Positions 1 to 64,000 of a stretch of 64,000 nt of DNA are shown piece by piece. The position numbers and the translations under genes were made by a program. This DNA comes from a virus. Position 1 is the first letter of the stretch, and each line of letters opens with the position of its first letter. The stretch covers positions 1 through 64,000 of IMG/VR virus record IMGVR_UViG_3300043409_001427. One strand, given 5' to 3'. The notes under the pieces are model-generated. The model was not told where the DNA came from, ran no database searches, and worked only from the letters and a program-made list of their open reading frames with translations.

Positions 1-18
1 AGTATTTATCCAAAACAG

Positions 19-47
19 TTGCGTTAAATTATAATCACTGTTATACT
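19..47 (+). promoter_or_regulatory. sigma70-type early promoter (extended -10), probably leaderless
   Basis: TTGCGT(19-24)-N17-TATACT(42-47) with TG at 39-40; in-frame ATG at 53. Confidence 0.55.
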
Positions 48-52
48 TGTTC

Positions 53-343
53 ATGAATGAATTATTTAAACCTACATTATATTGGATCAAAGATGACTTT
101 AAGTCTAACCGAGTTCGCTTTATTATTGAGTTGCTTGCTTGGGCTATTAGTATTGGTTGCGCTATCACTATGGCAGTCACGGTCCCCACTCCTCCGCTTC
201 TTACTCTTTATCCTATTTGGATCGCTGGCTGTGCTATGTATGCTTGGGCTAGTTGGACTAGGAAATCTTTTGGCATGCTCGCTAACTATATATTGTTAGT
301 AAGTATCGATTCTGTTGGTCTGATACGAATGTTGACTAAATAA
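53..343 (+). CDS. small multi-TM membrane protein (PQ-loop/PnuC-like hypothetical)
   Basis: About 96-aa ORF with three hydrophobic helices; ATG at 53 preferred over TTG at 47, which overlaps the -10 box. Confidence 0.55.
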   Translation: MNELFKPTLYWIKDDFKSNRVRFIIELLAWAISIGCAITMAVTVPTPPLLTLYPIWIAGCAMYAWASWTRKSFGMLANYILLVSIDSVGLIRMLTK

Positions 344-350
344 TTTTGAG

Positions 351-412
351 AAAGGTTTGATCAGCCACAAATGATCACTTTGGTATGTGCAAGCCGCAAA
401 TTGCATAAGGAG
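351..412 (+). promoter_or_regulatory. twin-hairpin putative translational operator of the DNA polymerase gene
   Basis: TGATCA-GCCACAAA-TGATCA (358-377) and TGTGCAA-GCCGCAAA-TTGCATA (386-407) directly abut SD AAGGAG (407-412). Confidence 0.65.
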
Positions 413-419
413 ATGAGCA

Positions 420-3089
420 ATGAGTTATATCGATGCGTTATGGGATCGAGAGAAAGACATCATACAAGTTGTCGAACGCGATCCAAAAAAGGGTAGGATC
501 TATCAAACTTATCCTGCTAGGTATTTGTTTTATTACCCGGACCAACGGGGCAAATATAAATCAATCTACGGCGAAAACCTTAGCAAGGTAAGTGCTAAGA
601 GTTACAAAGAATTCCAAAAAGAACAAAGAATCCACAGCAGTCACAAACTTTACGAAAGTGACATCAATCCGGTTTTCCGTTGCCTTGAAGAAAACTATCT
701 AGGTAAAGATTCTCCAAAACTAAATGTAGCGTTTTGGGATATTGAGGTAGACTTTGATCCAGAGCGTGGCTACGCAAGTCCAGACGATGCGTTCATGCCA
801 ATTACTGCCATTGCTGTACATTTGCAATGGATGGATACATTAGTATGTCTTGCAGTACCTCCAAAAACACTTACAATGGAACAGGCAGAAGAACAGGTTA
901 AAGACTTTCCTAACACTATGTTATTTGAAACCGAATACGAGATGTTAGACACATTCTTAGACCTTATACAAGATGCAGATATTTTAAGTGGATGGAACAG
1001 TGAGGGCTTTGACATGCCCTATACTGTAAACAGGGTTATTAAGGTACTAAGCAAAGAAGATACTCGAAGATTCTGTTTGTTTGGAGCGATGCCCAAAAAA
1101 CGAGAGTATGAAAAATATGGGAAGCAGGCTGTTACTTATGACCTTGTTGGTCGTGTTCACCTAGACAGTCTCGAGCTGTACCGCAAGTATACATATGAAG
1201 AACGGCACACCTACCGATTGGACGCGATTGGAGAAATGGAAATAGGTGAGTCAAAAACAGTCTATGAAGGTACGCTAGATCAACTTTACAACAACGACTT
1301 TAAAAAGTTTATTGAATACAATAGGCAAGACTGTGCGTTGTTGGACAAGTTAGATAAGAAGTTAAAGTTTATTGATCTCGCTAATACTGTTGCTCACGAA
1401 TGTACTGTGCTACTACAAACCACAATGGGTGCTGTAGCTGTTACTGAACAGGCTATTGTAAATGAGGCACACCATCGTGGCATGATTGTTCCAAGTCGGA
1501 CCAAGCGTGAAGAAGGTGCAAGCAGTCAGGCGGCGGGTGCGTATGTTGCATATCCTAAAAAAGGATTGCACGACTACATTGGTTCGATGGACATCAACTC
1601 ACTATATCCGTCTGTTATTCGTGCGTTGAACATGGGTCCGGAGACTATTATTGGTCAGTTGCGGCAAGAGTATACACAAACAGAAATTGATGCCAAGATA
1701 GCCAAGGGGTCTAGTTTTGCGGCTGCTTGGGAAGGCAAGTTTGGTAGTAACGAATACGAATTTGTTATGGCAAAAGATCGCACACACGACATTATTGTTG
1801 ACTGGGAGAACGGGTCTACTGATGTTATGAGTGGGGCACAGATTTACGAAGTAATATTCGAAAGCCAAAAGCCTTGGATGCTAAGTGCTAACGGAACTAT
1901 CTTTACCTACGAGAATGAAGGTATTATTCCCGGGTTGCTGAAACGATGGTATTCCGAACGAAAAGAAATGCAGTCCAAATTAAAAGATGCTATTAAAGCA
2001 GAGAATAAAATTGAAGAAGAATATTGGGATAAGAGACAGTTGGTTAAGAAAATTAATCTCAATAGCTTGTACGGTGCTATTCTTAACATGGGCTGTAGGT
2101 TCTTTGATGATCGGATTGGGCAATCTACAACTCTTACCGGCCGACAAATTGCTCGTCATATGGCCGCAAAAATAAATGAAGTTGTAACAGGTGAGTACAA
2201 TCATACAGGCAAGGCTATTATCTATGGTGATACAGACTCTGCATATTTTAGTGCCTATGGCAGTTTAAAAAATGAAATCGCTAAAGGACAGATTGCATGG
2301 GATAAAGATACTGTAGTTCAACTGTATGATACTATTGCCACCGAAGTTAATAGTACCTTTCCACAAATGATGGTAGATTATTTCCATTGTCCTAAGAGCC
2401 GTGGGGAAGTTATCAAAGCTGGTCGAGAAATTGTTGCTATCAAAGGGCTGTTCATTACTAAGAAGCGGTATGCTGTATTGTATTATGACAAAGAAGGCAA
2501 GCGCAGTGATGTAGATGGAAAACCTGGTAAAATTAAAGCAATGGGCTTAGATTTGAAGCGGAGTGATACTCCAGAATTTATGCAAAAGTTCTTGGAAGAG
2601 CTTCTAACTAAAGTACTTAACGGTAGCCAAGAAAAAGAAATTCTAGATCGGATCAGCGAGTTCCGGACAGAGTTTAAGGCTCGCCCAGGTTGGGAAAAAG
2701 GTAGTCCAAAACGGGCTAACAATATTGCAGAGTATCAAGAAAAGGAAGTTAAACAAGGTAAAGCCAATATGCCCGGACATGTCCGTGCAAGTATTAATTG
2801 GAATACTCTGAAGCGAATGAATGGTGACAAATATAGCCAACAGATCGTTGACGGAATGAAAGTGATTGTTTGCAAAGTAAAACCTAATCCATTAGGATTT
2901 ACTAGTGTAGCATACCCCACTGACGAACTAAGACTTCCCCGTTGGTTTCAGGACTTACCATTTGACGACGGGGCGATGGAATCAACCATTATCAATAATA
3001 AGCTAGAAAATCTCATTGGAGTACTTGAATGGGATCTAGACAGCACAACTGACAATAATACATTTGGCAACTTATTCTCTTTTGAATAA
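420..3089 (+). CDS. gp43: family B DNA polymerase (T4 gp43-like) with 3'-5' exonuclease
   Basis: ExoI WDIE, ExoII WNSEGFD, ExoIII YNRQD, DINSLYPS, KINLNSLYG, YGDTDS, KKRY; no intein visible. Confidence 0.97.
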   Translation: MSYIDALWDREKDIIQVVERDPKKGRIYQTYPARYLFYYPDQRGKYKSIYGENLSKVSAKSYKEFQKEQRIHSSHKLYESDINPVFRCLEENYLGKDSPKLNVAFWDIEVDFDPERGYASPDDAFMPITAIAVHLQWMDTLVCLAVPPKTLTMEQAEEQVKDFPNTMLFETEYEMLDTFLDLIQDADILSGWNSEGFDMPYTVNRVIKVLSKEDTRRFCLFGAMPKKREYEKYGKQAVTYDLVGRVHLDSLELYRKYTYEERHTYRLDAIGEMEIGESKTVYEGTLDQLYNNDFKKFIEYNRQDCALLDKLDKKLKFIDLANTVAHECTVLLQTTMGAVAVTEQAIVNEAHHRGMIVPSRTKREEGASSQAAGAYVAYPKKGLHDYIGSMDINSLYPSVIRALNMGPETIIGQLRQEYTQTEIDAKIAKGSSFAAAWEGKFGSNEYEFVMAKDRTHDIIVDWENGSTDVMSGAQIYEVIFESQKPWMLSANGTIFTYENEGIIPGLLKRWYSERKEMQSKLKDAIKAENKIEEEYWDKRQLVKKINLNSLYGAILNMGCRFFDDRIGQSTTLTGRQIARHMAAKINEVVTGEYNHTGKAIIYGDTDSAYFSAYGSLKNEIAKGQIAWDKDTVVQLYDTIATEVNSTFPQMMVDYFHCPKSRGEVIKAGREIVAIKGLFITKKRYAVLYYDKEGKRSDVDGKPGKIKAMGLDLKRSDTPEFMQKFLEELLTKVLNGSQEKEILDRISEFRTEFKARPGWEKGSPKRANNIAEYQEKEVKQGKANMPGHVRASINWNTLKRMNGDKYSQQIVDGMKVIVCKVKPNPLGFTSVAYPTDELRLPRWFQDLPFDDGAMESTIINNKLENLIGVLEWDLDSTTDNNTFGNLFSFE

Positions 3090-3097
3090 AAAAGTTG

Positions 3098-3126
3098 TTG
3101 ACTTTATCATTAAATCTAAATATACT
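3098..3126 (+). promoter_or_regulatory. sigma70 promoter overlapping a TAAATA late box
   Basis: TTGACT-N17-TATACT; TAAATA at 3117-3122. Confidence 0.75.
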
Positions 3127-3144
3127 AACTGAAAGGACATTTAT

Positions 3145-3879
3145 ATGAAATCTATTTTACAAGACATCGTTGCTCATACTAACAAACTAGGCTTTTTGAA
3201 CATCGTAAAGATCACTGGCACATCCGATAAAACTCTTATCGATTCTATGGCTGATGACCGAAGCGTTATCATGTATGCCGAAACAACAAATCCACAACCG
3301 GAAATGATCGGTACATATGGAATGCCACAATTAGAAAAACTTCGTTATCTAGTTGACGGTAAAGAATACCAAGAAGATGCAACTATCGAAGTTATGACAG
3401 CAGATCGAAATGGTGAAACATTGCCGGTGGGCTTGCACTTTGAAAATAAAGACGGCGACTTTAAAAACGACTATCGTTTTATGAATCAAGAAATTATTAA
3501 CGAGAAACTGAAGACCGTTAAGTTTCGCGGGGTTAACTGGCATGTTACAGTTGCTCCTACTGTTGCCGCTGTTCAGCGTTTTGGTTTCCAAGCAGGTGCT
3601 AATACAGAGCACACAACATTCCTAGCAAAAACGGATGGTGATAAACTTGTGTTTACTTTTGGTGATCAAAGCAGTCACGGTGGCGAGTTTGTATTTGCTA
3701 CGGGTATTACAGGTAAGCTATCAAAGGCATGGACATGGCCAGTTAATAGTGTGTTGAGCATTTTGAAGATTGCAGATGCTAACAATACTACAGTAAGTTT
3801 TAGCGATGAAGGTGCTATGCAGATTACTTTAGATAGTGGTCTCGCTGTTTACAAATATATTATTCCTGCAAATACATGA
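3145..3879 (+). CDS. gp45: DNA polymerase sliding clamp (gp45/PCNA-like)
   Basis: 244 aa, directly after polB, beta-rich two-domain pattern ending YKYIIPA as in clamp subunits. Confidence 0.7.
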   Translation: MKSILQDIVAHTNKLGFLNIVKITGTSDKTLIDSMADDRSVIMYAETTNPQPEMIGTYGMPQLEKLRYLVDGKEYQEDATIEVMTADRNGETLPVGLHFENKDGDFKNDYRFMNQEIINEKLKTVKFRGVNWHVTVAPTVAAVQRFGFQAGANTEHTTFLAKTDGDKLVFTFGDQSSHGGEFVFATGITGKLSKAWTWPVNSVLSILKIADANNTTVSFSDEGAMQITLDSGLAVYKYIIPANT

Positions 3880-4244
3880 TCAAAGGATTACGAGGCGATC
3901 AAGGTATTACGGTTAGTGGCGGCGATACTGCTGTTCCTTATATTAACCAAAATACCACCAACCCCATGCAAGGCATGATGCGAGTCTGGGGAGCGGACCT
4001 GCAGACATTTGATGGCAGCAATTGGATTTGTATGAATTCCAGTTATGCCACTGTAAGTTTAGATCCAGAGTTACAAGTATTATTAGATTGGGTTAAATCA
4101 AAACAACGACAAGAAATTGAATTGTTAGAATTAGCCGTAAAAAACGAAGCAGTGCGTATTGCATTAGAAAATGTAAAAAAGGCACAAGATCAACTTACCA
4201 TAACAGCACATTTATCGAGAGAACATGAAACAGTTACCAGTTAA
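3876..4244 (+). CDS. hypothetical protein
   Basis: ATGA overlap with clamp gene; C-terminal coiled coil. Confidence 0.7.
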   Translation: MIKGLRGDQGITVSGGDTAVPYINQNTTNPMQGMMRVWGADLQTFDGSNWICMNSSYATVSLDPELQVLLDWVKSKQRQEIELLELAVKNEAVRIALENVKKAQDQLTITAHLSREHETVTS

Positions 4245-5871
4245 TTTAACACCACTACAAAAAGACTATGCTGTCTATTTGCCAGCTATTAGCTCTTTCT
4301 ATAGCACCTATGTTGCTAAACAGCGACTAGAAGAATTTGTACCTAAAGATCGTATTCCTCCGGGATTTGATCGCGGCATTGAAGGTATGAACTTTCTTAA
4401 CCCGGAACAAGGATACTTTACTTATAAGTATGCTCTTTATTCTGCAGGTCATGCACAACTAGATCTAGAAAAAAGTGTAGAACAAGAATCAATGATCCAA
4501 CAACGAGATCGTGCCAATACCATGATACTTGGCGACTCAGGTGGATACCAAATTGGTAAGGGTGTGTTGAAGTTTGATTGGTTAAACTTTGAAGGACCAG
4601 AAGCTAACAAGACTCGTAAAAAGATTTTAGAGTGGTTAGAATTGACTGCCGATTGGTCAATGATGCTCGATGTGCCAACCTGGGCCTGTGACCATATACA
4701 TAGTCCAAAGACAGGCCTTAAAACTTTTGAAGATTGCCTAGATAAGACAAAATTCAATAATGATTACTTCTTAAAGAATAAATTAGGACAGACTAAATGG
4801 CTCAATGTATTGCAAGGGTCAAATTGGGAAACAGCCGAAGCATGGTATGATGGTGTTAAGGAATTTAGTGATCCGAACGGACCTTATGCCGGCAGAGAAG
4901 CAGAAGGTTGGGCATTTGGTGGTGCCAATATGTGCAAAATGGATATTACTCTTAAGCGTCTAATGACTCTTAGAGAAGACGGTTTGCTGAAGGGCAAAAA
5001 CTGGATCCACTTCTTGGGTACAGCGCAACTTGACTGGAGTTGCTACTTAACTTTAATTCAAAGGGAAATCAGGAAACATGTCAACGAAGAAATTACCATA
5101 TCTTTTGATTGCGCCTCACCGTTTATCGCAACAGCACACGGACTTGTCTACACAAATGCCGTCCACACACCAAAACGGTGGAGCGTTATTATGGACAAAG
5201 CCCCAGACAACAAATCATTGTCAGGAAGCGATATCCCGTTCCCATTCGAATCAACGATTGGTCGCAGGCTAACAATGGCAGACATCGCCTACTATAACTT
5301 AGGTGTTCGTAAAACGGATGCCGAGTTAGGTGTAGGTCCAAGGGGTGGAAAAATTGAGTTTGATCACTTAAACCCCGAACACTACCATGTAGTTCCCAAA
5401 CTTAATAAGCTAGGTAAGATTCCAAATAGAACAAGTTGGGATAGTTTTGCCTACGCACTCATGATGGGTCATAATGTTGAGTGTCATATTGTTGCTGTAC
5501 AACGGGCACAACAGTTAATGGACATTGAAATTACTAAGACCAAAGATAAACTTTCTTGGAAGCATTGGAAAAAAGTTAAAACTCAAGATATGAGTGATGA
5601 GTATTCAGACTGGGTACCTCGCAATATTTTATATTTTAATTCCTTTGTGGCAGAGTTGTTTAATACAACATCTAAAGACGAAGCATTTAAAATGATTGAG
5701 CAGGCAAAGCCTTTCTTGAAAACATTAGAAGGTGCTCGACTACAAGGTGGTCCTGCTGATAATGTATTTGACAACTTATTCCAAGTCGAAGAAAAGATAC
5801 AGGATCAGATCGATTTTGCGAATCCCGATGATGATAATCTTCGAGCATTGAAAGACGAGTTAGAAGCATAA
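4225..5871 (+). CDS. dpdA: DpdA-like (TGT superfamily) DNA guanine transglycosylase
   Basis: TGT motifs DSGGYQ, MMLDVP, NVLQG, WAFGG, HFLG, SFDCASP, GHNV; clustered with QueD-like and QueE genes. Confidence 0.85.
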   Translation: MKQLPVNLTPLQKDYAVYLPAISSFYSTYVAKQRLEEFVPKDRIPPGFDRGIEGMNFLNPEQGYFTYKYALYSAGHAQLDLEKSVEQESMIQQRDRANTMILGDSGGYQIGKGVLKFDWLNFEGPEANKTRKKILEWLELTADWSMMLDVPTWACDHIHSPKTGLKTFEDCLDKTKFNNDYFLKNKLGQTKWLNVLQGSNWETAEAWYDGVKEFSDPNGPYAGREAEGWAFGGANMCKMDITLKRLMTLREDGLLKGKNWIHFLGTAQLDWSCYLTLIQREIRKHVNEEITISFDCASPFIATAHGLVYTNAVHTPKRWSVIMDKAPDNKSLSGSDIPFPFESTIGRRLTMADIAYYNLGVRKTDAELGVGPRGGKIEFDHLNPEHYHVVPKLNKLGKIPNRTSWDSFAYALMMGHNVECHIVAVQRAQQLMDIEITKTKDKLSWKHWKKVKTQDMSDEYSDWVPRNILYFNSFVAELFNTTSKDEAFKMIEQAKPFLKTLEGARLQGGPADNVFDNLFQVEEKIQDQIDFANPDDDNLRALKDELEA

Positions 5872-5886
5872 TAAAGGAAAACTAAA

Positions 5887-6105
5887 ATGGCAACACACAA
5901 AAAGAAAACTGAATCTACCGATACTTTACCTAACATCATCCGCGGAAGCCATAGTACACGAACAGAGTATCCAGATGGTCGAGTTGAATTTGAAACACAC
6001 TGGGACGAGCTAGTGAGCGATGTTCAAATGGCTATTTTAAGTGCGGAAAGTAGAATTCCAGTAGCAGCCGAAAAACCAAAAAGAAAACGCAAAGAAAAAT
6101 TATAA
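5887..6105 (+). CDS. hypothetical protein
   Basis: AAGGA SD; fills gap in operon. Confidence 0.6.
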   Translation: MATHKKKTESTDTLPNIIRGSHSTRTEYPDGRVEFETHWDELVSDVQMAILSAESRIPVAAEKPKRKRKEKL

Positions 6106-6125
6106 CATTTTGGTAATCATTGTGT

Positions 6126-6154
6126 TTGACTTTCAGGTTAAATTACAGTATACT
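6126..6154 (+). promoter_or_regulatory. sigma70 early promoter
   Basis: TTGACT-N17-TATACT. Confidence 0.75.
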
Positions 6155-6183
6155 AATAACATATTAACAAGAAGGACACGCAG

Positions 6184-6375
6184 TTGAATAACCCAAAAAT
6201 TATCGTCAATTTTGCTCCTGGTGCGTTTGATGACTTTGAAGGCACACAAGAAGAACTCGACTCACTGGTTAATGAAATTACCAAAACTTTTCAAAACATA
6301 TCACCTGAAAAATTGTTAGAAGATTCAATTCTAACTGATTGGGAATCTACTTCTAGCCAAAGGTCTTTACAATGA
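6184..6375 (+). CDS. small acidic hypothetical protein
   Basis: AAGGA SD, TTG start, ATGA overlap with next gene. Confidence 0.55.
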   Translation: MNNPKIIVNFAPGAFDDFEGTQEELDSLVNEITKTFQNISPEKLLEDSILTDWESTSSQRSLQ

Positions 6376-6890
6376 ACCGAGATTATACAAGTGGTGAACA
6401 GGACAATGTTTTATTTTTTACAGGGGTAGAAGTCGAACACACTCCTGCATATGGTAAAAAAACACTGTTTGTTACTGGTGTACAACCAGTTGAACACATT
6501 GCACTTAACTTAAACGGGGCAGAGCATATTTTCTTTGGTGCTAATCACAGTTTCAATCCCGCACACAACGATTATAATAATTGGAAGCAGTGGGACGATA
6601 TGATTACGCATTTCCTTGATAAAGGATACCTATGCTCGTTAGATATTCCACTTAGTGCCGTAGAAGAATTTCACGATGGCGGATTATGCGACTATAATAA
6701 TTTTATTCCGCAAATCCGAATTCCGTTGCCCTATATCAAGCTATGGAATTATAATACAATGATTAAGATTGACGATAAAGATTTTAAGGCAACTAATCCC
6801 GGTGTGTGGTCCCACAGTCTACATACACTAATGGATCGTAGTAAATTTACAGACTGGAATCAATATAAAAACGACGAGGTAATAAAATGA
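6372..6890 (+). CDS. hypothetical protein within the deazaguanine cluster
   Basis: 172-aa globular ORF (GVEVEHTP, HIFFGANHSF), translationally coupled. Confidence 0.75.
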   Translation: MNRDYTSGEQDNVLFFTGVEVEHTPAYGKKTLFVTGVQPVEHIALNLNGAEHIFFGANHSFNPAHNDYNNWKQWDDMITHFLDKGYLCSLDIPLSAVEEFHDGGLCDYNNFIPQIRIPLPYIKLWNYNTMIKIDDKDFKATNPGVWSHSLHTLMDRSKFTDWNQYKNDEVIK

Positions 6891-7096
6891 TTAACGCTAA
6901 AGTTAGCAAAGGTGCTCCCAAAGATGACGCCCAAGAAAGACTTTTTAAATTGCTAGAAAGTATGGATTGGAAATTGTGGGAGATGTATAACATGATGAAG
7001 GATCTACATCAATCCGAGACCGGAGGCTATTTGCCGGGTACTCCGACTGTTGTTGCTAAAGATACTAAAAAGAAATCAGCAGATGACTCCAAGTAA
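6887..7096 (+). CDS. hypothetical protein
   Basis: GAGG SD, ATGA overlap. Confidence 0.55.
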   Translation: MINAKVSKGAPKDDAQERLFKLLESMDWKLWEMYNMMKDLHQSETGGYLPGTPTVVAKDTKKKSADDSK

Positions 7097-7493
7097 TTCA
7101 ATGATTTGGGTAACCTTCCAAAAAGAAGGTGTTCATAAATACCCTGTAGCACTAACTGATCCTAAGTTAGCAACAGGAGATGAATATGATGTATCGTTTT
7201 TGGGTTATCCTCATCGCCATATCTTTCATTTCAGGGTGTGGATCACTGTGTTCCACGATGATAGGGACATCGAGTTCATCCAGTTCAAACGCTGGTGTGA
7301 GTCACTGTATAATAGTCAAGTTCCAGTTTTAGATCTTGATTACAAATCCTGCGAAATGATTGCAAAAGATTTACATGCGACCATTTTTGCAAGATATCCA
7401 GATCGTGAGATCTGGATAGAAGTAAGCGAGGACGGTGAAAACGGATGTTTCATTAAATTTCCTAATCGCGAAGACCTAGGTTTCCATTCTTAA
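7083..7493 (+). CDS. dpdL: QueD-like T-fold protein with LxxxHRHxF signature (DpdL-type, putative CDG decarboxylase)
   Basis: EGVH...LGYPHRHIF...SCEMIA...VSEDGENG matches the QueD fold but lacks the CxxxHGH motif of true QueD. Confidence 0.7.
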   Translation: MTPSNSMIWVTFQKEGVHKYPVALTDPKLATGDEYDVSFLGYPHRHIFHFRVWITVFHDDRDIEFIQFKRWCESLYNSQVPVLDLDYKSCEMIAKDLHATIFARYPDREIWIEVSEDGENGCFIKFPNREDLGFHS

Positions 7494-7530
7494 AAACAAT
7501 TCGTTAATTTTAAAAGGTATTAAAAATATC

Positions 7531-7752
7531 ATGTCAGTTCCTGCATATATTCAAAAAACTCTTCGTATGAAGCCCGAAGTTGCTAAAATCTTTGAAGACC
7601 TTGAGGCATGGCACGGAGAGTGTCGTCTTAACCTTACCAAGTTTGATCCAAAAGATCTTTATAGGTCCCAGGGATATAAAGATTGGCAAAAGAATGTTGA
7701 ATATGCTACTCGTAAACATAAGCGAGAAAACAAGTATCGTAACGGAAATTAA
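7531..7752 (+). CDS. small basic hypothetical protein
   Basis: AAGG SD; fills gap. Confidence 0.55.
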   Translation: MSVPAYIQKTLRMKPEVAKIFEDLEAWHGECRLNLTKFDPKDLYRSQGYKDWQKNVEYATRKHKRENKYRNGN

Positions 7753-7755
7753 TCT

Positions 7756-8829
7756 ATGTCTACTATCTTTCTAGTTGACTTAGAAAGCGTAGAAACCAGG
7801 TATACGGGTCAATGGAAGACCCATATACCTAATCTTTTACGAAAGGCAGGTCACGATGTTAGAATTATTACTGGTCCAGAGGATATCCCAAGTGCTACTA
7901 CTCCTGGCGCTTTTCTCAATTTTGGTGGAACCAATATCTATAAGGCAGTACAAGTTGAAAAAATGGGTAGACTTTTCTGCGATGGACAAGTTAAATCTGG
8001 TGATCACTTTATCTTTACTGATGCTTGGCATCCTGGTGTCATAAACTTAAAGTATATGAGTGAGTTACTGGATATTCCAGTAACTATACATGGCTTGTGG
8101 CATGCTGGCAGTTATGATCCTCAAGACTTCCTAGGACGGCTTGTTGGTGCTAAACCTTGGGTAAGACACGCTGAAAAGAGTTTCTTCCACTCATTTGATT
8201 ATAACTACTTTGCTACAGAGTTTCATATTAACATGTTTACTGAAAACTTGTTCCATGATACTCTTACTCCGCCAAACTATTATACCAATCAAAGTAAAAT
8301 TGTACGCACAGGTTGGCCTATGGAATATATGGATTCAACATTGAATCTTTATAAAGGTATGCCCAAGCGCGATCTTATATTGTTTCCACATCGTATTGCT
8401 CCAGAAAAACAAGTTGAAATATTCCGTGACTTAAAAGAACACCTGCCTCAATACGAATTTGTTGTTTGTCAAGATCAACAATTATCTAAAAATGAATATC
8501 ATAATTTGCTAGGCGAAGCTAAGATCGTGTTCAGTGCTAACTTACAAGAAACACTTGGTATCAGTTGTTACGAGGGTGCTGTAGTAGATGCTATTCCTAT
8601 GGTTCCGGATCGCCTGTCATATACAGAAATGTACTATGATGGATTTAAATATCCTAGCCAATGGACTGAGAGCTTTGATAGTTATCTAAAATTTAGGCAG
8701 CAACTTTGCCATCATATCATAACAACAATGACTCATTATGAAAAGCGGATTCCCCAGCTTAGAAAACAAACACAAGATCTAACTGAAAATTTCTTTTCAT
8801 GTCAAACCTTGTTAAGTAAATTAAATTAA
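7756..8829 (+). CDS. GT-B (GT4-like) glycosyltransferase
   Basis: WHAGSYD, FPHRIAPEK, EX7E motif ETLGISCYE followed by PMVPDRLSY. Confidence 0.85.
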   Translation: MSTIFLVDLESVETRYTGQWKTHIPNLLRKAGHDVRIITGPEDIPSATTPGAFLNFGGTNIYKAVQVEKMGRLFCDGQVKSGDHFIFTDAWHPGVINLKYMSELLDIPVTIHGLWHAGSYDPQDFLGRLVGAKPWVRHAEKSFFHSFDYNYFATEFHINMFTENLFHDTLTPPNYYTNQSKIVRTGWPMEYMDSTLNLYKGMPKRDLILFPHRIAPEKQVEIFRDLKEHLPQYEFVVCQDQQLSKNEYHNLLGEAKIVFSANLQETLGISCYEGAVVDAIPMVPDRLSYTEMYYDGFKYPSQWTESFDSYLKFRQQLCHHIITTMTHYEKRIPQLRKQTQDLTENFFSCQTLLSKLN

Positions 8830-8838
8830 AATATAATT

Positions 8839-9300
8839 ATGTTATTACAACTTCTTAATCGATTAGGCAGAAAACGGATCATTTATGATCGAGTATGTAA
8901 TGAACCATATCTTGAGAGATACTATCTTTTTTTAAAAGAGCGTAAGCGGTTTCCTTTCAATGTATTCTTGCATAAATTTTTAAAAGGAGATCCAGATGAT
9001 GTTCACGACCATCCATGGCCTTATGCGACTCTTATCCTTCGTGGAGGATATTATGAATGGATACCGCAGTTTAACTCCGATGGAACAAAGAATTGTGAGA
9101 TACGAAAGTGGCGCGGCCCTGGCCACTTTCGTATATGTAAGCCTACTTCTTACCATCGTGTTGAGTTAAAAGAAGGAGAGCCTGCTTGGACATTGTTTAT
9201 GCCGGGGCCGCATAAACGAGAGTGGGGATTTCTCGTAAAGAATAAATGGATACACAACGAACAATACTTAAAGGAACGATATGAACAAGCAAATAATTAA
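8839..9300 (+). CDS. cupin-fold metal-binding protein (cysteine-dioxygenase-like)
   Basis: LH...HDHPW...ILRGGYYE...YHRVEL...WTLF cupin pattern. Confidence 0.7.
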   Translation: MLLQLLNRLGRKRIIYDRVCNEPYLERYYLFLKERKRFPFNVFLHKFLKGDPDDVHDHPWPYATLILRGGYYEWIPQFNSDGTKNCEIRKWRGPGHFRICKPTSYHRVELKEGEPAWTLFMPGPHKREWGFLVKNKWIHNEQYLKERYEQANN

Positions 9301-9778
9301 TTACGAAAACTACCTTAATCATATTAGCAGTATATGTAGAGATATCTCTTTGAGCGATTGGCGGCCTGATTATATAGTTGGCATCACCCGGGGAGGATTA
9401 CTTCCTGCTGTTATGATTAGCCAATACTTTAGCATCCCTATGCAATCGTTAGATGTTAGTCTTAGAGATGGTGGGGCATGTGTAAGTAATCTTGGCATGG
9501 CTGAAGATGCGTATGAAGGTAAAAATATTCTTATTGTAGACGACATCAATGATAGGGGTGCTACATTAAATTGGATCATGGCAGACTGGCCAAGCGGGTG
9601 TTTTCCAGCCGATTTAAAATGGGACACTGTATGGAATAACAATGTTCGATTTGCTGTTGTTGTAGATAATCTTGCCAGTCGGTGTCGAGTAGGAATGGAC
9701 TATGTTGGCATGGAAGTTAACAAAGCAGAAAAAGATGTGTGGATCGAATTTCCCTACGAAGAGTGGTGGTCTAAGTAG
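9281..9778 (+). CDS. type I phosphoribosyltransferase (xanthine/guanine PRT-like)
   Basis: IVGITRGGLLPA and PRPP-binding ILIVDDINDRGAT; C-terminal WIEFPYE. Confidence 0.9.
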   Translation: MNKQIINYENYLNHISSICRDISLSDWRPDYIVGITRGGLLPAVMISQYFSIPMQSLDVSLRDGGACVSNLGMAEDAYEGKNILIVDDINDRGATLNWIMADWPSGCFPADLKWDTVWNNNVRFAVVVDNLASRCRVGMDYVGMEVNKAEKDVWIEFPYEEWWSK

Positions 9779-10751
9779 TTTTTGGAAATTTTGTTATCTG
9801 TTGATCGCTTCCATTAACGCAGGCTATCATTGTACAAATCTGAGGGCCAGTAGGCGGTTTCCATCCATCATGCCAAATATTGCCCAACGGTTGGTTATTA
9901 CAGTTACTACCTGATACCCAACCTTGGGCACCAATATTTAAATACTCAACTCCTGCATTGCATAGTTGTCCAGCATAAACCGGTTGGGCATTATATGTTG
10001 CCTTGTATCGTTCGTCCCAAGTTGTTTCTTGAAAATATATCTTCTGTTGCACCGAGGGAGTCGGTGGTGCTGGTGGAGTCGGTGGTGCTGGTGGCGGGTT
10101 CAATGCATCTAGAGCTCGTTGCCGGTCTCTTTCTAAAATCTTTTCTCTTTGCTCTTTTGAATTGTTGTAAAAATCCAATGATTTTAGGTCTGTGATCTTG
10201 TAATCATACATACCTGCAGATGGATCACTTTCTTTATATAACAAAGTTTTTTGTACAAGTAGCTCTATAGAATCTTCAAGTTCCAATACTCTGTCTAAAT
10301 CTTCTTTAAAATGATCGTGCCTAATTGGAGAAGTTATTTTAAAATTTTTATTTTTATTTTTAAAGGTTTGTGTGATGTATTTTATTAAAGCAGGATTTTG
10401 CCAATAGTGAAAAGTTAAATTTAAATGATCAACATACGGTTCAATTGCCCACCAATCTACCCAAAGTCGACCTCCGTTAGTGTGTAGAGTGATGGACGAT
10501 CTTTCTGTTTTGCATGCCTTTAATAACATTGCAATGTCGTCAATGTCTAGTGGTTCTCCTCCATTAAGAACCCATTTAATATATCGAGTTTGTTTGGTTT
10601 GATAAGATTCAATTAGTGAATCTATTATCCGAAGATAGTTTTTTGTTTCGGGGGGCTCTGCTCCGCCTCTTAAACTTATTGGACAGTACTCGCATTCCGA
10701 TTTGCAGAAATCGTTTAATATCCAATTAATTGTGGTTACTAAATTATCCAT
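9771..10751 (-). CDS. radical SAM protein with C-terminal SPASM/twitch-like Cys cluster
   Basis: CKSECEYC, NGGEP, TNG; C-terminal CNAG...SNC...C...C. Confidence 0.85.
   Translation of the reverse strand: MDNLVTTINWILNDFCKSECEYCPISLRGGAEPPETKNYLRIIDSLIESYQTKQTRYIKWVLNGGEPLDIDDIAMLLKACKTERSSITLHTNGGRLWVDWWAIEPYVDHLNLTFHYWQNPALIKYITQTFKNKNKNFKITSPIRHDHFKEDLDRVLELEDSIELLVQKTLLYKESDPSAGMYDYKITDLKSLDFYNNSKEQREKILERDRQRALDALNPPPAPPTPPAPPTPSVQQKIYFQETTWDERYKATYNAQPVYAGQLCNAGVEYLNIGAQGWVSGSNCNNQPLGNIWHDGWKPPTGPQICTMIACVNGSDQQITKFPKTT
10057..10092. repeat. 18-bp tandem duplication encoding a Pro-rich linker (PPAPPT)
   Basis: GGAGTCGGTGGTGCTGGT x2 inside the radical SAM gene. Confidence 0.85.
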
Positions 10752-10758
10752 AATTGTC

Positions 10759-10787
10759 TTGACATGCCTAAATAATATGTGTATACT
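10759..10787 (+). promoter_or_regulatory. sigma70 early promoter with embedded TAAATA
   Basis: TTGACA-N17-TATACT; TAAATA at 10769-10774. Confidence 0.8.
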
Positions 10788-10814
10788 ATACTTATCTTAA
10801 ACCCTAGGACTTAC

Positions 10815-11117
10815 ATGTTAACTAATCAAAAACAACAAGAGATCCTGCTCATTACACAAGAGGAATGTGCAGAAGTAACACAGGCTATTAGCAAGTGTTT
10901 TAGATTTGGCATCGATGGATTAAAACCGGGCAAGCCAAAAACTAACAGAGAACATTTGGAAGAAGAAGCAGGTGACCTGCTGTGCATGATACAACTAATG
11001 ATGGAACATGGACTCCTAGAAGAATCTAAAGTTTATGCGGCTTCTCTAAATAAAAGAACAAAGTTGCAAACTTGGTCAAGTATCTTTAAAAAGGAATTAG
11101 TTGATGAGCAAAATTAA
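10815..11117 (+). CDS. mazG: MazG-like NTP pyrophosphohydrolase
   Basis: EECAEV...LEEEAGDLL motif; start moved to ATG 10815 (AGGA SD; the upstream start lies inside the promoter). Confidence 0.8.
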   Translation: MLTNQKQQEILLITQEECAEVTQAISKCFRFGIDGLKPGKPKTNREHLEEEAGDLLCMIQLMMEHGLLEESKVYAASLNKRTKLQTWSSIFKKELVDEQN

Positions 11118-11970
11118 AGTATCAGAATTATTTTACAGCATACAAGGTGAAGGTCGGTACATGGGAGTCCCGTCTGTTTTCTTGCGTACATTCGGATGTA
11201 ACTTTACCTGTCAAGGTTTTGGTATGCCTAGAGGCGAACTAAGCACAGAAGCAGATACTGTTGCATTTGCACATGGTAACCATTCATTTACAGAATACAA
11301 ATCACTACCGCTTGTTAGTACAGGGTGTGATAGTTACGCAAGTTGGCATCCTGCATTTAAAGACCTTAGCCCAATGGTAGAAATTGAAGGACTTGCCAAT
11401 AGTATTGTAGATCTACTGCCATTTAAAGAATGGCGAGAAGAACATCTTGTTATTACAGGTGGAGAACCGTTGTTGGGGTGGCAAAAGGCTTATCCAGACT
11501 TGTTAAATCAACCGTGTATGACATCATTAAAAGAAATTACATTTGAGACAAACGGCACAATGCGGCTAACTCCTAAGTTTAAAGAATATCTAGCAGAATG
11601 GGCGACATATACATCAGGTAGTGATATATGGAGAGAAATTACATTCAGTGTAAGTGCTAAACTTCCGGCGGCAGGTGAACCCTGGAAAGATGCTATTAAA
11701 CCTAAAGTTGTTTGCGACTATGAAACTGTAGGTACAGTCTATTTGAAATTTGTTGTAGCAACTGAACAAGATATCGAAGATGCGCTAAAAGCAACAGAAG
11801 AATTTCGTTCCGAAGGGTTTAAAGGTCATGTATATTTGATGCCAGTCGGTGGGGTTGAGTCAGTTTACGCTTTAAATAATAAAGCAGTAGCATTAGCGGC
11901 TATGAAACACGGTCTCCGTTACAGTGACCGATTGCAGGTACCATTATTTAAAAATGAGTGGGGAACTTAA
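11101..11970 (+). CDS. queE: 7-carboxy-7-deazaguanine synthase QueE (radical SAM)
   Basis: ELFYSIQGEG...VFLRTFGCNFTC...GCDS, VITGGEP, FETNGT, SVSAKL, YLMP, RLQ; start may be ATG 11104. Confidence 0.9.
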   Translation: MMSKIKVSELFYSIQGEGRYMGVPSVFLRTFGCNFTCQGFGMPRGELSTEADTVAFAHGNHSFTEYKSLPLVSTGCDSYASWHPAFKDLSPMVEIEGLANSIVDLLPFKEWREEHLVITGGEPLLGWQKAYPDLLNQPCMTSLKEITFETNGTMRLTPKFKEYLAEWATYTSGSDIWREITFSVSAKLPAAGEPWKDAIKPKVVCDYETVGTVYLKFVVATEQDIEDALKATEEFRSEGFKGHVYLMPVGGVESVYALNNKAVALAAMKHGLRYSDRLQVPLFKNEWGT

Positions 11971-12416
11971 TGAAACAATTTATTAAAAAAATATTTGGTA
12001 TAGATAAGATTGAAGCAGAAACTGCGGAGGCAATTCGATTAAAAATTGAAGCAGAAGCGGCTGCGACTATTTCTATAAAAGAAGCAGAAGATGCTAAAGA
12101 AAAAGAAAGACTGGCAAAACTTAGTCCAAAAGAACTTGCCACAGAAAATAATACACCGTGGGTGCAAGTTTTAGAAACCCATGTCAATAAAGAAAATGTA
12201 AGGCATGGATTCTTTGAGCTTGACTGGAACGACCTCTTTGTGTTACAATTAAGAGAAGCCGGATACACTGGTGTATCAAGTGAAGATATTGTGGATCAGT
12301 GGTTTTCGGAATTGTGTCGAAATGTAGGTGCCGACGAGAACATTGACATGAAAGGTCGAGATTCTGGATATGTTAATCGGGCACTCCGTGATGATGGGAA
12401 AACTGAGGTTTCTTAA
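11970..12416 (+). CDS. hypothetical protein
   Basis: TAATG coupling on both sides; PWV...FFELDWN motif. Confidence 0.7.
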   Translation: MKQFIKKIFGIDKIEAETAEAIRLKIEAEAAATISIKEAEDAKEKERLAKLSPKELATENNTPWVQVLETHVNKENVRHGFFELDWNDLFVLQLREAGYTGVSSEDIVDQWFSELCRNVGADENIDMKGRDSGYVNRALRDDGKTEVS

Positions 12417-13408
12417 TGACAAAAACATATATTATAGTTGATACTGCAAATACTTTTTTTAGAGCACGGCATGTTATTCGTGGAGATCTAAATGACAAGA
12501 TTGGTATGAGTATTCATACTACTTTAGGTAGTGTTCGAAAGGCGTGGCGTGATTTTAAAGGCGACCATATTGTATTCTGCCTTGAAGGTCGAAGCTGGCG
12601 TAAGGATGCCTATGCTCCGTATAAGCGGCAGCGCACCGAAGCCCGTGCCGCGCAAAGTCCAAAAGAAGCAGAAGAAGATCGTGTGTTTTGGGAAACATTT
12701 GATCAGTTTAAAGATTTTGTAATTAATAAAACTAACACAACAGTACTGCAAAATCCGCAACTCGAAGCTGACGATTTAATCGCGGGATGGGTACAGGGTC
12801 ATCCAAATGATAACCATGTTATCATTAGTACCGACGGCGACTTTGCACAACTCATTGCGCCGAATGTCAAGCAATATAATGGCATAATGGAAATTACAAC
12901 GACACACGAAGGTTACTTTGATGCTAAGGGTAAGCGTGTAGTTGATAAAAAAACTAAAGAAGAAAAGCCTGCGCCCGACCCAGAATGGTTGCTATTTGAA
13001 AAATGTATGCGTGGCGATACCAGCGACAACATATTCTCAGCATATCCCGGTGTTCGAGAAAAGGGTTCAAAGAATAAAGTTGGTCTACGCGAAGCATTTG
13101 CCGATAAAGTAAGTAAAGGTTATTCATGGAATAATCTGATGCTACAAAGATGGTCTGATCACGACGGACAAGAACATCGAGTAGTCAATGACTATAATAG
13201 AAATGTATTACTATGTGATTTAACTGCACAACCAGACGACATAAAAGTACTGATTAAAGAAACAATTAAAACTGCCATCAACGAACAAAAGAATATTCCG
13301 CAGGTGGGAGTACGGCTTCTTAAATTCTGCGCAGAATTTGATCTACAGAAAGTTAGCGAACAGATACAAAGCTATGCAGAACCACTAAATGCAAGGTATG
13401 CAGAATGA
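12416..13408 (+). CDS. rnh: RNase H / 5'-3' flap exonuclease (T4 rnh-like)
   Basis: IVDTAN, SWRK..Y..YK..R, EADD, STDGDF, GDTSDNI. Confidence 0.92.
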   Translation: MTKTYIIVDTANTFFRARHVIRGDLNDKIGMSIHTTLGSVRKAWRDFKGDHIVFCLEGRSWRKDAYAPYKRQRTEARAAQSPKEAEEDRVFWETFDQFKDFVINKTNTTVLQNPQLEADDLIAGWVQGHPNDNHVIISTDGDFAQLIAPNVKQYNGIMEITTTHEGYFDAKGKRVVDKKTKEEKPAPDPEWLLFEKCMRGDTSDNIFSAYPGVREKGSKNKVGLREAFADKVSKGYSWNNLMLQRWSDHDGQEHRVVNDYNRNVLLCDLTAQPDDIKVLIKETIKTAINEQKNIPQVGVRLLKFCAEFDLQKVSEQIQSYAEPLNARYAE

Positions 13409-13887
13409 ACTCAACTGCCAAAATATTAGTTCCTGGTCAAGAGTGGTTAGTTAGAACGGATGATGGAAAAATAGGAGCCCTTTCAAAATCAAGGAAAGGG
13501 TATACTTTTTTTAAAAATGGATATGCATTCGGATTTAAAAATCTTAATGATGTAAAAACTCAATTGGGTATCGAGTTGTTTGAAGAGAGTCTAAAGAAAA
13601 CTGCCGGGGATGTAGAACCAAAAACATTTTCAATTCACGACTATCCGTGTAGAACTAAACCATTTGATCCTGTGTATAATGTTAAAGAGAAACTTCCACT
13701 TTATGCTAAAAATATCAAAAGTAAGAGCAGATATTGTGCAGGATATTATGTAATTAAATTCCGTAAAGGGTGGATTAGGACATTCTGTCCGAAATTAATT
13801 ACCCTGCAACGCTATCCTTATTTTGGACCGTTTAAAACAGAAGCCGAAGTTAAATCTGTGTTAAATAATGTTAATAGCAAACTATGA
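13405..13887 (+). CDS. hypothetical protein
   Basis: ATGA-coupled ORF. Confidence 0.7.
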   Translation: MNSTAKILVPGQEWLVRTDDGKIGALSKSRKGYTFFKNGYAFGFKNLNDVKTQLGIELFEESLKKTAGDVEPKTFSIHDYPCRTKPFDPVYNVKEKLPLYAKNIKSKSRYCAGYYVIKFRKGWIRTFCPKLITLQRYPYFGPFKTEAEVKSVLNNVNSKL

Positions 13888-14096
13888 AAGCATTAAACAC
13901 ACTACCAATTGAAGACTTCTTAGATAAGGCGCGAGTTGCTATCAAAACCAATCAAAAAAATCTCACGCTGTCAATCAAAGAAATATCAGATCTGCAGAAT
14001 AGTCTGAGTGTCGTAATGACCCGATTAGCAGGTGAATTTTCTGAGGGTACCGAACAAGAAGATATCGTCATTAAAATGGACGGTGGTAAATTTTAA
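13884..14096 (+). CDS. hypothetical protein
   Basis: ATGA-coupled ORF. Confidence 0.6.
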   Translation: MKALNTLPIEDFLDKARVAIKTNQKNLTLSIKEISDLQNSLSVVMTRLAGEFSEGTEQEDIVIKMDGGKF

Positions 14097-14143
14097 CTTC
14101 TTAGGATAAATATATACGCACTTATTTGGAGGTTGCGTATATT

Positions 14144-14443
14144 ATGAGCAGGCCTAAGCCAACGATTCTGTTAGAAATGACTAACAAAAAAACATATAAA
14201 ACAGAACAAGTTTTGGATGCAGAGGCCATTTGGGCTGTTTTTTATCAAGAAAAGCCAATTAACCTAAAGACCAGCAGTATCGTAGCACAACAACTTGGTC
14301 CAAAATATAAAAAAGTGTCATTTTCCAATGCTGGACACGCATTTAATCTTGCTGAAAAACTTAACAAAATGTTCAATTCGCAAGACTTCTCTGTATTCAA
14401 ATTAACCACCGGTGAGAAGTTAGCTAATGAGTCGCAAGTCTGA
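14144..14443 (+). CDS. hypothetical protein (MSRPKP...)
   Basis: Preceded by TAAATA (about 14107) and GGAGG. Confidence 0.7.
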   Translation: MSRPKPTILLEMTNKKTYKTEQVLDAEAIWAVFYQEKPINLKTSSIVAQQLGPKYKKVSFSNAGHAFNLAEKLNKMFNSQDFSVFKLTTGEKLANESQV

Positions 14444-14816
14444 AATTACTAAGTACATTGCCCAAACTGAAGGGTTAGATATAGATGATATTGCCATCCG
14501 AAAAATGGCAAGAAAACTGTGGCAAAATCCAAGACCTAAACCAATAGGCGGACTCAAATTAACAGATACAGGATTTGAGATTCTTTGCAAACACTTCACT
14601 ACACACCAAGTCCGTTTTGAAAATCGCATAGATTTAAAGTTTACTAACCAAATGATACTTCGTTTGGATAACTTTATCACTTGCCCGTGGTATATTACCA
14701 AAATGGGTATGTGGGTTTTTGATGATAAAATGGCTGTCCAATTGGTGTTGTTTTCTGGAAACATTGAAAAATTTACCAATGCGAAGGCTAGATCGCTTGA
14801 CATCTCTCAGAGTTGA
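14427..14816 (+). CDS. hypothetical protein
   Basis: Overlaps previous ORF; fills the space before the next promoter. Confidence 0.65.
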   Translation: MSRKSEITKYIAQTEGLDIDDIAIRKMARKLWQNPRPKPIGGLKLTDTGFEILCKHFTTHQVRFENRIDLKFTNQMILRLDNFITCPWYITKMGMWVFDDKMAVQLVLFSGNIEKFTNAKARSLDISQS

Positions 14817-14825
14817 GTGTATAAT
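14797..14825 (+). promoter_or_regulatory. perfect consensus sigma70 promoter
   Basis: TTGACA-N17-TATAAT. Confidence 0.88.
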
Positions 14826-14884
14826 TAATACATATTGAAGCATAAGAGATTCAATATTTTTAATCAACTTTGAAAGAGCAAACA

Positions 14885-15970
14885 ATGTCAAAAGAGCAGA
14901 TTAGCACTAACCGGACCGTTACTCCTAATGAGGCAAAACGGAGTCTTCGTAAGTGTATCAAAATTCAACGCCCTGTTTTTATGTGGGGTCCTCCCGGAAT
15001 TGGTAAAAGCGATATTATCAAACAACTTGGCGACGAGCAAGACCGCGAAGTTATTGATGTGCGTTTGAGTCTTTGGGAACCTACAGACATTAAGGGTATT
15101 CCATATTACAATTCCAATTCTAATACAATGACATGGGCTCCTCCTGCAGAATTGCCCACTGATCCGGAGTCTACCGCTATCCTGTTCTTGGACGAGTTGA
15201 ACTCTGCGGCTCCTGCTACACAGGCGGCGGCTTTCCAGTTGGTGTTGAACCGTCGTGTTGGTACTTACATTCTTCCAAAAGGTGTTGCTATTGTTGCCGC
15301 AGGTAACCGCGAAACTGACAAGGGGGTAACTTATCGTATGCCTGCTCCGTTGGCAAATCGTTTCGTTCACTTGGAACTGAAAACTGATTACGAAGATTGG
15401 TTGCAGTGGGCCACTATGAACAAGGTGCATGAACAAGTAGTTGGTTATGTTGGCTTTGCCAAACAAGACTTGTACGATTTTGATCCAAAAAGCTCAAGCC
15501 GGGCTTTTGCTACTCCGCGGTCTTGGTCTTTCGTTAGCCAACTTTTGCAAGATGACGACTTGTCCGAAAACACCTTAACTGATTTGGTTGCAGGTGCTGT
15601 CGGTGAAGGCCTTGCTATTAAGTTTATGGCACACCGTAAAGTTGCCAAACAGATGCCAAAGCCTGAAGATATTTTGGACGGCAAGGTTAAAAAGTGCGAC
15701 ATCAAAGAAATCTCTGCAATGTATTCTTTGACTGTTAGTATGTGCTATGAACTCCAAACTGCATATGAAAAGAAATCTAAAGATTGGGATTCTATGGCAG
15801 ATAACTTCTTTGGATTTATGATGGGAAATTTCCCAACTGAATTGGTTGTAATGGGTGCTAAGGTTGCGCTCACTAACTATAAACTGCCGTTTGATGCTTC
15901 TAAGTTGAAGAACTTTGATGAGTTCCATGACAAATACGGTAAGTTTATTATTACCGCAATGGAAGGTTAA
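14885..15970 (+). CDS. MoxR-like AAA+ ATPase
   Basis: Walker A GPPGIGKS, Walker B LFLDE, AAGN, LANRF, TPRSW. Confidence 0.9.
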   Translation: MSKEQISTNRTVTPNEAKRSLRKCIKIQRPVFMWGPPGIGKSDIIKQLGDEQDREVIDVRLSLWEPTDIKGIPYYNSNSNTMTWAPPAELPTDPESTAILFLDELNSAAPATQAAAFQLVLNRRVGTYILPKGVAIVAAGNRETDKGVTYRMPAPLANRFVHLELKTDYEDWLQWATMNKVHEQVVGYVGFAKQDLYDFDPKSSSRAFATPRSWSFVSQLLQDDDLSENTLTDLVAGAVGEGLAIKFMAHRKVAKQMPKPEDILDGKVKKCDIKEISAMYSLTVSMCYELQTAYEKKSKDWDSMADNFFGFMMGNFPTELVVMGAKVALTNYKLPFDASKLKNFDEFHDKYGKFIITAMEG

Positions 15971-15998
15971 TAAATTGGACCCTTCGGGGTCCAATTTA
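15971..15998. terminator. UUCG hairpin, probable intrinsic terminator or processing stem
   Basis: TAAATTGGACCC-TTCG-GGGTCCAATTTA, perfect 12-bp stem directly after the stop codon. Confidence 0.75.
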
Positions 15999-16000
15999 AC

Positions 16001-16029
16001 TTGCATTTTTTATACTTTGAGTGTATAAT
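16001..16029 (+). promoter_or_regulatory. sigma70 early promoter
   Basis: TTGCAT-N17-TATAAT; shares TTGAGTGTATAAT with the 14797 promoter. Confidence 0.75.
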
Positions 16030-16052
16030 TACATATATACAGTTAAACAGGA

Positions 16053-17330
16053 ATGAACACTATGTCAGCAAAAACTACAACCGCTAGCAAAGCATCAAAA
16101 TCGGACCTAAGTCAAAAGCGAGAATTTTCTCAACAAGAGAAAAATAAAATTGTTGATAAATTAGTAACTGCTCGTATCGGTCTGTTGTTGCGTCATCCAT
16201 TTTTTGGTAATTTGGCAACCCGCCTTAAACTAGTGGATGCTAGCGATTGGCTCAATACTCTTGCCACAGACGGTCGGTATTTTTACTACAGCAACGACTT
16301 TGTTCATAAACTAACTCCTAAAGAATGTGAGTTTGGTTTTGCTCACGAGGTGTTGCACAATGTATTTGATCACATGGGCCGTCGTGAACATCGAGATCCC
16401 CAATTGTCAAACATTGCCGCAGATTATGCCGCTAATCAAATCCTTAAAGATGAACGCATCGGTGAAGTGCCGAGTTGGATTAAAATTTTCCAAGATAACA
16501 AATATCGCGGTCAATCATATGAACAGATCTATGAAGAAATAGAAAAGAATTCTATTAAGATTGATATTAACCAACTTGGCGAATTGCTCGACGAACACCT
16601 TGACGGTGAAGACGGCGAAGGTAACGACCAAGACGGTGACGATAAAGAAGGCAAGGGCAAGCGTCCTGTTTTGTCAGCCGAAGAAAAGAAAAAGATTCGT
16701 GACGAAATTAAAGAAGCAATGGTGGCCGCGTCACAGGCCGCAGGCGCAGGTAGAGTACCGGCAGGTATTGCTAGAATGATCCAAACTTTTACCGAGCCAA
16801 AGATGGACTGGCGTCAAATGTTGCGTATGAATATCCAAAGTATTCTGAAGAGCAATTTTAGTTTTAGTCGTCCTAACCGTAAGTCACAGCATTGCGGTGC
16901 TATTTTGCCCGGGATGATGAACGAAGAAACTATTGATGTATCAGTTGGCATCGATATGAGCGGTAGTATTTCAGATAAACAGGCACAAGATTTCTTGTCC
17001 GAAGTTAAAGGTATTATGGATGAATACAAAGACTTCAAACTAAGCCTGTGGTGCTTTGATACCGCAGTTTATAACTACGCTCAATTTACCGGAGATACTG
17101 CCGATGAAATTGATGACTATAAAGTGACAGGTGGTGGTGGTACTGATTTTGATGCCAATTGGGAATTTATGAAAGAAGAGGGCATCGAGCCTAAGAAGTT
17201 TATCATGTTTACTGACGGTTATCCTTGTGGCAGTTGGGGCGATGAAAACTACTGCGACACACTGTTTATCATCCACGGTAATGATGCAATTGAAGCACCG
17301 TTTGGACAAACTACATACTATAAAGAATAA
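16053..17330 (+). CDS. HExxH metallopeptidase-like plus VWA domain protein (DUF2201-type MoxR partner)
   Basis: ATDG, AHEVLH, NIAAD, MIDAS DMSGS, GGGGTDF, FTDGY. Confidence 0.88.
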   Translation: MNTMSAKTTTASKASKSDLSQKREFSQQEKNKIVDKLVTARIGLLLRHPFFGNLATRLKLVDASDWLNTLATDGRYFYYSNDFVHKLTPKECEFGFAHEVLHNVFDHMGRREHRDPQLSNIAADYAANQILKDERIGEVPSWIKIFQDNKYRGQSYEQIYEEIEKNSIKIDINQLGELLDEHLDGEDGEGNDQDGDDKEGKGKRPVLSAEEKKKIRDEIKEAMVAASQAAGAGRVPAGIARMIQTFTEPKMDWRQMLRMNIQSILKSNFSFSRPNRKSQHCGAILPGMMNEETIDVSVGIDMSGSISDKQAQDFLSEVKGIMDEYKDFKLSLWCFDTAVYNYAQFTGDTADEIDDYKVTGGGGTDFDANWEFMKEEGIEPKKFIMFTDGYPCGSWGDENYCDTLFIIHGNDAIEAPFGQTTYYKE

Positions 17331-17623
17331 TGTCGTTAAACAGAAATCAGCCAAATCCGCTAAGTGTTCTGGGTATAAGAAGGTTAAATTTTATACCAGA
17401 ACACTTTGCCAAAATAACTATTGAAAAATCTGATATCAAAATGTTAGACCATTGGATTAACTATAACTTAAATAGTAGGTATGCAATCCGGCGAGGTTTA
17501 ACTTTGGACCATAATAAAAAAATGGTAGAAGCGATCGAAGTGGGTATAGAGGATCCTAAAGAGATTACTATGCTAACGCTAGGTTGCCCATTTATACATC
17601 AAAAAGAGAAAAGGAATATTTAA
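17330..17623 (+). CDS. hypothetical protein
   Basis: TAATG coupling. Confidence 0.65.
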   Translation: MSLNRNQPNPLSVLGIRRLNFIPEHFAKITIEKSDIKMLDHWINYNLNSRYAIRRGLTLDHNKKMVEAIEVGIEDPKEITMLTLGCPFIHQKEKRNI

Positions 17624-17624
17624 A

Positions 17625-17891
17625 ATGAATGAAGAACAAGCAACGGTAGCTAGCCCAGATGTTGGTGGAGAAATGCCGCAGGCGCAACCGCAACAACAGC
17701 CAGAATTAAACATTAATGATTTGCAAAATTTGCGAGCCGTTATTGATACTGCATGTCGTCGTGGTGCATTTGGTGCTAATGAGATGTCTTCTGTAGGTGT
17801 TGTATTTGATCGATTAAACACATTCTTAAATGCTGTTACTCCTCCGGTGGCACCCGATGCAGAACTAGAAAAAACTAAGGAACCAGTATGA
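17625..17891 (+). CDS. hypothetical protein
   Basis: AAGGA SD; IDTACRRGAF helical motif. Confidence 0.7.
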   Translation: MNEEQATVASPDVGGEMPQAQPQQQPELNINDLQNLRAVIDTACRRGAFGANEMSSVGVVFDRLNTFLNAVTPPVAPDAELEKTKEPV

Positions 17892-18493
17892 ACTTAATCA
17901 AACATGTAGGAAAGATGAAAAACAATGGTGCGAAAGTTGCCGTTGTGTATAGATCATTGCCAGGCGACTCGGGCAACTGTCTAGTAATTGGAACAGGAAA
18001 CTTGCCCGATTCTTGGCATGACTCTCTAATGCAACTTATCCAAGATCCGAGTGGGCAGGCCGCAAACGAACTTGCAGATGTTTTGGCTGTTCGTAAATTT
18101 CCAGACGGTTCAACTATGCTAGGTGTGTTGCATGAAAGAGGAATGTTAAAGAGGGTGCCGACCAACGGTGTCATAATGACTCCTACTCCCCAGGCCGCGG
18201 TACTGTTAAGTGAGCTTAACCAAATCATGGCGGAGCAAAAAGGAATCACCATCGATCAGTTGGCAGTAACCGACGGCGTAAATCCTAATCCAAAAACTAA
18301 AAAAACAGCCGAGCCTGGAATCGTTAATAGTGAAACCGAAATTGAAATTGCAGAAGACGAAATGTCTCCAACGCAAATGAGAAGCCGTGCTGACGCATTG
18401 TTTAAACAGGCGCAGGCTCTGCGTAAGCAAGCAGATACTATTGATCCTCCTAAAAGCAAAAAGAAAGAAGTAGTCGTTGACGAAGTTGAATGA
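17888..18493 (+). CDS. hypothetical protein
   Basis: ATGA coupling; AAGGA SD. Confidence 0.75.
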   Translation: MNLIKHVGKMKNNGAKVAVVYRSLPGDSGNCLVIGTGNLPDSWHDSLMQLIQDPSGQAANELADVLAVRKFPDGSTMLGVLHERGMLKRVPTNGVIMTPTPQAAVLLSELNQIMAEQKGITIDQLAVTDGVNPNPKTKKTAEPGIVNSETEIEIAEDEMSPTQMRSRADALFKQAQALRKQADTIDPPKSKKKEVVVDEVE

Positions 18494-18966
18494 TCAATTG
18501 CCTAGTAGCTATAGATCGTAACCGGGGCATTGGATTTGAAGGTCAGATGCCCTGGCCTCACCTTAAGGGTGATATGAAATGGTTCAAGCAGATGACGACT
18601 GGGCAAGTTGTTATCATGGGATCAACTACATACGATAGCATGGGCAAGCCATTACCCAATCGCGTTAATGTGGTAATAAGTAGAAAGCGACTGTTAGGTG
18701 ATCACACATTCGATGATTGCGGAAGTGCATTAGACTATTGTGCTGTAGAATATCCCGACAAGGATATTTTTGTTATTGGTGGAAGTGCCATTTACGAGCA
18801 ATATTTAGATATCATTGATCGATTTTATGTAACAGAGATCGATGCTACTTACCAATGTGATAAATTTTTTGATTTTAATTATGTTCAAAAATACTTTACA
18901 AAGGTTACAGAACATGCTACATTTAACGATCCAATAAAATATACCATAAAAGAATATAACATATGA
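18490..18966 (+). CDS. folA: dihydrofolate reductase
   Basis: GIG..GQMPW.HLKGDMKWFK, VIMG, PLPNR, VIGG. Confidence 0.95.
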   Translation: MINCLVAIDRNRGIGFEGQMPWPHLKGDMKWFKQMTTGQVVIMGSTTYDSMGKPLPNRVNVVISRKRLLGDHTFDDCGSALDYCAVEYPDKDIFVIGGSAIYEQYLDIIDRFYVTEIDATYQCDKFFDFNYVQKYFTKVTEHATFNDPIKYTIKEYNI

Positions 18967-19847
18967 TACATCCAGATACTGTTTACCTCAACGCATTAAA
19001 AGATATTGTAAATCACGGAAATGATCGGCCGGATCGCACAGGTATAGGTACCCGTAGTATATTTGGTCTTCAAATGAGATTTAATCTTAGTGACGGTTTT
19101 CCTGCAATCACTACTAAAAAGTTAGCATGGAAGGCTGTAGTTAGTGAACTCCTTTGGTTTATTGAAGGCAGTGGAGACGAATTTCGTTTGAGAGAAATAC
19201 TGCACGGAGAGCGATATTCAGAAAAAAGAACTATCTGGACCGACAATGCCGAAGCAGACTATTGGGTCAAGCGGCGAAAACAGCGGCATCCGGGAGACCT
19301 TGGGCGTGTATATGGTGTACAATGGCGCAGGTGGCGTAAACCACTTATTCGAATTAACAAAGTTGTTCTACAAAATCACGATCAACTACTTGAATTAATT
19401 GACAGCATTAAAACTGATCCATACAGCCGTAGACATATCATTACCGCATGGAATCCCGGCGAACTTGATTTAATGGCATTACCACCTTGTCATATGATGG
19501 CACAATTTTATGTCGAGAACGGTAAACTGAGTTGCCAAATGTATCAGCGTAGTGCAGATATGTTCCTTGGCGTACCATTTAACATCGCGTCATACGCATT
19601 GTTTACTCATATGATTGCACAGGTGTGTAACCTAGGAGTAGGTGACCTAATTATTACAGTTGGGGATGCACACATTTACCAAAATCACTTTGATCAAGTA
19701 GCAGAGCAACTTACTAGAGAGCCGTTGCCGCTAGCAACATTAAAATTAAATCAAGATATTTCTGTTATTACTGAATTTGGCATGGAAGATGTTGAGCTAG
19801 AAGGCTATACTAGCCACGAAGCCATTAAGGCTCCGATGGCTCGTTAA
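18963..19847 (+). CDS. thyA: thymidylate synthase ThyA
   Basis: DRTGIGT, DLGRVYG, SRR, MALPPCH, YQRSADMFLGVPFN, DAHIY; uninterrupted. Confidence 0.97.
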   Translation: MIHPDTVYLNALKDIVNHGNDRPDRTGIGTRSIFGLQMRFNLSDGFPAITTKKLAWKAVVSELLWFIEGSGDEFRLREILHGERYSEKRTIWTDNAEADYWVKRRKQRHPGDLGRVYGVQWRRWRKPLIRINKVVLQNHDQLLELIDSIKTDPYSRRHIITAWNPGELDLMALPPCHMMAQFYVENGKLSCQMYQRSADMFLGVPFNIASYALFTHMIAQVCNLGVGDLIITVGDAHIYQNHFDQVAEQLTREPLPLATLKLNQDISVITEFGMEDVELEGYTSHEAIKAPMAR

Positions 19848-21043
19848 ACTTTAACTTCAATGATACCTTCGGGCCCTGGGAAATTTTCCAGGGCTTTTCC
19901 TATTACGGCATCTGAAGAATCATTATCCAATTTGGATGTAGCGTATCCCCTTTTCATCCCACTAGCAACTAGTAGATCGCCCTTTTTAATAGGACCTGTA
20001 ATCTTGCAAGGAACTCGACCTTTTAAGGCAATATAGGGGTGAGTTTCGTCGGATCCTGCTTCGGAATTCATCATATACGCCGGGTTTTTAGACACTATAC
20101 CTGCGACTGCTGTCGTAGCATGTACCTTAGCAATAGTAACTTCTTTTTCGCCGCCTAGCATTAAAACAGTTCCAGCTTCGTATACTGCATCTGCTTCGTA
20201 TCTTTCAGCAATATCTGCATACAAGGCGGCTGACGCAGTAACTTGAAGGATATCTGTTGTAGAATCATAACTTACCGCAGACCTAGTCACTAAATTCTGT
20301 GTTCCAGATACTGAAGTTGAAAATATCAAATAGTGTGTTCCGGTAGTAGTAGATTCTGTAACATCAACCTTTTGTGTTTTTAAAGAATCGGAGGCCGTTC
20401 CCCAAAATAGATAACCTGTGGATGTGCTAGTAGCTGATCGCCCAGTGATTGCATTTGCACCTGTTAAATTAACACCTTTCTTAATAACTGGAAATGCGCT
20501 GGTTAATCCAGTAGTAGAACTTGGTATGTAATTATTATTAGAAATTTCAATTACAGGAGTAGTTAATATTAGACCTCGGATAGCAGGTCGATCAACTTCG
20601 GTGTTATCTGGTATTCTAGAAAAATCCCAAGAACTACTTGCGCCACCGTATGGTTGATTGGAATTCCATGTATTAGTACTTGCGTCATATACTTTTATTT
20701 GTTGATTATAAGAATCCCACCATAAGTCACCTGTGTTTGCACCAGTTGGAGCAGTTACACTATATGGAATATTAGCTAAGTCTCTAAAACTGGTACCATC
20801 ATAGGAAACTAATAGTCTACGAGACGACGGAGTGGAGTTAAACCACAACTGTCCTTGTACTGGTTTCTTTGGAGCAGTAGTATTGGCAAAGTTTTCTAAC
20901 AACTTAACTAGGTTTTGTTCTACCGGTTGCCCGTATCCCGAATAATTTCTTCCAACAAATGTTAAACTTGTTGAATTATCGACTGTAGCATCTTGAACTG
21001 TTGCTAAAGTCTCCCCATTTGTTTTCTTTAAAATATATGGCAT
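19844..21043 (-). CDS. tail fibre/baseplate structural protein with C-terminal autoproteolytic chaperone-like domain
   Basis: N-terminal LLENFAN..P..P..GQLW repeat; C-terminal YADIAERY...GRVPCK. Confidence 0.7.
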   Translation of the reverse strand: MPYILKKTNGETLATVQDATVDNSTSLTFVGRNYSGYGQPVEQNLVKLLENFANTTAPKKPVQGQLWFNSTPSSRRLLVSYDGTSFRDLANIPYSVTAPTGANTGDLWWDSYNQQIKVYDASTNTWNSNQPYGGASSSWDFSRIPDNTEVDRPAIRGLILTTPVIEISNNNYIPSSTTGLTSAFPVIKKGVNLTGANAITGRSATSTSTGYLFWGTASDSLKTQKVDVTESTTTGTHYLIFSTSVSGTQNLVTRSAVSYDSTTDILQVTASAALYADIAERYEADAVYEAGTVLMLGGEKEVTIAKVHATTAVAGIVSKNPAYMMNSEAGSDETHPYIALKGRVPCKITGPIKKGDLLVASGMKRGYATSKLDNDSSDAVIGKALENFPGPEGIIEVKV

Positions 21044-21055
21044 GATCTTTTCTTC

Positions 21056-21844
21056 TTATAAGGCAGCTATAGCGTTTTTAAAATCAGTAAAACTCGTGCA
21101 AGTTGATATAATCGTTTTTAAATTTTCAATACTTATGCTTGCACCTGTTTGAATAGATTCATCTGGAAATGATAAAGAACTGACTGTCACTGTATTAAGT
21201 TCACTTATTCCAGTTATTCTGATGCCCCCTATTATTGTTAGTCCGTCAACAATCTTAAATTCAGCATCGTTTGCCCTAGAGAAATATGATGTAGCATCTC
21301 CGCCACTAACAATAAATGTAGCAGTAGATATCGCTCCAATTACATCTCCGTGATTCTTTAACAAAGTAACCTGTTGTGTTTCGGCATCCGTAGCATCGTC
21401 AAACACCGGTACAGGAGGATATGACCAACCACTTATAACATTCCTAGGAAAATGTGTTATGGATTGGTACTGTCCACTTGCATCTAAAAAGTTTAATGTG
21501 CTTCTAAGTGTATCGTACCAAAGTTCGCCTGCAATCTGTCCAGTTGGAGAACTATCTTTAATAATAACCGGATTGACTAATTTAAATCCGGTGTCATGAT
21601 CATAGACTTTTAACTTATTGTAAGTAGTATCATACCATAATTGTCCAGGCAGTGGATGTTCTGGTGGAAGTGCTGATACATTGGCAAAATTTGTCAACAT
21701 ATCAATTAAATTTTGATTGTAATATTTTCCATAATTAAGCACATCTCTACCGACCAATGTAATGCTGGAGGTAGAAGTGTTAATTTTTCCCGAAGGGACT
21801 GTTGTTAATACTGTTCCGCTAGTGTTATAAATGATATATGACAT
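21056..21844 (-). CDS. structural protein, paralog of the N-terminus of the previous gene
   Basis: Shared MxYI...TSxTxVGR...NFAN...GQLW architecture. Confidence 0.7.
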   Translation of the reverse strand: MSYIIYNTSGTVLTTVPSGKINTSTSSITLVGRDVLNYGKYYNQNLIDMLTNFANVSALPPEHPLPGQLWYDTTYNKLKVYDHDTGFKLVNPVIIKDSSPTGQIAGELWYDTLRSTLNFLDASGQYQSITHFPRNVISGWSYPPVPVFDDATDAETQQVTLLKNHGDVIGAISTATFIVSGGDATSYFSRANDAEFKIVDGLTIIGGIRITGISELNTVTVSSLSFPDESIQTGASISIENLKTIISTCTSFTDFKNAIAAL

Positions 21845-21856
21845 TTACTATACCCC

Positions 21857-22489
21857 TTAACTCGTTAAACTCTGTATGCGAACAGTGTAGTCTATCTGTA
21901 TTAGTCTGTTTAGTGATTTTTGGACGGGATGAAAAATTACATGGGTAAGCAATACTCCCGATCCAGGACCACTTGCACCATATGATCGCAGGCCTAATTC
22001 ATCAAACACAAATGTTCCTTCGGAGGTCGTTGCATTGTCAAACGCCTGTTGCCCTTCGGGCTCGCCAAAATCTAACAAACAGCTAACTAGAATATCTGAA
22101 TACGGGGCTCCGGCAACATGTCTTACTTCCATGAAATTGCGCCTAGGATCTAAATCATATGGGCTCGATGCATCAATGTTTTTTATGTAGGTTTGATTAT
22201 ATAAACTTGATGATGAATCAAGTGTATTTGGGGTCAAATAAGTTATAATTCCAGTATCATCAACTCGGGTACCGCCATTACCAAAACACATTTCTCCGAT
22301 AAATCTTCCTTGATTGCTCATAGCATGAGCCATTGCTATGCTAAAATTCTCATAATGTATAGCATTAGGTTTATCAATTAAAATCTCGTCCGTTAACGGA
22401 TCAAATATTTTGATATGCCCCTGTATGCTAAAAGCACCTTGATCTTTATGCTGTGTATTGTCACTTCTGTTCATTTTAATATTTCCCAT
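21857..22489 (-). CDS. putative baseplate structural protein
   Basis: NAIHYEN, FDELGL, HPVQKSLNR, DYTVRI; located in the baseplate operon. Confidence 0.6.
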   Translation of the reverse strand: MGNIKMNRSDNTQHKDQGAFSIQGHIKIFDPLTDEILIDKPNAIHYENFSIAMAHAMSNQGRFIGEMCFGNGGTRVDDTGIITYLTPNTLDSSSSLYNQTYIKNIDASSPYDLDPRRNFMEVRHVAGAPYSDILVSCLLDFGEPEGQQAFDNATTSEGTFVFDELGLRSYGASGPGSGVLLTHVIFHPVQKSLNRLIQIDYTVRIQSLTS

Positions 22490-22497
22490 ATCGGTAT

Positions 22498-25400
22498 TTA
22501 TGCCATCTTAATCGGAGCATTTGGCAACTCGGCTGGTCTTTCTTTTAAGAAAGTTGCTATTGTAGATGTACTATCTAGTAAAGGTACAGTCTCAAACAGA
22601 GAAATCTTGTCATTCCACTCATCAGTTACAGCAAATTCTTTCTTAATAATGGTCAACTGTACATCGTCTGCAACATTAAGCACCTCATTATTTAACATTA
22701 TTGATTGCCCTGCTACATTGATTGAAAATTCCTCTGGTAAGAATTTTGTTCCAGAATATACCCAGCCCGGAGTTGCACCAGGTTCGGATCTAGTTCCAAC
22801 AAAGGTCCAAATTTCATTGTTAGAAGTTAATCTGCAAGAAGCTCCAATACTTACTCCTGTTGGTAATAATGAGGAATTTGTCCTATTTCCTAAAAGATGA
22901 TTTACTGGTACGCTATCATAAGAAACTGCCGGATCATGTAAGTATATCCCGGCTTTTCTTAATAGCCTACCGCCATAATATACATCAACTTGATCTTTTC
23001 CATTAATATTAGATGTTAGGTGATGCGATTCTAACATAGCTAGTGGATCGGAAGATACCGATAAAGTAATTCCGTCAGATCTAACAAGATCGTCCGTTCC
23101 AGGATAATATACTAATTCTGTAGATGTACTAATACCATATGTGTATGTTGACGAACTAGTAAATGTATTTTGGATATATGTATTTTCAATTGATTCAATT
23201 TCTTGCCAATGCCCTTGATCAACCACCGAAGTACCGGCAGGATAAAGATTTGCCGGGCCCGTACCCAATGTTCCTCTTCTAAATGCTGTTATTGTAGTGC
23301 TGGTATAATCAGTAAATTCAATACGCTCGCCATTGATGTAAATAATTCCCGGAATATTTTCTTCTTCAATTGGGGGACTTAACACGGATGTGTCTCCAAC
23401 ATAGATAACATCGTCATCTACTGCCAAATTTCTAGTTAGGTAAGTTGAGTTTTCAGCACTCAACCTAGTAAATGTAATTCCGCCCAACATATCATTAAAG
23501 ATTCTATATCCAATTAACTCAGCTGGTACATCTTGACTGATAAAGCTAATAATTTCTACAAAATCACTAGGATCAATCACCCAACTATCACTTATTTCAA
23601 CAGTCTTGTTATCTTCTAAGACAGTAAAGTCATAACTATTAATCAACGGATAACTTTGTAATGGTAATCCGTCGCCTAAACTCTTAAACAATGTAACCCA
23701 AACATATCTATCATCAATTACCGGACGAGACATTTGGAATCGTCTATTTGGATCGCCATTAAATTTTTCAGTATGCATTAATAGGCCGTCGTGATTAGTA
23801 TATGTAATAACCCGAATGGATGCAGATTCTATCATATCAGAATTTGGAACTTGCGCTCCGGGTGCAATGAACAACTCAGTCCCATCTACTCGATAATCAT
23901 AAGCATAATCTGTTAATGTGTTTGCAACTCCAACTACATCCGGTAATAATGTTTCAATAGCAACTGTATCGCCTACATAAGTTGTAGTATTAACTGTTAC
24001 AACACCTAAAGAATATGCAAATGGTACTATCTCGCCGTTGTTGTAAACAACTATCGTTGTCTCTGATAGATACTCTGTAAATATATTTGTCAACGACACA
24101 TTAAATGTAGCACCGGTTGATGTGGTTTCAATCGTATAATAATCAGTTTCTGGTGCTAGCAATCTCCTTGTTCCAATACTATCTGTAATTTCTACAATAG
24201 TTTGAGCAGACTGGGGACCAGATATACCCGGAGGATACATTAAAGTTAATGGATAGTTAGTAGAAGTGCTATCAATTATAAATGTCTGCTCTCTAATTTC
24301 GTTAAAGTAATCATGTGATTCATCAAAGAACCAAGCCTGAACTACATGATTATCACTTACAGGAAGATTATAAAGATTTATTATACACTTTCCAGTTGAT
24401 GTGGTTTGAGATAACATGTAACCGTATTCACTAGAAGATACTACCTCTTCAAGATTGATCCCGTTGACTGTAACATACGAATCAACAATCATATTAAAAT
24501 CAACTACAGTCTCAACTATTAAGTTTGTTTCAGTCCCCGCAAAATAAATGTGCTTATCAATTATTCCCCAAGTTTCTGCATCGCCGCTGCCGCCGCCAAT
24601 TCCAACAATAGTGTATCCTAGTTCACCTAAAGATGATTGTGCAGGAATTGTTAAAGTAGCAGTATCCCAATCTAAATTATAATAGGGTTCATCATATCCT
24701 AATTCGTTAGTGGTGTATGCTAATTCAACTCCGTTGCATATAACACTGATTGCGGCAATGGTAGAAGGTAATCGACTTAACACATACGAAGTAGTGTCTA
24801 CTGACACAACTGTATCAAACTTGGCACTATATATTATTGCTGGTCCAGAACTGCCCCTAGTGAAAACATTTATTCCTAAACTATCTACTACTAGTCCGGG
24901 AACATTTTCTTCGGGGGCATATCCTGCTTCAGCTGTTAAAAATCCGGATTGGCCGTCAATTATAATATCGTTTGGAGCAACCCCTAGAGCTGAATTAAGA
25001 ACACCGTCTTGCCAATCACCGCCCTGTACAATGGAATCAAGATAGATTCCGCCTCGTGGATCGTAAAATGTTTGTCCGCCAACGACTGTTCCTGGATAAT
25101 CAACTCCGTACATTAGTTGACCCAAATCTAATCCTACCATACCACTAGTTGCAGTATAATAACTTAATAATCGATCAGATGCACTTATCAAATCTGCACT
25201 CTTTTCATATGAAATAGTAATTACAGATCCATTTGCAATTGGTTCTTCATCAAAGAAGACAAGATTAGCATATTTTTTATGATACCCATTATATAAGTCT
25301 GTAAAATATCTTATTGTAAATTCACTAGATAGATATAGTCGCCCATCAACCCTAACAGTGATAGAACTCTTATTAGCATTAGGTACCCAGTTTAATAAAA

Positions 25401-28400
25401 ATTCTGTTGCTACGCCATTGGCGATAAACATATCAGAAGTTCCAAATTCTCCGGACTCGCTCATTGAGGTAATTCTATCAAATTTCATAGTTACAGAGGT
25501 TGTTCGATCTTGCTCAACTACTTCAGTGTTACTTTTTTCAGTAACTGAATATTTGTTAGTAAATTCTCGTATCTGCGTATGGTACGGTTTTACTTCGTTA
25601 ATATAGCTTTCATAGAATGCACTATCTTGTAGCTTATAAACCGGAGGTTGTGTAAGGTCTCCAGCAGTATTGATTACACTAATGAACGAAGTTTTGAACG
25701 CCCAGTCTAACATCTTCTGCTCAGTTAATGCATATCTAACAGCGGTAAAGAATAATAAATTCCATTTAGATTTTAATTCATTGATAAAGATATCATTTTT
25801 AAGAGCTGTAAATATGTAACGGATCTCAGTATCGGGAGTTTGATCCCATAAAGTCTCATCATAGGTGTTGAGATAATCCCAACCTAACCCACTATTCTTA
25901 ACATCCCAAATACTACTATTAATTTGTATAGTACCATTTTGTTTAAAAACGATATCATACTCGGGACCATATGTGCCCCTTACACCATTCTCTAATTTGT
26001 TAAGAACAATATAATTTCCGTCGCCACCGTTATTAACTTTAACATACTCGTTAGGTCTCAAACTTATTTCAGAAAGTTCGTACGGGCTTCCGACTACCGC
26101 AGAATAAATTTGATATGACTTATAATCTGTACTAGTCCAATCGATGTAATCCCAATATAAAGTAGTGTTAAATGATTGTGTATGGGCTCGAACCCATGTT
26201 AGTTCTACATAGTCCCACTCGTATCTTGTCCATTTTCCATTATATGTATCGTCACTTTGTACAAATACAGTATGAGGGCGAGTCTTAAATGTAAAACCTG
26301 AGGCAAAATTCTTACCGCCAGTTATCACAGATGCATGTATGAATTGACCCTGGGCATCAACCATTGTTTGTATTCTTAATCCCGATCCATAAGAATTAAT
26401 AGTGCTATCTTTAAAACTTGTTAGTTGGCTATCAAATGTTGTGGATCCGTTATCAAACACGGTGTCGTTTGATATTTCAGTTAAGACCGGACCTTCATAC
26501 CCGATAACAGTCCCGGTAATATCTTTAATTGGATTTTCTGTACCGTAGCCAAAACCAGGTTCTGCAATAGTAACGCTCGCAACAGATCCGTTTTCATCTA
26601 CTATGCAATTTATAGACCCTCGTTCAAACCCTGCTGTAGAAATAATTTCTAATGCACTGTTATCTTCAACTAAATGATCGTACTCATTTAAATGTTTATT
26701 TGGTATTTCTTCTTGAGCATTTAGATTTTTGAAACTATAATTGTTTGTTATTGGTACGGTTAATAGTACATTATTTGAAAATTCAACTAAGTTTCTAAGG
26801 GCCTCCATCCGATCTTTAAATAATGTTTGTTGTGGTCTAACTCCCAATCCATATCGTACACGATCTGATAATTCAGGATTTGGAACTAAGTTGCCCAACT
26901 CGTCGTGCCCTAATAAACTATCTAGTAGTTTCTTTTCAAAGATAGCAGGTGGCATGTCTTCGTCACTATCTTCCTTTAACAATATCCATTGAGTATGTCT
27001 TGGAGTGGTAGTTATTTCTAGATCTTTTGCAATGTTAATACTAATCTTTGAATCAACTGGTACATTACCAAGATTACTTAACATTATTGCATCTTTATCT
27101 ATTATTGAAATAAACCGTAATCCGTATGCGGTTGGGTCAGCAATAGCACTAGCAACTGCATAGGCGCTTATTCGTCGATCTTTTCTATCAGGAACTAATA
27201 CTTTATTTTTTACCCAATAATAGTATACATTAGAATAGCTATTTGTTACCGAATCATAAACTTGCTTGACAGAAATTACACTATTATCTGGAAATTTAGG
27301 TTGCCCGCTAATTCCCTGAGAAAGCCCAGAGGAGGTATCTGATTGACTTGCCCATTCGCTAGGCAGCAATGTAGACCTTACCCATTCATAGATATCAATG
27401 GTGGCTCCTGGAAATAGTTTACCCCAATTATTTTTACGGTATTCAAGGTCTCCTTGTTCATACCAAATATACTTGGCGGTGCTTAAATCCCACCATAGCT
27501 TTCCAACATACTCATCGAGCCAATTCTTTTCTGTATCATTGTTAGTTCCTGCAACACCGATACTGTAAATTGCAGGATCACTCACTAGCTTAAACGAAAG
27601 TTCTTGTTCTGCTATCCCAGGAACTTTACCCTTCAGTGGATCATATATGTCAAGATATTCAATGATCTGCTCTTCTTCAGTATTAATTAATGCTATGCGT
27701 TTTAAATAAGTTGTGTCTACAAAATCATCCTGAGTTACAATCTTATCCCAAGGATACTTTTCAGAACTTGTTCTTTCAAATTTTAAGAAACCGCTATCAG
27801 CATTTGAATTATCTAGCGCAGGAAATCCTACACAGATCATAGTATCGTCGACGGTCAAGCTACTTCCGTAGTTAGTACCCGGAGTTGAATATATGTAAGC
27901 GTCAGATAACTCTTGTCCATACACAAATCTAGAATCACTTCGTTGATAAAGATAAACAGAACCGCTGCCTGTTTCAGTTCCTTTAATTTTAGTAATGCCG
28001 CCGTCAAAAGTCATTAAGCTATTATCAAAAGTAGTTGGCAGGGTATGTTGTATACCAGTAGCAGAAATTGCCAACATATCTGTTGATTCAGTAACATCAA
28101 TTACAATACCAAACTCCATGCCTTCACCGATTACAGGATTTGTGATAGTTTGATCAAGAACAAATGTTCCGTTAGAATTTTTATAAACAAATACCTTGCC
28201 CAATGAGTAATCGTCGTTAACTTCTGTTGGGGATGAAACAAACAGATACTCCCCCAGCGGACTCATTGATAGTGCGGTTCCAAACTTAGAGTCAGATCCA
28301 GTAAGGGTTAATATTTTTGTTAGAGACTTGTTATAAATCTCAACGGTGCCTGCTAATCCAACAGCAATAAAAGAAGCGTTGTCTGTACCTGCAATAGCGT

Positions 28401-31400
28401 TAACCGTTTTTTCGGTAATCAGCGGCGTTCCTGAGGATATAGTAATTGTACCTGCATTATCCGATACTGTATACGAATAGACAGCATTTTCTGCACCCAC
28501 TAATACAAGTTTTGTAGTTGCGTTCCTTTCAACAAATATGCTAGAACCAAATTTAGTTACAGAATCTGTATTAGGACTATTAATATACGCAGTAGTTTTT
28601 ACAATTAATGATCTTGAATCTATTGCGTCAATTTGTACAATCCCCTGATTAGAGAATGCAAGTGGTGCTCCGGCAAAGATTGTGCCATAATTGGATCCTG
28701 TAAATGGAATATCATCATAAACAATAACAGATCCAAACCCAGACGGTTGGTTAAGATAGTCGGCACCAAATCTATATTTTACTAACGGCCCAAAGGTTCC
28801 ATTACTGTCAGTGTCATACACCCAAATATTTCCATATTGAGCTCCTCTATAATTATCAGGAGATCCGACAACGACTATATTACTGCCCTTTCGTTGACTA
28901 ATTGCAGAGCCTAGGTGAGGCTCTGCAGGAATACCCAATTCAACATACGATGTAGAAGAATAATTGTTTATTTTTTCATACACTTCCCAAGATCCAGAAT
29001 TGTCAATCCAATATTTTGTTCCGGCTGGCAGTCTGTATAACTCTTGGTCAGACGGTAAGTTATCAAAACTAGATAATCTTGCACTGGCAAATACATACAA
29101 CTGCCCTGGTGATAGTAACTCAGCATCTCGAATATTTGCTAGTGAACTTGCAACTGTGAAACGATTGGCGGAAGGTATTGCTATTACTGTGTGAATACCA
29201 TTCACTTGTTCGTTAAATTGGCTAACTCCAATAATCTGTCCAACTGATAAGTTGTGAGGATATTGAGAAGTAAATGTTATCGACTTAGCTGGTTCTGCAA
29301 CAAATACACCAATCAGCAATGCAGGGTTATATGTGTACCTAAGTACATCCCAAGATCCATCTTTCTTAAATCCTACCCATACTGTATTACCATCCTTTAA
29401 TTGGTTGCTGTTAGCAATGTCCAACAAGCTGTCTTCATTGTACGCAGTCGCAGTAACATCAACTGACCTTACATACCCCGAATGTTGTAACAATAATATA
29501 TCTTCAGTTGAAGTGGTATTAAATGTGTTTGCAGGATTGTAATTAGGAGGACTAATCGTTAAATTAGATGATAATGTATAATGAATTAAATCGTTTGCCG
29601 AAGCTGCCGGAACTTCCGAAACAAATTTAATAATTTGTGGATTTTCTAAAAAGGTTCCTTCAATCAACGGAGTTTCTATTTCTTGGTAAGTAGGAAAGGA
29701 CCCAAAATTTCCAACTCTAAAGGCCCATTCTTCATTGTAAGAAATGTTACCCCTTAATACAGATGAACTAGCCTTGGCTAATTTAGAAATTGCATTTTGA
29801 GTTCCTTTTTCTCTAATAAACCCTTGATAAAATTTGTACTGAGATATAGTGTTAGGAAAAATATTATTTAGATAAACTCGAGGTGTATAGCCAGTAAGGT
29901 GTTGGCTCAGCCGTTGTTGCCCTTCATCAAAGTTATCAGAATCTAAACTGTAGAAATCTTCAAACTGGCTTATCTTATAATCAAAGTTTGGCAACAGAGC
30001 AGGCTCTGGTTTCTTATCTAGTACGGCCCATTGATTAAAATCAAAAGAAGATCGTCGTTCAATGTTTCTTATAGCAGAATAATATTTTCCATTAAATCGA
30101 ACCGTCGTTCCGGCAGTGTAGGGTGTGTTAGGAACCCAATCAACTATTTCGGCGGTATCGTAAACAAATCCGGGACTAAAATAATCCCCGTTCCAATTTG
30201 CGGTTCTAAAGCCCACAAGTTTAATACGGCGTTGACGGCTTCCGGTTTCTAATTTATAAATTACATCATTAAAAATAGTGTTATTATCAAAAATAATTAC
30301 ATGTTCTTTCTGGACTAAATTTAATTGAATAAAATATATGCCGTCTGAATTAGGAGCGGTAGCGATTGTACAGGTCCCGTCATCTCTTGAAATATTTAAA
30401 TCAGTTTTTAGAAATACAGACTTGTCTGCTCGTAACACTTCATAAGACTGAAACAAATTGTCAACAACTGCATTTGAACTCTTATAAACTACTTTATCAG
30501 AAAATGGACTTAATGTAATAATACTCCCAGTGGCCCATGGTTGTGTAGACCAAAATAGGAACTCTTTGGCACTAAGATTCCAATCTAGAACTGAATCAAG
30601 ATCTATATTATACTCAGAAAAAACAAATCCCCTGCTTTCAAGCCATCGACCATACCCAATAATAACATCGTAGATTTCCTGGATGCTAGAAAATGTGGTT
30701 CCGTACTCAATAGGAGTTACTGTAGATTCAAATGCCACTGCAACTTGCACAGAGGCGCCACCCTCAGTGGGCAGTCTTGGTACCTTTTGAAAATACTCAA
30801 CATTAAACACATTGCCTGCTCGGTGTCCAACTTTGGTTACATAAAAATCACTACCGTATTGTACATACTGACCTGTTTTATAAAAGTTGCCAACCGGAGC
30901 AGACGATGCTGAAGTTGTATCGACAGAATTTAATCCGGTAGCACTAGCTGTTCTCGACGGCGCCCATACTACATAAGACACTGTCTCGCCGCCTACTGTG
31001 ATAAATGTAGTTCCAAGATTTCTTATAGGTTTAAATATATTAAAATACCCCGATCTATCATATCCGGAAATATTATAACCACTCCGCGTTCTCTCAATGA
31101 TCATCCCGGAAGCAGTAACTGATAATATAGGATTTCCTACATTTAATCGCAATTTATAATTTTGAGACGGTAATATAGAACCAGGAGAAGTACTTGTTGG
31201 TGCGTAGGCATCAACAATTATTTGCAATGTATCTTTATCAGCAAACCCATTTAACTTGTAAATTAAATTATAACTTGCATAAGTTAGATCTTGCCTTAAA
31301 TTTTTAATATAATCTTTATCTTCTTGCATTCCTATTTCAGAAAGGAATACACTATACCCGCTAGTCTGAGTTTTATTTTCGTTGTGAATAAACATCTCTG

Positions 31401-34400
31401 CTAACTGTGGGAACTTCTTGTTAGAAGTATGGATCCACTGATTTGCTGAATTTTTCTTAATCCTACTGGTATCATACATTAATGCGGCATACCTTGCAGG
31501 CTTAGTTAATGCCATTGCTTTTTGCATGGTAAATGGAAAATAACTACTACGATGCCATGCTACTTTTACAGGACTACGCTCATCAATCTGCCAATCAAGT
31601 TGCTTGCTTTCATCTGTCATTCCAGTAATCAACGCTTCGGGACTCAGTAAATTGCCACTACTATCTACAGGAATGATGTTATTAAAACCATTAGAACGAA
31701 CGAACAACGGATTTACAACACCGTTAACTCGACCATGTTGAATATCGGACCACATTACTAGATTACCACCAGTGTACGGAGCAGGTCCGTATAGGTCCTC
31801 CCACCAATTTGGTTTTTCCGATAGTCCCAACATTTCCCAAGGACATGTATGAGGACGCTCGGTATCATATAGTTTGTCTAGTATACCCCTCCAACTTCCA
31901 TTAAAGGTTATTCCAGTTGATATATTTCTAGTGTTATAAAAATTCCAAGTTTTTGAATTATTAGGATCAAATGTAGTATTTGGAATTGGTTTTAATCCAA
32001 ACTTTGCTGTCCAAGTTGAAAAATCACGAGAGGTAATAGTGTTAAAATAATTGCCGCCATACCCGTCCGGCATACTTCTCCATGGGCGTTGTCTAATTGA
32101 GTCAATAGCTAAGATATCATCTCTATACTCAACCTTGATATTATTATAAATCCTTTTTTCTAATTCAAGTATAATCGCATCCCTATAGTCTTCGTAGGCT
32201 ATTATGATACTACCATCATGTCCTTGGATCACCGTTTGGGGAGTTGCATATACATCGTCAACAAAGATGTCAGGTTTGAATTTAGAATATAACCCTAATT
32301 TAGTAGGAGTAGGTGGTATGTAGCAACCTTCGGTATCTTTGTATTCATTTATAACTAGCTCATCGCCGACTTCTAACGGTACTAATATTTCTACACTGTC
32401 AATAGTACTATCAAATAGGTAATCAGTGCCGTGAAGTAATTGTTCGCCGTCTAAATAAACATAGATAGCCTTTAACGAAAGGTTAGTTAAATTAAAACTA
32501 TCAGTTGACAATGGATAAATTGTGTTATTTGAATTTGTTACTATCCAAGTTTTAGAATGTTCCGGGGTTCCGTAACCTGCCATATCTGTTAGATAGTAAG
32601 GATCCTGACTAGATTTATACTGATTTAACTCAGTTAAAATTTGATCTACGGCGGCGCTTGCAGATAACTGATCGCTAACTTGTAGCATCTTGTTTAAAAA
32701 TGCTAGTTTAAAATTATTATAATTTTCAGCAGACTTGTCTATCGCATTAATCAGATCAGTTTCTCTACCTCCCAAAAACATCTGTGCAAACGATAACGGA
32801 TTTGAACTTGAAATTAGTTTAGTTCCAAGGTTAGAAAAATCTTCACGATCTCTTAAATTTCCATCATAGTCCTCTATTCGATTAGTCATCGATAGCACAT
32901 GTTCAGTTAATTCACTAATCGTAAATTTTTCTACAATGCCATTTAATGGATTATTTGTTAACCCAAGAGGTTCTTCATAATAACTTGTGATGCCTGTAGC
33001 AGTTGACGCCAATACCGGTATTTCATATACTGATGTTTCTACCCAAGAATTCTTAAGTTGATTGTCAATCTTAATAAATCCAATATTTGAATTGATATTA
33101 TAACTAGGAACACCGATTTGACTAAGGACAATTGTTTCAATAGCTAGGTTGTTATCAAATAATATACTGCCAATTGCATTTAAATTCTTATACGCAATAG
33201 GAAATCCTAGATAGGGATCATCGTTACCGGTACCCGCAGTGTAACTAAAAATTTTGTTACCACTAAAGTTACTTAGATAATAATTTTTATCTGAATAACT
33301 GTTTCCGTTTTCGTCAAACAGATCAAATAATGGAGATTGATTAAGTGTATCTCTTTGCTGAGAACTGACCCAGATCGTTCCATCAAACCGCCAATCAGTG
33401 CTATTATTTTCATCCCCTAATAAAATAGTAACTGTAGCATCGGTTAGAGGATCATAATCATAAGCAGGTTGTAAGGTTAAAGTTCTAACCCCTTGAATAA
33501 AAACAAAGTGAATCTCAAATATCTTTCCTTTCACATTGGGGTCGTCAATGGCATTAAAAATAACTCGATGTCCCTCTTCTAACTCAATTCCATCAACATA
33601 GGTTGCCATAGTAGTACCGGCAATTGTATCAAATGGATCCGTCGTGCTAGTGTCAAGAAGATCAACTGGATCAATACCAACTGTTCCAAAATTAAACAAT
33701 TTAATATTAGGCTTAAATTCAATAATAGGGCGTTGGGCTCTATTCTGAGAAAAGTCTGGTTCTACTCCGTTAACTAATGCGCTTGTCCGTATTACATCCT
33801 TATGAACCCATCGGTTGTATCGACTCCACGGATTAAGGTCGGTGCTGGCTCGATTAATTGTTACATATTCTGCATACAGTATTGGTAATTCTCTATCATT
33901 ATCAAATGGTAGAGTATCAAATCCGTAAGAATCAAATCCGTCCGGATAAGAACTCATAAATTTTTCGGAAACTAATAACCGATCTAACGGAATTAATTTA
34001 ATACTGGTTCCAACACCTTCTACGAAAAAGGCCCGATTATGGTATGTGTCATTAACTTCTTGACCTAAAAATTCTAACATCATACCATTTGACAGATTAA
34101 TTAAAGTGCTAGTTCCCGTAGTTGTTAACACTTCTACCGATGCATTAACTTGTCCTTCAATTTCTGTTTCAACATCTAAGTATTCGGTTGTTACAGATAA
34201 CACTTCAGGACCTTGAGGCATCCAATAGTAATTTTGATAGTTAACTAATTTGTCCCAATCAATATGCGGAGTATATGAATAGGCCTCTGTTCTAAATAGA
34301 TAATCTAAATTATCAATATTTGCACCCTTAGATTTTAGTGCATTTAAAAGGTCATCATATCCTTGTACAGTTTTTATATTTTCTAAATTATCATATATAA

Positions 34401-34620
34401 TAAATGCAGGAGATAATTGATAAGGGTTACTATTAGAAATATAAATATCGGCTGTTGAATTATATGTAGGGGTTAGTGTTGAACCTACATATCCATCTAA
34501 TCTTTCTAGTTGGGGTTTTTGTATAAGTTGGTCAAGGGTACTTGTTAAGAATTTTTTATTTCTTTCAGTTTTTAAAAATTCAGGTAATAGACTAACTGCG
34601 CTAATTTTTTTATCTGCCAT
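22498..34620 (-). CDS. giant 4040-aa baseplate wedge protein (gp7-like, multidomain)
   Basis: Follows gp6; N-terminal LLPEFL, VKPYHTxIR motif, FG-GAP-like propeller repeats and a CBM-like segment. Confidence 0.75.
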   Translation of the reverse strand: MADKKISAVSLLPEFLKTERNKKFLTSTLDQLIQKPQLERLDGYVGSTLTPTYNSTADIYISNSNPYQLSPAFIIYDNLENIKTVQGYDDLLNALKSKGANIDNLDYLFRTEAYSYTPHIDWDKLVNYQNYYWMPQGPEVLSVTTEYLDVETEIEGQVNASVEVLTTTGTSTLINLSNGMMLEFLGQEVNDTYHNRAFFVEGVGTSIKLIPLDRLLVSEKFMSSYPDGFDSYGFDTLPFDNDRELPILYAEYVTINRASTDLNPWSRYNRWVHKDVIRTSALVNGVEPDFSQNRAQRPIIEFKPNIKLFNFGTVGIDPVDLLDTSTTDPFDTIAGTTMATYVDGIELEEGHRVIFNAIDDPNVKGKIFEIHFVFIQGVRTLTLQPAYDYDPLTDATVTILLGDENNSTDWRFDGTIWVSSQQRDTLNQSPLFDLFDENGNSYSDKNYYLSNFSGNKIFSYTAGTGNDDPYLGFPIAYKNLNAIGSILFDNNLAIETIVLSQIGVPSYNINSNIGFIKIDNQLKNSWVETSVYEIPVLASTATGITSYYEEPLGLTNNPLNGIVEKFTISELTEHVLSMTNRIEDYDGNLRDREDFSNLGTKLISSSNPLSFAQMFLGGRETDLINAIDKSAENYNNFKLAFLNKMLQVSDQLSASAAVDQILTELNQYKSSQDPYYLTDMAGYGTPEHSKTWIVTNSNNTIYPLSTDSFNLTNLSLKAIYVYLDGEQLLHGTDYLFDSTIDSVEILVPLEVGDELVINEYKDTEGCYIPPTPTKLGLYSKFKPDIFVDDVYATPQTVIQGHDGSIIIAYEDYRDAIILELEKRIYNNIKVEYRDDILAIDSIRQRPWRSMPDGYGGNYFNTITSRDFSTWTAKFGLKPIPNTTFDPNNSKTWNFYNTRNISTGITFNGSWRGILDKLYDTERPHTCPWEMLGLSEKPNWWEDLYGPAPYTGGNLVMWSDIQHGRVNGVVNPLFVRSNGFNNIIPVDSSGNLLSPEALITGMTDESKQLDWQIDERSPVKVAWHRSSYFPFTMQKAMALTKPARYAALMYDTSRIKKNSANQWIHTSNKKFPQLAEMFIHNENKTQTSGYSVFLSEIGMQEDKDYIKNLRQDLTYASYNLIYKLNGFADKDTLQIIVDAYAPTSTSPGSILPSQNYKLRLNVGNPILSVTASGMIIERTRSGYNISGYDRSGYFNIFKPIRNLGTTFITVGGETVSYVVWAPSRTASATGLNSVDTTSASSAPVGNFYKTGQYVQYGSDFYVTKVGHRAGNVFNVEYFQKVPRLPTEGGASVQVAVAFESTVTPIEYGTTFSSIQEIYDVIIGYGRWLESRGFVFSEYNIDLDSVLDWNLSAKEFLFWSTQPWATGSIITLSPFSDKVVYKSSNAVVDNLFQSYEVLRADKSVFLKTDLNISRDDGTCTIATAPNSDGIYFIQLNLVQKEHVIIFDNNTIFNDVIYKLETGSRQRRIKLVGFRTANWNGDYFSPGFVYDTAEIVDWVPNTPYTAGTTVRFNGKYYSAIRNIERRSSFDFNQWAVLDKKPEPALLPNFDYKISQFEDFYSLDSDNFDEGQQRLSQHLTGYTPRVYLNNIFPNTISQYKFYQGFIREKGTQNAISKLAKASSSVLRGNISYNEEWAFRVGNFGSFPTYQEIETPLIEGTFLENPQIIKFVSEVPAASANDLIHYTLSSNLTISPPNYNPANTFNTTSTEDILLLQHSGYVRSVDVTATAYNEDSLLDIANSNQLKDGNTVWVGFKKDGSWDVLRYTYNPALLIGVFVAEPAKSITFTSQYPHNLSVGQIIGVSQFNEQVNGIHTVIAIPSANRFTVASSLANIRDAELLSPGQLYVFASARLSSFDNLPSDQELYRLPAGTKYWIDNSGSWEVYEKINNYSSTSYVELGIPAEPHLGSAISQRKGSNIVVVGSPDNYRGAQYGNIWVYDTDSNGTFGPLVKYRFGADYLNQPSGFGSVIVYDDIPFTGSNYGTIFAGAPLAFSNQGIVQIDAIDSRSLIVKTTAYINSPNTDSVTKFGSSIFVERNATTKLVLVGAENAVYSYTVSDNAGTITISSGTPLITEKTVNAIAGTDNASFIAVGLAGTVEIYNKSLTKILTLTGSDSKFGTALSMSPLGEYLFVSSPTEVNDDYSLGKVFVYKNSNGTFVLDQTITNPVIGEGMEFGIVIDVTESTDMLAISATGIQHTLPTTFDNSLMTFDGGITKIKGTETGSGSVYLYQRSDSRFVYGQELSDAYIYSTPGTNYGSSLTVDDTMICVGFPALDNSNADSGFLKFERTSSEKYPWDKIVTQDDFVDTTYLKRIALINTEEEQIIEYLDIYDPLKGKVPGIAEQELSFKLVSDPAIYSIGVAGTNNDTEKNWLDEYVGKLWWDLSTAKYIWYEQGDLEYRKNNWGKLFPGATIDIYEWVRSTLLPSEWASQSDTSSGLSQGISGQPKFPDNSVISVKQVYDSVTNSYSNVYYYWVKNKVLVPDRKDRRISAYAVASAIADPTAYGLRFISIIDKDAIMLSNLGNVPVDSKISINIAKDLEITTTPRHTQWILLKEDSDEDMPPAIFEKKLLDSLLGHDELGNLVPNPELSDRVRYGLGVRPQQTLFKDRMEALRNLVEFSNNVLLTVPITNNYSFKNLNAQEEIPNKHLNEYDHLVEDNSALEIISTAGFERGSINCIVDENGSVASVTIAEPGFGYGTENPIKDITGTVIGYEGPVLTEISNDTVFDNGSTTFDSQLTSFKDSTINSYGSGLRIQTMVDAQGQFIHASVITGGKNFASGFTFKTRPHTVFVQSDDTYNGKWTRYEWDYVELTWVRAHTQSFNTTLYWDYIDWTSTDYKSYQIYSAVVGSPYELSEISLRPNEYVKVNNGGDGNYIVLNKLENGVRGTYGPEYDIVFKQNGTIQINSSIWDVKNSGLGWDYLNTYDETLWDQTPDTEIRYIFTALKNDIFINELKSKWNLLFFTAVRYALTEQKMLDWAFKTSFISVINTAGDLTQPPVYKLQDSAFYESYINEVKPYHTQIREFTNKYSVTEKSNTEVVEQDRTTSVTMKFDRITSMSESGEFGTSDMFIANGVATEFLLNWVPNANKSSITVRVDGRLYLSSEFTIRYFTDLYNGYHKKYANLVFFDEEPIANGSVITISYEKSADLISASDRLLSYYTATSGMVGLDLGQLMYGVDYPGTVVGGQTFYDPRGGIYLDSIVQGGDWQDGVLNSALGVAPNDIIIDGQSGFLTAEAGYAPEENVPGLVVDSLGINVFTRGSSGPAIIYSAKFDTVVSVDTTSYVLSRLPSTIAAISVICNGVELAYTTNELGYDEPYYNLDWDTATLTIPAQSSLGELGYTIVGIGGGSGDAETWGIIDKHIYFAGTETNLIVETVVDFNMIVDSYVTVNGINLEEVVSSSEYGYMLSQTTSTGKCIINLYNLPVSDNHVVQAWFFDESHDYFNEIREQTFIIDSTSTNYPLTLMYPPGISGPQSAQTIVEITDSIGTRRLLAPETDYYTIETTSTGATFNVSLTNIFTEYLSETTIVVYNNGEIVPFAYSLGVVTVNTTTYVGDTVAIETLLPDVVGVANTLTDYAYDYRVDGTELFIAPGAQVPNSDMIESASIRVITYTNHDGLLMHTEKFNGDPNRRFQMSRPVIDDRYVWVTLFKSLGDGLPLQSYPLINSYDFTVLEDNKTVEISDSWVIDPSDFVEIISFISQDVPAELIGYRIFNDMLGGITFTRLSAENSTYLTRNLAVDDDVIYVGDTSVLSPPIEEENIPGIIYINGERIEFTDYTSTTITAFRRGTLGTGPANLYPAGTSVVDQGHWQEIESIENTYIQNTFTSSSTYTYGISTSTELVYYPGTDDLVRSDGITLSVSSDPLAMLESHHLTSNINGKDQVDVYYGGRLLRKAGIYLHDPAVSYDSVPVNHLLGNRTNSSLLPTGVSIGASCRLTSNNEIWTFVGTRSEPGATPGWVYSGTKFLPEEFSINVAGQSIMLNNEVLNVADDVQLTIIKKEFAVTDEWNDKISLFETVPLLDSTSTIATFLKERPAELPNAPIKMA

Positions 34621-34625
34621 GATCC

Positions 34626-37600
34626 TTATCCAACATTAATAAGTGTTGTATTCAATTGTTGTGCTGTGATTGCATCAATCACTGCGATATCCGATGCTCT
34701 AGCACCGCTAATAAAAATTTCATTACTTTGACATGCTACTTCATATAGGCTACCAAAGTTATTAGCGGTGGGTACTATCACAAAGTTAGTTACATCAGGA
34801 GTTAATAAATTCATTATGTAAGTTGACAATTCACTAAAGTAAAAACTTTGGCCAAAGTCCCATTTTTCTAAAGTAAAGAAGTCATTAATTCCGGCAAGTA
34901 TCTTAGAAATAATTTCGTTATTACTTAGAGTACTTGCTGAATTTTTAACTACTTTAAACCTTGCTTGTAAATTCGTAGGAGCAGATGTTCCAAATAATAC
35001 TTTATACTTAACCGGTTGATAAATTATTTCATCGCTAATAGATTTAATTGGTTCTAAATCTCTTGAATAATTATTTTCTAGAGATTGGCTTGATGGAGAC
35101 ATTGGTTCAGAACCATTCCCAGTTAATAACCAGTTTCTAAAACTTTGATCATACTCAAAGGTTAACATATAAACATCAATTAAATTGCTCTTACTAGGAT
35201 CAATCCTGTATTCTTCACCGCTGTTATGTTGGTAATGAAAGCTCAATTCTTCACGCCCCTGATAAGCAAAGTAGGAAGGAGCCAATACAAATTCATTAAA
35301 CTCATCCACGGTCTTTACAGTATTACTATCTATAAAATAATATAAGAATTCGGCATCCGGGCTTCCACTATAGTAGGTGTTGGCAGCATTTTCTGTTTCA
35401 AAGACCAAATAATCATTAGAGCTAACAGGAGAAGCACCCATTCCGTCAGTAGTGAATTTAAATAGGGTATAACCGTCTGCGGTTCCGTTGGTATAATTAC
35501 CAACGATAATGTCAAATATATCAGGATCAATTATCTGCCCAATTGTTCCACTATCTTGATGGTTATAAAAACTTACTTCAACTCTAGACGGATCAACATA
35601 TCCATCAAGTTCAATTATAGGGCCATCTATTTGCCATACACAATCTTTTCCAATTGGGGAGGTAGACCCAGTAATGGTATTAATTCCTAATACATTAATT
35701 TTATCTCGTATAACCGTATTATTTGTAAAATCAAAATTTACATCATTTTTATCTACATAGAAACCGGTCTGGTTTACACTCTGGAACATATATCGGGCCT
35801 GCCTATACAATACCTTATACTCAAATCCTTGCCAAGTAAATGCGACCATCCAACTTGAGTCTTTATTAGTGTTTGAAATGTCGCCTTCATTATCAAAGCT
35901 AAATTTTTCAACTAAATTTAAATTAGTATCTTCAATGATTTTCCAAGAACGAGTAGTACTGTCAAATCTAATTCCAAAATTGCGCTGTGTTAAGCATAAG
36001 TTAACGATATTATTTTCAAATGCGTACGACAGTGTTTTAATAAACGCAGGAATAATCTCAATTGGTATAGCACCCTGTCCGGGACGATTTCCTAGTATAA
36101 TTGGGCCAGTACCGTCACTTAAATTTCCAGTACCTACATTAGATCCATCGCCGACGACTTGTATTACAGTACTCCATACATGATCAGAAGTCTTGCTTGA
36201 TGGTGCTGGAACAATTTTACCATTAGGTAGAAAATACTGAGGATCTCCACTTAGTGTATTAGGTGCTAAAAATTTAATCATTGCGCCCGGTGTTATATAT
36301 TTTAAAGAATTAGAAACATAAGAACCAACTGACTGCGGTTCATTAATGGCTAGTGAATTATTCTTAGAATAAAAATATCCGCGACCTTGGCCGGCAACGA
36401 CATTAGAAGAATTCCATTGATAATTTATATTTTCTAAATTTGAATTTAATATTACAGGTTTCCCAGATCTATATTTGTCATGATAATAAGTTAGTAAAGA
36501 ATTATTTGAAAAAATAGGTTCTAGTTGTTTTTTGATTACTGAAAAAATATCATTTTTAGAATAATAAGAAAAACTAAAATTATTTTCAGTAAGTTCTTTA
36601 AAAATAATACCATCAGTTCCAAAGATATTAGTAGAACTGTACTTTCCACTAACATCACTTAATTCAAAATATTTACTAACTCCGCTACTTTCCCTATTAA
36701 TACTCTTAACTTTTAATATGTTAGAAGTTAATGTTAATGGAGCGATATTATAGTCTTCACCGGTAACCATCCTGTTTTGTAGATAGTATGTTTGCGGGGC
36801 ATTTCTCTGTATACTAGCATTAGATTCAGTACCTGAACTATTACTAACGGTATCCTGCAGAGCAAGTGTGACTGTTAATATGTGACTCTGCCCGCTTTTA
36901 TTAGAATACGGAATATCAAGAGACACTCCAGCCAATTGCTCAGATTTAATTGAATAAGACAATCCGTTGCTTTGTCGATAAAACAATACGAAGTTTCCTT
37001 TGGGTAAATCTCCAAAATTACCATCCGAAAAGTTTAAATCAACTTGGTCGCCGTCTCTATTTGTGATACTATATGTTTTTCTAATACTACTATTCAAACT
37101 ATTGAATATGATATTATTTCCTACTAATGCCGGTATTTTAGTCCAAGTGTCTGATGGATACGAACCGTCAGTATCCAACTGCCATAACCAAACATCGGTG
37201 TCGTTAATATTAGAAACATTGATTCCAATAATTTCATTTGGTACAGGATTAGTAACCGAAAATGTGTTTACTCCTATCGAGCCTTGCTTAAACATCGCAA
37301 AGAATCCCGTATTTGAACTGCCGGTGCCTTGATTATCATTTTGATAAACAATACTAAACATACCGTTAGGCTTGGGTGGAGATTCATATAGATAAGACTT
37401 TCCACTAAATGTAGCTGGAACAATTTCAAAATTCATTGAAGTTCCGTTAATATTTTTTAAGAAGCTATAAACAGACACATCCTCGTTAGTTGTATCGAGT
37501 TGATATTGCTCGGTTAATATTCCACTAATTACATTTCGGTCGTTAGGTCTTCCAAACACAGTTTCACCTACCATTGAAGAATTTAAAATACTAGTAAATT

Positions 37601-38063
37601 GATCATACCAATTAGGATTTGATGTGTCATTCCATGCAATCGTTGTATTCGCTAAATTAATTCCCGAGCTGTCAATTACATTGTCAGTTGTACTAATTGC
37701 GGTCATTTTAAGAAGGCCAGTTGCGGCCCTATTTCTTTTTGGAACATAGCTTACTAACTGTGCGAGGCGCAAAATACTGTCTCGGCGTTTTGCTGTTTCA
37801 AGAAAATTCTCACGAGCATTTAGGTCAATACGGAAACTTAGATTTTGTCCTAGGTAAGCAATCACATCAACAAGTGCAATAAACTCACTACTGTCTATAT
37901 AATCATTAAAATCTTCGGGGTAGTTTTCCTGCAGATAAGAAATTAAAATCCTTCGAATGGTCTCAAAGTCGTAACTTTGGAAGTCGGCATTTCGAAAAGA
38001 CTGATAGATTTTAGTCCAATCTTCAGTAACTAGTAGTTTTGTATTTGTTGAAGGAATAGTCAT
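34626..38063 (-). CDS. gp6: baseplate wedge subunit gp6
   Basis: DFETIR...DFND...ENFLETA.RRDSILRLA..VSY.PKR; QNRMVTGEDY. Confidence 0.9.
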   Translation of the reverse strand: MTIPSTNTKLLVTEDWTKIYQSFRNADFQSYDFETIRRILISYLQENYPEDFNDYIDSSEFIALVDVIAYLGQNLSFRIDLNARENFLETAKRRDSILRLAQLVSYVPKRNRAATGLLKMTAISTTDNVIDSSGINLANTTIAWNDTSNPNWYDQFTSILNSSMVGETVFGRPNDRNVISGILTEQYQLDTTNEDVSVYSFLKNINGTSMNFEIVPATFSGKSYLYESPPKPNGMFSIVYQNDNQGTGSSNTGFFAMFKQGSIGVNTFSVTNPVPNEIIGINVSNINDTDVWLWQLDTDGSYPSDTWTKIPALVGNNIIFNSLNSSIRKTYSITNRDGDQVDLNFSDGNFGDLPKGNFVLFYRQSNGLSYSIKSEQLAGVSLDIPYSNKSGQSHILTVTLALQDTVSNSSGTESNASIQRNAPQTYYLQNRMVTGEDYNIAPLTLTSNILKVKSINRESSGVSKYFELSDVSGKYSSTNIFGTDGIIFKELTENNFSFSYYSKNDIFSVIKKQLEPIFSNNSLLTYYHDKYRSGKPVILNSNLENINYQWNSSNVVAGQGRGYFYSKNNSLAINEPQSVGSYVSNSLKYITPGAMIKFLAPNTLSGDPQYFLPNGKIVPAPSSKTSDHVWSTVIQVVGDGSNVGTGNLSDGTGPIILGNRPGQGAIPIEIIPAFIKTLSYAFENNIVNLCLTQRNFGIRFDSTTRSWKIIEDTNLNLVEKFSFDNEGDISNTNKDSSWMVAFTWQGFEYKVLYRQARYMFQSVNQTGFYVDKNDVNFDFTNNTVIRDKINVLGINTITGSTSPIGKDCVWQIDGPIIELDGYVDPSRVEVSFYNHQDSGTIGQIIDPDIFDIIVGNYTNGTADGYTLFKFTTDGMGASPVSSNDYLVFETENAANTYYSGSPDAEFLYYFIDSNTVKTVDEFNEFVLAPSYFAYQGREELSFHYQHNSGEEYRIDPSKSNLIDVYMLTFEYDQSFRNWLLTGNGSEPMSPSSQSLENNYSRDLEPIKSISDEIIYQPVKYKVLFGTSAPTNLQARFKVVKNSASTLSNNEIISKILAGINDFFTLEKWDFGQSFYFSELSTYIMNLLTPDVTNFVIVPTANNFGSLYEVACQSNEIFISGARASDIAVIDAITAQQLNTTLINVG

Positions 38064-38108
38064 AATTTTATTTTATACCTTATTTATTTTATTCATTAAC
38101 TGAGCATA

Positions 38109-38546
38109 TTATTGTACGCTAAGTCCAATATGTTGATCAAAGGATAATCTTAAAACACTTGACTGGTCTGTTCCATTTAGGAGAAGCGCAACTTCGATAA
38201 TATATCCTGTTGGGTATTCTGTTAAATTTATTTGTGTAGGTGTAACCCGGGGGTCACTGTTACAAATTGCTGTTATATCATCATTAAGAGCATGGCGAAC
38301 CTCGGGTGTCATTGGTTCCATTAGCACATCCCAAACAATACTACCAAAGTTTGGATTCATAACACGCTCGCCCTTTCTTGTATTAAACTGATTAATAATG
38401 TCTTGTTTTATTAGTTCTAAGTCAAATAGCTTGGCGGTAGTATTGCTAGGATTAACACTACTAAACCCTTTATAGAAATGACTAACTTGTTGAACCTGTT
38501 CAACAATAGCATTGGCATTATTAATTTCAATTGATTTGTATGGCAT
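38109..38546 (-). CDS. gp25: baseplate wedge subunit gp25
   Basis: TRKGERVMNPNFGS...DPRV. Confidence 0.92.
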   Translation of the reverse strand: MPYKSIEINNANAIVEQVQQVSHFYKGFSSVNPSNTTAKLFDLELIKQDIINQFNTRKGERVMNPNFGSIVWDVLMEPMTPEVRHALNDDITAICNSDPRVTPTQINLTEYPTGYIIEVALLLNGTDQSSVLRLSFDQHIGLSVQ

Positions 38547-38564
38547 GATTGTATTTATTTGTCC

Positions 38565-40808
38565 TTAAGACCCGGACCTTATAGGGTTCCCGTTGCTGTC
38601 TGTCACAATTCCTCCAGACCCTGTTCCCACAATACCCGACGGTTTAACTCCATCTTTTTCAAATTTAGCCTTGTACTCTGCATAATATTGCTTTCGTTTT
38701 TCAAAGCCGTTGCGACCGCCGTTAACAAGACCAGTCACTGATACTGGATCGTCCCAAAATGCTGTCGTGTCTTGGTACGGTTGAGTCATTGTTTTATTTT
38801 TAAATCCTTTAGGTTTATAAACATTGAAGAAATATAATACGGATTTACTTGCCCACTCAATGCCTTCTACTAGATCGGGTTGTTGTTCAAAGTCAATTCC
38901 TGCTTTAAAATATCCGGTCATTTTTCTATAAACATCTTTACCTGTAAGTTGTATAAAGCCGCGGCCTTTGTACTTAACACCGTCGCCTGCTGTTCTATTT
39001 CCTAAATCAGTACGACCTTCGTATTCTGCACCACTTGCATATTCTCTCAAGGCCCTAAAGTGATCACTTTCAACTTTACACTGGGACATCCAGGCCGCTA
39101 ATTTTATCGGATCTGTTACACCGTTTGCTATTAAAGTAGCCTGTAGGTATTGCTCATTATCTGCCGCTTTTCCTTTTAGGGGGGCAGCAACCGGAGCATC
39201 ATTTACTGGCGGCGCGGCACCGGAACCAGCTTCCGGTGCAGGTGCGGTTGGGCTAACACTGCTGTCTCCACCGGGTCGAGGAGTTACAACAACATTGGTA
39301 CTAGCTGGGGTAAACTTTTCAGGATTAACATTCTCATGATGCGGCCAAGGTTCGTGAGTAGGAACCCGTTGCATTATAGTAGTGATAGTACCTGTATTAT
39401 AAAATTTGTCAGGCCCCCAACCGTAACTAATTTCTCGATTAGGTAATGCAAAGATATCTAACTTTTCTGGAACTTCGGCAGACTCGGGCTTATTAGGATC
39501 TGGTGCGGCTGGGCCGTTTAAGTGAATCTGTGTGGCTGCGGCGATTATATTGCCGCTTGCACCTAGCGAAAGCGTACCTGATGCTCCGCAGATTAAATTA
39601 GCGGCAGTTCCTATGCTGTATGCACCAGCCGATGCGTGAGAACTGGTTCCGCCTGCTTCAGAATTTATGTTACCGCCCGAAGAAACTCTAAAATTATCAC
39701 CGGTTGAGATATTAAGATTATCACCAAATATTATCTTTCCACTAGTATCGCAAATAAGATAAAATCTACTCTTACAATTAACTTCTATTCCATCAAATGC
39801 ATTCATGTGTATATTGCGGCCTGCTTCAAAGTTGATATCTCTATCTGCTCTAAAGTTAAAATCTTGTTCCGAATGTATACTGATGCTATCCTGAGCAAAA
39901 ATATCAATCTTTCCGTTGCTGGTTAATTCTATCCACGCACTGCCTTTACTATTACCAATGTAAATTAAATCCTGGCTATTATGCATGAGGATCTGATGTC
40001 CAGTCCTAGTGCGGATTCTCACCAATTCATTCTGTCCGTTAATATCGCCGTCGTCCATTACAAATGTAGTGCCGCCCAGCCTACTTACAGGTGCTTGACG
40101 CTTTTGTTCATAGCCAATCATACCGGTTTTGGCTCCTGCACTGGTGTCTAGTGGGCCCGGGGTGCTAATACCAAATACTGAACTTGGCACCTCTCTTCTT
40201 GCACCGCTAGAAGTAACTCCTCTAACAGTATCTAACAACAATCCTTGTTCCACTAGTCTATCGGCAAACGGATGAACAGGTTTTTTAATAGTATCAACGT
40301 TAGGAACATTTAAATTCTGTGTACTTTTTAAATACTCAGCAACTGGTAGGTAAGTAGTTCCATACTTTTGTAACTGTTCAGAAGTTACAGCAGAATTTTG
40401 ACTTGCGGCAATTCCCGGTACCATATGATTTTGGAATTGATCCGGAACACATCCCATCCAATAACCTTGATTTGGATCTCCGTCAACAAAGATAACCATA
40501 ACGATCGTTCCCACATCGGGAGGAATACACCACATACCATAGCTTTTCTGCACATCGTTAAAATTACTACTGTTATTACCTTCAAACCTAGGACTAGTCA
40601 CTCCATAGAACGGACTGAGATACTTAACAACAAAAGTGTTTTCTTGAGAGTCAACGGTATTATGAATTGTCTTAACTAGGGCAACTTCTAATCCTCCCAT
40701 ATAAGTAGGATCTAGATGACTTGTTACTTCTGCTAAGAATGGGCCAGGTGAGGATAACAAACCACTTCCACCGCCTCTGCGTGTTGACATTCGTGTTTCT
40801 GTAGCCAT
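38565..40808 (-). CDS. gp5: baseplate hub/spike gp5 with C-terminal GH19 (chitinase/lysozyme-like) domain
   Basis: OB-fold DPTYMGGLEV...PPDVG, RTRTGHQ beta-helix, GH19 motifs ES..F...E, YKGRGFIQLTG, VNGGRNG. Confidence 0.88.
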   Translation of the reverse strand: MATETRMSTRRGGGSGLLSSPGPFLAEVTSHLDPTYMGGLEVALVKTIHNTVDSQENTFVVKYLSPFYGVTSPRFEGNNSSNFNDVQKSYGMWCIPPDVGTIVMVIFVDGDPNQGYWMGCVPDQFQNHMVPGIAASQNSAVTSEQLQKYGTTYLPVAEYLKSTQNLNVPNVDTIKKPVHPFADRLVEQGLLLDTVRGVTSSGARREVPSSVFGISTPGPLDTSAGAKTGMIGYEQKRQAPVSRLGGTTFVMDDGDINGQNELVRIRTRTGHQILMHNSQDLIYIGNSKGSAWIELTSNGKIDIFAQDSISIHSEQDFNFRADRDINFEAGRNIHMNAFDGIEVNCKSRFYLICDTSGKIIFGDNLNISTGDNFRVSSGGNINSEAGGTSSHASAGAYSIGTAANLICGASGTLSLGASGNIIAAATQIHLNGPAAPDPNKPESAEVPEKLDIFALPNREISYGWGPDKFYNTGTITTIMQRVPTHEPWPHHENVNPEKFTPASTNVVVTPRPGGDSSVSPTAPAPEAGSGAAPPVNDAPVAAPLKGKAADNEQYLQATLIANGVTDPIKLAAWMSQCKVESDHFRALREYASGAEYEGRTDLGNRTAGDGVKYKGRGFIQLTGKDVYRKMTGYFKAGIDFEQQPDLVEGIEWASKSVLYFFNVYKPKGFKNKTMTQPYQDTTAFWDDPVSVTGLVNGGRNGFEKRKQYYAEYKAKFEKDGVKPSGIVGTGSGGIVTDSNGNPIRSGS

Positions 40809-40811
40809 ATA

Positions 40812-43800
40812 TTACCTTATCATTATTTTATCTAACGGACTTGTTCCTGCAGACCTACTACCAAATTTATTAACAACGGAGCTTCCTAGGTCGCCCACGA
40901 TGTTAACTGGGCCTAGTTGATTCCTGACTCCGATAAAGTTACCTTCTAGTGACCCCAGAATTCCAGTCGGTCCCATCAATGACTTTCTCTCTGCATATAA
41001 TTTAGCACCTAATACGGCTGCATCAGTAAGATTGTTTACCCCCAATCTACTTGCATATTTTTGAACAATTGATGGTGAATTTGACATTGCTTCTTGAGCA
41101 GTATCACCAGATAATTGTGTTTGAGATATTTCCGAAATGTTGTTTGCTCCATATGACCTAGCCAATGCGGTCGGCCCCCCATACGATACAATACTGTTAA
41201 GAGCACCAATATCCGGCCTTGGTGGTTGGGCAACTGCATACGGAGCACTAGGTGGTAATCTAGAAATGCCTCCGTACGACATTCCGTTAAGATTTATTCC
41301 TTGGGCCGCAGCCGTTGCTAAATTAGTATCAGCAGGAATATTGCTAGCAATTCCTGATAATTGTCCTAACACCTTACTTTCTAGGTTAGGACTTAATCCA
41401 GATAGTTGACTTTGGTCTACACCAAATAATGGTGCAATAGCATGAGGGTCTGCATTAGACCCCTGAGTTAATGACCTCAATCGAGATGTAACATCTCCAA
41501 CTAGGCCGGCGCCGCGGTCTGGCATAGACGATGTGGCTCCAATCATATTAGAATTTAACCCTTGAATGGGACTATTCCCTATTGGTAACGCAGACGGAAT
41601 AATTTGAACATTAGCACCGGCACCAATTCCTGATCCAATGACACCAAGTTGACTAACCTTCCTGGCCTGTATCCCAACAAATTGATCTAACAACTGCCTT
41701 GGGGCGCCGCTAATACCAAAGCTATTGGCCAGTGTGCTAGCTAACTGTTGTACATAGCCGCCAGGGCTATATACTCGATTTTGTAAACCTACTGCCGCCC
41801 TAGCAGGTAATGGCATACCAAAAGCAGGCTGAAATTGTCCACCAGGTATTGATCCTCCGAACCCTTGACCGGCAAGTCTTGCGGCGCCTGCTAGGTTTGG
41901 AGTTGCTCCGCTTACTGCTGAAATACCGGCAGATAACCTTGATGCGCCTGCTAGGTTTAGATTACTACCGGCTACTGCTGAAACAGTTCCCCCAAGTCCA
42001 CCAGTAGCCGCAGTAAAATTAGATAGGTATCCTGGTAATCCTGGTGAAGGAAGTCCTCTGTTTATTTGATTCCACAAGTTTAATTCATCTGGTCGTTGTC
42101 CGGGTGCGGATGGTTCTGCTGGCGTTGCGTCTTGAACTACTGTATCTCTTCTGTTAACCGCTTGACTAATCCGAGCCGTTGGATCTGTCGGTTTATTTTT
42201 TCCTTTGTTAGAAACCTCCCCTGCTCTAGATTGTCCCGGTACTCGAACAATCTGTAATGTTTGTTTAAAGGCGCCGCCTTTAAACGCACTCTTGCAGGTA
42301 GTAACCATATACACACCACTAAACGGAATCTTTTCAGGTTCAAAAAACATTTGGCCGCCTTGTTCGAGCGGCTGAATGTCAATTGGGTTCATAAAATTAA
42401 TAGTGATCAACACTTCGCCGTAATTAAAAGACGCCTCGCCATCTTGTGTTTCTCTGGGACTAGCCTTAGAAGGTTTGGGACTGTAATTTCCTATTCCGCC
42501 AGTTACAATATAAAACGGATCTCCGACAATTTCTATTTCGCCGGTAAGCATATTACTAGTAGAATCAACTACTGCCGAGTGCATGGCCTGGGCCATCGCA
42601 AAATATGCACTTTGCTGAGTTTGACCTCCGGAGTTTTCCATATCGTTCGTTAAGTCAGCCGTAGTTTGAACCGGGTGTCCTGGCAATCCTGTTTCTTGCG
42701 ACCTATCTATATCAGACTCACTCGTTGTAATTTTTATATTAGGCTTATCAGTCGGGGCCGCAGAATTTCTCGAAGGTGGTCCGCCAGTATTTCCTAATCT
42801 TGCAGGAACTGCTTCAAAGAACATATTATTAAAATTTAATTTAAAATTAGTTACATCTATATTTTTTCCTGTATAGATATAATTGTATTCTCTCATTGAC
42901 TGCTTTGACAATTTTTCCATATCTAGTCTGTTATTTCCATAATTTGGAATACGAGTATATAAAATTTTAAAAGGAGTAACAACAAAAGTATAAATTTGAT
43001 AAGGTCGTTTCTTCTCTTTGCTTGTAGACTGTTTGTTTTCTACTTCCATTTTAATTAAGAAATAATCAACCATATTATCTTTTACTACTGTCTGCCATTC
43101 AGACGGTGACGATAGCTTTTCAAGTATGTCTCTTATATAATGACTATCCTTAATAATTGAAGTTATGCATTCATGTATTTTCTTTCCTTCAGGAAACTGT
43201 ACTGCTGATACTCCGGGAGACAATTTAAATACTTCGGGTCGTTTAGCACTCTGTTCAGGTGTGGGATTCTTTTGATCTTTAGGTTGATTTGCTGTTGGTT
43301 TTTGATTTGTTCCGGCATCAGGAAACTTATAAGAGGCGCTGTCTTTTAATAGTTCTGTAACCTGTGCTCCGGCAAGTTTATTCACTATCTTAACACCATC
43401 ACTCCATCCGGTTGTATCATTCCATTCAGGAAATCTAATTTTATATTCATCAAAGGAGTCAGCCCCTAAAGGAGTTTTACTAATAGATTGGTCATGCTCC
43501 TTTGCTTGTTTCTCGACCGACTGTACTAAATTTTGTAAGATTGATTGAACAGTTCCCCCAGAAATTTTAACAGGCATTTTAATTTCGGAAGGATTTCCAA
43601 ATCCCTTCTGCTCTAATGGGACTGCTGTTACATTATATTTCGTACCTTTCTCGTCTACACTTACTTCTACATTGCTTAATTGTATGGGGAAATATCTAAC
43701 AGCATTTTTTTCGTATATTGGATCTGAAATATCATCACCGTCTGGGTACCCAACAACTTCCATTTTTAATAAAAAAGTAGCATCGTGATACGATGCATAT

Positions 43801-44402
43801 CCTGCCGCGATAGAAGCCACATGCATTGATTCGAGAAACCCACTTATACTGTAGGGTTCAATAACTTCAAATATAACCTTTGTAGGTTGTGTTACTCCGC
43901 TTTGACCATCCGAAGACATAACAGTTTCTACCTCAACATTGTCAACAAACATGTCAAAGCGACCCGGACTTTTTTGATTAAACTCACTGATAAGAGCGTT
44001 ACCTGAAGAATCTAAATAATCAACCTTAGTAGTTGCTGTTGTCACCGTAGGGACTGTTTTCTTCCACCACAATGAGCCAGTTGTTGCAGTACCGCGCTTT
44101 TCTTCTTTCACTTCCATCGTTCGAGGAACTGGTACTGCTTTTGACGGATCAATTCCTTTGGTACCTTTTCCTGATGATCTTAAAATAACATAGTCTAACG
44201 CACTATCTCTATAAGTTTCGGGCCTATACGCATCGTCTCTTTTTAATGTAGACAAAGTAAAAAGATATGTATAGGATTTATATTTGTGTAATACATTACT
44301 ACCAGTTGACCCTCGAATCGCGCCGTTAGCAGTGTCCAGCCCGATTGGTGCAGGTGTTGCTGACTTTTCTGTTTTCTTTTCAACACTAGTACTATCAGCC
44401 AT
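40812..44402 (-). CDS. baseplate hub protein (gp27-like) with long Gly/Ala/Ser-rich C-terminal extension
   Basis: Position between gp53 and gp5; YNYIYTGKNID, EIVGDPFY, FSGVYMV..FKQTL motifs. Confidence 0.65.
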   Translation of the reverse strand: MADSTSVEKKTEKSATPAPIGLDTANGAIRGSTGSNVLHKYKSYTYLFTLSTLKRDDAYRPETYRDSALDYVILRSSGKGTKGIDPSKAVPVPRTMEVKEEKRGTATTGSLWWKKTVPTVTTATTKVDYLDSSGNALISEFNQKSPGRFDMFVDNVEVETVMSSDGQSGVTQPTKVIFEVIEPYSISGFLESMHVASIAAGYASYHDATFLLKMEVVGYPDGDDISDPIYEKNAVRYFPIQLSNVEVSVDEKGTKYNVTAVPLEQKGFGNPSEIKMPVKISGGTVQSILQNLVQSVEKQAKEHDQSISKTPLGADSFDEYKIRFPEWNDTTGWSDGVKIVNKLAGAQVTELLKDSASYKFPDAGTNQKPTANQPKDQKNPTPEQSAKRPEVFKLSPGVSAVQFPEGKKIHECITSIIKDSHYIRDILEKLSSPSEWQTVVKDNMVDYFLIKMEVENKQSTSKEKKRPYQIYTFVVTPFKILYTRIPNYGNNRLDMEKLSKQSMREYNYIYTGKNIDVTNFKLNFNNMFFEAVPARLGNTGGPPSRNSAAPTDKPNIKITTSESDIDRSQETGLPGHPVQTTADLTNDMENSGGQTQQSAYFAMAQAMHSAVVDSTSNMLTGEIEIVGDPFYIVTGGIGNYSPKPSKASPRETQDGEASFNYGEVLITINFMNPIDIQPLEQGGQMFFEPEKIPFSGVYMVTTCKSAFKGGAFKQTLQIVRVPGQSRAGEVSNKGKNKPTDPTARISQAVNRRDTVVQDATPAEPSAPGQRPDELNLWNQINRGLPSPGLPGYLSNFTAATGGLGGTVSAVAGSNLNLAGASRLSAGISAVSGATPNLAGAARLAGQGFGGSIPGGQFQPAFGMPLPARAAVGLQNRVYSPGGYVQQLASTLANSFGISGAPRQLLDQFVGIQARKVSQLGVIGSGIGAGANVQIIPSALPIGNSPIQGLNSNMIGATSSMPDRGAGLVGDVTSRLRSLTQGSNADPHAIAPLFGVDQSQLSGLSPNLESKVLGQLSGIASNIPADTNLATAAAQGINLNGMSYGGISRLPPSAPYAVAQPPRPDIGALNSIVSYGGPTALARSYGANNISEISQTQLSGDTAQEAMSNSPSIVQKYASRLGVNNLTDAAVLGAKLYAERKSLMGPTGILGSLEGNFIGVRNQLGPVNIVGDLGSSVVNKFGSRSAGTSPLDKIMIR

Positions 44403-44403
44403 T

Positions 44404-44703
44404 TTAAATTCCTAATGAGGCTTTAAGAGAACTTAATTTAGGAACAAATATTTTAATTCCTGCCTGCATGTCAAACACCGGGTCTCTCAATATAGAAGGA
44501 TTCCTTGCCGCAAATACCCACCATAGGCTAACATCATTATAAACATCGTGAGCAAGGAGATCGGGCCTAGTTTCGTAGCTTTTAGTTACAGTGAATAATA
44601 TGTCATCTGCTTCGACAGGAACCTGTCGCCAGGTCATAACATCTAAATACCCAATAGTTTGCTCAGTATTATAATAAGGACTTGTATTTTTATATTCAGC
44701 CAT
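44404..44703 (-). CDS. gp53: baseplate wedge gp53 (LysM-like)
   Basis: RPDLLAHDVY...LWWVFAARNP. Confidence 0.85.
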   Translation of the reverse strand: MAEYKNTSPYYNTEQTIGYLDVMTWRQVPVEADDILFTVTKSYETRPDLLAHDVYNDVSLWWVFAARNPSILRDPVFDMQAGIKIFVPKLSSLKASLGI

Positions 44704-45566
44704 TATAGATATCCTTTTCCTTTGTATGTTCCATTAATAAATCCAGTAACACTCGAAGCTTGCATCTCGGCTCGACTGTACATCAGTTTGCAATTAATCG
44801 TTAAAGTGCTTCTTGTTGGAACACTTGCTGCCCCAAATGGTTGACTACTTTCTAACAACGAGTAAAAATCGCAATCGTCAGGAAAGTCGTGTTTAAAACT
44901 TGTGATAACCACTGGAATATTTTTTAAATTATATTCACCGTAAGCATCTAATCTACATACCGGAGGGGGAGACCCGGCAGTTGGATCATTACCAAAACTC
45001 ATTTTAGTTAGTGCGGCTAATAATCGCACAGTTGCTAGCCAGATGACCGCATCGACTTCATTCTGCACAGTAAATTTTCCAGTTATTGAAATATCCGAAA
45101 CACTACTGCTCTTATAAAAATTAATAGGAAAGTTTGAGTGAATGGGAGTTAACGATCCATACTCTGCTTTGTGTTCCATTGTAACTTGCGGGGTGTATGG
45201 AAAAATAATTCCACCTAAATAACTTGGACCCAATTCAGCTAGGCTAGTACCTTGCGTAAATGTTGTGAGATAAGTTTTAGGTACACGGATCCGAACTCTA
45301 AGATCGGTACTTTGAGAAGCGGGTTGAACATTTCCTTCAGAATCCTGTTTTTGCTGAGTTACTTCTTGAGCGGCTGGTGGGGTAGGCGGTGCTGCCCCAG
45401 GTGTTAGGTTCCCCATATCTCTAACCGGGCCTTCTTTTAGAGGTGGAGTCGGAGCTTGTTTGCGGCGCGGGTCTCTAAATATAATGGCGGCTCCACCTTT
45501 GGTGTCGGATCCAATAAAGCCCTTAGCGGCATAATTTTTACTTGCTTCACCTAAAATGTCACTCAT
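44703..45566 (-). CDS. baseplate/tail-tube initiator (gp48/gp54-like)
   Basis: GIIFPYTP, GSPPPVCRLDAYG, PVVITSF. Confidence 0.7.
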   Translation of the reverse strand: MSDILGEASKNYAAKGFIGSDTKGGAAIIFRDPRRKQAPTPPLKEGPVRDMGNLTPGAAPPTPPAAQEVTQQKQDSEGNVQPASQSTDLRVRIRVPKTYLTTFTQGTSLAELGPSYLGGIIFPYTPQVTMEHKAEYGSLTPIHSNFPINFYKSSSVSDISITGKFTVQNEVDAVIWLATVRLLAALTKMSFGNDPTAGSPPPVCRLDAYGEYNLKNIPVVITSFKHDFPDDCDFYSLLESSQPFGAASVPTRSTLTINCKLMYSRAEMQASSVTGFINGTYKGKGYL

Positions 45567-45621
45567 AGTTTTTTTCCCTTATAGCTTATTTAACCAATAA
45601 ATAAAATGCTAATATTTCTGG

Positions 45622-45649
45622 TTGACACATTGAAAAATCGTGTTATACT
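45622..45649 (+). promoter_or_regulatory. sigma70 promoter for gp55, divergent from a minus-strand TAAATA late promoter (about 45587-45592)
   Basis: TTGACA-N16-TATACT with TG extension. Confidence 0.7.
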
Positions 45650-45671
45650 TGTACAAAGGAACCTACCCACA

Positions 45672-46613
45672 ATGACTATCGGAATAACAACAATAAGAAA
45701 AGCCAAATATTTAAACAATCGAGATTTACTAGCAGAGATACATCGTAGCAAGTGTTCATTTTCTAGCTTTATTACTCCGGAGCACGGCACCTACGACATT
45801 ATCCTCCCAAATTTAGATAAAGTAAATCAAAGAACTGTAGCCGAAGCTAAAAGAAATAGGGCTAAACGACTGGGATTACAAGCATTTGCTATAGCAAGAA
45901 ACTCGGGCGACAAGAAAACAAAACTTGCAGAAGTAACCCCGGACTATAAAACTGTTACGAAGACCGATGTTGTTATTCGTATAATGACCTTTGATCATAT
46001 TCCCCTAGCCCCCGGTCGTAAGAAAACTACCAAAACTACCGCCGATAGCCACGATAAAGTAAACTTCCCCCCATTCCAACATTGGAAGTTTGACGAAACC
46101 GATCCTGATAAACTTGTCTGTGTTGGCAAAAGCCACTGGAAAGGTCCGCTCGATACTGGACATTTTGGTAAAGACCACGGTCGCATTACAGAAAACTTAG
46201 GTAGAATGTATATTAAACTAAGTGAACGCTATGCTCAGCGATCTAATTGGCGTGGTTATACTTACATTGATGAAATGAAAGGGCAGGCAATTCTACAACT
46301 AAGTCAAATTGGTTTACAATTTGATGAAAGTAAATCGGAAAATCCGTTTGCCTACTATACCGCCGCAGTTACTAATAGTTTTACAAGAATCCTAAACTTA
46401 GAAAAGAAAAGCCAAAATATCCGTGACGACTTGTTAGAGGAAAATGGATTAACCCCAAGTTTAACTCGACAAAACAAACAAGAGTACGCAGAAGAAACAG
46501 CAAGGCAAGCAGAACTATACAAAAATATGCGTCAGCCCAAGAGTGAAGATACTGCATCGGATGAAGACGAGGCAGGTATTGACATTGTTGAAGGAGGAGA
46601 AATAAAGGCTTGA
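45672..46613 (+). CDS. gp55: late-transcription sigma factor (T4 gp55-like) with internal insertion
   Basis: YLNNRDLL, NWRGYTYIDEM, FDESKSENPFAYYT...F.RIL..EKK; start moved to ATG 45672 (AAGGA SD). Confidence 0.85.
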   Translation: MTIGITTIRKAKYLNNRDLLAEIHRSKCSFSSFITPEHGTYDIILPNLDKVNQRTVAEAKRNRAKRLGLQAFAIARNSGDKKTKLAEVTPDYKTVTKTDVVIRIMTFDHIPLAPGRKKTTKTTADSHDKVNFPPFQHWKFDETDPDKLVCVGKSHWKGPLDTGHFGKDHGRITENLGRMYIKLSERYAQRSNWRGYTYIDEMKGQAILQLSQIGLQFDESKSENPFAYYTAAVTNSFTRILNLEKKSQNIRDDLLEENGLTPSLTRQNKQEYAEETARQAELYKNMRQPKSEDTASDEDEAGIDIVEGGEIKA

Positions 46614-46638
46614 CTTTATTCAACATTGTTTGTACACT
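46610..46638 (+). promoter_or_regulatory. sigma70 early promoter
   Basis: TTGACT-N17-TACACT. Confidence 0.6.
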
Positions 46639-46661
46639 ATTAGTTACAAGGGAACTATAGA

Positions 46662-47675
46662 ATGGCTTTATTCAAAAAAGTAGCGTGTTTTACTGACATA
46701 CATTTTGGACTTAAATCAAATAGCACTACGCATTTAAAAGATTGTGAAGAGTTTGTAGATTGGTTTATTGCAGAAGCTAAGAAAGAGGGTTGCGAAACCG
46801 CAATCTTTCTTGGCGACTGGTCACACAATCGAAACAGCCTTAACCTATTCACATTAGATTCCAGCTTACGATGCCTTGAAAAACTAGGTGCGGCATTTGA
46901 TAACTTTTATTGGTTCCCTGGCAACCACGATTTGTTCTATAAAGACAGGCGCGACATCCATAGCAGTGCATTTGGGCGGCATGTTCCCGGAGTTACCGTA
47001 GTAGAAGAAATAACTACCATAAACGATGTAACCTTTGTACCTTGGCTAGTTGGAAACGAGTGGAAGTCTATGAAAGACTTAAAAAGCAAGTATGTCTTTG
47101 GCCACTTTGAATTGCCCAGGTTCTATATGAACGCGATGATACAAATGCCCGACTATGGAGAGCTACGGGCAGAAGACTTTAATGGTCCCGACTACATTTT
47201 TAGTGGTCATTTCCATAGGAGGCAAGAAAATAACAAAGTAATTTACATTGGTAATGCATTTCCCCATAACTATTCCGATGCTTGGGACGACGACCGGGGC
47301 ATGATGGTCATGGAATGGGGCGGTGTTCCCCAATTTATCAACTGGGAAGATTGTCCTAAGTATAGATCTATTAAATTGTCAGACCTTATTGACAAAAAAG
47401 ATACGATTATAAAAAGCAAAATGCACTTCAAGGTTAACTTAGACATTGATATAAGCTATGAAGAAGCAAATTTCATTAAAGAAACTTTTATCAATGATTA
47501 CGATATTAGAGAAATCAGTCTTATTCAAGACAAAACAAACCTTGAAGGATCAATGGACAATAGTCCAGACACGCTATTTGAAAGTGTAGATCAAATTGTT
47601 ACTGAACAATTGATTAATATTGACAGCAAAGACTTTGACAAGAATACCTTACTAGAGATTTATAATAACCTATAA
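46662..47675 (+). CDS. gp47: recombination endonuclease gp47 (Mre11/SbcD-like)
   Basis: TDIHFG, LGD, GNHD, GHF, SGHFH metallophosphoesterase motifs. Confidence 0.95.
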   Translation: MALFKKVACFTDIHFGLKSNSTTHLKDCEEFVDWFIAEAKKEGCETAIFLGDWSHNRNSLNLFTLDSSLRCLEKLGAAFDNFYWFPGNHDLFYKDRRDIHSSAFGRHVPGVTVVEEITTINDVTFVPWLVGNEWKSMKDLKSKYVFGHFELPRFYMNAMIQMPDYGELRAEDFNGPDYIFSGHFHRRQENNKVIYIGNAFPHNYSDAWDDDRGMMVMEWGGVPQFINWEDCPKYRSIKLSDLIDKKDTIIKSKMHFKVNLDIDISYEEANFIKETFINDYDIREISLIQDKTNLEGSMDNSPDTLFESVDQIVTEQLINIDSKDFDKNTLLEIYNNL

Positions 47676-49450
47676 TGTTTAAACTGAAAAATTTAACCGT
47701 ACGAAACTTTATGAGTATTGGGGCGCAGACCCAAGCTGTTAATTTTGACAAGGAACTATTGACTCTAGTATTAGGATCTAACCTTGATCTAGGGGGCGAC
47801 GATACTGGTAGTAGGAACGGAACCGGCAAAACTACAATGATTAATGCTCTAAGCTATGCATTATACGGGCAAGCATTAACTAATATCAAGAGAGAGAACT
47901 TAATCAATAAGACTAACGGTAAAAATATGTTAGTTACGGTTGAATTTGAGAAAAGTGGTAACAAATATCGTATTGAACGCGGTCGTAAGCCCAATGTTTT
48001 AAAATTGTTTATCAACGATAATCAATTAAAGCTGGCCGAAGAAGAGGATGAGAGCCAAGGTGATAGTAGAGAGACTCAGAAGTCTATCGAAGAGATGTTA
48101 GAAATGTCACATACTATGTTTAAGCACTTAGTAGCACTAAACACCTACACAGAGCCGTTCTTAAGCATGAAAGCGGCTGATCAACGAGAAGTAATTGAAC
48201 AACTGCTTGGGATAACACTACTAAGTACCAAAGCAGAAGCATTAAAGTTACAAATAAAAGAAACTAAAGATCAAATTCAAGTAGAAGAATTTAAAATTGC
48301 AGGAATTAAGACCGCAAATGAGAATGTACAAAAAAGTATTGATAGTTTACAGCTAAAAAATTCTGCTTGGGATAACAAACAGCAACAAGAGCTAGAAAAT
48401 CTTGGTCGTGCAATCGTTAATCTTGAATCAGTAGATATTGAAGCTGAATTATTGGCACACGGATCGTTACAACTGTGGATTGAAACTGACAATAAAATAA
48501 GAGGTCTTACAAAACAAAAGGCTACACTAGATTCGGCTGTAGGACAAGCAGAAAAAAGTCTAGCAAAGTATACAAAAGATTTAGAAAGTCTAGCAAACAA
48601 GACATGTCACGCTTGTGAGCAAGAGCTTCATGATCACAAACATGAAGAAATGACTACTACTGCTACTCAGCATTTTAACGAAGCACACGAATACTTTCAA
48701 AAGATGTGTGCTCAACTTAAACAAGTTACAGAAGAAATAGCAACAATAACACAAACTAAGAAACCTGTTACATTTTATGAAACAGAAGCAGAAGCTCTTG
48801 GACATAAAAACAATTTAGATAGTTTAGAAAAGTCTCTTATAGGTAAGGCCGACGAAATTAATCCTTATGCTGAGCAAATTGAAGAATTAACAAAGACTGC
48901 TATACAAGAAATTACTTGGGATCAAGTGAACTCTCTTATCCGTTTGCGAGATCATCAAGAATTTTTACACAAGCTATTAACAAATAAAGATAGTTTCATC
49001 CGCAAGAAGATAATTGATCAAAATTTAACTTATCTAAACAAGCGGCTAACTTATTATATCGACAAGTTAGGGCTTCCACATCAGGTAGTATTCCAAAATG
49101 ACCTGTCGGTTGAGATTACTCAACTAGGACAAGACTTAGATTTTGATAATTTGTCACGCGGTGAACGCAATCGTTTAATATTGTCCATGAGTTTTGCCTT
49201 CCGTGATGTGTGGGAAGGCCTATATCAAAGTATCAACTTGTTGTTTATTGACGAACTAGTGGATGCAGGCATGGATGCTGCCGGAGTAGAAAGCGCATTG
49301 GCGGTCCTTAAGAAGATGGCAAGAGAAAGAAACAAGAACATTTATCTAATATCACACAAGGATGAACTAGTGGGTCGCGTGAATAGTGTTCTTCGCGTGA
49401 TCAAAGAAAACGGATTTACCAGTTACAGTAACGATATTGAATTTGTTTAA
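47675..49450 (+). CDS. gp46: recombination ATPase gp46 (Rad50/SbcC-like)
   Basis: NGTGKTT, zinc hook CHAC, LSRGE, LFIDE, ISH. Confidence 0.95.
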   Translation: MFKLKNLTVRNFMSIGAQTQAVNFDKELLTLVLGSNLDLGGDDTGSRNGTGKTTMINALSYALYGQALTNIKRENLINKTNGKNMLVTVEFEKSGNKYRIERGRKPNVLKLFINDNQLKLAEEEDESQGDSRETQKSIEEMLEMSHTMFKHLVALNTYTEPFLSMKAADQREVIEQLLGITLLSTKAEALKLQIKETKDQIQVEEFKIAGIKTANENVQKSIDSLQLKNSAWDNKQQQELENLGRAIVNLESVDIEAELLAHGSLQLWIETDNKIRGLTKQKATLDSAVGQAEKSLAKYTKDLESLANKTCHACEQELHDHKHEEMTTTATQHFNEAHEYFQKMCAQLKQVTEEIATITQTKKPVTFYETEAEALGHKNNLDSLEKSLIGKADEINPYAEQIEELTKTAIQEITWDQVNSLIRLRDHQEFLHKLLTNKDSFIRKKIIDQNLTYLNKRLTYYIDKLGLPHQVVFQNDLSVEITQLGQDLDFDNLSRGERNRLILSMSFAFRDVWEGLYQSINLLFIDELVDAGMDAAGVESALAVLKKMARERNKNIYLISHKDELVGRVNSVLRVIKENGFTSYSNDIEFV

Positions 49451-49452
49451 CG

Positions 49453-49734
49453 ATGTCAGAAAATAAATTTTTAGATCACTATAAAGAACTTTATTCAAAA
49501 TATGTAGATACCCGAGTAAAGTTGCATAACTACCATGTCGTGTTCGTAGAGAACATCGGCACCGAATCAATGATCGGCGTTCGGAAGATGCTGTCGAGTA
49601 TGCCTAGGTTAGAAAGAGAACTTAGATATGCTGCCAGAGATGCATTTAAAGAACAGAAACGGTTAAACAGAGAAGCAAACAAGCTAAGAAAAACTGCCAT
49701 ACGGCAGAAAAAATTACCAAAATTGGAAACATAA
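49453..49734 (+). CDS. basic helical protein, possible divergent Hc1-like paralog
   Basis: Lys/Arg-rich; spacing resembles the following gene. Confidence 0.55.
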   Translation: MSENKFLDHYKELYSKYVDTRVKLHNYHVVFVENIGTESMIGVRKMLSSMPRLERELRYAARDAFKEQKRLNREANKLRKTAIRQKKLPKLET

Positions 49735-49736
49735 AA

Positions 49737-49934
49737 ATGAATGATACTATTACACAACTACAAACAACTTTTGCAGAATTCCTAGCAGAAGATGCTAAGT
49801 TTACAGCGGGCAACAGTGCCGCGGGCACACGCTCGCGCAAGGCTCTAGCAGAGTTAAGCAAGTTAGTTAAAGCTCGCCGCAATGAAATTACTGCTGAGAA
49901 AAATGCTCGCAAGGAAGCCAAGGCAGCAAAATAA
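49737..49934 (+). CDS. histone H1-like (Hc1-type) DNA-binding protein
   Basis: KF..GNSAAGTRSRKAL.EL.KL.KARR.EI pattern. Confidence 0.75.
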   Translation: MNDTITQLQTTFAEFLAEDAKFTAGNSAAGTRSRKALAELSKLVKARRNEITAEKNARKEAKAAK

Positions 49935-49937
49935 TTA

Positions 49938-50372
49938 ATGACTTGGCACCACAAAGGGTCTATAGTTACAGAACTGCCTGAAGATTGTGTGGGATTTGTT
50001 TATCTTATCTCATGTAATACCTCCGGCCGGATGTATATTGGCAAAAAATTAGCAAAATTTAGTAAAACGACCTACAAGACTGTAAAGTTAAAGAACGGCA
50101 CCAAGAAGAAAAAGAAAATCAGAAGCAAAATAGACAGCGACTGGCAAGAATATTATGGCTCAAATATAGAACTTAACAAAGATGTTGAGTTACATGGCAA
50201 AGATAATTTCACACGAGAAATATTACATTACTGTAAAAGCAAAGCAGAAACATCGTACATTGAGGCCCGCGAACAATTCGACCGCAAAGTATTAGAATCA
50301 AAAGAATATTATAACGGACAGATCTCAGTCCGTGTACATGGCTCCCACATAATCAACAAAATTGGCTCATAA
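49938..50372 (+). CDS. stand-alone GIY-YIG nuclease
   Basis: GFVYLI...MYIGKK, YYGS, FTREIL, conserved E (YIEARE), YYN. Confidence 0.85.
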   Translation: MTWHHKGSIVTELPEDCVGFVYLISCNTSGRMYIGKKLAKFSKTTYKTVKLKNGTKKKKKIRSKIDSDWQEYYGSNIELNKDVELHGKDNFTREILHYCKSKAETSYIEAREQFDRKVLESKEYYNGQISVRVHGSHIINKIGS

Positions 50373-50745
50373 GCGGTACTAAGCTCGCACTAGCTAATAT
50401 CTTGTGCCCGGAAACCTGGATCTCGGATCGCAGGGAGGGAAATCTCTTGCCGCAAAGAGTACTTAATCAGCATCCTTTACAGGACCACGATCGCAAAATG
50501 CCTGCGGTTTGATTATTTGAATAGAGTGAATATAGGCCCAATGAGTGGATAAAACCACAGGTTTATGAATATGTTAGTGTATATTTGTAAGCTGCCGTCG
50601 TGTGTGAAAACACAAATAACTGAGCTCGAGGTACCGGATGACCGCCTCTGTAATGCTTTAACACTAGTGACTGTAAGAACTCAGATAATGTTCTTCTTTT
50701 TATTTTGCCCGTGCAAACGGGCAATTGTGACTGACGAATCTAGAT
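50373..50745 (+). ncRNA. putative large structured non-coding RNA (unassigned)
   Basis: More than 10 hairpins including GAAA/GCAA tetraloops, G-U-rich stems and a long-range helix 50374-50387/50621-50636; no credible ORF. Confidence 0.6.
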
Positions 50746-50826
50746 AATACTTAAATTACTTCGTAATATATCAATTAAAAAAATGCTTCGAGCGATTAGC
50801 GAAGAAGCAAACGAACGCAGTTCGGT

Positions 50827-50834
50827 TATAAATA
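50827..50834 (+). promoter_or_regulatory. T4-type late promoter
   Basis: TATAAATA 30 nt upstream of ATG 50864. Confidence 0.8.
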
Positions 50835-50863
50835 GTTCTAATAACTTCTGGAATAATTTACCC

Positions 50864-53200
50864 ATGAGCATCAAACATATTATTGATCGATTAGATGAGA
50901 TAGAACAAAATACCCCGACAATTAAGAAATATATTGTTGAGAGTGTATACAATGCTCCGGAAATGACTAAGCATTGGAGGAAACTCGATGAAGGGTTTGC
51001 CAAGGGCTATAGTCGATACTTAAATGAGGTTGCTCTAACTCCTGATCAGATACAAAATATCTTTAAACAGGCAGGTGGTACGGCAGGTGAAGCTCCAAAA
51101 GATCCGAGCAAGCTAGCAGGGCTTGTTGATAAAATTCTTCCAACAGGCCAAGCAGCCAATTTAGAAAAGACATTACCTGAACCGGATGCAGGTCCTGTCC
51201 AAGGATTTGAACAAAAAGCCGCAGCCGCAGTACAGAACATCCAAGGTGCAGACAGCGCAACTAAGCAAAGTTTGATGCAATGGATCAAACAAGGTGTTGC
51301 TAAACCAGAATCACAACAACTTATTCTAGCCGCGGTAGGCGCCGGATTAGGTACTATCCTAAGTAAAGTTGGCCCAATTATTAGTATGATACCCGGTGCA
51401 GGACCATTTGTAGCTGCCATAACTGGTGCTTTAATTGCAGGAGCGATATCAGTTGCTAGTGCTAAACTACAAGGTAAAGACTGGAAAACGGCATTTAAAG
51501 GTGCAATTAAACCAGCATTAATGGGCGGTGCTGCCGCAGTTGTTGGTAATTTAGCGGCTACTGCGATAGGTACAGGTTTAGGTGCAATGACCGGCGGTCA
51601 AGATCAAGCAGCCGCCCCACTACCTGGCGCAAGTTTAGGTGTTGGAAAAGAACTTCCAGATGGTGAAGTCATTAGTGCATTAGATTCAAGTAATCCAAAT
51701 TCAGGAGTCACAATTCAAAGACCAGATGGCTCAACATACACAGTTAGTCGAGACACTGCCCAAGCTATGACGGGTCAAACTGGTATCAGCAATCAGGCAA
51801 ATATGACAGGACCTGTTAGCATGGGCGCCGCAAGTGATCCTCAAGCAGGGGTAAGCGATAGTGGAGGATCTGGTGCAAAAACAAATACTGATAAATCCTT
51901 AATGAGATTAAAGGGATATGATCCAGATGCTCCTAATGAGGTAAAAGCATGGGACAAGATCACCGCAGGGAATAAAGACTTAAACACAATACCCAATATT
52001 GATTCCGGTTTTAGTGGGGCGCAAGCAGGCGGACCCAAACCAACTATTGGACAAAACTTTGATCCAGGCTCCGCACCAATTGGCGCAAACGGACAACCAA
52101 TGCGCCAAGTGCCTATGGATGCCCCTGCTGTTACACCTAGCACACCTAGTGATGGTTCGTATCAACAAGCCGCACCAATTGGTGCAAACGGACAACCAAT
52201 GCAACAAGTTCCTATGGATGCCCCTCCACCTAAAGGAGCCGGTATGGATCCTGAATATCTAGCGAAGATTGCTAGAGGGGAAGGCGGTCGTGCATTAATA
52301 AGTCAAGATGCCGCCAAAGCTGCCATTGCCTGGCAAGCGCAAAATGGCGGGCAGGTTATACCTCCTCCAGCACCATCAAGTAATGTAACATTACCGGGTG
52401 GACTTTCTCAATACTATAAAGATAATCCTGGCATTAGAGAAAATGCAATCGATCAACAGGCAACACTTCGTGGTTGGCTTAAAAAAGATCAACAAGGTAT
52501 TACTATAAACTCGGTTCAATTAACACCTATGTTTGTTGAAGGCATTATGGATTTCTTTAAAGGTAAAGGTAAAGAAGCCGCACCTGCTGCCGCAGGTAGT
52601 GGAGTTACTCCTGATGCGTTAAACAAAGCCTGGGCAGACGCAGGCAGTCCAACGGACAGCGATGAAGTTTCTAAAGTATTACAGAGCGCCGGAGTCCCAG
52701 CAGAAACAGTTACAAAGATTTTTACAGATTTAAAAATACCCGCTCCTGGAGCATCTCCGGAAGCACCAAAAGATCCGGCCGCAACACCAACAGCGGCAGA
52801 CGGCGAAACTCCCCCAGCACCAGCAGGAGAGAAACCGGCTGATGCTTCAGCCCCAGATGCTACAACACCGCCAGATGAGTTAGCCGATATTAAAAAGAAT
52901 GCCGGACTTCCTACAACTCCACCTCCTACAGATGCTACAGCACCTGCTTCGACAACCGGTAGTGTTGATCCGGCAACATCTGCGGCAGTAGAACCTCCTC
53001 CGACACCACAAGCAGAAAAACAATCTAAGGTAGGAGTTGGTCAAATTAATAAAGTTATTCCAACTTTGAGAGTTAGAGATTTAACCAGTGTTCAAAAGAC
53101 TGTTGATAATACACTGGCAAAAAGACAATCGACAAAGCAACCAACAGCAGAAGGTAAATATGTTGGAGTTTACAGCAACTTTTTAGGAAGAGACATATAA
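50864..53200 (+). CDS. low-complexity late protein with hydrophobic helices (putative internal head/ejection protein)
   Basis: Start moved downstream of the late promoter; L/I-x-E motifs, Gly/Ala TM-like segments, APIGANGQPMxQVPMDAP x2. Confidence 0.65.
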   Translation: MSIKHIIDRLDEIEQNTPTIKKYIVESVYNAPEMTKHWRKLDEGFAKGYSRYLNEVALTPDQIQNIFKQAGGTAGEAPKDPSKLAGLVDKILPTGQAANLEKTLPEPDAGPVQGFEQKAAAAVQNIQGADSATKQSLMQWIKQGVAKPESQQLILAAVGAGLGTILSKVGPIISMIPGAGPFVAAITGALIAGAISVASAKLQGKDWKTAFKGAIKPALMGGAAAVVGNLAATAIGTGLGAMTGGQDQAAAPLPGASLGVGKELPDGEVISALDSSNPNSGVTIQRPDGSTYTVSRDTAQAMTGQTGISNQANMTGPVSMGAASDPQAGVSDSGGSGAKTNTDKSLMRLKGYDPDAPNEVKAWDKITAGNKDLNTIPNIDSGFSGAQAGGPKPTIGQNFDPGSAPIGANGQPMRQVPMDAPAVTPSTPSDGSYQQAAPIGANGQPMQQVPMDAPPPKGAGMDPEYLAKIARGEGGRALISQDAAKAAIAWQAQNGGQVIPPPAPSSNVTLPGGLSQYYKDNPGIRENAIDQQATLRGWLKKDQQGITINSVQLTPMFVEGIMDFFKGKGKEAAPAAAGSGVTPDALNKAWADAGSPTDSDEVSKVLQSAGVPAETVTKIFTDLKIPAPGASPEAPKDPAATPTAADGETPPAPAGEKPADASAPDATTPPDELADIKKNAGLPTTPPPTDATAPASTTGSVDPATSAAVEPPPTPQAEKQSKVGVGQINKVIPTLRVRDLTSVQKTVDNTLAKRQSTKQPTAEGKYVGVYSNFLGRDI

Positions 53201-53201
53201 T

Positions 53202-53909
53202 ATGCGTATCAATGAATTATTAGCAGAACAAGAACAACTAGATGAACTAAGCCTTAAGGGGTTAGGTCAGGGCATAGGCAAAGCAGTAGGTGCAGCCGCT
53301 GGGGGAATAGTTCAAGGCGCAAAAAATGTTTGGTCAGGTGCAAAACAAGGTTACGCCGCAGGGCAGGCAGCATTAGCGCCAGGGGCTGATCCAGCCGCTG
53401 ATCCAGCCGCCGCAGGCAGTACTGCACCAGCAACGGGCAGCGGCGGCGCTGTAGCAACACCTCCAGCAGGACAAGCACCGGCAGCAACACCTCCAGCAGG
53501 ACAAGCACCGGCAGCAACACCTCCAGCAGGACAAGCACCGGCAGCAACACCTCCAGCAGGACAAGCACCGGCAGCAACACCTCCAGCAGGTGGAGAAGCT
53601 CCTGCAAGTCCAGCAGTAGATCAAGCAAGTAAAGTTGGTGTAGGACAAATTAATAAACTTATTCCAACACTACGAACCCGAGATTTAAACAGCGTAAAGA
53701 AAACTGTTGACGCTACTCTTGTTAAGAAACAAAAGCAACCGGCAGCACCAGCGGCAGCGCCAGCTAAACCAGGAGCGGTGGCACCAGCGGCGCCAACTCA
53801 AGCAGAGCTTGATGCTGATCGAGAAAGATTAATGGGACCAGATAACGGTGGCGCGAACGAAAGCAAGATCGTTAGATTTGAAAGTCGTTTCTTAGGAATG
53901 ATGATTTAA
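53202..53909 (+). CDS. Ala/Pro-rich late protein (putative internal head protein)
   Basis: MRINELLAE...LDE N-terminus; shares a 36-aa motif with the upstream gene. Confidence 0.7.
   Translation: MRINELLAEQEQLDELSLKGLGQGIGKAVGAAAGGIVQGAKNVWSGAKQGYAAGQAALAPGADPAADPAAAGSTAPATGSGGAVATPPAGQAPAATPPAGQAPAATPPAGQAPAATPPAGQAPAATPPAGGEAPASPAVDQASKVGVGQINKLIPTLRTRDLNSVKKTVDATLVKKQKQPAAPAAAPAKPGAVAPAAPTQAELDADRERLMGPDNGGANESKIVRFESRFLGMMI
53453..53590 (+). repeat. 30-bp perfect tandem repeat, about 4.6 copies (ATPPAGQAPA)
   Basis: AGCAACACCTCCAGCAGGACAAGCACCGGC x4 plus a partial copy. Confidence 0.95.
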
Positions 53910-54130
53910 AAGAAAGGCTGTCCGCTTTCTTTTGTTATCTCTAAATTCTTTTCTACAATCTTACCTATGATAACCCTGTCTTCATAGGAAAGCATATAAG
54001 CTTCTGCAGGACCCATTCCTCGCATATACCAGCATAGTCTAAAAAGTTCTTCTTTTAAGGCTTTTGACTCTCTATCGTAATCATCAACTAGCTGATTAAT
54101 CCCATCGATATCGAGGGCCAAAAGCCTCAT
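53906..54130 (-). CDS. gp51-like/tail assembly chaperone C-terminal part (probably reached by -1 frameshift)
   Basis: LCWYMRG...AYMLSYEDR pattern; in the -1 frame of the upstream gene, no SD. Confidence 0.7.
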   Translation of the reverse strand: MRLLALDIDGINQLVDDYDRESKALKEELFRLCWYMRGMGPAEAYMLSYEDRVIIGKIVEKNLEITKESGQPFF

Positions 54131-54978
54131 ACGAAAAAAGTTGATGGGTCAAAAGTTATAGGAACATCGACAGTATCACCAGTAACACCCTTTGCTCGCA
54201 TTTCTTCAGTAACCGCAACCTGCATCGGTTTGATATTGTTTTGTTCTCGAAGTTTAGTTAGATGAGATTCAATTTTAGAATACATGTCCTTGTCAATATT
54301 ATTAATAAATTCGTAAATGTGTTCGGGGTCGCTAGTAACACCACCGGGACTTTCTATCCTATCAATACTATTAATAATAGTACTCAATGTAGCATCTGTA
54401 AGTTTTGCAAAACTTTCCTGAAACAATTTAATTTTTTGTTCTTCGGACATTTTTTCATCGTTAACTACATTCATTATTTTTTGTGTTTCAAATGCTTCAA
54501 TAGCCGCACGACTGATATGTTTGTAAGTTAGTGGACGAACAAATACAGTTAGTTCGTCATTAATAGGTACTACTGGATCCCAACTGATCCGATTAATTAA
54601 TCCGTCCATCACAGTACGCAGATCTAATCGATATTCTAATTCTAATTCATCGTTAAATTTAACTGGAACAGTCATCATTTCACCGTAAGTTGCCAGTCTA
54701 ATTGCTATTAATATTAGATCTAAATCCAAATTAGTGCAGTCCCAAGCATTTTTAACATTTGGAACACAGTGTTGTATTACATCTACAATGGCTTGCCCGT
54801 TCATGAGCGCATCAGGAATTTTTAATGCTAGTTCGTCTTTAGCAGTCATAGAATAAACAGGGAATTCACCATTTTCTGTCATAACCAAACTACCTTCGGG
54901 CCAAAATTGGCCGTTGCTTGGCAACCTAATGTAGATTTTAGGCTGACGCATGTACACTGATAAAGGATTGACGCTCAT
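54127..54978 (-). CDS. gp26: baseplate hub assembly protein gp26-like / tail assembly chaperone
   Basis: YIRLPSNG, VYSMTAKDE, DLILIAIRLATYGE, ends T-FF after a slippery heptamer. Confidence 0.85.
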   Translation of the reverse strand: MSVNPLSVYMRQPKIYIRLPSNGQFWPEGSLVMTENGEFPVYSMTAKDELALKIPDALMNGQAIVDVIQHCVPNVKNAWDCTNLDLDLILIAIRLATYGEMMTVPVKFNDELELEYRLDLRTVMDGLINRISWDPVVPINDELTVFVRPLTYKHISRAAIEAFETQKIMNVVNDEKMSEEQKIKLFQESFAKLTDATLSTIINSIDRIESPGGVTSDPEHIYEFINNIDKDMYSKIESHLTKLREQNNIKPMQVAVTEEMRAKGVTGDTVDVPITFDPSTFFV

Positions 54979-54995
54979 ATGGGTATTATCTCCGA

Positions 54996-55032
54996 ATAAA
55001 TAAGTTTAAAGAATTATCTTTAAAGTATTTAT
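54996..55032. promoter_or_regulatory. palindromic pair of opposed late promoters
   Basis: TAAATA on + (54997-55002) and on - (55026-55031) flanking TTTAAAGA-ATTA-TCTTTAAA. Confidence 0.65.
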
Positions 55033-55058
55033 GTACGCAGAAAACTCTAGGAAAAACA

Positions 55059-57620
55059 ATGGCAGATGAAGTAATTAGTGGTGGTCAACAGATAGCATCA
55101 GAAGCAACTTTGCAACGGTTATTAGACTCCGTCGCCGGAAGTGGTGATTCGTCTGCCGCTCTCAAAATTAAAGAGTTAGGTGAAAAATCAAAAGTTGCGG
55201 GTAAAGAACTTGAGCAGTTTAAAGATTGGATTGGTAAAACTATAGAAGCATCTTCTGCGTTAACCAAATCTTTTATTTCAGGGACCGCAACAACTAGTCA
55301 AATGGCAGGTGTGTTAGGAACTTTACCGGGACCAATTGGATTAGTGTTTCAAGGCCTAAGTAAACTAGCAGGTTTCCAAGAACAAGCTATGACACAATAT
55401 CAGGTCATGAGCAAAGCTGGTATTAGTTTTGGAGGCAGCTTAACCGAGATGCGTAAGGCCGCCGCCGATACACACATGACATTAGAACAATTTGCTTCTT
55501 TTATGAAAAACAATGCCGCCGATATGATAAGATTGGGCGGTAGTGCAAATGAAGGAGCAAAGGCATTTAGATTGTTGAGTAATGAATTATTAACTAGCCC
55601 AGCTGGTGCAAATTTACAAGCACTGGGTTATACCACTGAAGAAGTTAATCAAGGTATGATTAACTATATTGCAATGACTGGTGGCAGAACTAAAGAAGAA
55701 TTAAAAAACTCTAAAGAAGTTACTGCCGGCGCTCAAAATTATCTAGAACAGATGGATAGACTTGCAGATATAACAGGTAAGACTAGAGATGAACTACAAA
55801 AAGAATTAAAACAAAAACAAGAAGTCGCTGATATAGAATTATATAAAGCATCACTTAGCAAAGAAGATCGAGAAAAGTTCAGCGCAGTTTATAATGATGC
55901 ACTAGCAAAATATGGACAAGGTGCTGCCGATAATGTATTGGCACAGGCACAAGGACGAGCAGTGACAACAGAGGCAGGCAAAAAATATGCCGCACTTGCC
56001 CCACAAGCCGCTAATGCATTAAAAGATCAATACAACATGACGATGCAATATGGTGCAAAAAGCGCCCAGGCTCGTCAAGCAGAAGACAATGCTAGACTAT
56101 CAAATAGAGATGCTTTCCAAAGATTTTCTGGTACGCTAGCATCTTCCACTGACCTATTAAAAGGAAATGAATCAGCCGCAATACGAGCCGCAAAAGATAC
56201 GGCGGCAGGCATGACCACTCAGAAAGCACTAACTGATGCAGAAAAATCAAGAGATGCCGCTAAAGCAGAACAAGTAGAAAGCGAAGCTAAGTCAATGGCT
56301 ATAGCAAATCAGAATTTAAAAGAGTTTAGTTCTGTAATATTATCATTTATTAGTCCATTCATCAGCGCATTAACTCCGCTTATTTCAGGATTAAGTTATT
56401 TGACGCCTATTATAGGTACAGTTGCCGCCGTGTTAGTAGCAGTAAAAGTTGCCGGAATGGCAGTTGCGGCTTGGGAATGGCAAAAGCTAGCGGTCGCCAA
56501 AGCAAAAGCTGCGTTTCAAGGCGGCGGCGCTAAAGGAGTTGCCTCAATGCTACTTGGTGCAAAAGGCGGCGCGGCCCCAACAGTTCCAACACCTCCTGCT
56601 ACTGGACCACTTGCTGCCGCTAAAGGCGGTGGTGGCGGGTTTATTGACTTTATCAAATCTCTAGGTAGGGGACTTGCAAGTCTAGCACCTATTGCTGTTC
56701 CTATGTTGATTGGTGCTGCCGCAGTTTCGGGTGTTATTGCATTACTGGGTCTAGGTATTGCAGCCGCAATAGCGTTAATTGGTTTAAGTTTACCTGTGTT
56801 TGCCAAAGGATTAAAAGACATTGCAGAGATTGACGGCATGAACTTATTAAAGGTTGCCGCAGGTATAACAGCACTAGGATTTGCGATGGTTGCGTTTACC
56901 GCAGGCAGTGTTGTTGGGGGACTAGGAGCAATTGGTGCTAAAGTATTAAACTTCTTTTCCGGTGGTGGCCCAATTGGATTAATTAAAGATTCAGTAAATG
57001 AACTTAGTCCGATATTGCCGCAATTGCTTGCCCTTGGACCAGCATTACAAACATTTTCAACAAGTTTGAATGCAGGGTTTAGCGGTATAGATACTGCTAA
57101 GTTACAAGAGTTAGCTTCTGGTATTAGTTCACTAGGATCATCTTTAGTTGCATTTTCCGGAGCTACAGTTGCCGCAGGATTGGCGGGAGCAGGATCACAA
57201 ATTATTAGTTTCTTTACTGGTGGTGGACCAATTGCACAGATTAAAACTACAGTTGCCGAACTAAGTCCATTAATACCATCAATGCAGGCATTGGGACCTG
57301 CATTAAGCAACTACTCGTCTGCAATAGTTAGTTTTGGTAAAGCAGTTAGCGGTGTTGATATTGCCAAAGCAGAAAAATTAAAAGAAGCAATGAAAGGTCC
57401 GGGACTAGCTGAATCTATCAGTAGTGCCGCTGGCAAAATGGTTTCGGCTACAGCAAACCTAGTATCAGGCCAACAAGGGTCTGGAGAAAAAACTAGTTTG
57501 GCCTTAACTACATTAAATAACACTATAAATGATTTAAAAGTTATCATGAGAGAAGTGGCTGAAAACACTAAGAATAATGTCAATGCTACTAAGAAACTCA
57601 ATGGTAATCTATTTGCGTAA
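55059..57620 (+). CDS. tail tape measure protein
   Basis: 853 aa, helical Ala/Gly-rich, TM-like segments, LADITGKTRDEL motif, next to the chaperone genes. Confidence 0.8.
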   Translation: MADEVISGGQQIASEATLQRLLDSVAGSGDSSAALKIKELGEKSKVAGKELEQFKDWIGKTIEASSALTKSFISGTATTSQMAGVLGTLPGPIGLVFQGLSKLAGFQEQAMTQYQVMSKAGISFGGSLTEMRKAAADTHMTLEQFASFMKNNAADMIRLGGSANEGAKAFRLLSNELLTSPAGANLQALGYTTEEVNQGMINYIAMTGGRTKEELKNSKEVTAGAQNYLEQMDRLADITGKTRDELQKELKQKQEVADIELYKASLSKEDREKFSAVYNDALAKYGQGAADNVLAQAQGRAVTTEAGKKYAALAPQAANALKDQYNMTMQYGAKSAQARQAEDNARLSNRDAFQRFSGTLASSTDLLKGNESAAIRAAKDTAAGMTTQKALTDAEKSRDAAKAEQVESEAKSMAIANQNLKEFSSVILSFISPFISALTPLISGLSYLTPIIGTVAAVLVAVKVAGMAVAAWEWQKLAVAKAKAAFQGGGAKGVASMLLGAKGGAAPTVPTPPATGPLAAAKGGGGGFIDFIKSLGRGLASLAPIAVPMLIGAAAVSGVIALLGLGIAAAIALIGLSLPVFAKGLKDIAEIDGMNLLKVAAGITALGFAMVAFTAGSVVGGLGAIGAKVLNFFSGGGPIGLIKDSVNELSPILPQLLALGPALQTFSTSLNAGFSGIDTAKLQELASGISSLGSSLVAFSGATVAAGLAGAGSQIISFFTGGGPIAQIKTTVAELSPLIPSMQALGPALSNYSSAIVSFGKAVSGVDIAKAEKLKEAMKGPGLAESISSAAGKMVSATANLVSGQQGSGEKTSLALTTLNNTINDLKVIMREVAENTKNNVNATKKLNGNLFA

Positions 57621-57635
57621 TTAAAGGATACTAAA

Positions 57636-59342
57636 TTGTCTTGGAAAAAATTCTTTACTCCAGTTGATGTAAGTGGAAAACTGGGCCCGATCAGCGGGAA
57701 CATGTCCACCGGCGGCAATATGCCTGGTCGAACAAATTATTCTAGTTATCTGCCTGATATCTATGCTGGACATCCTAATCGTTTAGAACGATATGGTCAG
57801 TACGATACCATGGACACGGACAGCGAGGTTAATGCCGCATTTGATATTTTGGCTGAGTTTTGTACACAGTCAAATGATGAGAATGGAACACCGTTTCAAA
57901 TCTTTTTTAAAGAACAGGCAACACAAACGGAAATTAAAATCATTAAGAAATATCTACAACAGTGGACTAGACTGAATCATTTCCAAATCCGCATGTTTAA
58001 GATCGTTCGCAATGCATTTAAGTATGGTGACACTTTCTTTGTAAGAGATCCGGAAAATCAATCGTGGATGTATATTGATCCCGCTAAGGTAGATAAAATC
58101 ATCGTAAACGAAAGCGATGGTAAGAAACCCGAGCAATATTTTATCCGTGACTTTAACCCTAACTTAGAGACACTGGCAGTGACTGCTATTCAACCCACTA
58201 ATGCAAATGGTGGAGGTAGTAGTTATGGTTCAGGAAATACCGGCGCAGGTGGTAGCAGAGGTATGACAGGGTCGGTTCCCCAAGCAACTGGAAGCCGCTT
58301 TACACAAAATCAAAATCAATATGCAATAGATGCTCGCCATGTGATTCATATTAGCATGAGCGAAGGATTAGATAACAACTATCCATTTGGAAATAGTCTA
58401 ATGGAAGGTATTTTTAAAGTATTCAAACAAAAAGAATTACTTGAAGATAGTATTCTAATCTATCGTATACAGAGAGCGCCTGAGCGCAGAGTATTCTACA
58501 TTGATGTAGGAAATATGCCAAGTCACTTGGCTATGAGCTTTGTTGAGCGTGTTAAAAATGAAGTTAACCAACGCCGCATACCTAGTGTAACTGGCGGGTC
58601 ACAAAGCGTTATTGATGCAAGTTACAACCCTTTAAGCATTAACGAAGATTACTTCTTTCCTCAAACAGCAGAAGGTCGAGGAAGTAAAGTTGAAATCCTT
58701 CAAGGCGGTCAAAACTTAGGAGAGATCGATGATCTTAGATATTTTACTAATAAGCTATTTCGTGCTTTACGCATACCTTCAAGTTATCTACCTACCGGGT
58801 CTGACGACGGAGGATCTAACTTCAATGATGGTCGAGTTGGCACCGCGTACATTCAAGAATTAAGATTTAACAAGTATTGCGAACGACTACAAAGTCTATT
58901 AAACGGACCGTTTGATAACGAATTTAAATTGTATCTACATACACAAGGTGTAAATGTAGACAGCAATGTATTTGAAATCCAGTTTAATCCTCCGCAAAAC
59001 TTTGCCGCTTATCGTCAAGCAGAGATGGATACTGCCCGTGTTAATACATTTAACACTATGATAGCAGTTCCGATGATCAGCAAACGATTTGCAATGAAGC
59101 GTTTCTTAGGTATGACTACAGAAGAAGTTGCAGAGAATGAAAAACTATGGAAAGAAGAAAATGTTGATGAAGATCAATATCTAAGTGCTAGTAGCGAACT
59201 AAGAAGCGCAGGAATTACAGCAAACGGTATGGCCGCAGACTCTTCAGCATTAAGTTCTAGTGCTCTACCCCCAGAAGATCCAGCAGCCGATCCCACTGCC
59301 GCCGCAGAACCCGCCCCAGCAACTCCGCCAGCGGCAGCATAA
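57636..59342 (+). CDS. gp20: portal protein gp20
   Basis: LLEDSILIYRIQRAPERRVFYIDVGNMP, EDYFFP, LFRALRIPSS; TTG start with AAGGA SD. Confidence 0.96.
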   Translation: MSWKKFFTPVDVSGKLGPISGNMSTGGNMPGRTNYSSYLPDIYAGHPNRLERYGQYDTMDTDSEVNAAFDILAEFCTQSNDENGTPFQIFFKEQATQTEIKIIKKYLQQWTRLNHFQIRMFKIVRNAFKYGDTFFVRDPENQSWMYIDPAKVDKIIVNESDGKKPEQYFIRDFNPNLETLAVTAIQPTNANGGGSSYGSGNTGAGGSRGMTGSVPQATGSRFTQNQNQYAIDARHVIHISMSEGLDNNYPFGNSLMEGIFKVFKQKELLEDSILIYRIQRAPERRVFYIDVGNMPSHLAMSFVERVKNEVNQRRIPSVTGGSQSVIDASYNPLSINEDYFFPQTAEGRGSKVEILQGGQNLGEIDDLRYFTNKLFRALRIPSSYLPTGSDDGGSNFNDGRVGTAYIQELRFNKYCERLQSLLNGPFDNEFKLYLHTQGVNVDSNVFEIQFNPPQNFAAYRQAEMDTARVNTFNTMIAVPMISKRFAMKRFLGMTTEEVAENEKLWKEENVDEDQYLSASSELRSAGITANGMAADSSALSSSALPPEDPAADPTAAAEPAPATPPAAA

Positions 59343-59350
59343 ATACTAAC

Positions 59351-59596
59351 ATGATACTAAGAGAATTCATTTATTTCGATCGCGATCACAGAGATCCTCA
59401 AGAGGACAATCGGTACAATAGTCAAAATGATACCAGCATTCTTAAGAGTAAAGACCTGCGTAAGACTCGGTTAACACTCCGTATGATCAACGATATTCGT
59501 AAAGCTGCCGAAGCCCACGATAAAGAAAAGCGTGAAGAACTTGGTCTAGTTAGAAAAATGTACGCCGCACCTCCTCCAGAAGCCGCCCCTATATAA
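59351..59596 (+). CDS. small prohead-associated protein
   Basis: MILRE...RKTRLTL..IN; TAAATA at 59340. Confidence 0.7.
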   Translation: MILREFIYFDRDHRDPQEDNRYNSQNDTSILKSKDLRKTRLTLRMINDIRKAAEAHDKEKREELGLVRKMYAAPPPEAAPI

Positions 59597-59789
59597 ATAT
59601 AGTAAACTACAAACATAAGTTTTGTTATCAAAAACTAAATATTTTTAACAAAACTTGTCAATTCCAGGATCAAATCCTCGGACTTTCTTGCCAGAACGGC
59701 TCGTTTTTGGCCTATTTCGCATACTAAAATTAACTATGCTGTAAATACCATACAGCATTGCCGCTACCATAATAGGAGAATTTATTAAC

Positions 59790-60806
59790 ATGTCTACAAA
59801 ATTTGAAGAGTTGCTTGATCTTTTGATTAACGAAGAACACGAAAAAGCCAATGAGCTTTTCCATGAGATCGTTGTTGAAAAGTCTCGCTCAATATACGAA
59901 AACCTTATCGCCGAAGAAGAGGATGAGGAAGCCGACGAGAGTCAAGAAGATGATGATGAGTCTGTAGAAGAAGCTTCTGAAGAAGAAGACGAATCCGTAG
60001 ATGAAAGTGCCGACGAAGAAGCCGACGAAAGTGTAGACCTAGAAGATAGCTACATGATGGACGCTGGAGACGAGCATGACGACGGTCTTGGTGGTGACGC
60101 TACTGACGACCTAGGTGCAGAAATTGGTGCTACAGATGGCGCTGGTGAAGAAGATCCAGAATCGTCTGAAGAACAAGCAATTTTTGATATCAAGAACGCA
60201 ATTGAAGAATTAGAAGCAGCCTTTGCTGACCTAGAAGCATCTCAAGGTGCTGAAGCTGGTACAGACTTCGGTGACGAAGAAGGCGACGATGATTCCGAAA
60301 TGGGGTCCGACGATGAAATGATGGGTCAACCAGCATTTGAAGGTCGTAAACTTCGTGAGTACTCAGAAAAAGTTGGAAACGACTGGGAAAAGAACAGCCA
60401 AAAAACTGACGGTGATGAAGCTGGTGCAGGCACCGGTGAAAAGATGAGCCGACCAGTTGCAGGTAAAAGCCCAGTAAGTTCCGGTAAAGGTAAGCCTACA
60501 ACAGGTGCTACTGCTAAGAACATTCTAGGCGACCAGAAAGTTGGTCAAGGTAAGAATACCGGCGACCGTCCTGATAGCCTAAACAAAGGTATTGCACAAG
60601 TTAGCGGTGAAAAACTAGCTAATGGCATGCAGAATGTTGATGGTAAGAAGTCAGGTGTTAAGACATTGTCTAAACAAGGTGCTGGATATCCTGGTAATAA
60701 CAAGTCCGCTGGCCCAGTAGGTTCCGGAACAGGCGACAAAGCAGGACAAACAAGCGTTGGTAATGTAAAGAGCCCAATCAACGGTGCTCCTAACCGCAAC
60801 GCCTAA
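59790..60806 (+). CDS. acidic prohead core/scaffold protein
   Basis: Very acidic with repeated ESVEE/ESVDE protease-type sites; AGGAG SD; lies between portal and protease. Confidence 0.7.
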   Translation: MSTKFEELLDLLINEEHEKANELFHEIVVEKSRSIYENLIAEEEDEEADESQEDDDESVEEASEEEDESVDESADEEADESVDLEDSYMMDAGDEHDDGLGGDATDDLGAEIGATDGAGEEDPESSEEQAIFDIKNAIEELEAAFADLEASQGAEAGTDFGDEEGDDDSEMGSDDEMMGQPAFEGRKLREYSEKVGNDWEKNSQKTDGDEAGAGTGEKMSRPVAGKSPVSSGKGKPTTGATAKNILGDQKVGQGKNTGDRPDSLNKGIAQVSGEKLANGMQNVDGKKSGVKTLSKQGAGYPGNNKSAGPVGSGTGDKAGQTSVGNVKSPINGAPNRNA

Positions 60807-60819
60807 TTAGAGAAACTGG

Positions 60820-61452
60820 ATGAAAAAAATAGCTTACTTAAGAGAACACCTTAGTTTTGATCAGTCCGGCATCGTAATGGAGTCGGACGATAAAGATGGT
60901 AAGACTCTTCATTTGAAGGGAATTGCAATTCAAGGTGGAATCCGTAATGCTAATCAAAGAGTTTACCCCGTAGACGAAATTGAAAGAGCCGTTAAATCGC
61001 TGAATGACCAAATTCAAAATGGTTATTCAGTGTTAGGCGAAGTTGATCATCCAGATGATCTTAAAGTGAATTTAGACCGTGTCAGCCACATGATTACAAA
61101 TATGTGGATGGAAGGTCCAAACGGCTATGGAAAGATGAAAATACTTCCTACGCCGATGGGAAATTTAGTCCGCACCATGCTTGAAAGCGGTGTAAAACTT
61201 GGTGTTAGTTCTCGTGGTAGTGGCAATGTCAACGACATGAACGGCCATGTATCCGATTTTGAGATTATCACTGTGGACATAGTAGCCCAGCCCAGCGCCC
61301 CTGGTGCTTATCCTACCCCCGTGTACGAACATTTAATGAACGCCCGCGGCGGTATGAGAGCATTCAAGGTTGCTACTGAAGTAAAAGAAGATCCCAAGGC
61401 CCAAAAATATCTACAAGAATCGATCTTGCAGATCATCAAAGGTCTAAAATAA
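60820..61452 (+). CDS. gp21: prohead protease gp21
   Basis: NANQRVYP, GEVDHP, VSH, GVSSRGSG, DIVAQPSAPGA. Confidence 0.95.
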   Translation: MKKIAYLREHLSFDQSGIVMESDDKDGKTLHLKGIAIQGGIRNANQRVYPVDEIERAVKSLNDQIQNGYSVLGEVDHPDDLKVNLDRVSHMITNMWMEGPNGYGKMKILPTPMGNLVRTMLESGVKLGVSSRGSGNVNDMNGHVSDFEIITVDIVAQPSAPGAYPTPVYEHLMNARGGMRAFKVATEVKEDPKAQKYLQESILQIIKGLK

Positions 61453-61469
61453 TGCCCGAGGAGAAATAT

Positions 61470-62561
61470 ATGTTGGACGCATTCAAACAATTAGTTGAGT
61501 CAGGCGTAATGACAGAAGAGACAACTCAAGTTGTTGAGGCTGCTATTGCCGCTAAAATTCAAGAGAATCGCGACCAAGTAACCGCAGAACTTCGTGAAGA
61601 ATTTGCTCAAAAATACAATCAAGACAAGAGCTTGATCGTAGAAGCAGTCGACAAGATGTTAAGCGAACGATTGGCCGTTGAGATGACAGAATTGTATTCT
61701 GACAAACAAGCCTTAGCCGAAGCAAAACTAGCATATCAAAAAAAGATTGCTGGAGATGCTAAGAAACTAGAAGGATTTGTTATTAAACAATTAGGAAAAG
61801 AATTGGTCGAGTTCCAAGGAGACCGTAAGAAAGTTTCTGAGAACTTCGCTAAGTTAGAGCAATTTGTAGTTCATGCTCTATCGAAAGAGATCAAAGAATT
61901 TGCCACTGATAAGAAGGATCTAGCTGAAACGAAAGTTAAGTTAGTTCGTGAAGCTAAGAGCAGATTTAACGATATTAAGCATAACTTTATTAAACAAAGT
62001 GCTAAAGTAGTTGAGACAGCAGTAACTAAAAAGTTAACAACTGAAATCAAGCAATTGAAAGAAGATATTGACTCTGCTCGTAACAATGATTTTGGTCGTA
62101 AAATTTATGAAGCATTTGCACAAGAGTTTGCCGGTTCCTATCTAAACGAGAAATCTGAAACAAGTAAATTGTTAAAGATCATCGAGAAGAAAGAACATGA
62201 ACTAGCAGAAGCAAAAACCGCAGTAACTGAAAAGAATTCTCTAGTAGAATCCGCAAACCGCGAAATTCGAATCACAAAAGATTTGATGGAGCGCAAGCAA
62301 GTTATGGGCGAATTGTTAGCACCGTTAAGTGCTGATAAGCGAGCGTTAATGAAAGAACTTCTTGAGTCGACCTCGACAAAGAAACTTACAGAATCGTTTG
62401 ACAAATACCTACCAGCAGTTATGGAAGGCCAGAGGAAAGTAGTTGCTCCACAAAAAGCAATGTTATCTGAAGGTACAGAAGTAACCGGAAATCGTGAAGT
62501 TAAGCCCGAGGTAGGCTTAGATAACATTTTAGACATCCGCAAATTAGCGGGTCTAAAATAA
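61470..62561 (+). CDS. gp22: prohead scaffold protein gp22
   Basis: Long coiled coil between protease and MCP; GAGGAG SD before ATG 61470. Confidence 0.85.
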   Translation: MLDAFKQLVESGVMTEETTQVVEAAIAAKIQENRDQVTAELREEFAQKYNQDKSLIVEAVDKMLSERLAVEMTELYSDKQALAEAKLAYQKKIAGDAKKLEGFVIKQLGKELVEFQGDRKKVSENFAKLEQFVVHALSKEIKEFATDKKDLAETKVKLVREAKSRFNDIKHNFIKQSAKVVETAVTKKLTTEIKQLKEDIDSARNNDFGRKIYEAFAQEFAGSYLNEKSETSKLLKIIEKKEHELAEAKTAVTEKNSLVESANREIRITKDLMERKQVMGELLAPLSADKRALMKELLESTSTKKLTESFDKYLPAVMEGQRKVVAPQKAMLSEGTEVTGNREVKPEVGLDNILDIRKLAGLK

Positions 62562-62588
62562 TTTTAATATTCAAGGAGAAGACATAAA

Positions 62589-63776
62589 ATGTCACAACTA
62601 TTAAATGAAAGATGGTCAGAGACCAAAGAAGCTCTGCTTGAAGGCCTATCTGGTAACCGTAAAGCATCTATGAGCGTATGCTTAGAGAATACTCGTCGGT
62701 ACTTGGGTGAGTCTGCATCAGCAGGTGCAACAAGCGCCGGTAATGTAGCAACACTTAACCGTGTTATTCTACCAGTTATCCGTCGTGTTATGCCAACAGT
62801 TATTGCCAACGAAATCATCGGCGTTCAGCCAATGACAGGCCCTGTTGGTCAGATCCACACATTGCGTGTTCGTTATGCTGATTCTAGCAACGAAGTTAGC
62901 GCAGGTGAAGAAGCATTGAGCCCATTCAAAATTGCTCAAGCATATTCTGGTAACGACAACAGCACAACCCCTCGTGCTGCTGCCACAAGTACTTTAGAAG
63001 GTACACCAGGTAAGCGTATGAGCATTCAAATCTTGAAAGCAGCCGTAGAAGCTAAGTCACGCAAGCTATCAGCTCGTTGGACATTCGAGGCAGCACAAGA
63101 TGCACAAGCTCAACAAGGTATCGATATCGAAGCAGAAATCATGGCCGCTTTAGCACAAGAAATTACTGCTGAAATCGACCAAGAGATCCTAGCAAGCCTA
63201 CGCGGGTTGGCAAGTGTTGAAGAAACATATGACCAAGCACTAGTGTCTGGTACAGCCACATTCGTTGGTGACGAGCATGCCGCTCTAGCTATTCAGATCA
63301 ATCGTGTTGCTAACTTAATTGCTCAGCGTACACGCCGTGGTTCTGCAAACTGGGCTGTTGTTTCTAACCAAGCATTGACAATCCTACAATCTGCTACTAC
63401 AAGCGCATTTGCTCGTACAACAGAAGGTACATTTGAAGCTCCTACAAACACTAAGTTTGTTGGTACATTGAATGGTGCAATGCGTATCTATGTAGATGCA
63501 TATCTACCAGATAGCGGTTCACAGGGAATCGAAGACAACCAAGTTCTAGTTGGATACAAAGGTACCAGCGAGGCTGATGCAGCCGCGTTCTATTGCCCAT
63601 ACATTCCTCTAATGAGCTCTGGTGTGGTTCTAGATCCAGCAACATTCGAACCAGTAGTTGGCTTCTTAACACGCTACGGCTATGTTGAGTTGACAAACAC
63701 AGCGTCTAGCTTAGGCAACGCCGCTGACTACCTAGGCAAAGTGTCTATCAATTCTGATAACACAAGCTTCAAGTAA
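62589..63776 (+). CDS. gp23: major capsid protein gp23
   Basis: IRRVMP..IANEIIGVQPMTGPVGQI, AKSRKL.ARWT.EAAQD, AAFYCPYIPL, TRYG. Confidence 0.97.
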   Translation: MSQLLNERWSETKEALLEGLSGNRKASMSVCLENTRRYLGESASAGATSAGNVATLNRVILPVIRRVMPTVIANEIIGVQPMTGPVGQIHTLRVRYADSSNEVSAGEEALSPFKIAQAYSGNDNSTTPRAAATSTLEGTPGKRMSIQILKAAVEAKSRKLSARWTFEAAQDAQAQQGIDIEAEIMAALAQEITAEIDQEILASLRGLASVEETYDQALVSGTATFVGDEHAALAIQINRVANLIAQRTRRGSANWAVVSNQALTILQSATTSAFARTTEGTFEAPTNTKFVGTLNGAMRIYVDAYLPDSGSQGIEDNQVLVGYKGTSEADAAAFYCPYIPLMSSGVVLDPATFEPVVGFLTRYGYVELTNTASSLGNAADYLGKVSINSDNTSFK

Positions 63777-63801
63777 TCACAAAGAACTGCTTTATAGCAA
63801 A

Positions 63802-63834
63802 AACAGGAAACCCGCGTTATGCGGGTTTTTTGTT
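63802..63834 (+). terminator. intrinsic terminator after MCP
   Basis: AAACCCGC-GTTAT-GCGGGTTT followed by a T run. Confidence 0.9.
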
Positions 63835-63857
63835 GGACCTAATATCTGCAAACTTGC

Positions 63858-63938
63858 TAAATAATCATGTTCACCCCGTAAGGGAGTTTATGCGGTCCCC
63901 ACCGCGTAGGCAATAGAACTGTCTAACAATTTAAGGAG
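63858..63938 (+). promoter_or_regulatory. late promoter plus structured 5' UTR
   Basis: TAAATA (63858), three-way junction 63869-63919, SD AAGGAG at 63933. Confidence 0.65.
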
Positions 63939-63945
63939 AAACAAA

Positions 63946-64000
63946 ATGGGACGCCCTATTAAAAAACAATTTTTTGGAAATTTAAACCTAGGTGCTGCAA
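63946..64000 (+). CDS. N-terminal fragment of a late (probably structural) protein MGRPIKKQFFG..., truncated by window end
   Basis: Strong SD, ATG at 63946, open to the end of the window. Confidence 0.65.
   Translation, partial: MGRPIKKQFFGNLNLGAA

Follow-up and report, generated by a model that had tools for sequence, protein, structure and literature searches.

Polynucleobacter-1 appears to be the first third of a pseudoknotted RNA with twin co-varying sites in freshwater T4-like phages and genomic islands

Polynucleobacter-1 (RF01718) has been an unexplained entry of Rfam since 2010. The supplement of Weinberg et al. [quoted passage not shown] A blastn search for the motif in 50,697 phage records likewise returned none.

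The window analysed here is a stretch of 64,000 nt from an 82-kb IMG/VR virus record, which derives from an uncultured freshwater T4-like phage and is only 23% complete. Its T4-type genes include those of DNA polymerase B and of gp47/SbcD-like and gp46/SbcC-like proteins, and the order at the locus of interest is gp47/SbcD-like, gp46/SbcC-like, a small ORF, an Hc1-like protein, a 144-residue GIY-YIG protein and then a gap that, on the gene map of this otherwise compact window, is the largest gene-free one, as an earlier note made from the letters alone had stated. The same note read the gap as a large, multi-domain structured RNA on the + strand: the many U-G and G-U pairs, which fit this strand only, and the covariation found in phage relatives confirm it. 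The extent that it gave, 50373–50745, was right as to the location of the RNA and too short at the 3' side, where three further covarying hairpins and a TATAAATA box lie beyond the limit. From conservation across the gap and from covariation, the RNA spans approximately 50373–50826 (+), i.e. about 454 nt, and in phages it begins 1 nt past the stop codon of the GIY-YIG gene. The features of the locus are as follows.

49938–50372 (+): gene of a small GIY-YIG (SegE-like) nuclease, 144 aa (PF19835, 110.5 bits; phrog_447)
50373–50826 (+): whole structured non-coding RNA, its 5' end set by PK1 right after the stop codon, its 3' end probably at Hc
50373–50377 (+): 5' strand of PK1, GCGGU, partner of 50449–50453; 97.1% paired, G-to-A changes compensated
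50382–50518 (+): part corresponding to RF01718 (P1, P2, P3 and P4 with P4a and P4b); cmscan 102.1 bits
50449–50453 (+): 3' strand of PK1, GCCGC, in the loop of P3; same helix as 50373–50377
50500–50503 (+): tentative PK2, P4b loop GCCU with AGGC at 50534–50537; 64% paired on alignment A1
50545–50558 (+): hairpin P6 (GUGG/CCAC); double changes in 4/4 pairs, 91.6% paired
50561–50592 (+): long, G-U-rich hairpin P7 with conserved loop GUUAGUGU; double changes in 12/12 pairs, 96–97% paired
50576–50580 (+): 5' strand of PK3, AGUGU, in the P7 loop, partner ACACU at 50661–50665; 100% of cells paired, double changes in 4/5 pairs
50601–50614 (+): P8, optional insertion hairpin UGUGU-GAAA-ACACA, in the window and about five relatives with compensated variants; a gap in most
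50622–50658 (+): hairpin P9 + P10 with loop UACCGGAUGACCGCC, the most conserved core; column identity 0.78–0.89
50677–50689 (+): twin site 1, GAA-CUC-AGAUAAU (left arm, invariant centre CUC, 7-nt box shared with site 2)
50704–50725 (+): P14, GC-rich hairpin between the twin sites; covarying UUAGCCC/GGGCUAA, UUCGCCC/GGGCGAA, UUCUCCC/GGGAGAA
50736–50748 (+): twin site 2, GAA-UCU-AGAUAAU (same arms, invariant centre UCU, box shared with site 1)
50755–50767 (+): hairpin Ha (AUUAC-UUC-GUAAU); 4/5 pairs covary in 76 relatives
50784–50809 (+): hairpin Hb (UGCUUC ... GAAGCA) with conserved internal GAGCG-N3-4-GCGAA; covariation in 76 relatives
50810–50826 (+): hairpin Hc, followed by a U/A run; 8 pairs, 97–100% paired, with AU/GC/UA exchanges
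50827–50834 (+): TATAAATA, which has the T4-type late promoter consensus and would serve the downstream gene; (N)ATAAATA directly past Hc in 76/82 relatives
50864–53200 (+): downstream late gene, ATG at 50864 (MSIKHII...), 778 aa, no family match

In cmscan the segment 50382–50518 (+) is a full-length Polynucleobacter-1 RNA (E 6e-23, gathering score 37): the match spans positions 1–141 of the 141 of the model with no truncation, and the score exceeds the gathering score over the entire model. Scanning 50200–50900 against Rfam at E ≤ 10 yielded nothing besides this family, so that the 5' third matches a described Rfam family, an outcome that the earlier note had listed as refuting its reading, and the remainder is not in Rfam. 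About 30% of the RNA is all that the model accounts for; PK1, P6, P7, PK3, P9/P10, the twin sites, P14 and Ha to Hc lie outside it. As had been anticipated, the RNA is neither tRNA nor tmRNA (ARAGORN predicts no such gene in the window or in five of the island loci described below), and it has no match to an RNase P or group I family at E ≤ 10; a group I intron carrying the GIY-YIG gene was also discarded, given the lack of an Intron_gpI match at E ≤ 10 and flanking genes that are complete and unrelated. A different Rfam RNA is found elsewhere in the window, namely freshwater-2 (RF02980) at 63871–63948 (+) with 61.5 bits and a gathering score of 49.9; it stops at the start codon (approx. 63947) of the next ORF, and a terminator-like hairpin lies upstream of it near 63810–63830.

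The fold of the single sequence is not exceptional (z = −1.08, + strand), so that the evidence for the RNA is comparative. On alignment A1, made of 85 related phage RNAs, pairing reaches 92.8% for a model of 79 pairs, whereas shuffling the columns gives 81.1% (0/500 shuffles attain the observed value), 53 of the 79 pairs have changes on both sides, and the covariation score is 0.361, to be compared with 0.142 for shuffles and 0.05–0.09 for slid partners. Several helices that had been proposed from the letters were recovered in this way: GCAC/GTGC corresponds to P1 (double changes in 5/5 pairs), CCTGGATC/GATCgCAGG to P2, CTCTT/AAGAG to P3 (4/5), TAATCA/TGATTA to P4 (100% paired, 4/6) and the G-U-rich stem at 50561–92 to P7, all on the 85 relatives, and TTGCCC/GGGCAA to P14, which covaries on a second alignment. 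The double changes of P1, P3 and P4, together with those of P4b (4/6), show that the helices of the Rfam model are kept by compensatory change. The TGTGT-GAAA-ACACA hairpin (50601–14) exists, though as an optional insertion present in about six relatives. The long-range stems that were thought to close the structure, CGGTACT/GGTACCG (50374–80/50630–36) and AGCTCG/TGAGCT (50382–87/50621–26), were rejected for lack of covariation (69.6% paired versus 68.8% in shuffles), as were TTATTTG/CAAATAA (59% paired) and the GCGGT/ACCGC pairing invoked for a switch, which has 0 compensated changes. The 5' GCGGU pairs instead with the P3 loop (50449–53), forming PK1, the first pair of which is AU in 28, GC in 24 and UA in 12 of the relatives. 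On these comparative grounds PK1 and PK3 are strongly supported as real pseudoknots. PK2 would be a third, tentative one: the loop matches the complement of its own RNA in 23/85 cases against 15.8 ± 2.2 with the loops permuted, and AGGU variants accompany ACCU loops in 6/7. The entire gap is conserved, and the best-conserved block, 50619–50668, falls outside the Rfam model; within it, P9 and P10 are 98.8% and 99.5% paired, respectively, with double changes (second alignment).

A pattern built from P2 and the junction that follows it found the RNA in more than 120 IMG/VR viral contigs, 120 of which were fetched for comparing the neighbourhoods; L009, L011, L021 and L062 turned out to be chance matches of the pattern with no RF01718. 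A GIY-YIG ORF (51–94% identical) ends 40–75 nt before P2 in approximately 110 of the 120 contigs, with gp47 and gp46 genes upstream, so that the position directly downstream of the GIY-YIG gene, to which the earlier note drew attention, is conserved in the phage clade.

The most distinctive part of the RNA is the pair of sites that flank P14. The box AGAUAAU stands at 50683–89 and again at 50742–48, and the same 7-mer is found at both sites in 87/89 relatives despite its variation among them (8 variants, including GGAUAAU in 31, AGAUAAU in 29 and GCAUAAU in 17), with A/G switches of the box recurring between near-identical neighbours. The left arm (−6 to −4; CAA, GAA or CGA) is also identical at the two sites in 72/85 cases, versus 28.7 expected by permutation. 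In between, the centre is CUC at site 1 in 85/85 phage RNAs and UCU at site 2 in 85/85 phage RNAs and in 110/113 island RNAs. Simple gene conversion would hardly leave a fixed difference at the centre between arms that co-vary, a pattern that speaks instead for a common reader exerting selection. These extended sites of 13–14 nt with fixed CUC and UCU centres are new here.

Several readings of the box were tried and abandoned. It is not a promoter or a genome-wide motif (23 copies in the window versus 16.5 expected), and, the sites themselves apart, a search for its complement within ±3 kb, in the window and in G001 and G002, two host genomes, found none. As an internal partner, 50512–18 can form G-U-containing pairings with it in 43–66/89 relatives with no covariation, and is the 3' strand of P4; the P1 loop does not covary with the box either. 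Anticodon-loop, codon, CsrA, Hfq and anti-SD readings, judged by eye, do not fit all variants.

The same RNA is found in cells, in a different setting. RF01718 is present in three bacterial MAG contigs (labelled Nitrospira, Sterolibacterium and Comamonadaceae), namely L166, L184 and L193, which are the only real ones among 120 pattern matches in genome contigs, most of them due to chance. Once aligned, the three RNAs share about 440 nt with the elements in the same order as in the phage RNA: the 5' domain, an ACCGCC-containing core, GAACUC and box, a GC-rich hairpin, AGUGUG, and GAAUCU and box. Its distribution in cells is sporadic (1/151 genomes of one bacterial family). A pattern for the core led to 120 metagenome loci of this island type, 117 of which have the same architecture with CUC/UCU and twin 8-mers 56–72 nt apart (for example AUCGAAAG, AGCGAAAG, ACCAAAAG, GACAAAAG and GGUGAAAG); RF01718 was detected in 14 of the 15 loci tested. 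Here two small and similar hairpins, both covarying, hold one site each in their loops. R1, built as a covariance model from the 3' domain of the phage RNA, has no match in 60 island loci and misses the island 3' domain, so that for the 3' part the case for homology is made by collinearity and by the 5' domain that both forms have in common.

The island RNA stands alone, divergent from the upstream gene, and none of GIY-YIG, gp46 and gp47 genes was found in the island loci. In 46 of the 70 loci with enough sequence, the gene of a tyrosine recombinase of about 200 aa, with PF00589 as its sole domain, lies 0.3–1.2 kb downstream on the same strand; in the other 24 it is missing nearby. The island backbone continues after it with two ORFs of about 250 aa, an AAA ATPase, another integrase and a restriction-modification cargo. 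Such full-length homologues with the same twin sites, lying in genomic islands of freshwater bacteria beside a minimal tyrosine recombinase gene, are new here. No tyrosine recombinase was detected in the 82 kb of the phage record, which is 23% complete.

Some further observations were made on the islands. Several of those that bear the RNA have tRNA genes close to their ends (L272:54-126, L289:52-124 and L358:5086-5174), which fits tRNA-targeting genomic islands. The Comamonadaceae MAG G001 (L249) contains two full-length copies of the RNA (C15:183766-183901 and 192645-192782), 8.9 kb apart in the same orientation and with the same box AUCGAA, and the small recombinase gene follows only one of them. 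In the window, a 548-aa protein encoded beside the DNA polymerase gene (4225–5871, +), with no Pfam or PHROG match, is 30–34% identical (E 1e-37 to 3e-50) to orphan proteins of two RNA-bearing islands (L250:6198-7493 and L324:8899-10218); it was discarded as a partner of the RNA since the island homologues are in 2 loci only and their position varies.

With these data, the explanation that we prefer, with a confidence slightly above even, is that of an RNA gene in its own right: a full-length, pseudoknotted Polynucleobacter-1 RNA of about 450 nt, residing on mobile elements and acting in trans. It is carried by T4-like phages and by genomic islands of freshwater bacteria. In phages it most likely is the tail of an early/middle gp47-gp46-...-GIY-YIG transcript, which would end at Hc, just ahead of the late promoter of the next gene. 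The compact 5' and central domains are probably a scaffold that would expose a lineage-specific word of 13–14 nt twice, once before and once after a stable hairpin, each copy being made of a 3-nt arm, the invariant CUC or UCU and a 7–8-nt arm. Acting in trans, the RNA would engage one sequence-specific reader twice. This reader may be a nucleic acid that carries the complement and is recognized by base-pairing, a possibility to which we assign a little less than even chances, or, with a lower probability that is still substantial, a dimeric protein; the searches described returned no reader, guide target or partner. The structure, its extent, the co-variation of the twin sites, the two genomic contexts and the place of the late promoter motif are observed; where the transcript ends, the action in trans and the kind of reader belong to the interpretation.

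A special case of the preferred explanation would be that of a decoy or sponge, in which the two copies of the word titrate a host RNA-binding or RNA-cleaving factor, such as a toxin endoribonuclease or a defence nuclease, to the benefit of the phage or the island. The restriction of the RNA to mobile elements with its sporadic presence in cells, a rapid change of the word as expected in an arms race, and the location of the island sites in the loops of two similar hairpins are all consistent with it. However, no candidate factor was identified, a knotted scaffold of 450 nt goes far beyond what a decoy needs, and the strictly different CUC and UCU centres would be left unexplained. We consider this reading unlikely.

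The boundaries of the phage RNA bear on whether it acts in cis. Hc, with the U/A run that follows, is likely the 3' end of the RNA and a putative terminator, and TATAAATA comes directly after it; this motif may act as the promoter of the downstream gene. That the late promoter motif is placed 3' of the RNA is also new here, and it follows that the RNA is not the leader of the next gene: a 5' leader or riboswitch was rejected because the (N)ATAAATA motif, a presumed promoter, comes after the RNA and 30 nt ahead of the real start of the gene. This start is most likely the ATG at 50864 (778 aa), as the called one, 50783 (805 aa), lies inside conserved hairpins and 5' of the motif and is, thus, spurious. 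The product and that of the next gene (53202–53909) are both Ala/Pro/Gly-rich with no family match and have in common a C-terminal motif, KVGVGQINK.IPTLR.RDL..V.KTVD; in relatives either of the two gene types can come first after the RNA. A second TATAAATA is found at 59592–59599, at the opening of another gene-free gap of 193 nt (59597–59789) ahead of the gene at 59790. As to expression, assembled contigs of three metatranscriptome runs cover 50273–50653, and the same piece is present in a DNA run, so that they give no sign of transcription; coverage gaps, ends near 50650 and depth ratios of such Logan assembled contigs say nothing on transcription or processing, and no joint between the two sites is listed among them.

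In phages the first nucleotide of the RNA comes 1 nt past the stop codon of the preceding gene, so that the upstream mRNA may be acted on in cis: as a 3'-UTR, the RNA would stabilize or terminate the gp47-gp46-GIY-YIG transcript and insulate it from the late gene. Its end in Hc and a U/A run just before TATAAATA and its position at the early/late boundary, fixed in the phage clade, would also agree with such a function. Against it, the island homologues stand alone and diverge from the upstream gene, and in its size, its pseudoknots, its unpaired but invariant nucleotides and its pair of sites the RNA far exceeds any known terminator or stabilizer; we regard a cis-acting element as marginally less probable than a decoy.

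The neighbouring genes raise the question of whether the twin sites could align two DNA sites for an adjacent enzyme, the RNA being a guide or cofactor similar to omega-RNA or to the IS110 bridge RNA, and the enzyme being, in phages, the domain-poor GIY-YIG nuclease and, in islands, the tyrosine recombinase that consists of a catalytic domain only. It is a fact that both contexts adjoin a small DNA-cutting enzyme with no obvious DNA-binding domain, that the recombinase gene is found at short distance on the same strand in the 46 island loci mentioned above, and that short words that change fast but are kept identical are typical of guides. However, members of the GIY-YIG family are found in 401 cultured phage records, and RF01718 is absent after the GIY-YIG homologues of the three phages inspected, namely Melnitz, P-SSM2 (gp202, 32.6% identity) and phiM19, in which the space to the next gene is 148, 0 and 28 nt, respectively. 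Furthermore, GIY-YIG proteins that are 97.8% identical accompany different boxes, and the form of the RNA is unchanged where other genes, amounting to 0.7–1.8 kb, stand between it and the nuclease gene (L108 and L091). On the island side, 24 of the 70 loci lack a recombinase gene nearby; extra (third) DNA copies of the box in the flanks are at chance level (18 versus 12 expected); the palindrome upstream of the recombinase gene has a spacer that is unrelated to the box and does not follow it; and the inverted repeats present between RNA and recombinase gene are not colinear.

Thus, the nuclease-associated guide RNA that the earlier note proposed finds no support, with the nuclease in phages that lack the RNA and the RNA in islands that lack a GIY-YIG gene; as to the variable guide segment that it sought, variable words are present; a complement was found neither in the window nor in the two host genomes, and targets may lie elsewhere. 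The GIY-YIG gene is better described as a fixed neighbour in the phage clade, whose partnership with the RNA is putative, and we consider the guide reading improbable, although the setting in islands leaves some small probability to an RNA that cooperates with DNA enzymes. Its most far-reaching version, a programmable specificity subunit in which the identical words recognize by pairing one short sequence shared by two DNA partners and bring these to the neighbouring enzyme, is more improbable still; if true, it would add a third system of RNA-guided DNA rearrangement to those of omega-RNA and bridge RNA. As for the intervening genes, L108:3869-4600 (+) is a second GIY-YIG ORF, of 243 aa (IYLYV...YLGKT), placed exactly between the small GIY-YIG gene and the RNA, which looks like a true mobile homing-endonuclease gene, and in L091 (6492 to 4657, − strand) the 1.8 kb in between contain ORFs of 458 and 151 aa. 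The small GIY-YIG family phrog_447 is widely labelled 'NAD synthetase' in cultured phage genomes, in what looks like a propagated misannotation.

That the RNA is a replication-origin primer or R-loop RNA, the other reading of the earlier note, as might be suggested by the adjoining gp46/47 recombination and replication genes and by the AAA ATPase of the island modules, is very improbable, because covariation keeps an RNA fold rather than DNA repeats, no origin-like feature was found and the box is not iterated in the window (23 copies versus 16.5 expected).

The orphan motif appears to belong to a much larger object, widespread among uncultured phages of lakes and present also in genomic islands of what are probably their hosts. 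When an RNA is this large and this conserved, it has usually been found to be a ribozyme or the core of a ribonucleoprotein. With their co-varying arms and fixed, differing centres, the twin sites are a concrete and mutable handle for finding the partner, and the occurrence of the island form in relatives of culturable Polynucleobacter makes the question experimentally approachable.

The comparison with known systems shows, at each step, a partial resemblance. With respect to the seg genes of T4, which are free-standing GIY-YIG homing endonucleases, the upstream protein matches the SegE domain (PF19835), but it is only 144 aa long, with no separate DNA-binding domain, and whereas homing genes are expected to be sporadic, its gene is syntenic and tracks the divergence of gp46 across the clade. 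GOLLD and ROOL are likewise large and intricate orphan RNAs, found mainly in phages and mobile elements; the present RNA is smaller and has no match to their models at E ≤ 10, and to our knowledge twin co-varying sites have not been described for either. HEARO/omega-RNA (IscB) and reRNA (TnpB), which belong to the RNA-guided nucleases of IS200/605, similarly combine a large RNA next to a small nuclease gene, a mobile element and a fast-changing segment. However, the nucleases of omega-RNA and reRNA are of the RuvC/HNH type rather than GIY-YIG, their guide is terminal rather than internal and doubled, and a system of the omega-RNA type would be expected to keep nuclease and RNA together, whereas here the nuclease family is common in the absence of the RNA and a target complement was not found. 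The bridge RNA (seekRNA) of IS110/IS1111 elements resembles the island form, in that the RNA lies beside a recombinase gene and has two specificity elements. On the other hand, the IS110 enzyme is of the DEDD/serine type as opposed to a PF00589 tyrosine recombinase; the bridge RNA elements are donor- and target-specific instead of identical; the present RNA is about 2.5 times longer; and no recombinase was detected in the 82-kb record of the phage form (23% complete). As for Polynucleobacter-1 itself, the freshwater habitat is alike and 50382–50518 fits the whole model, but RF01718 lacks about 70% of the RNA described here.
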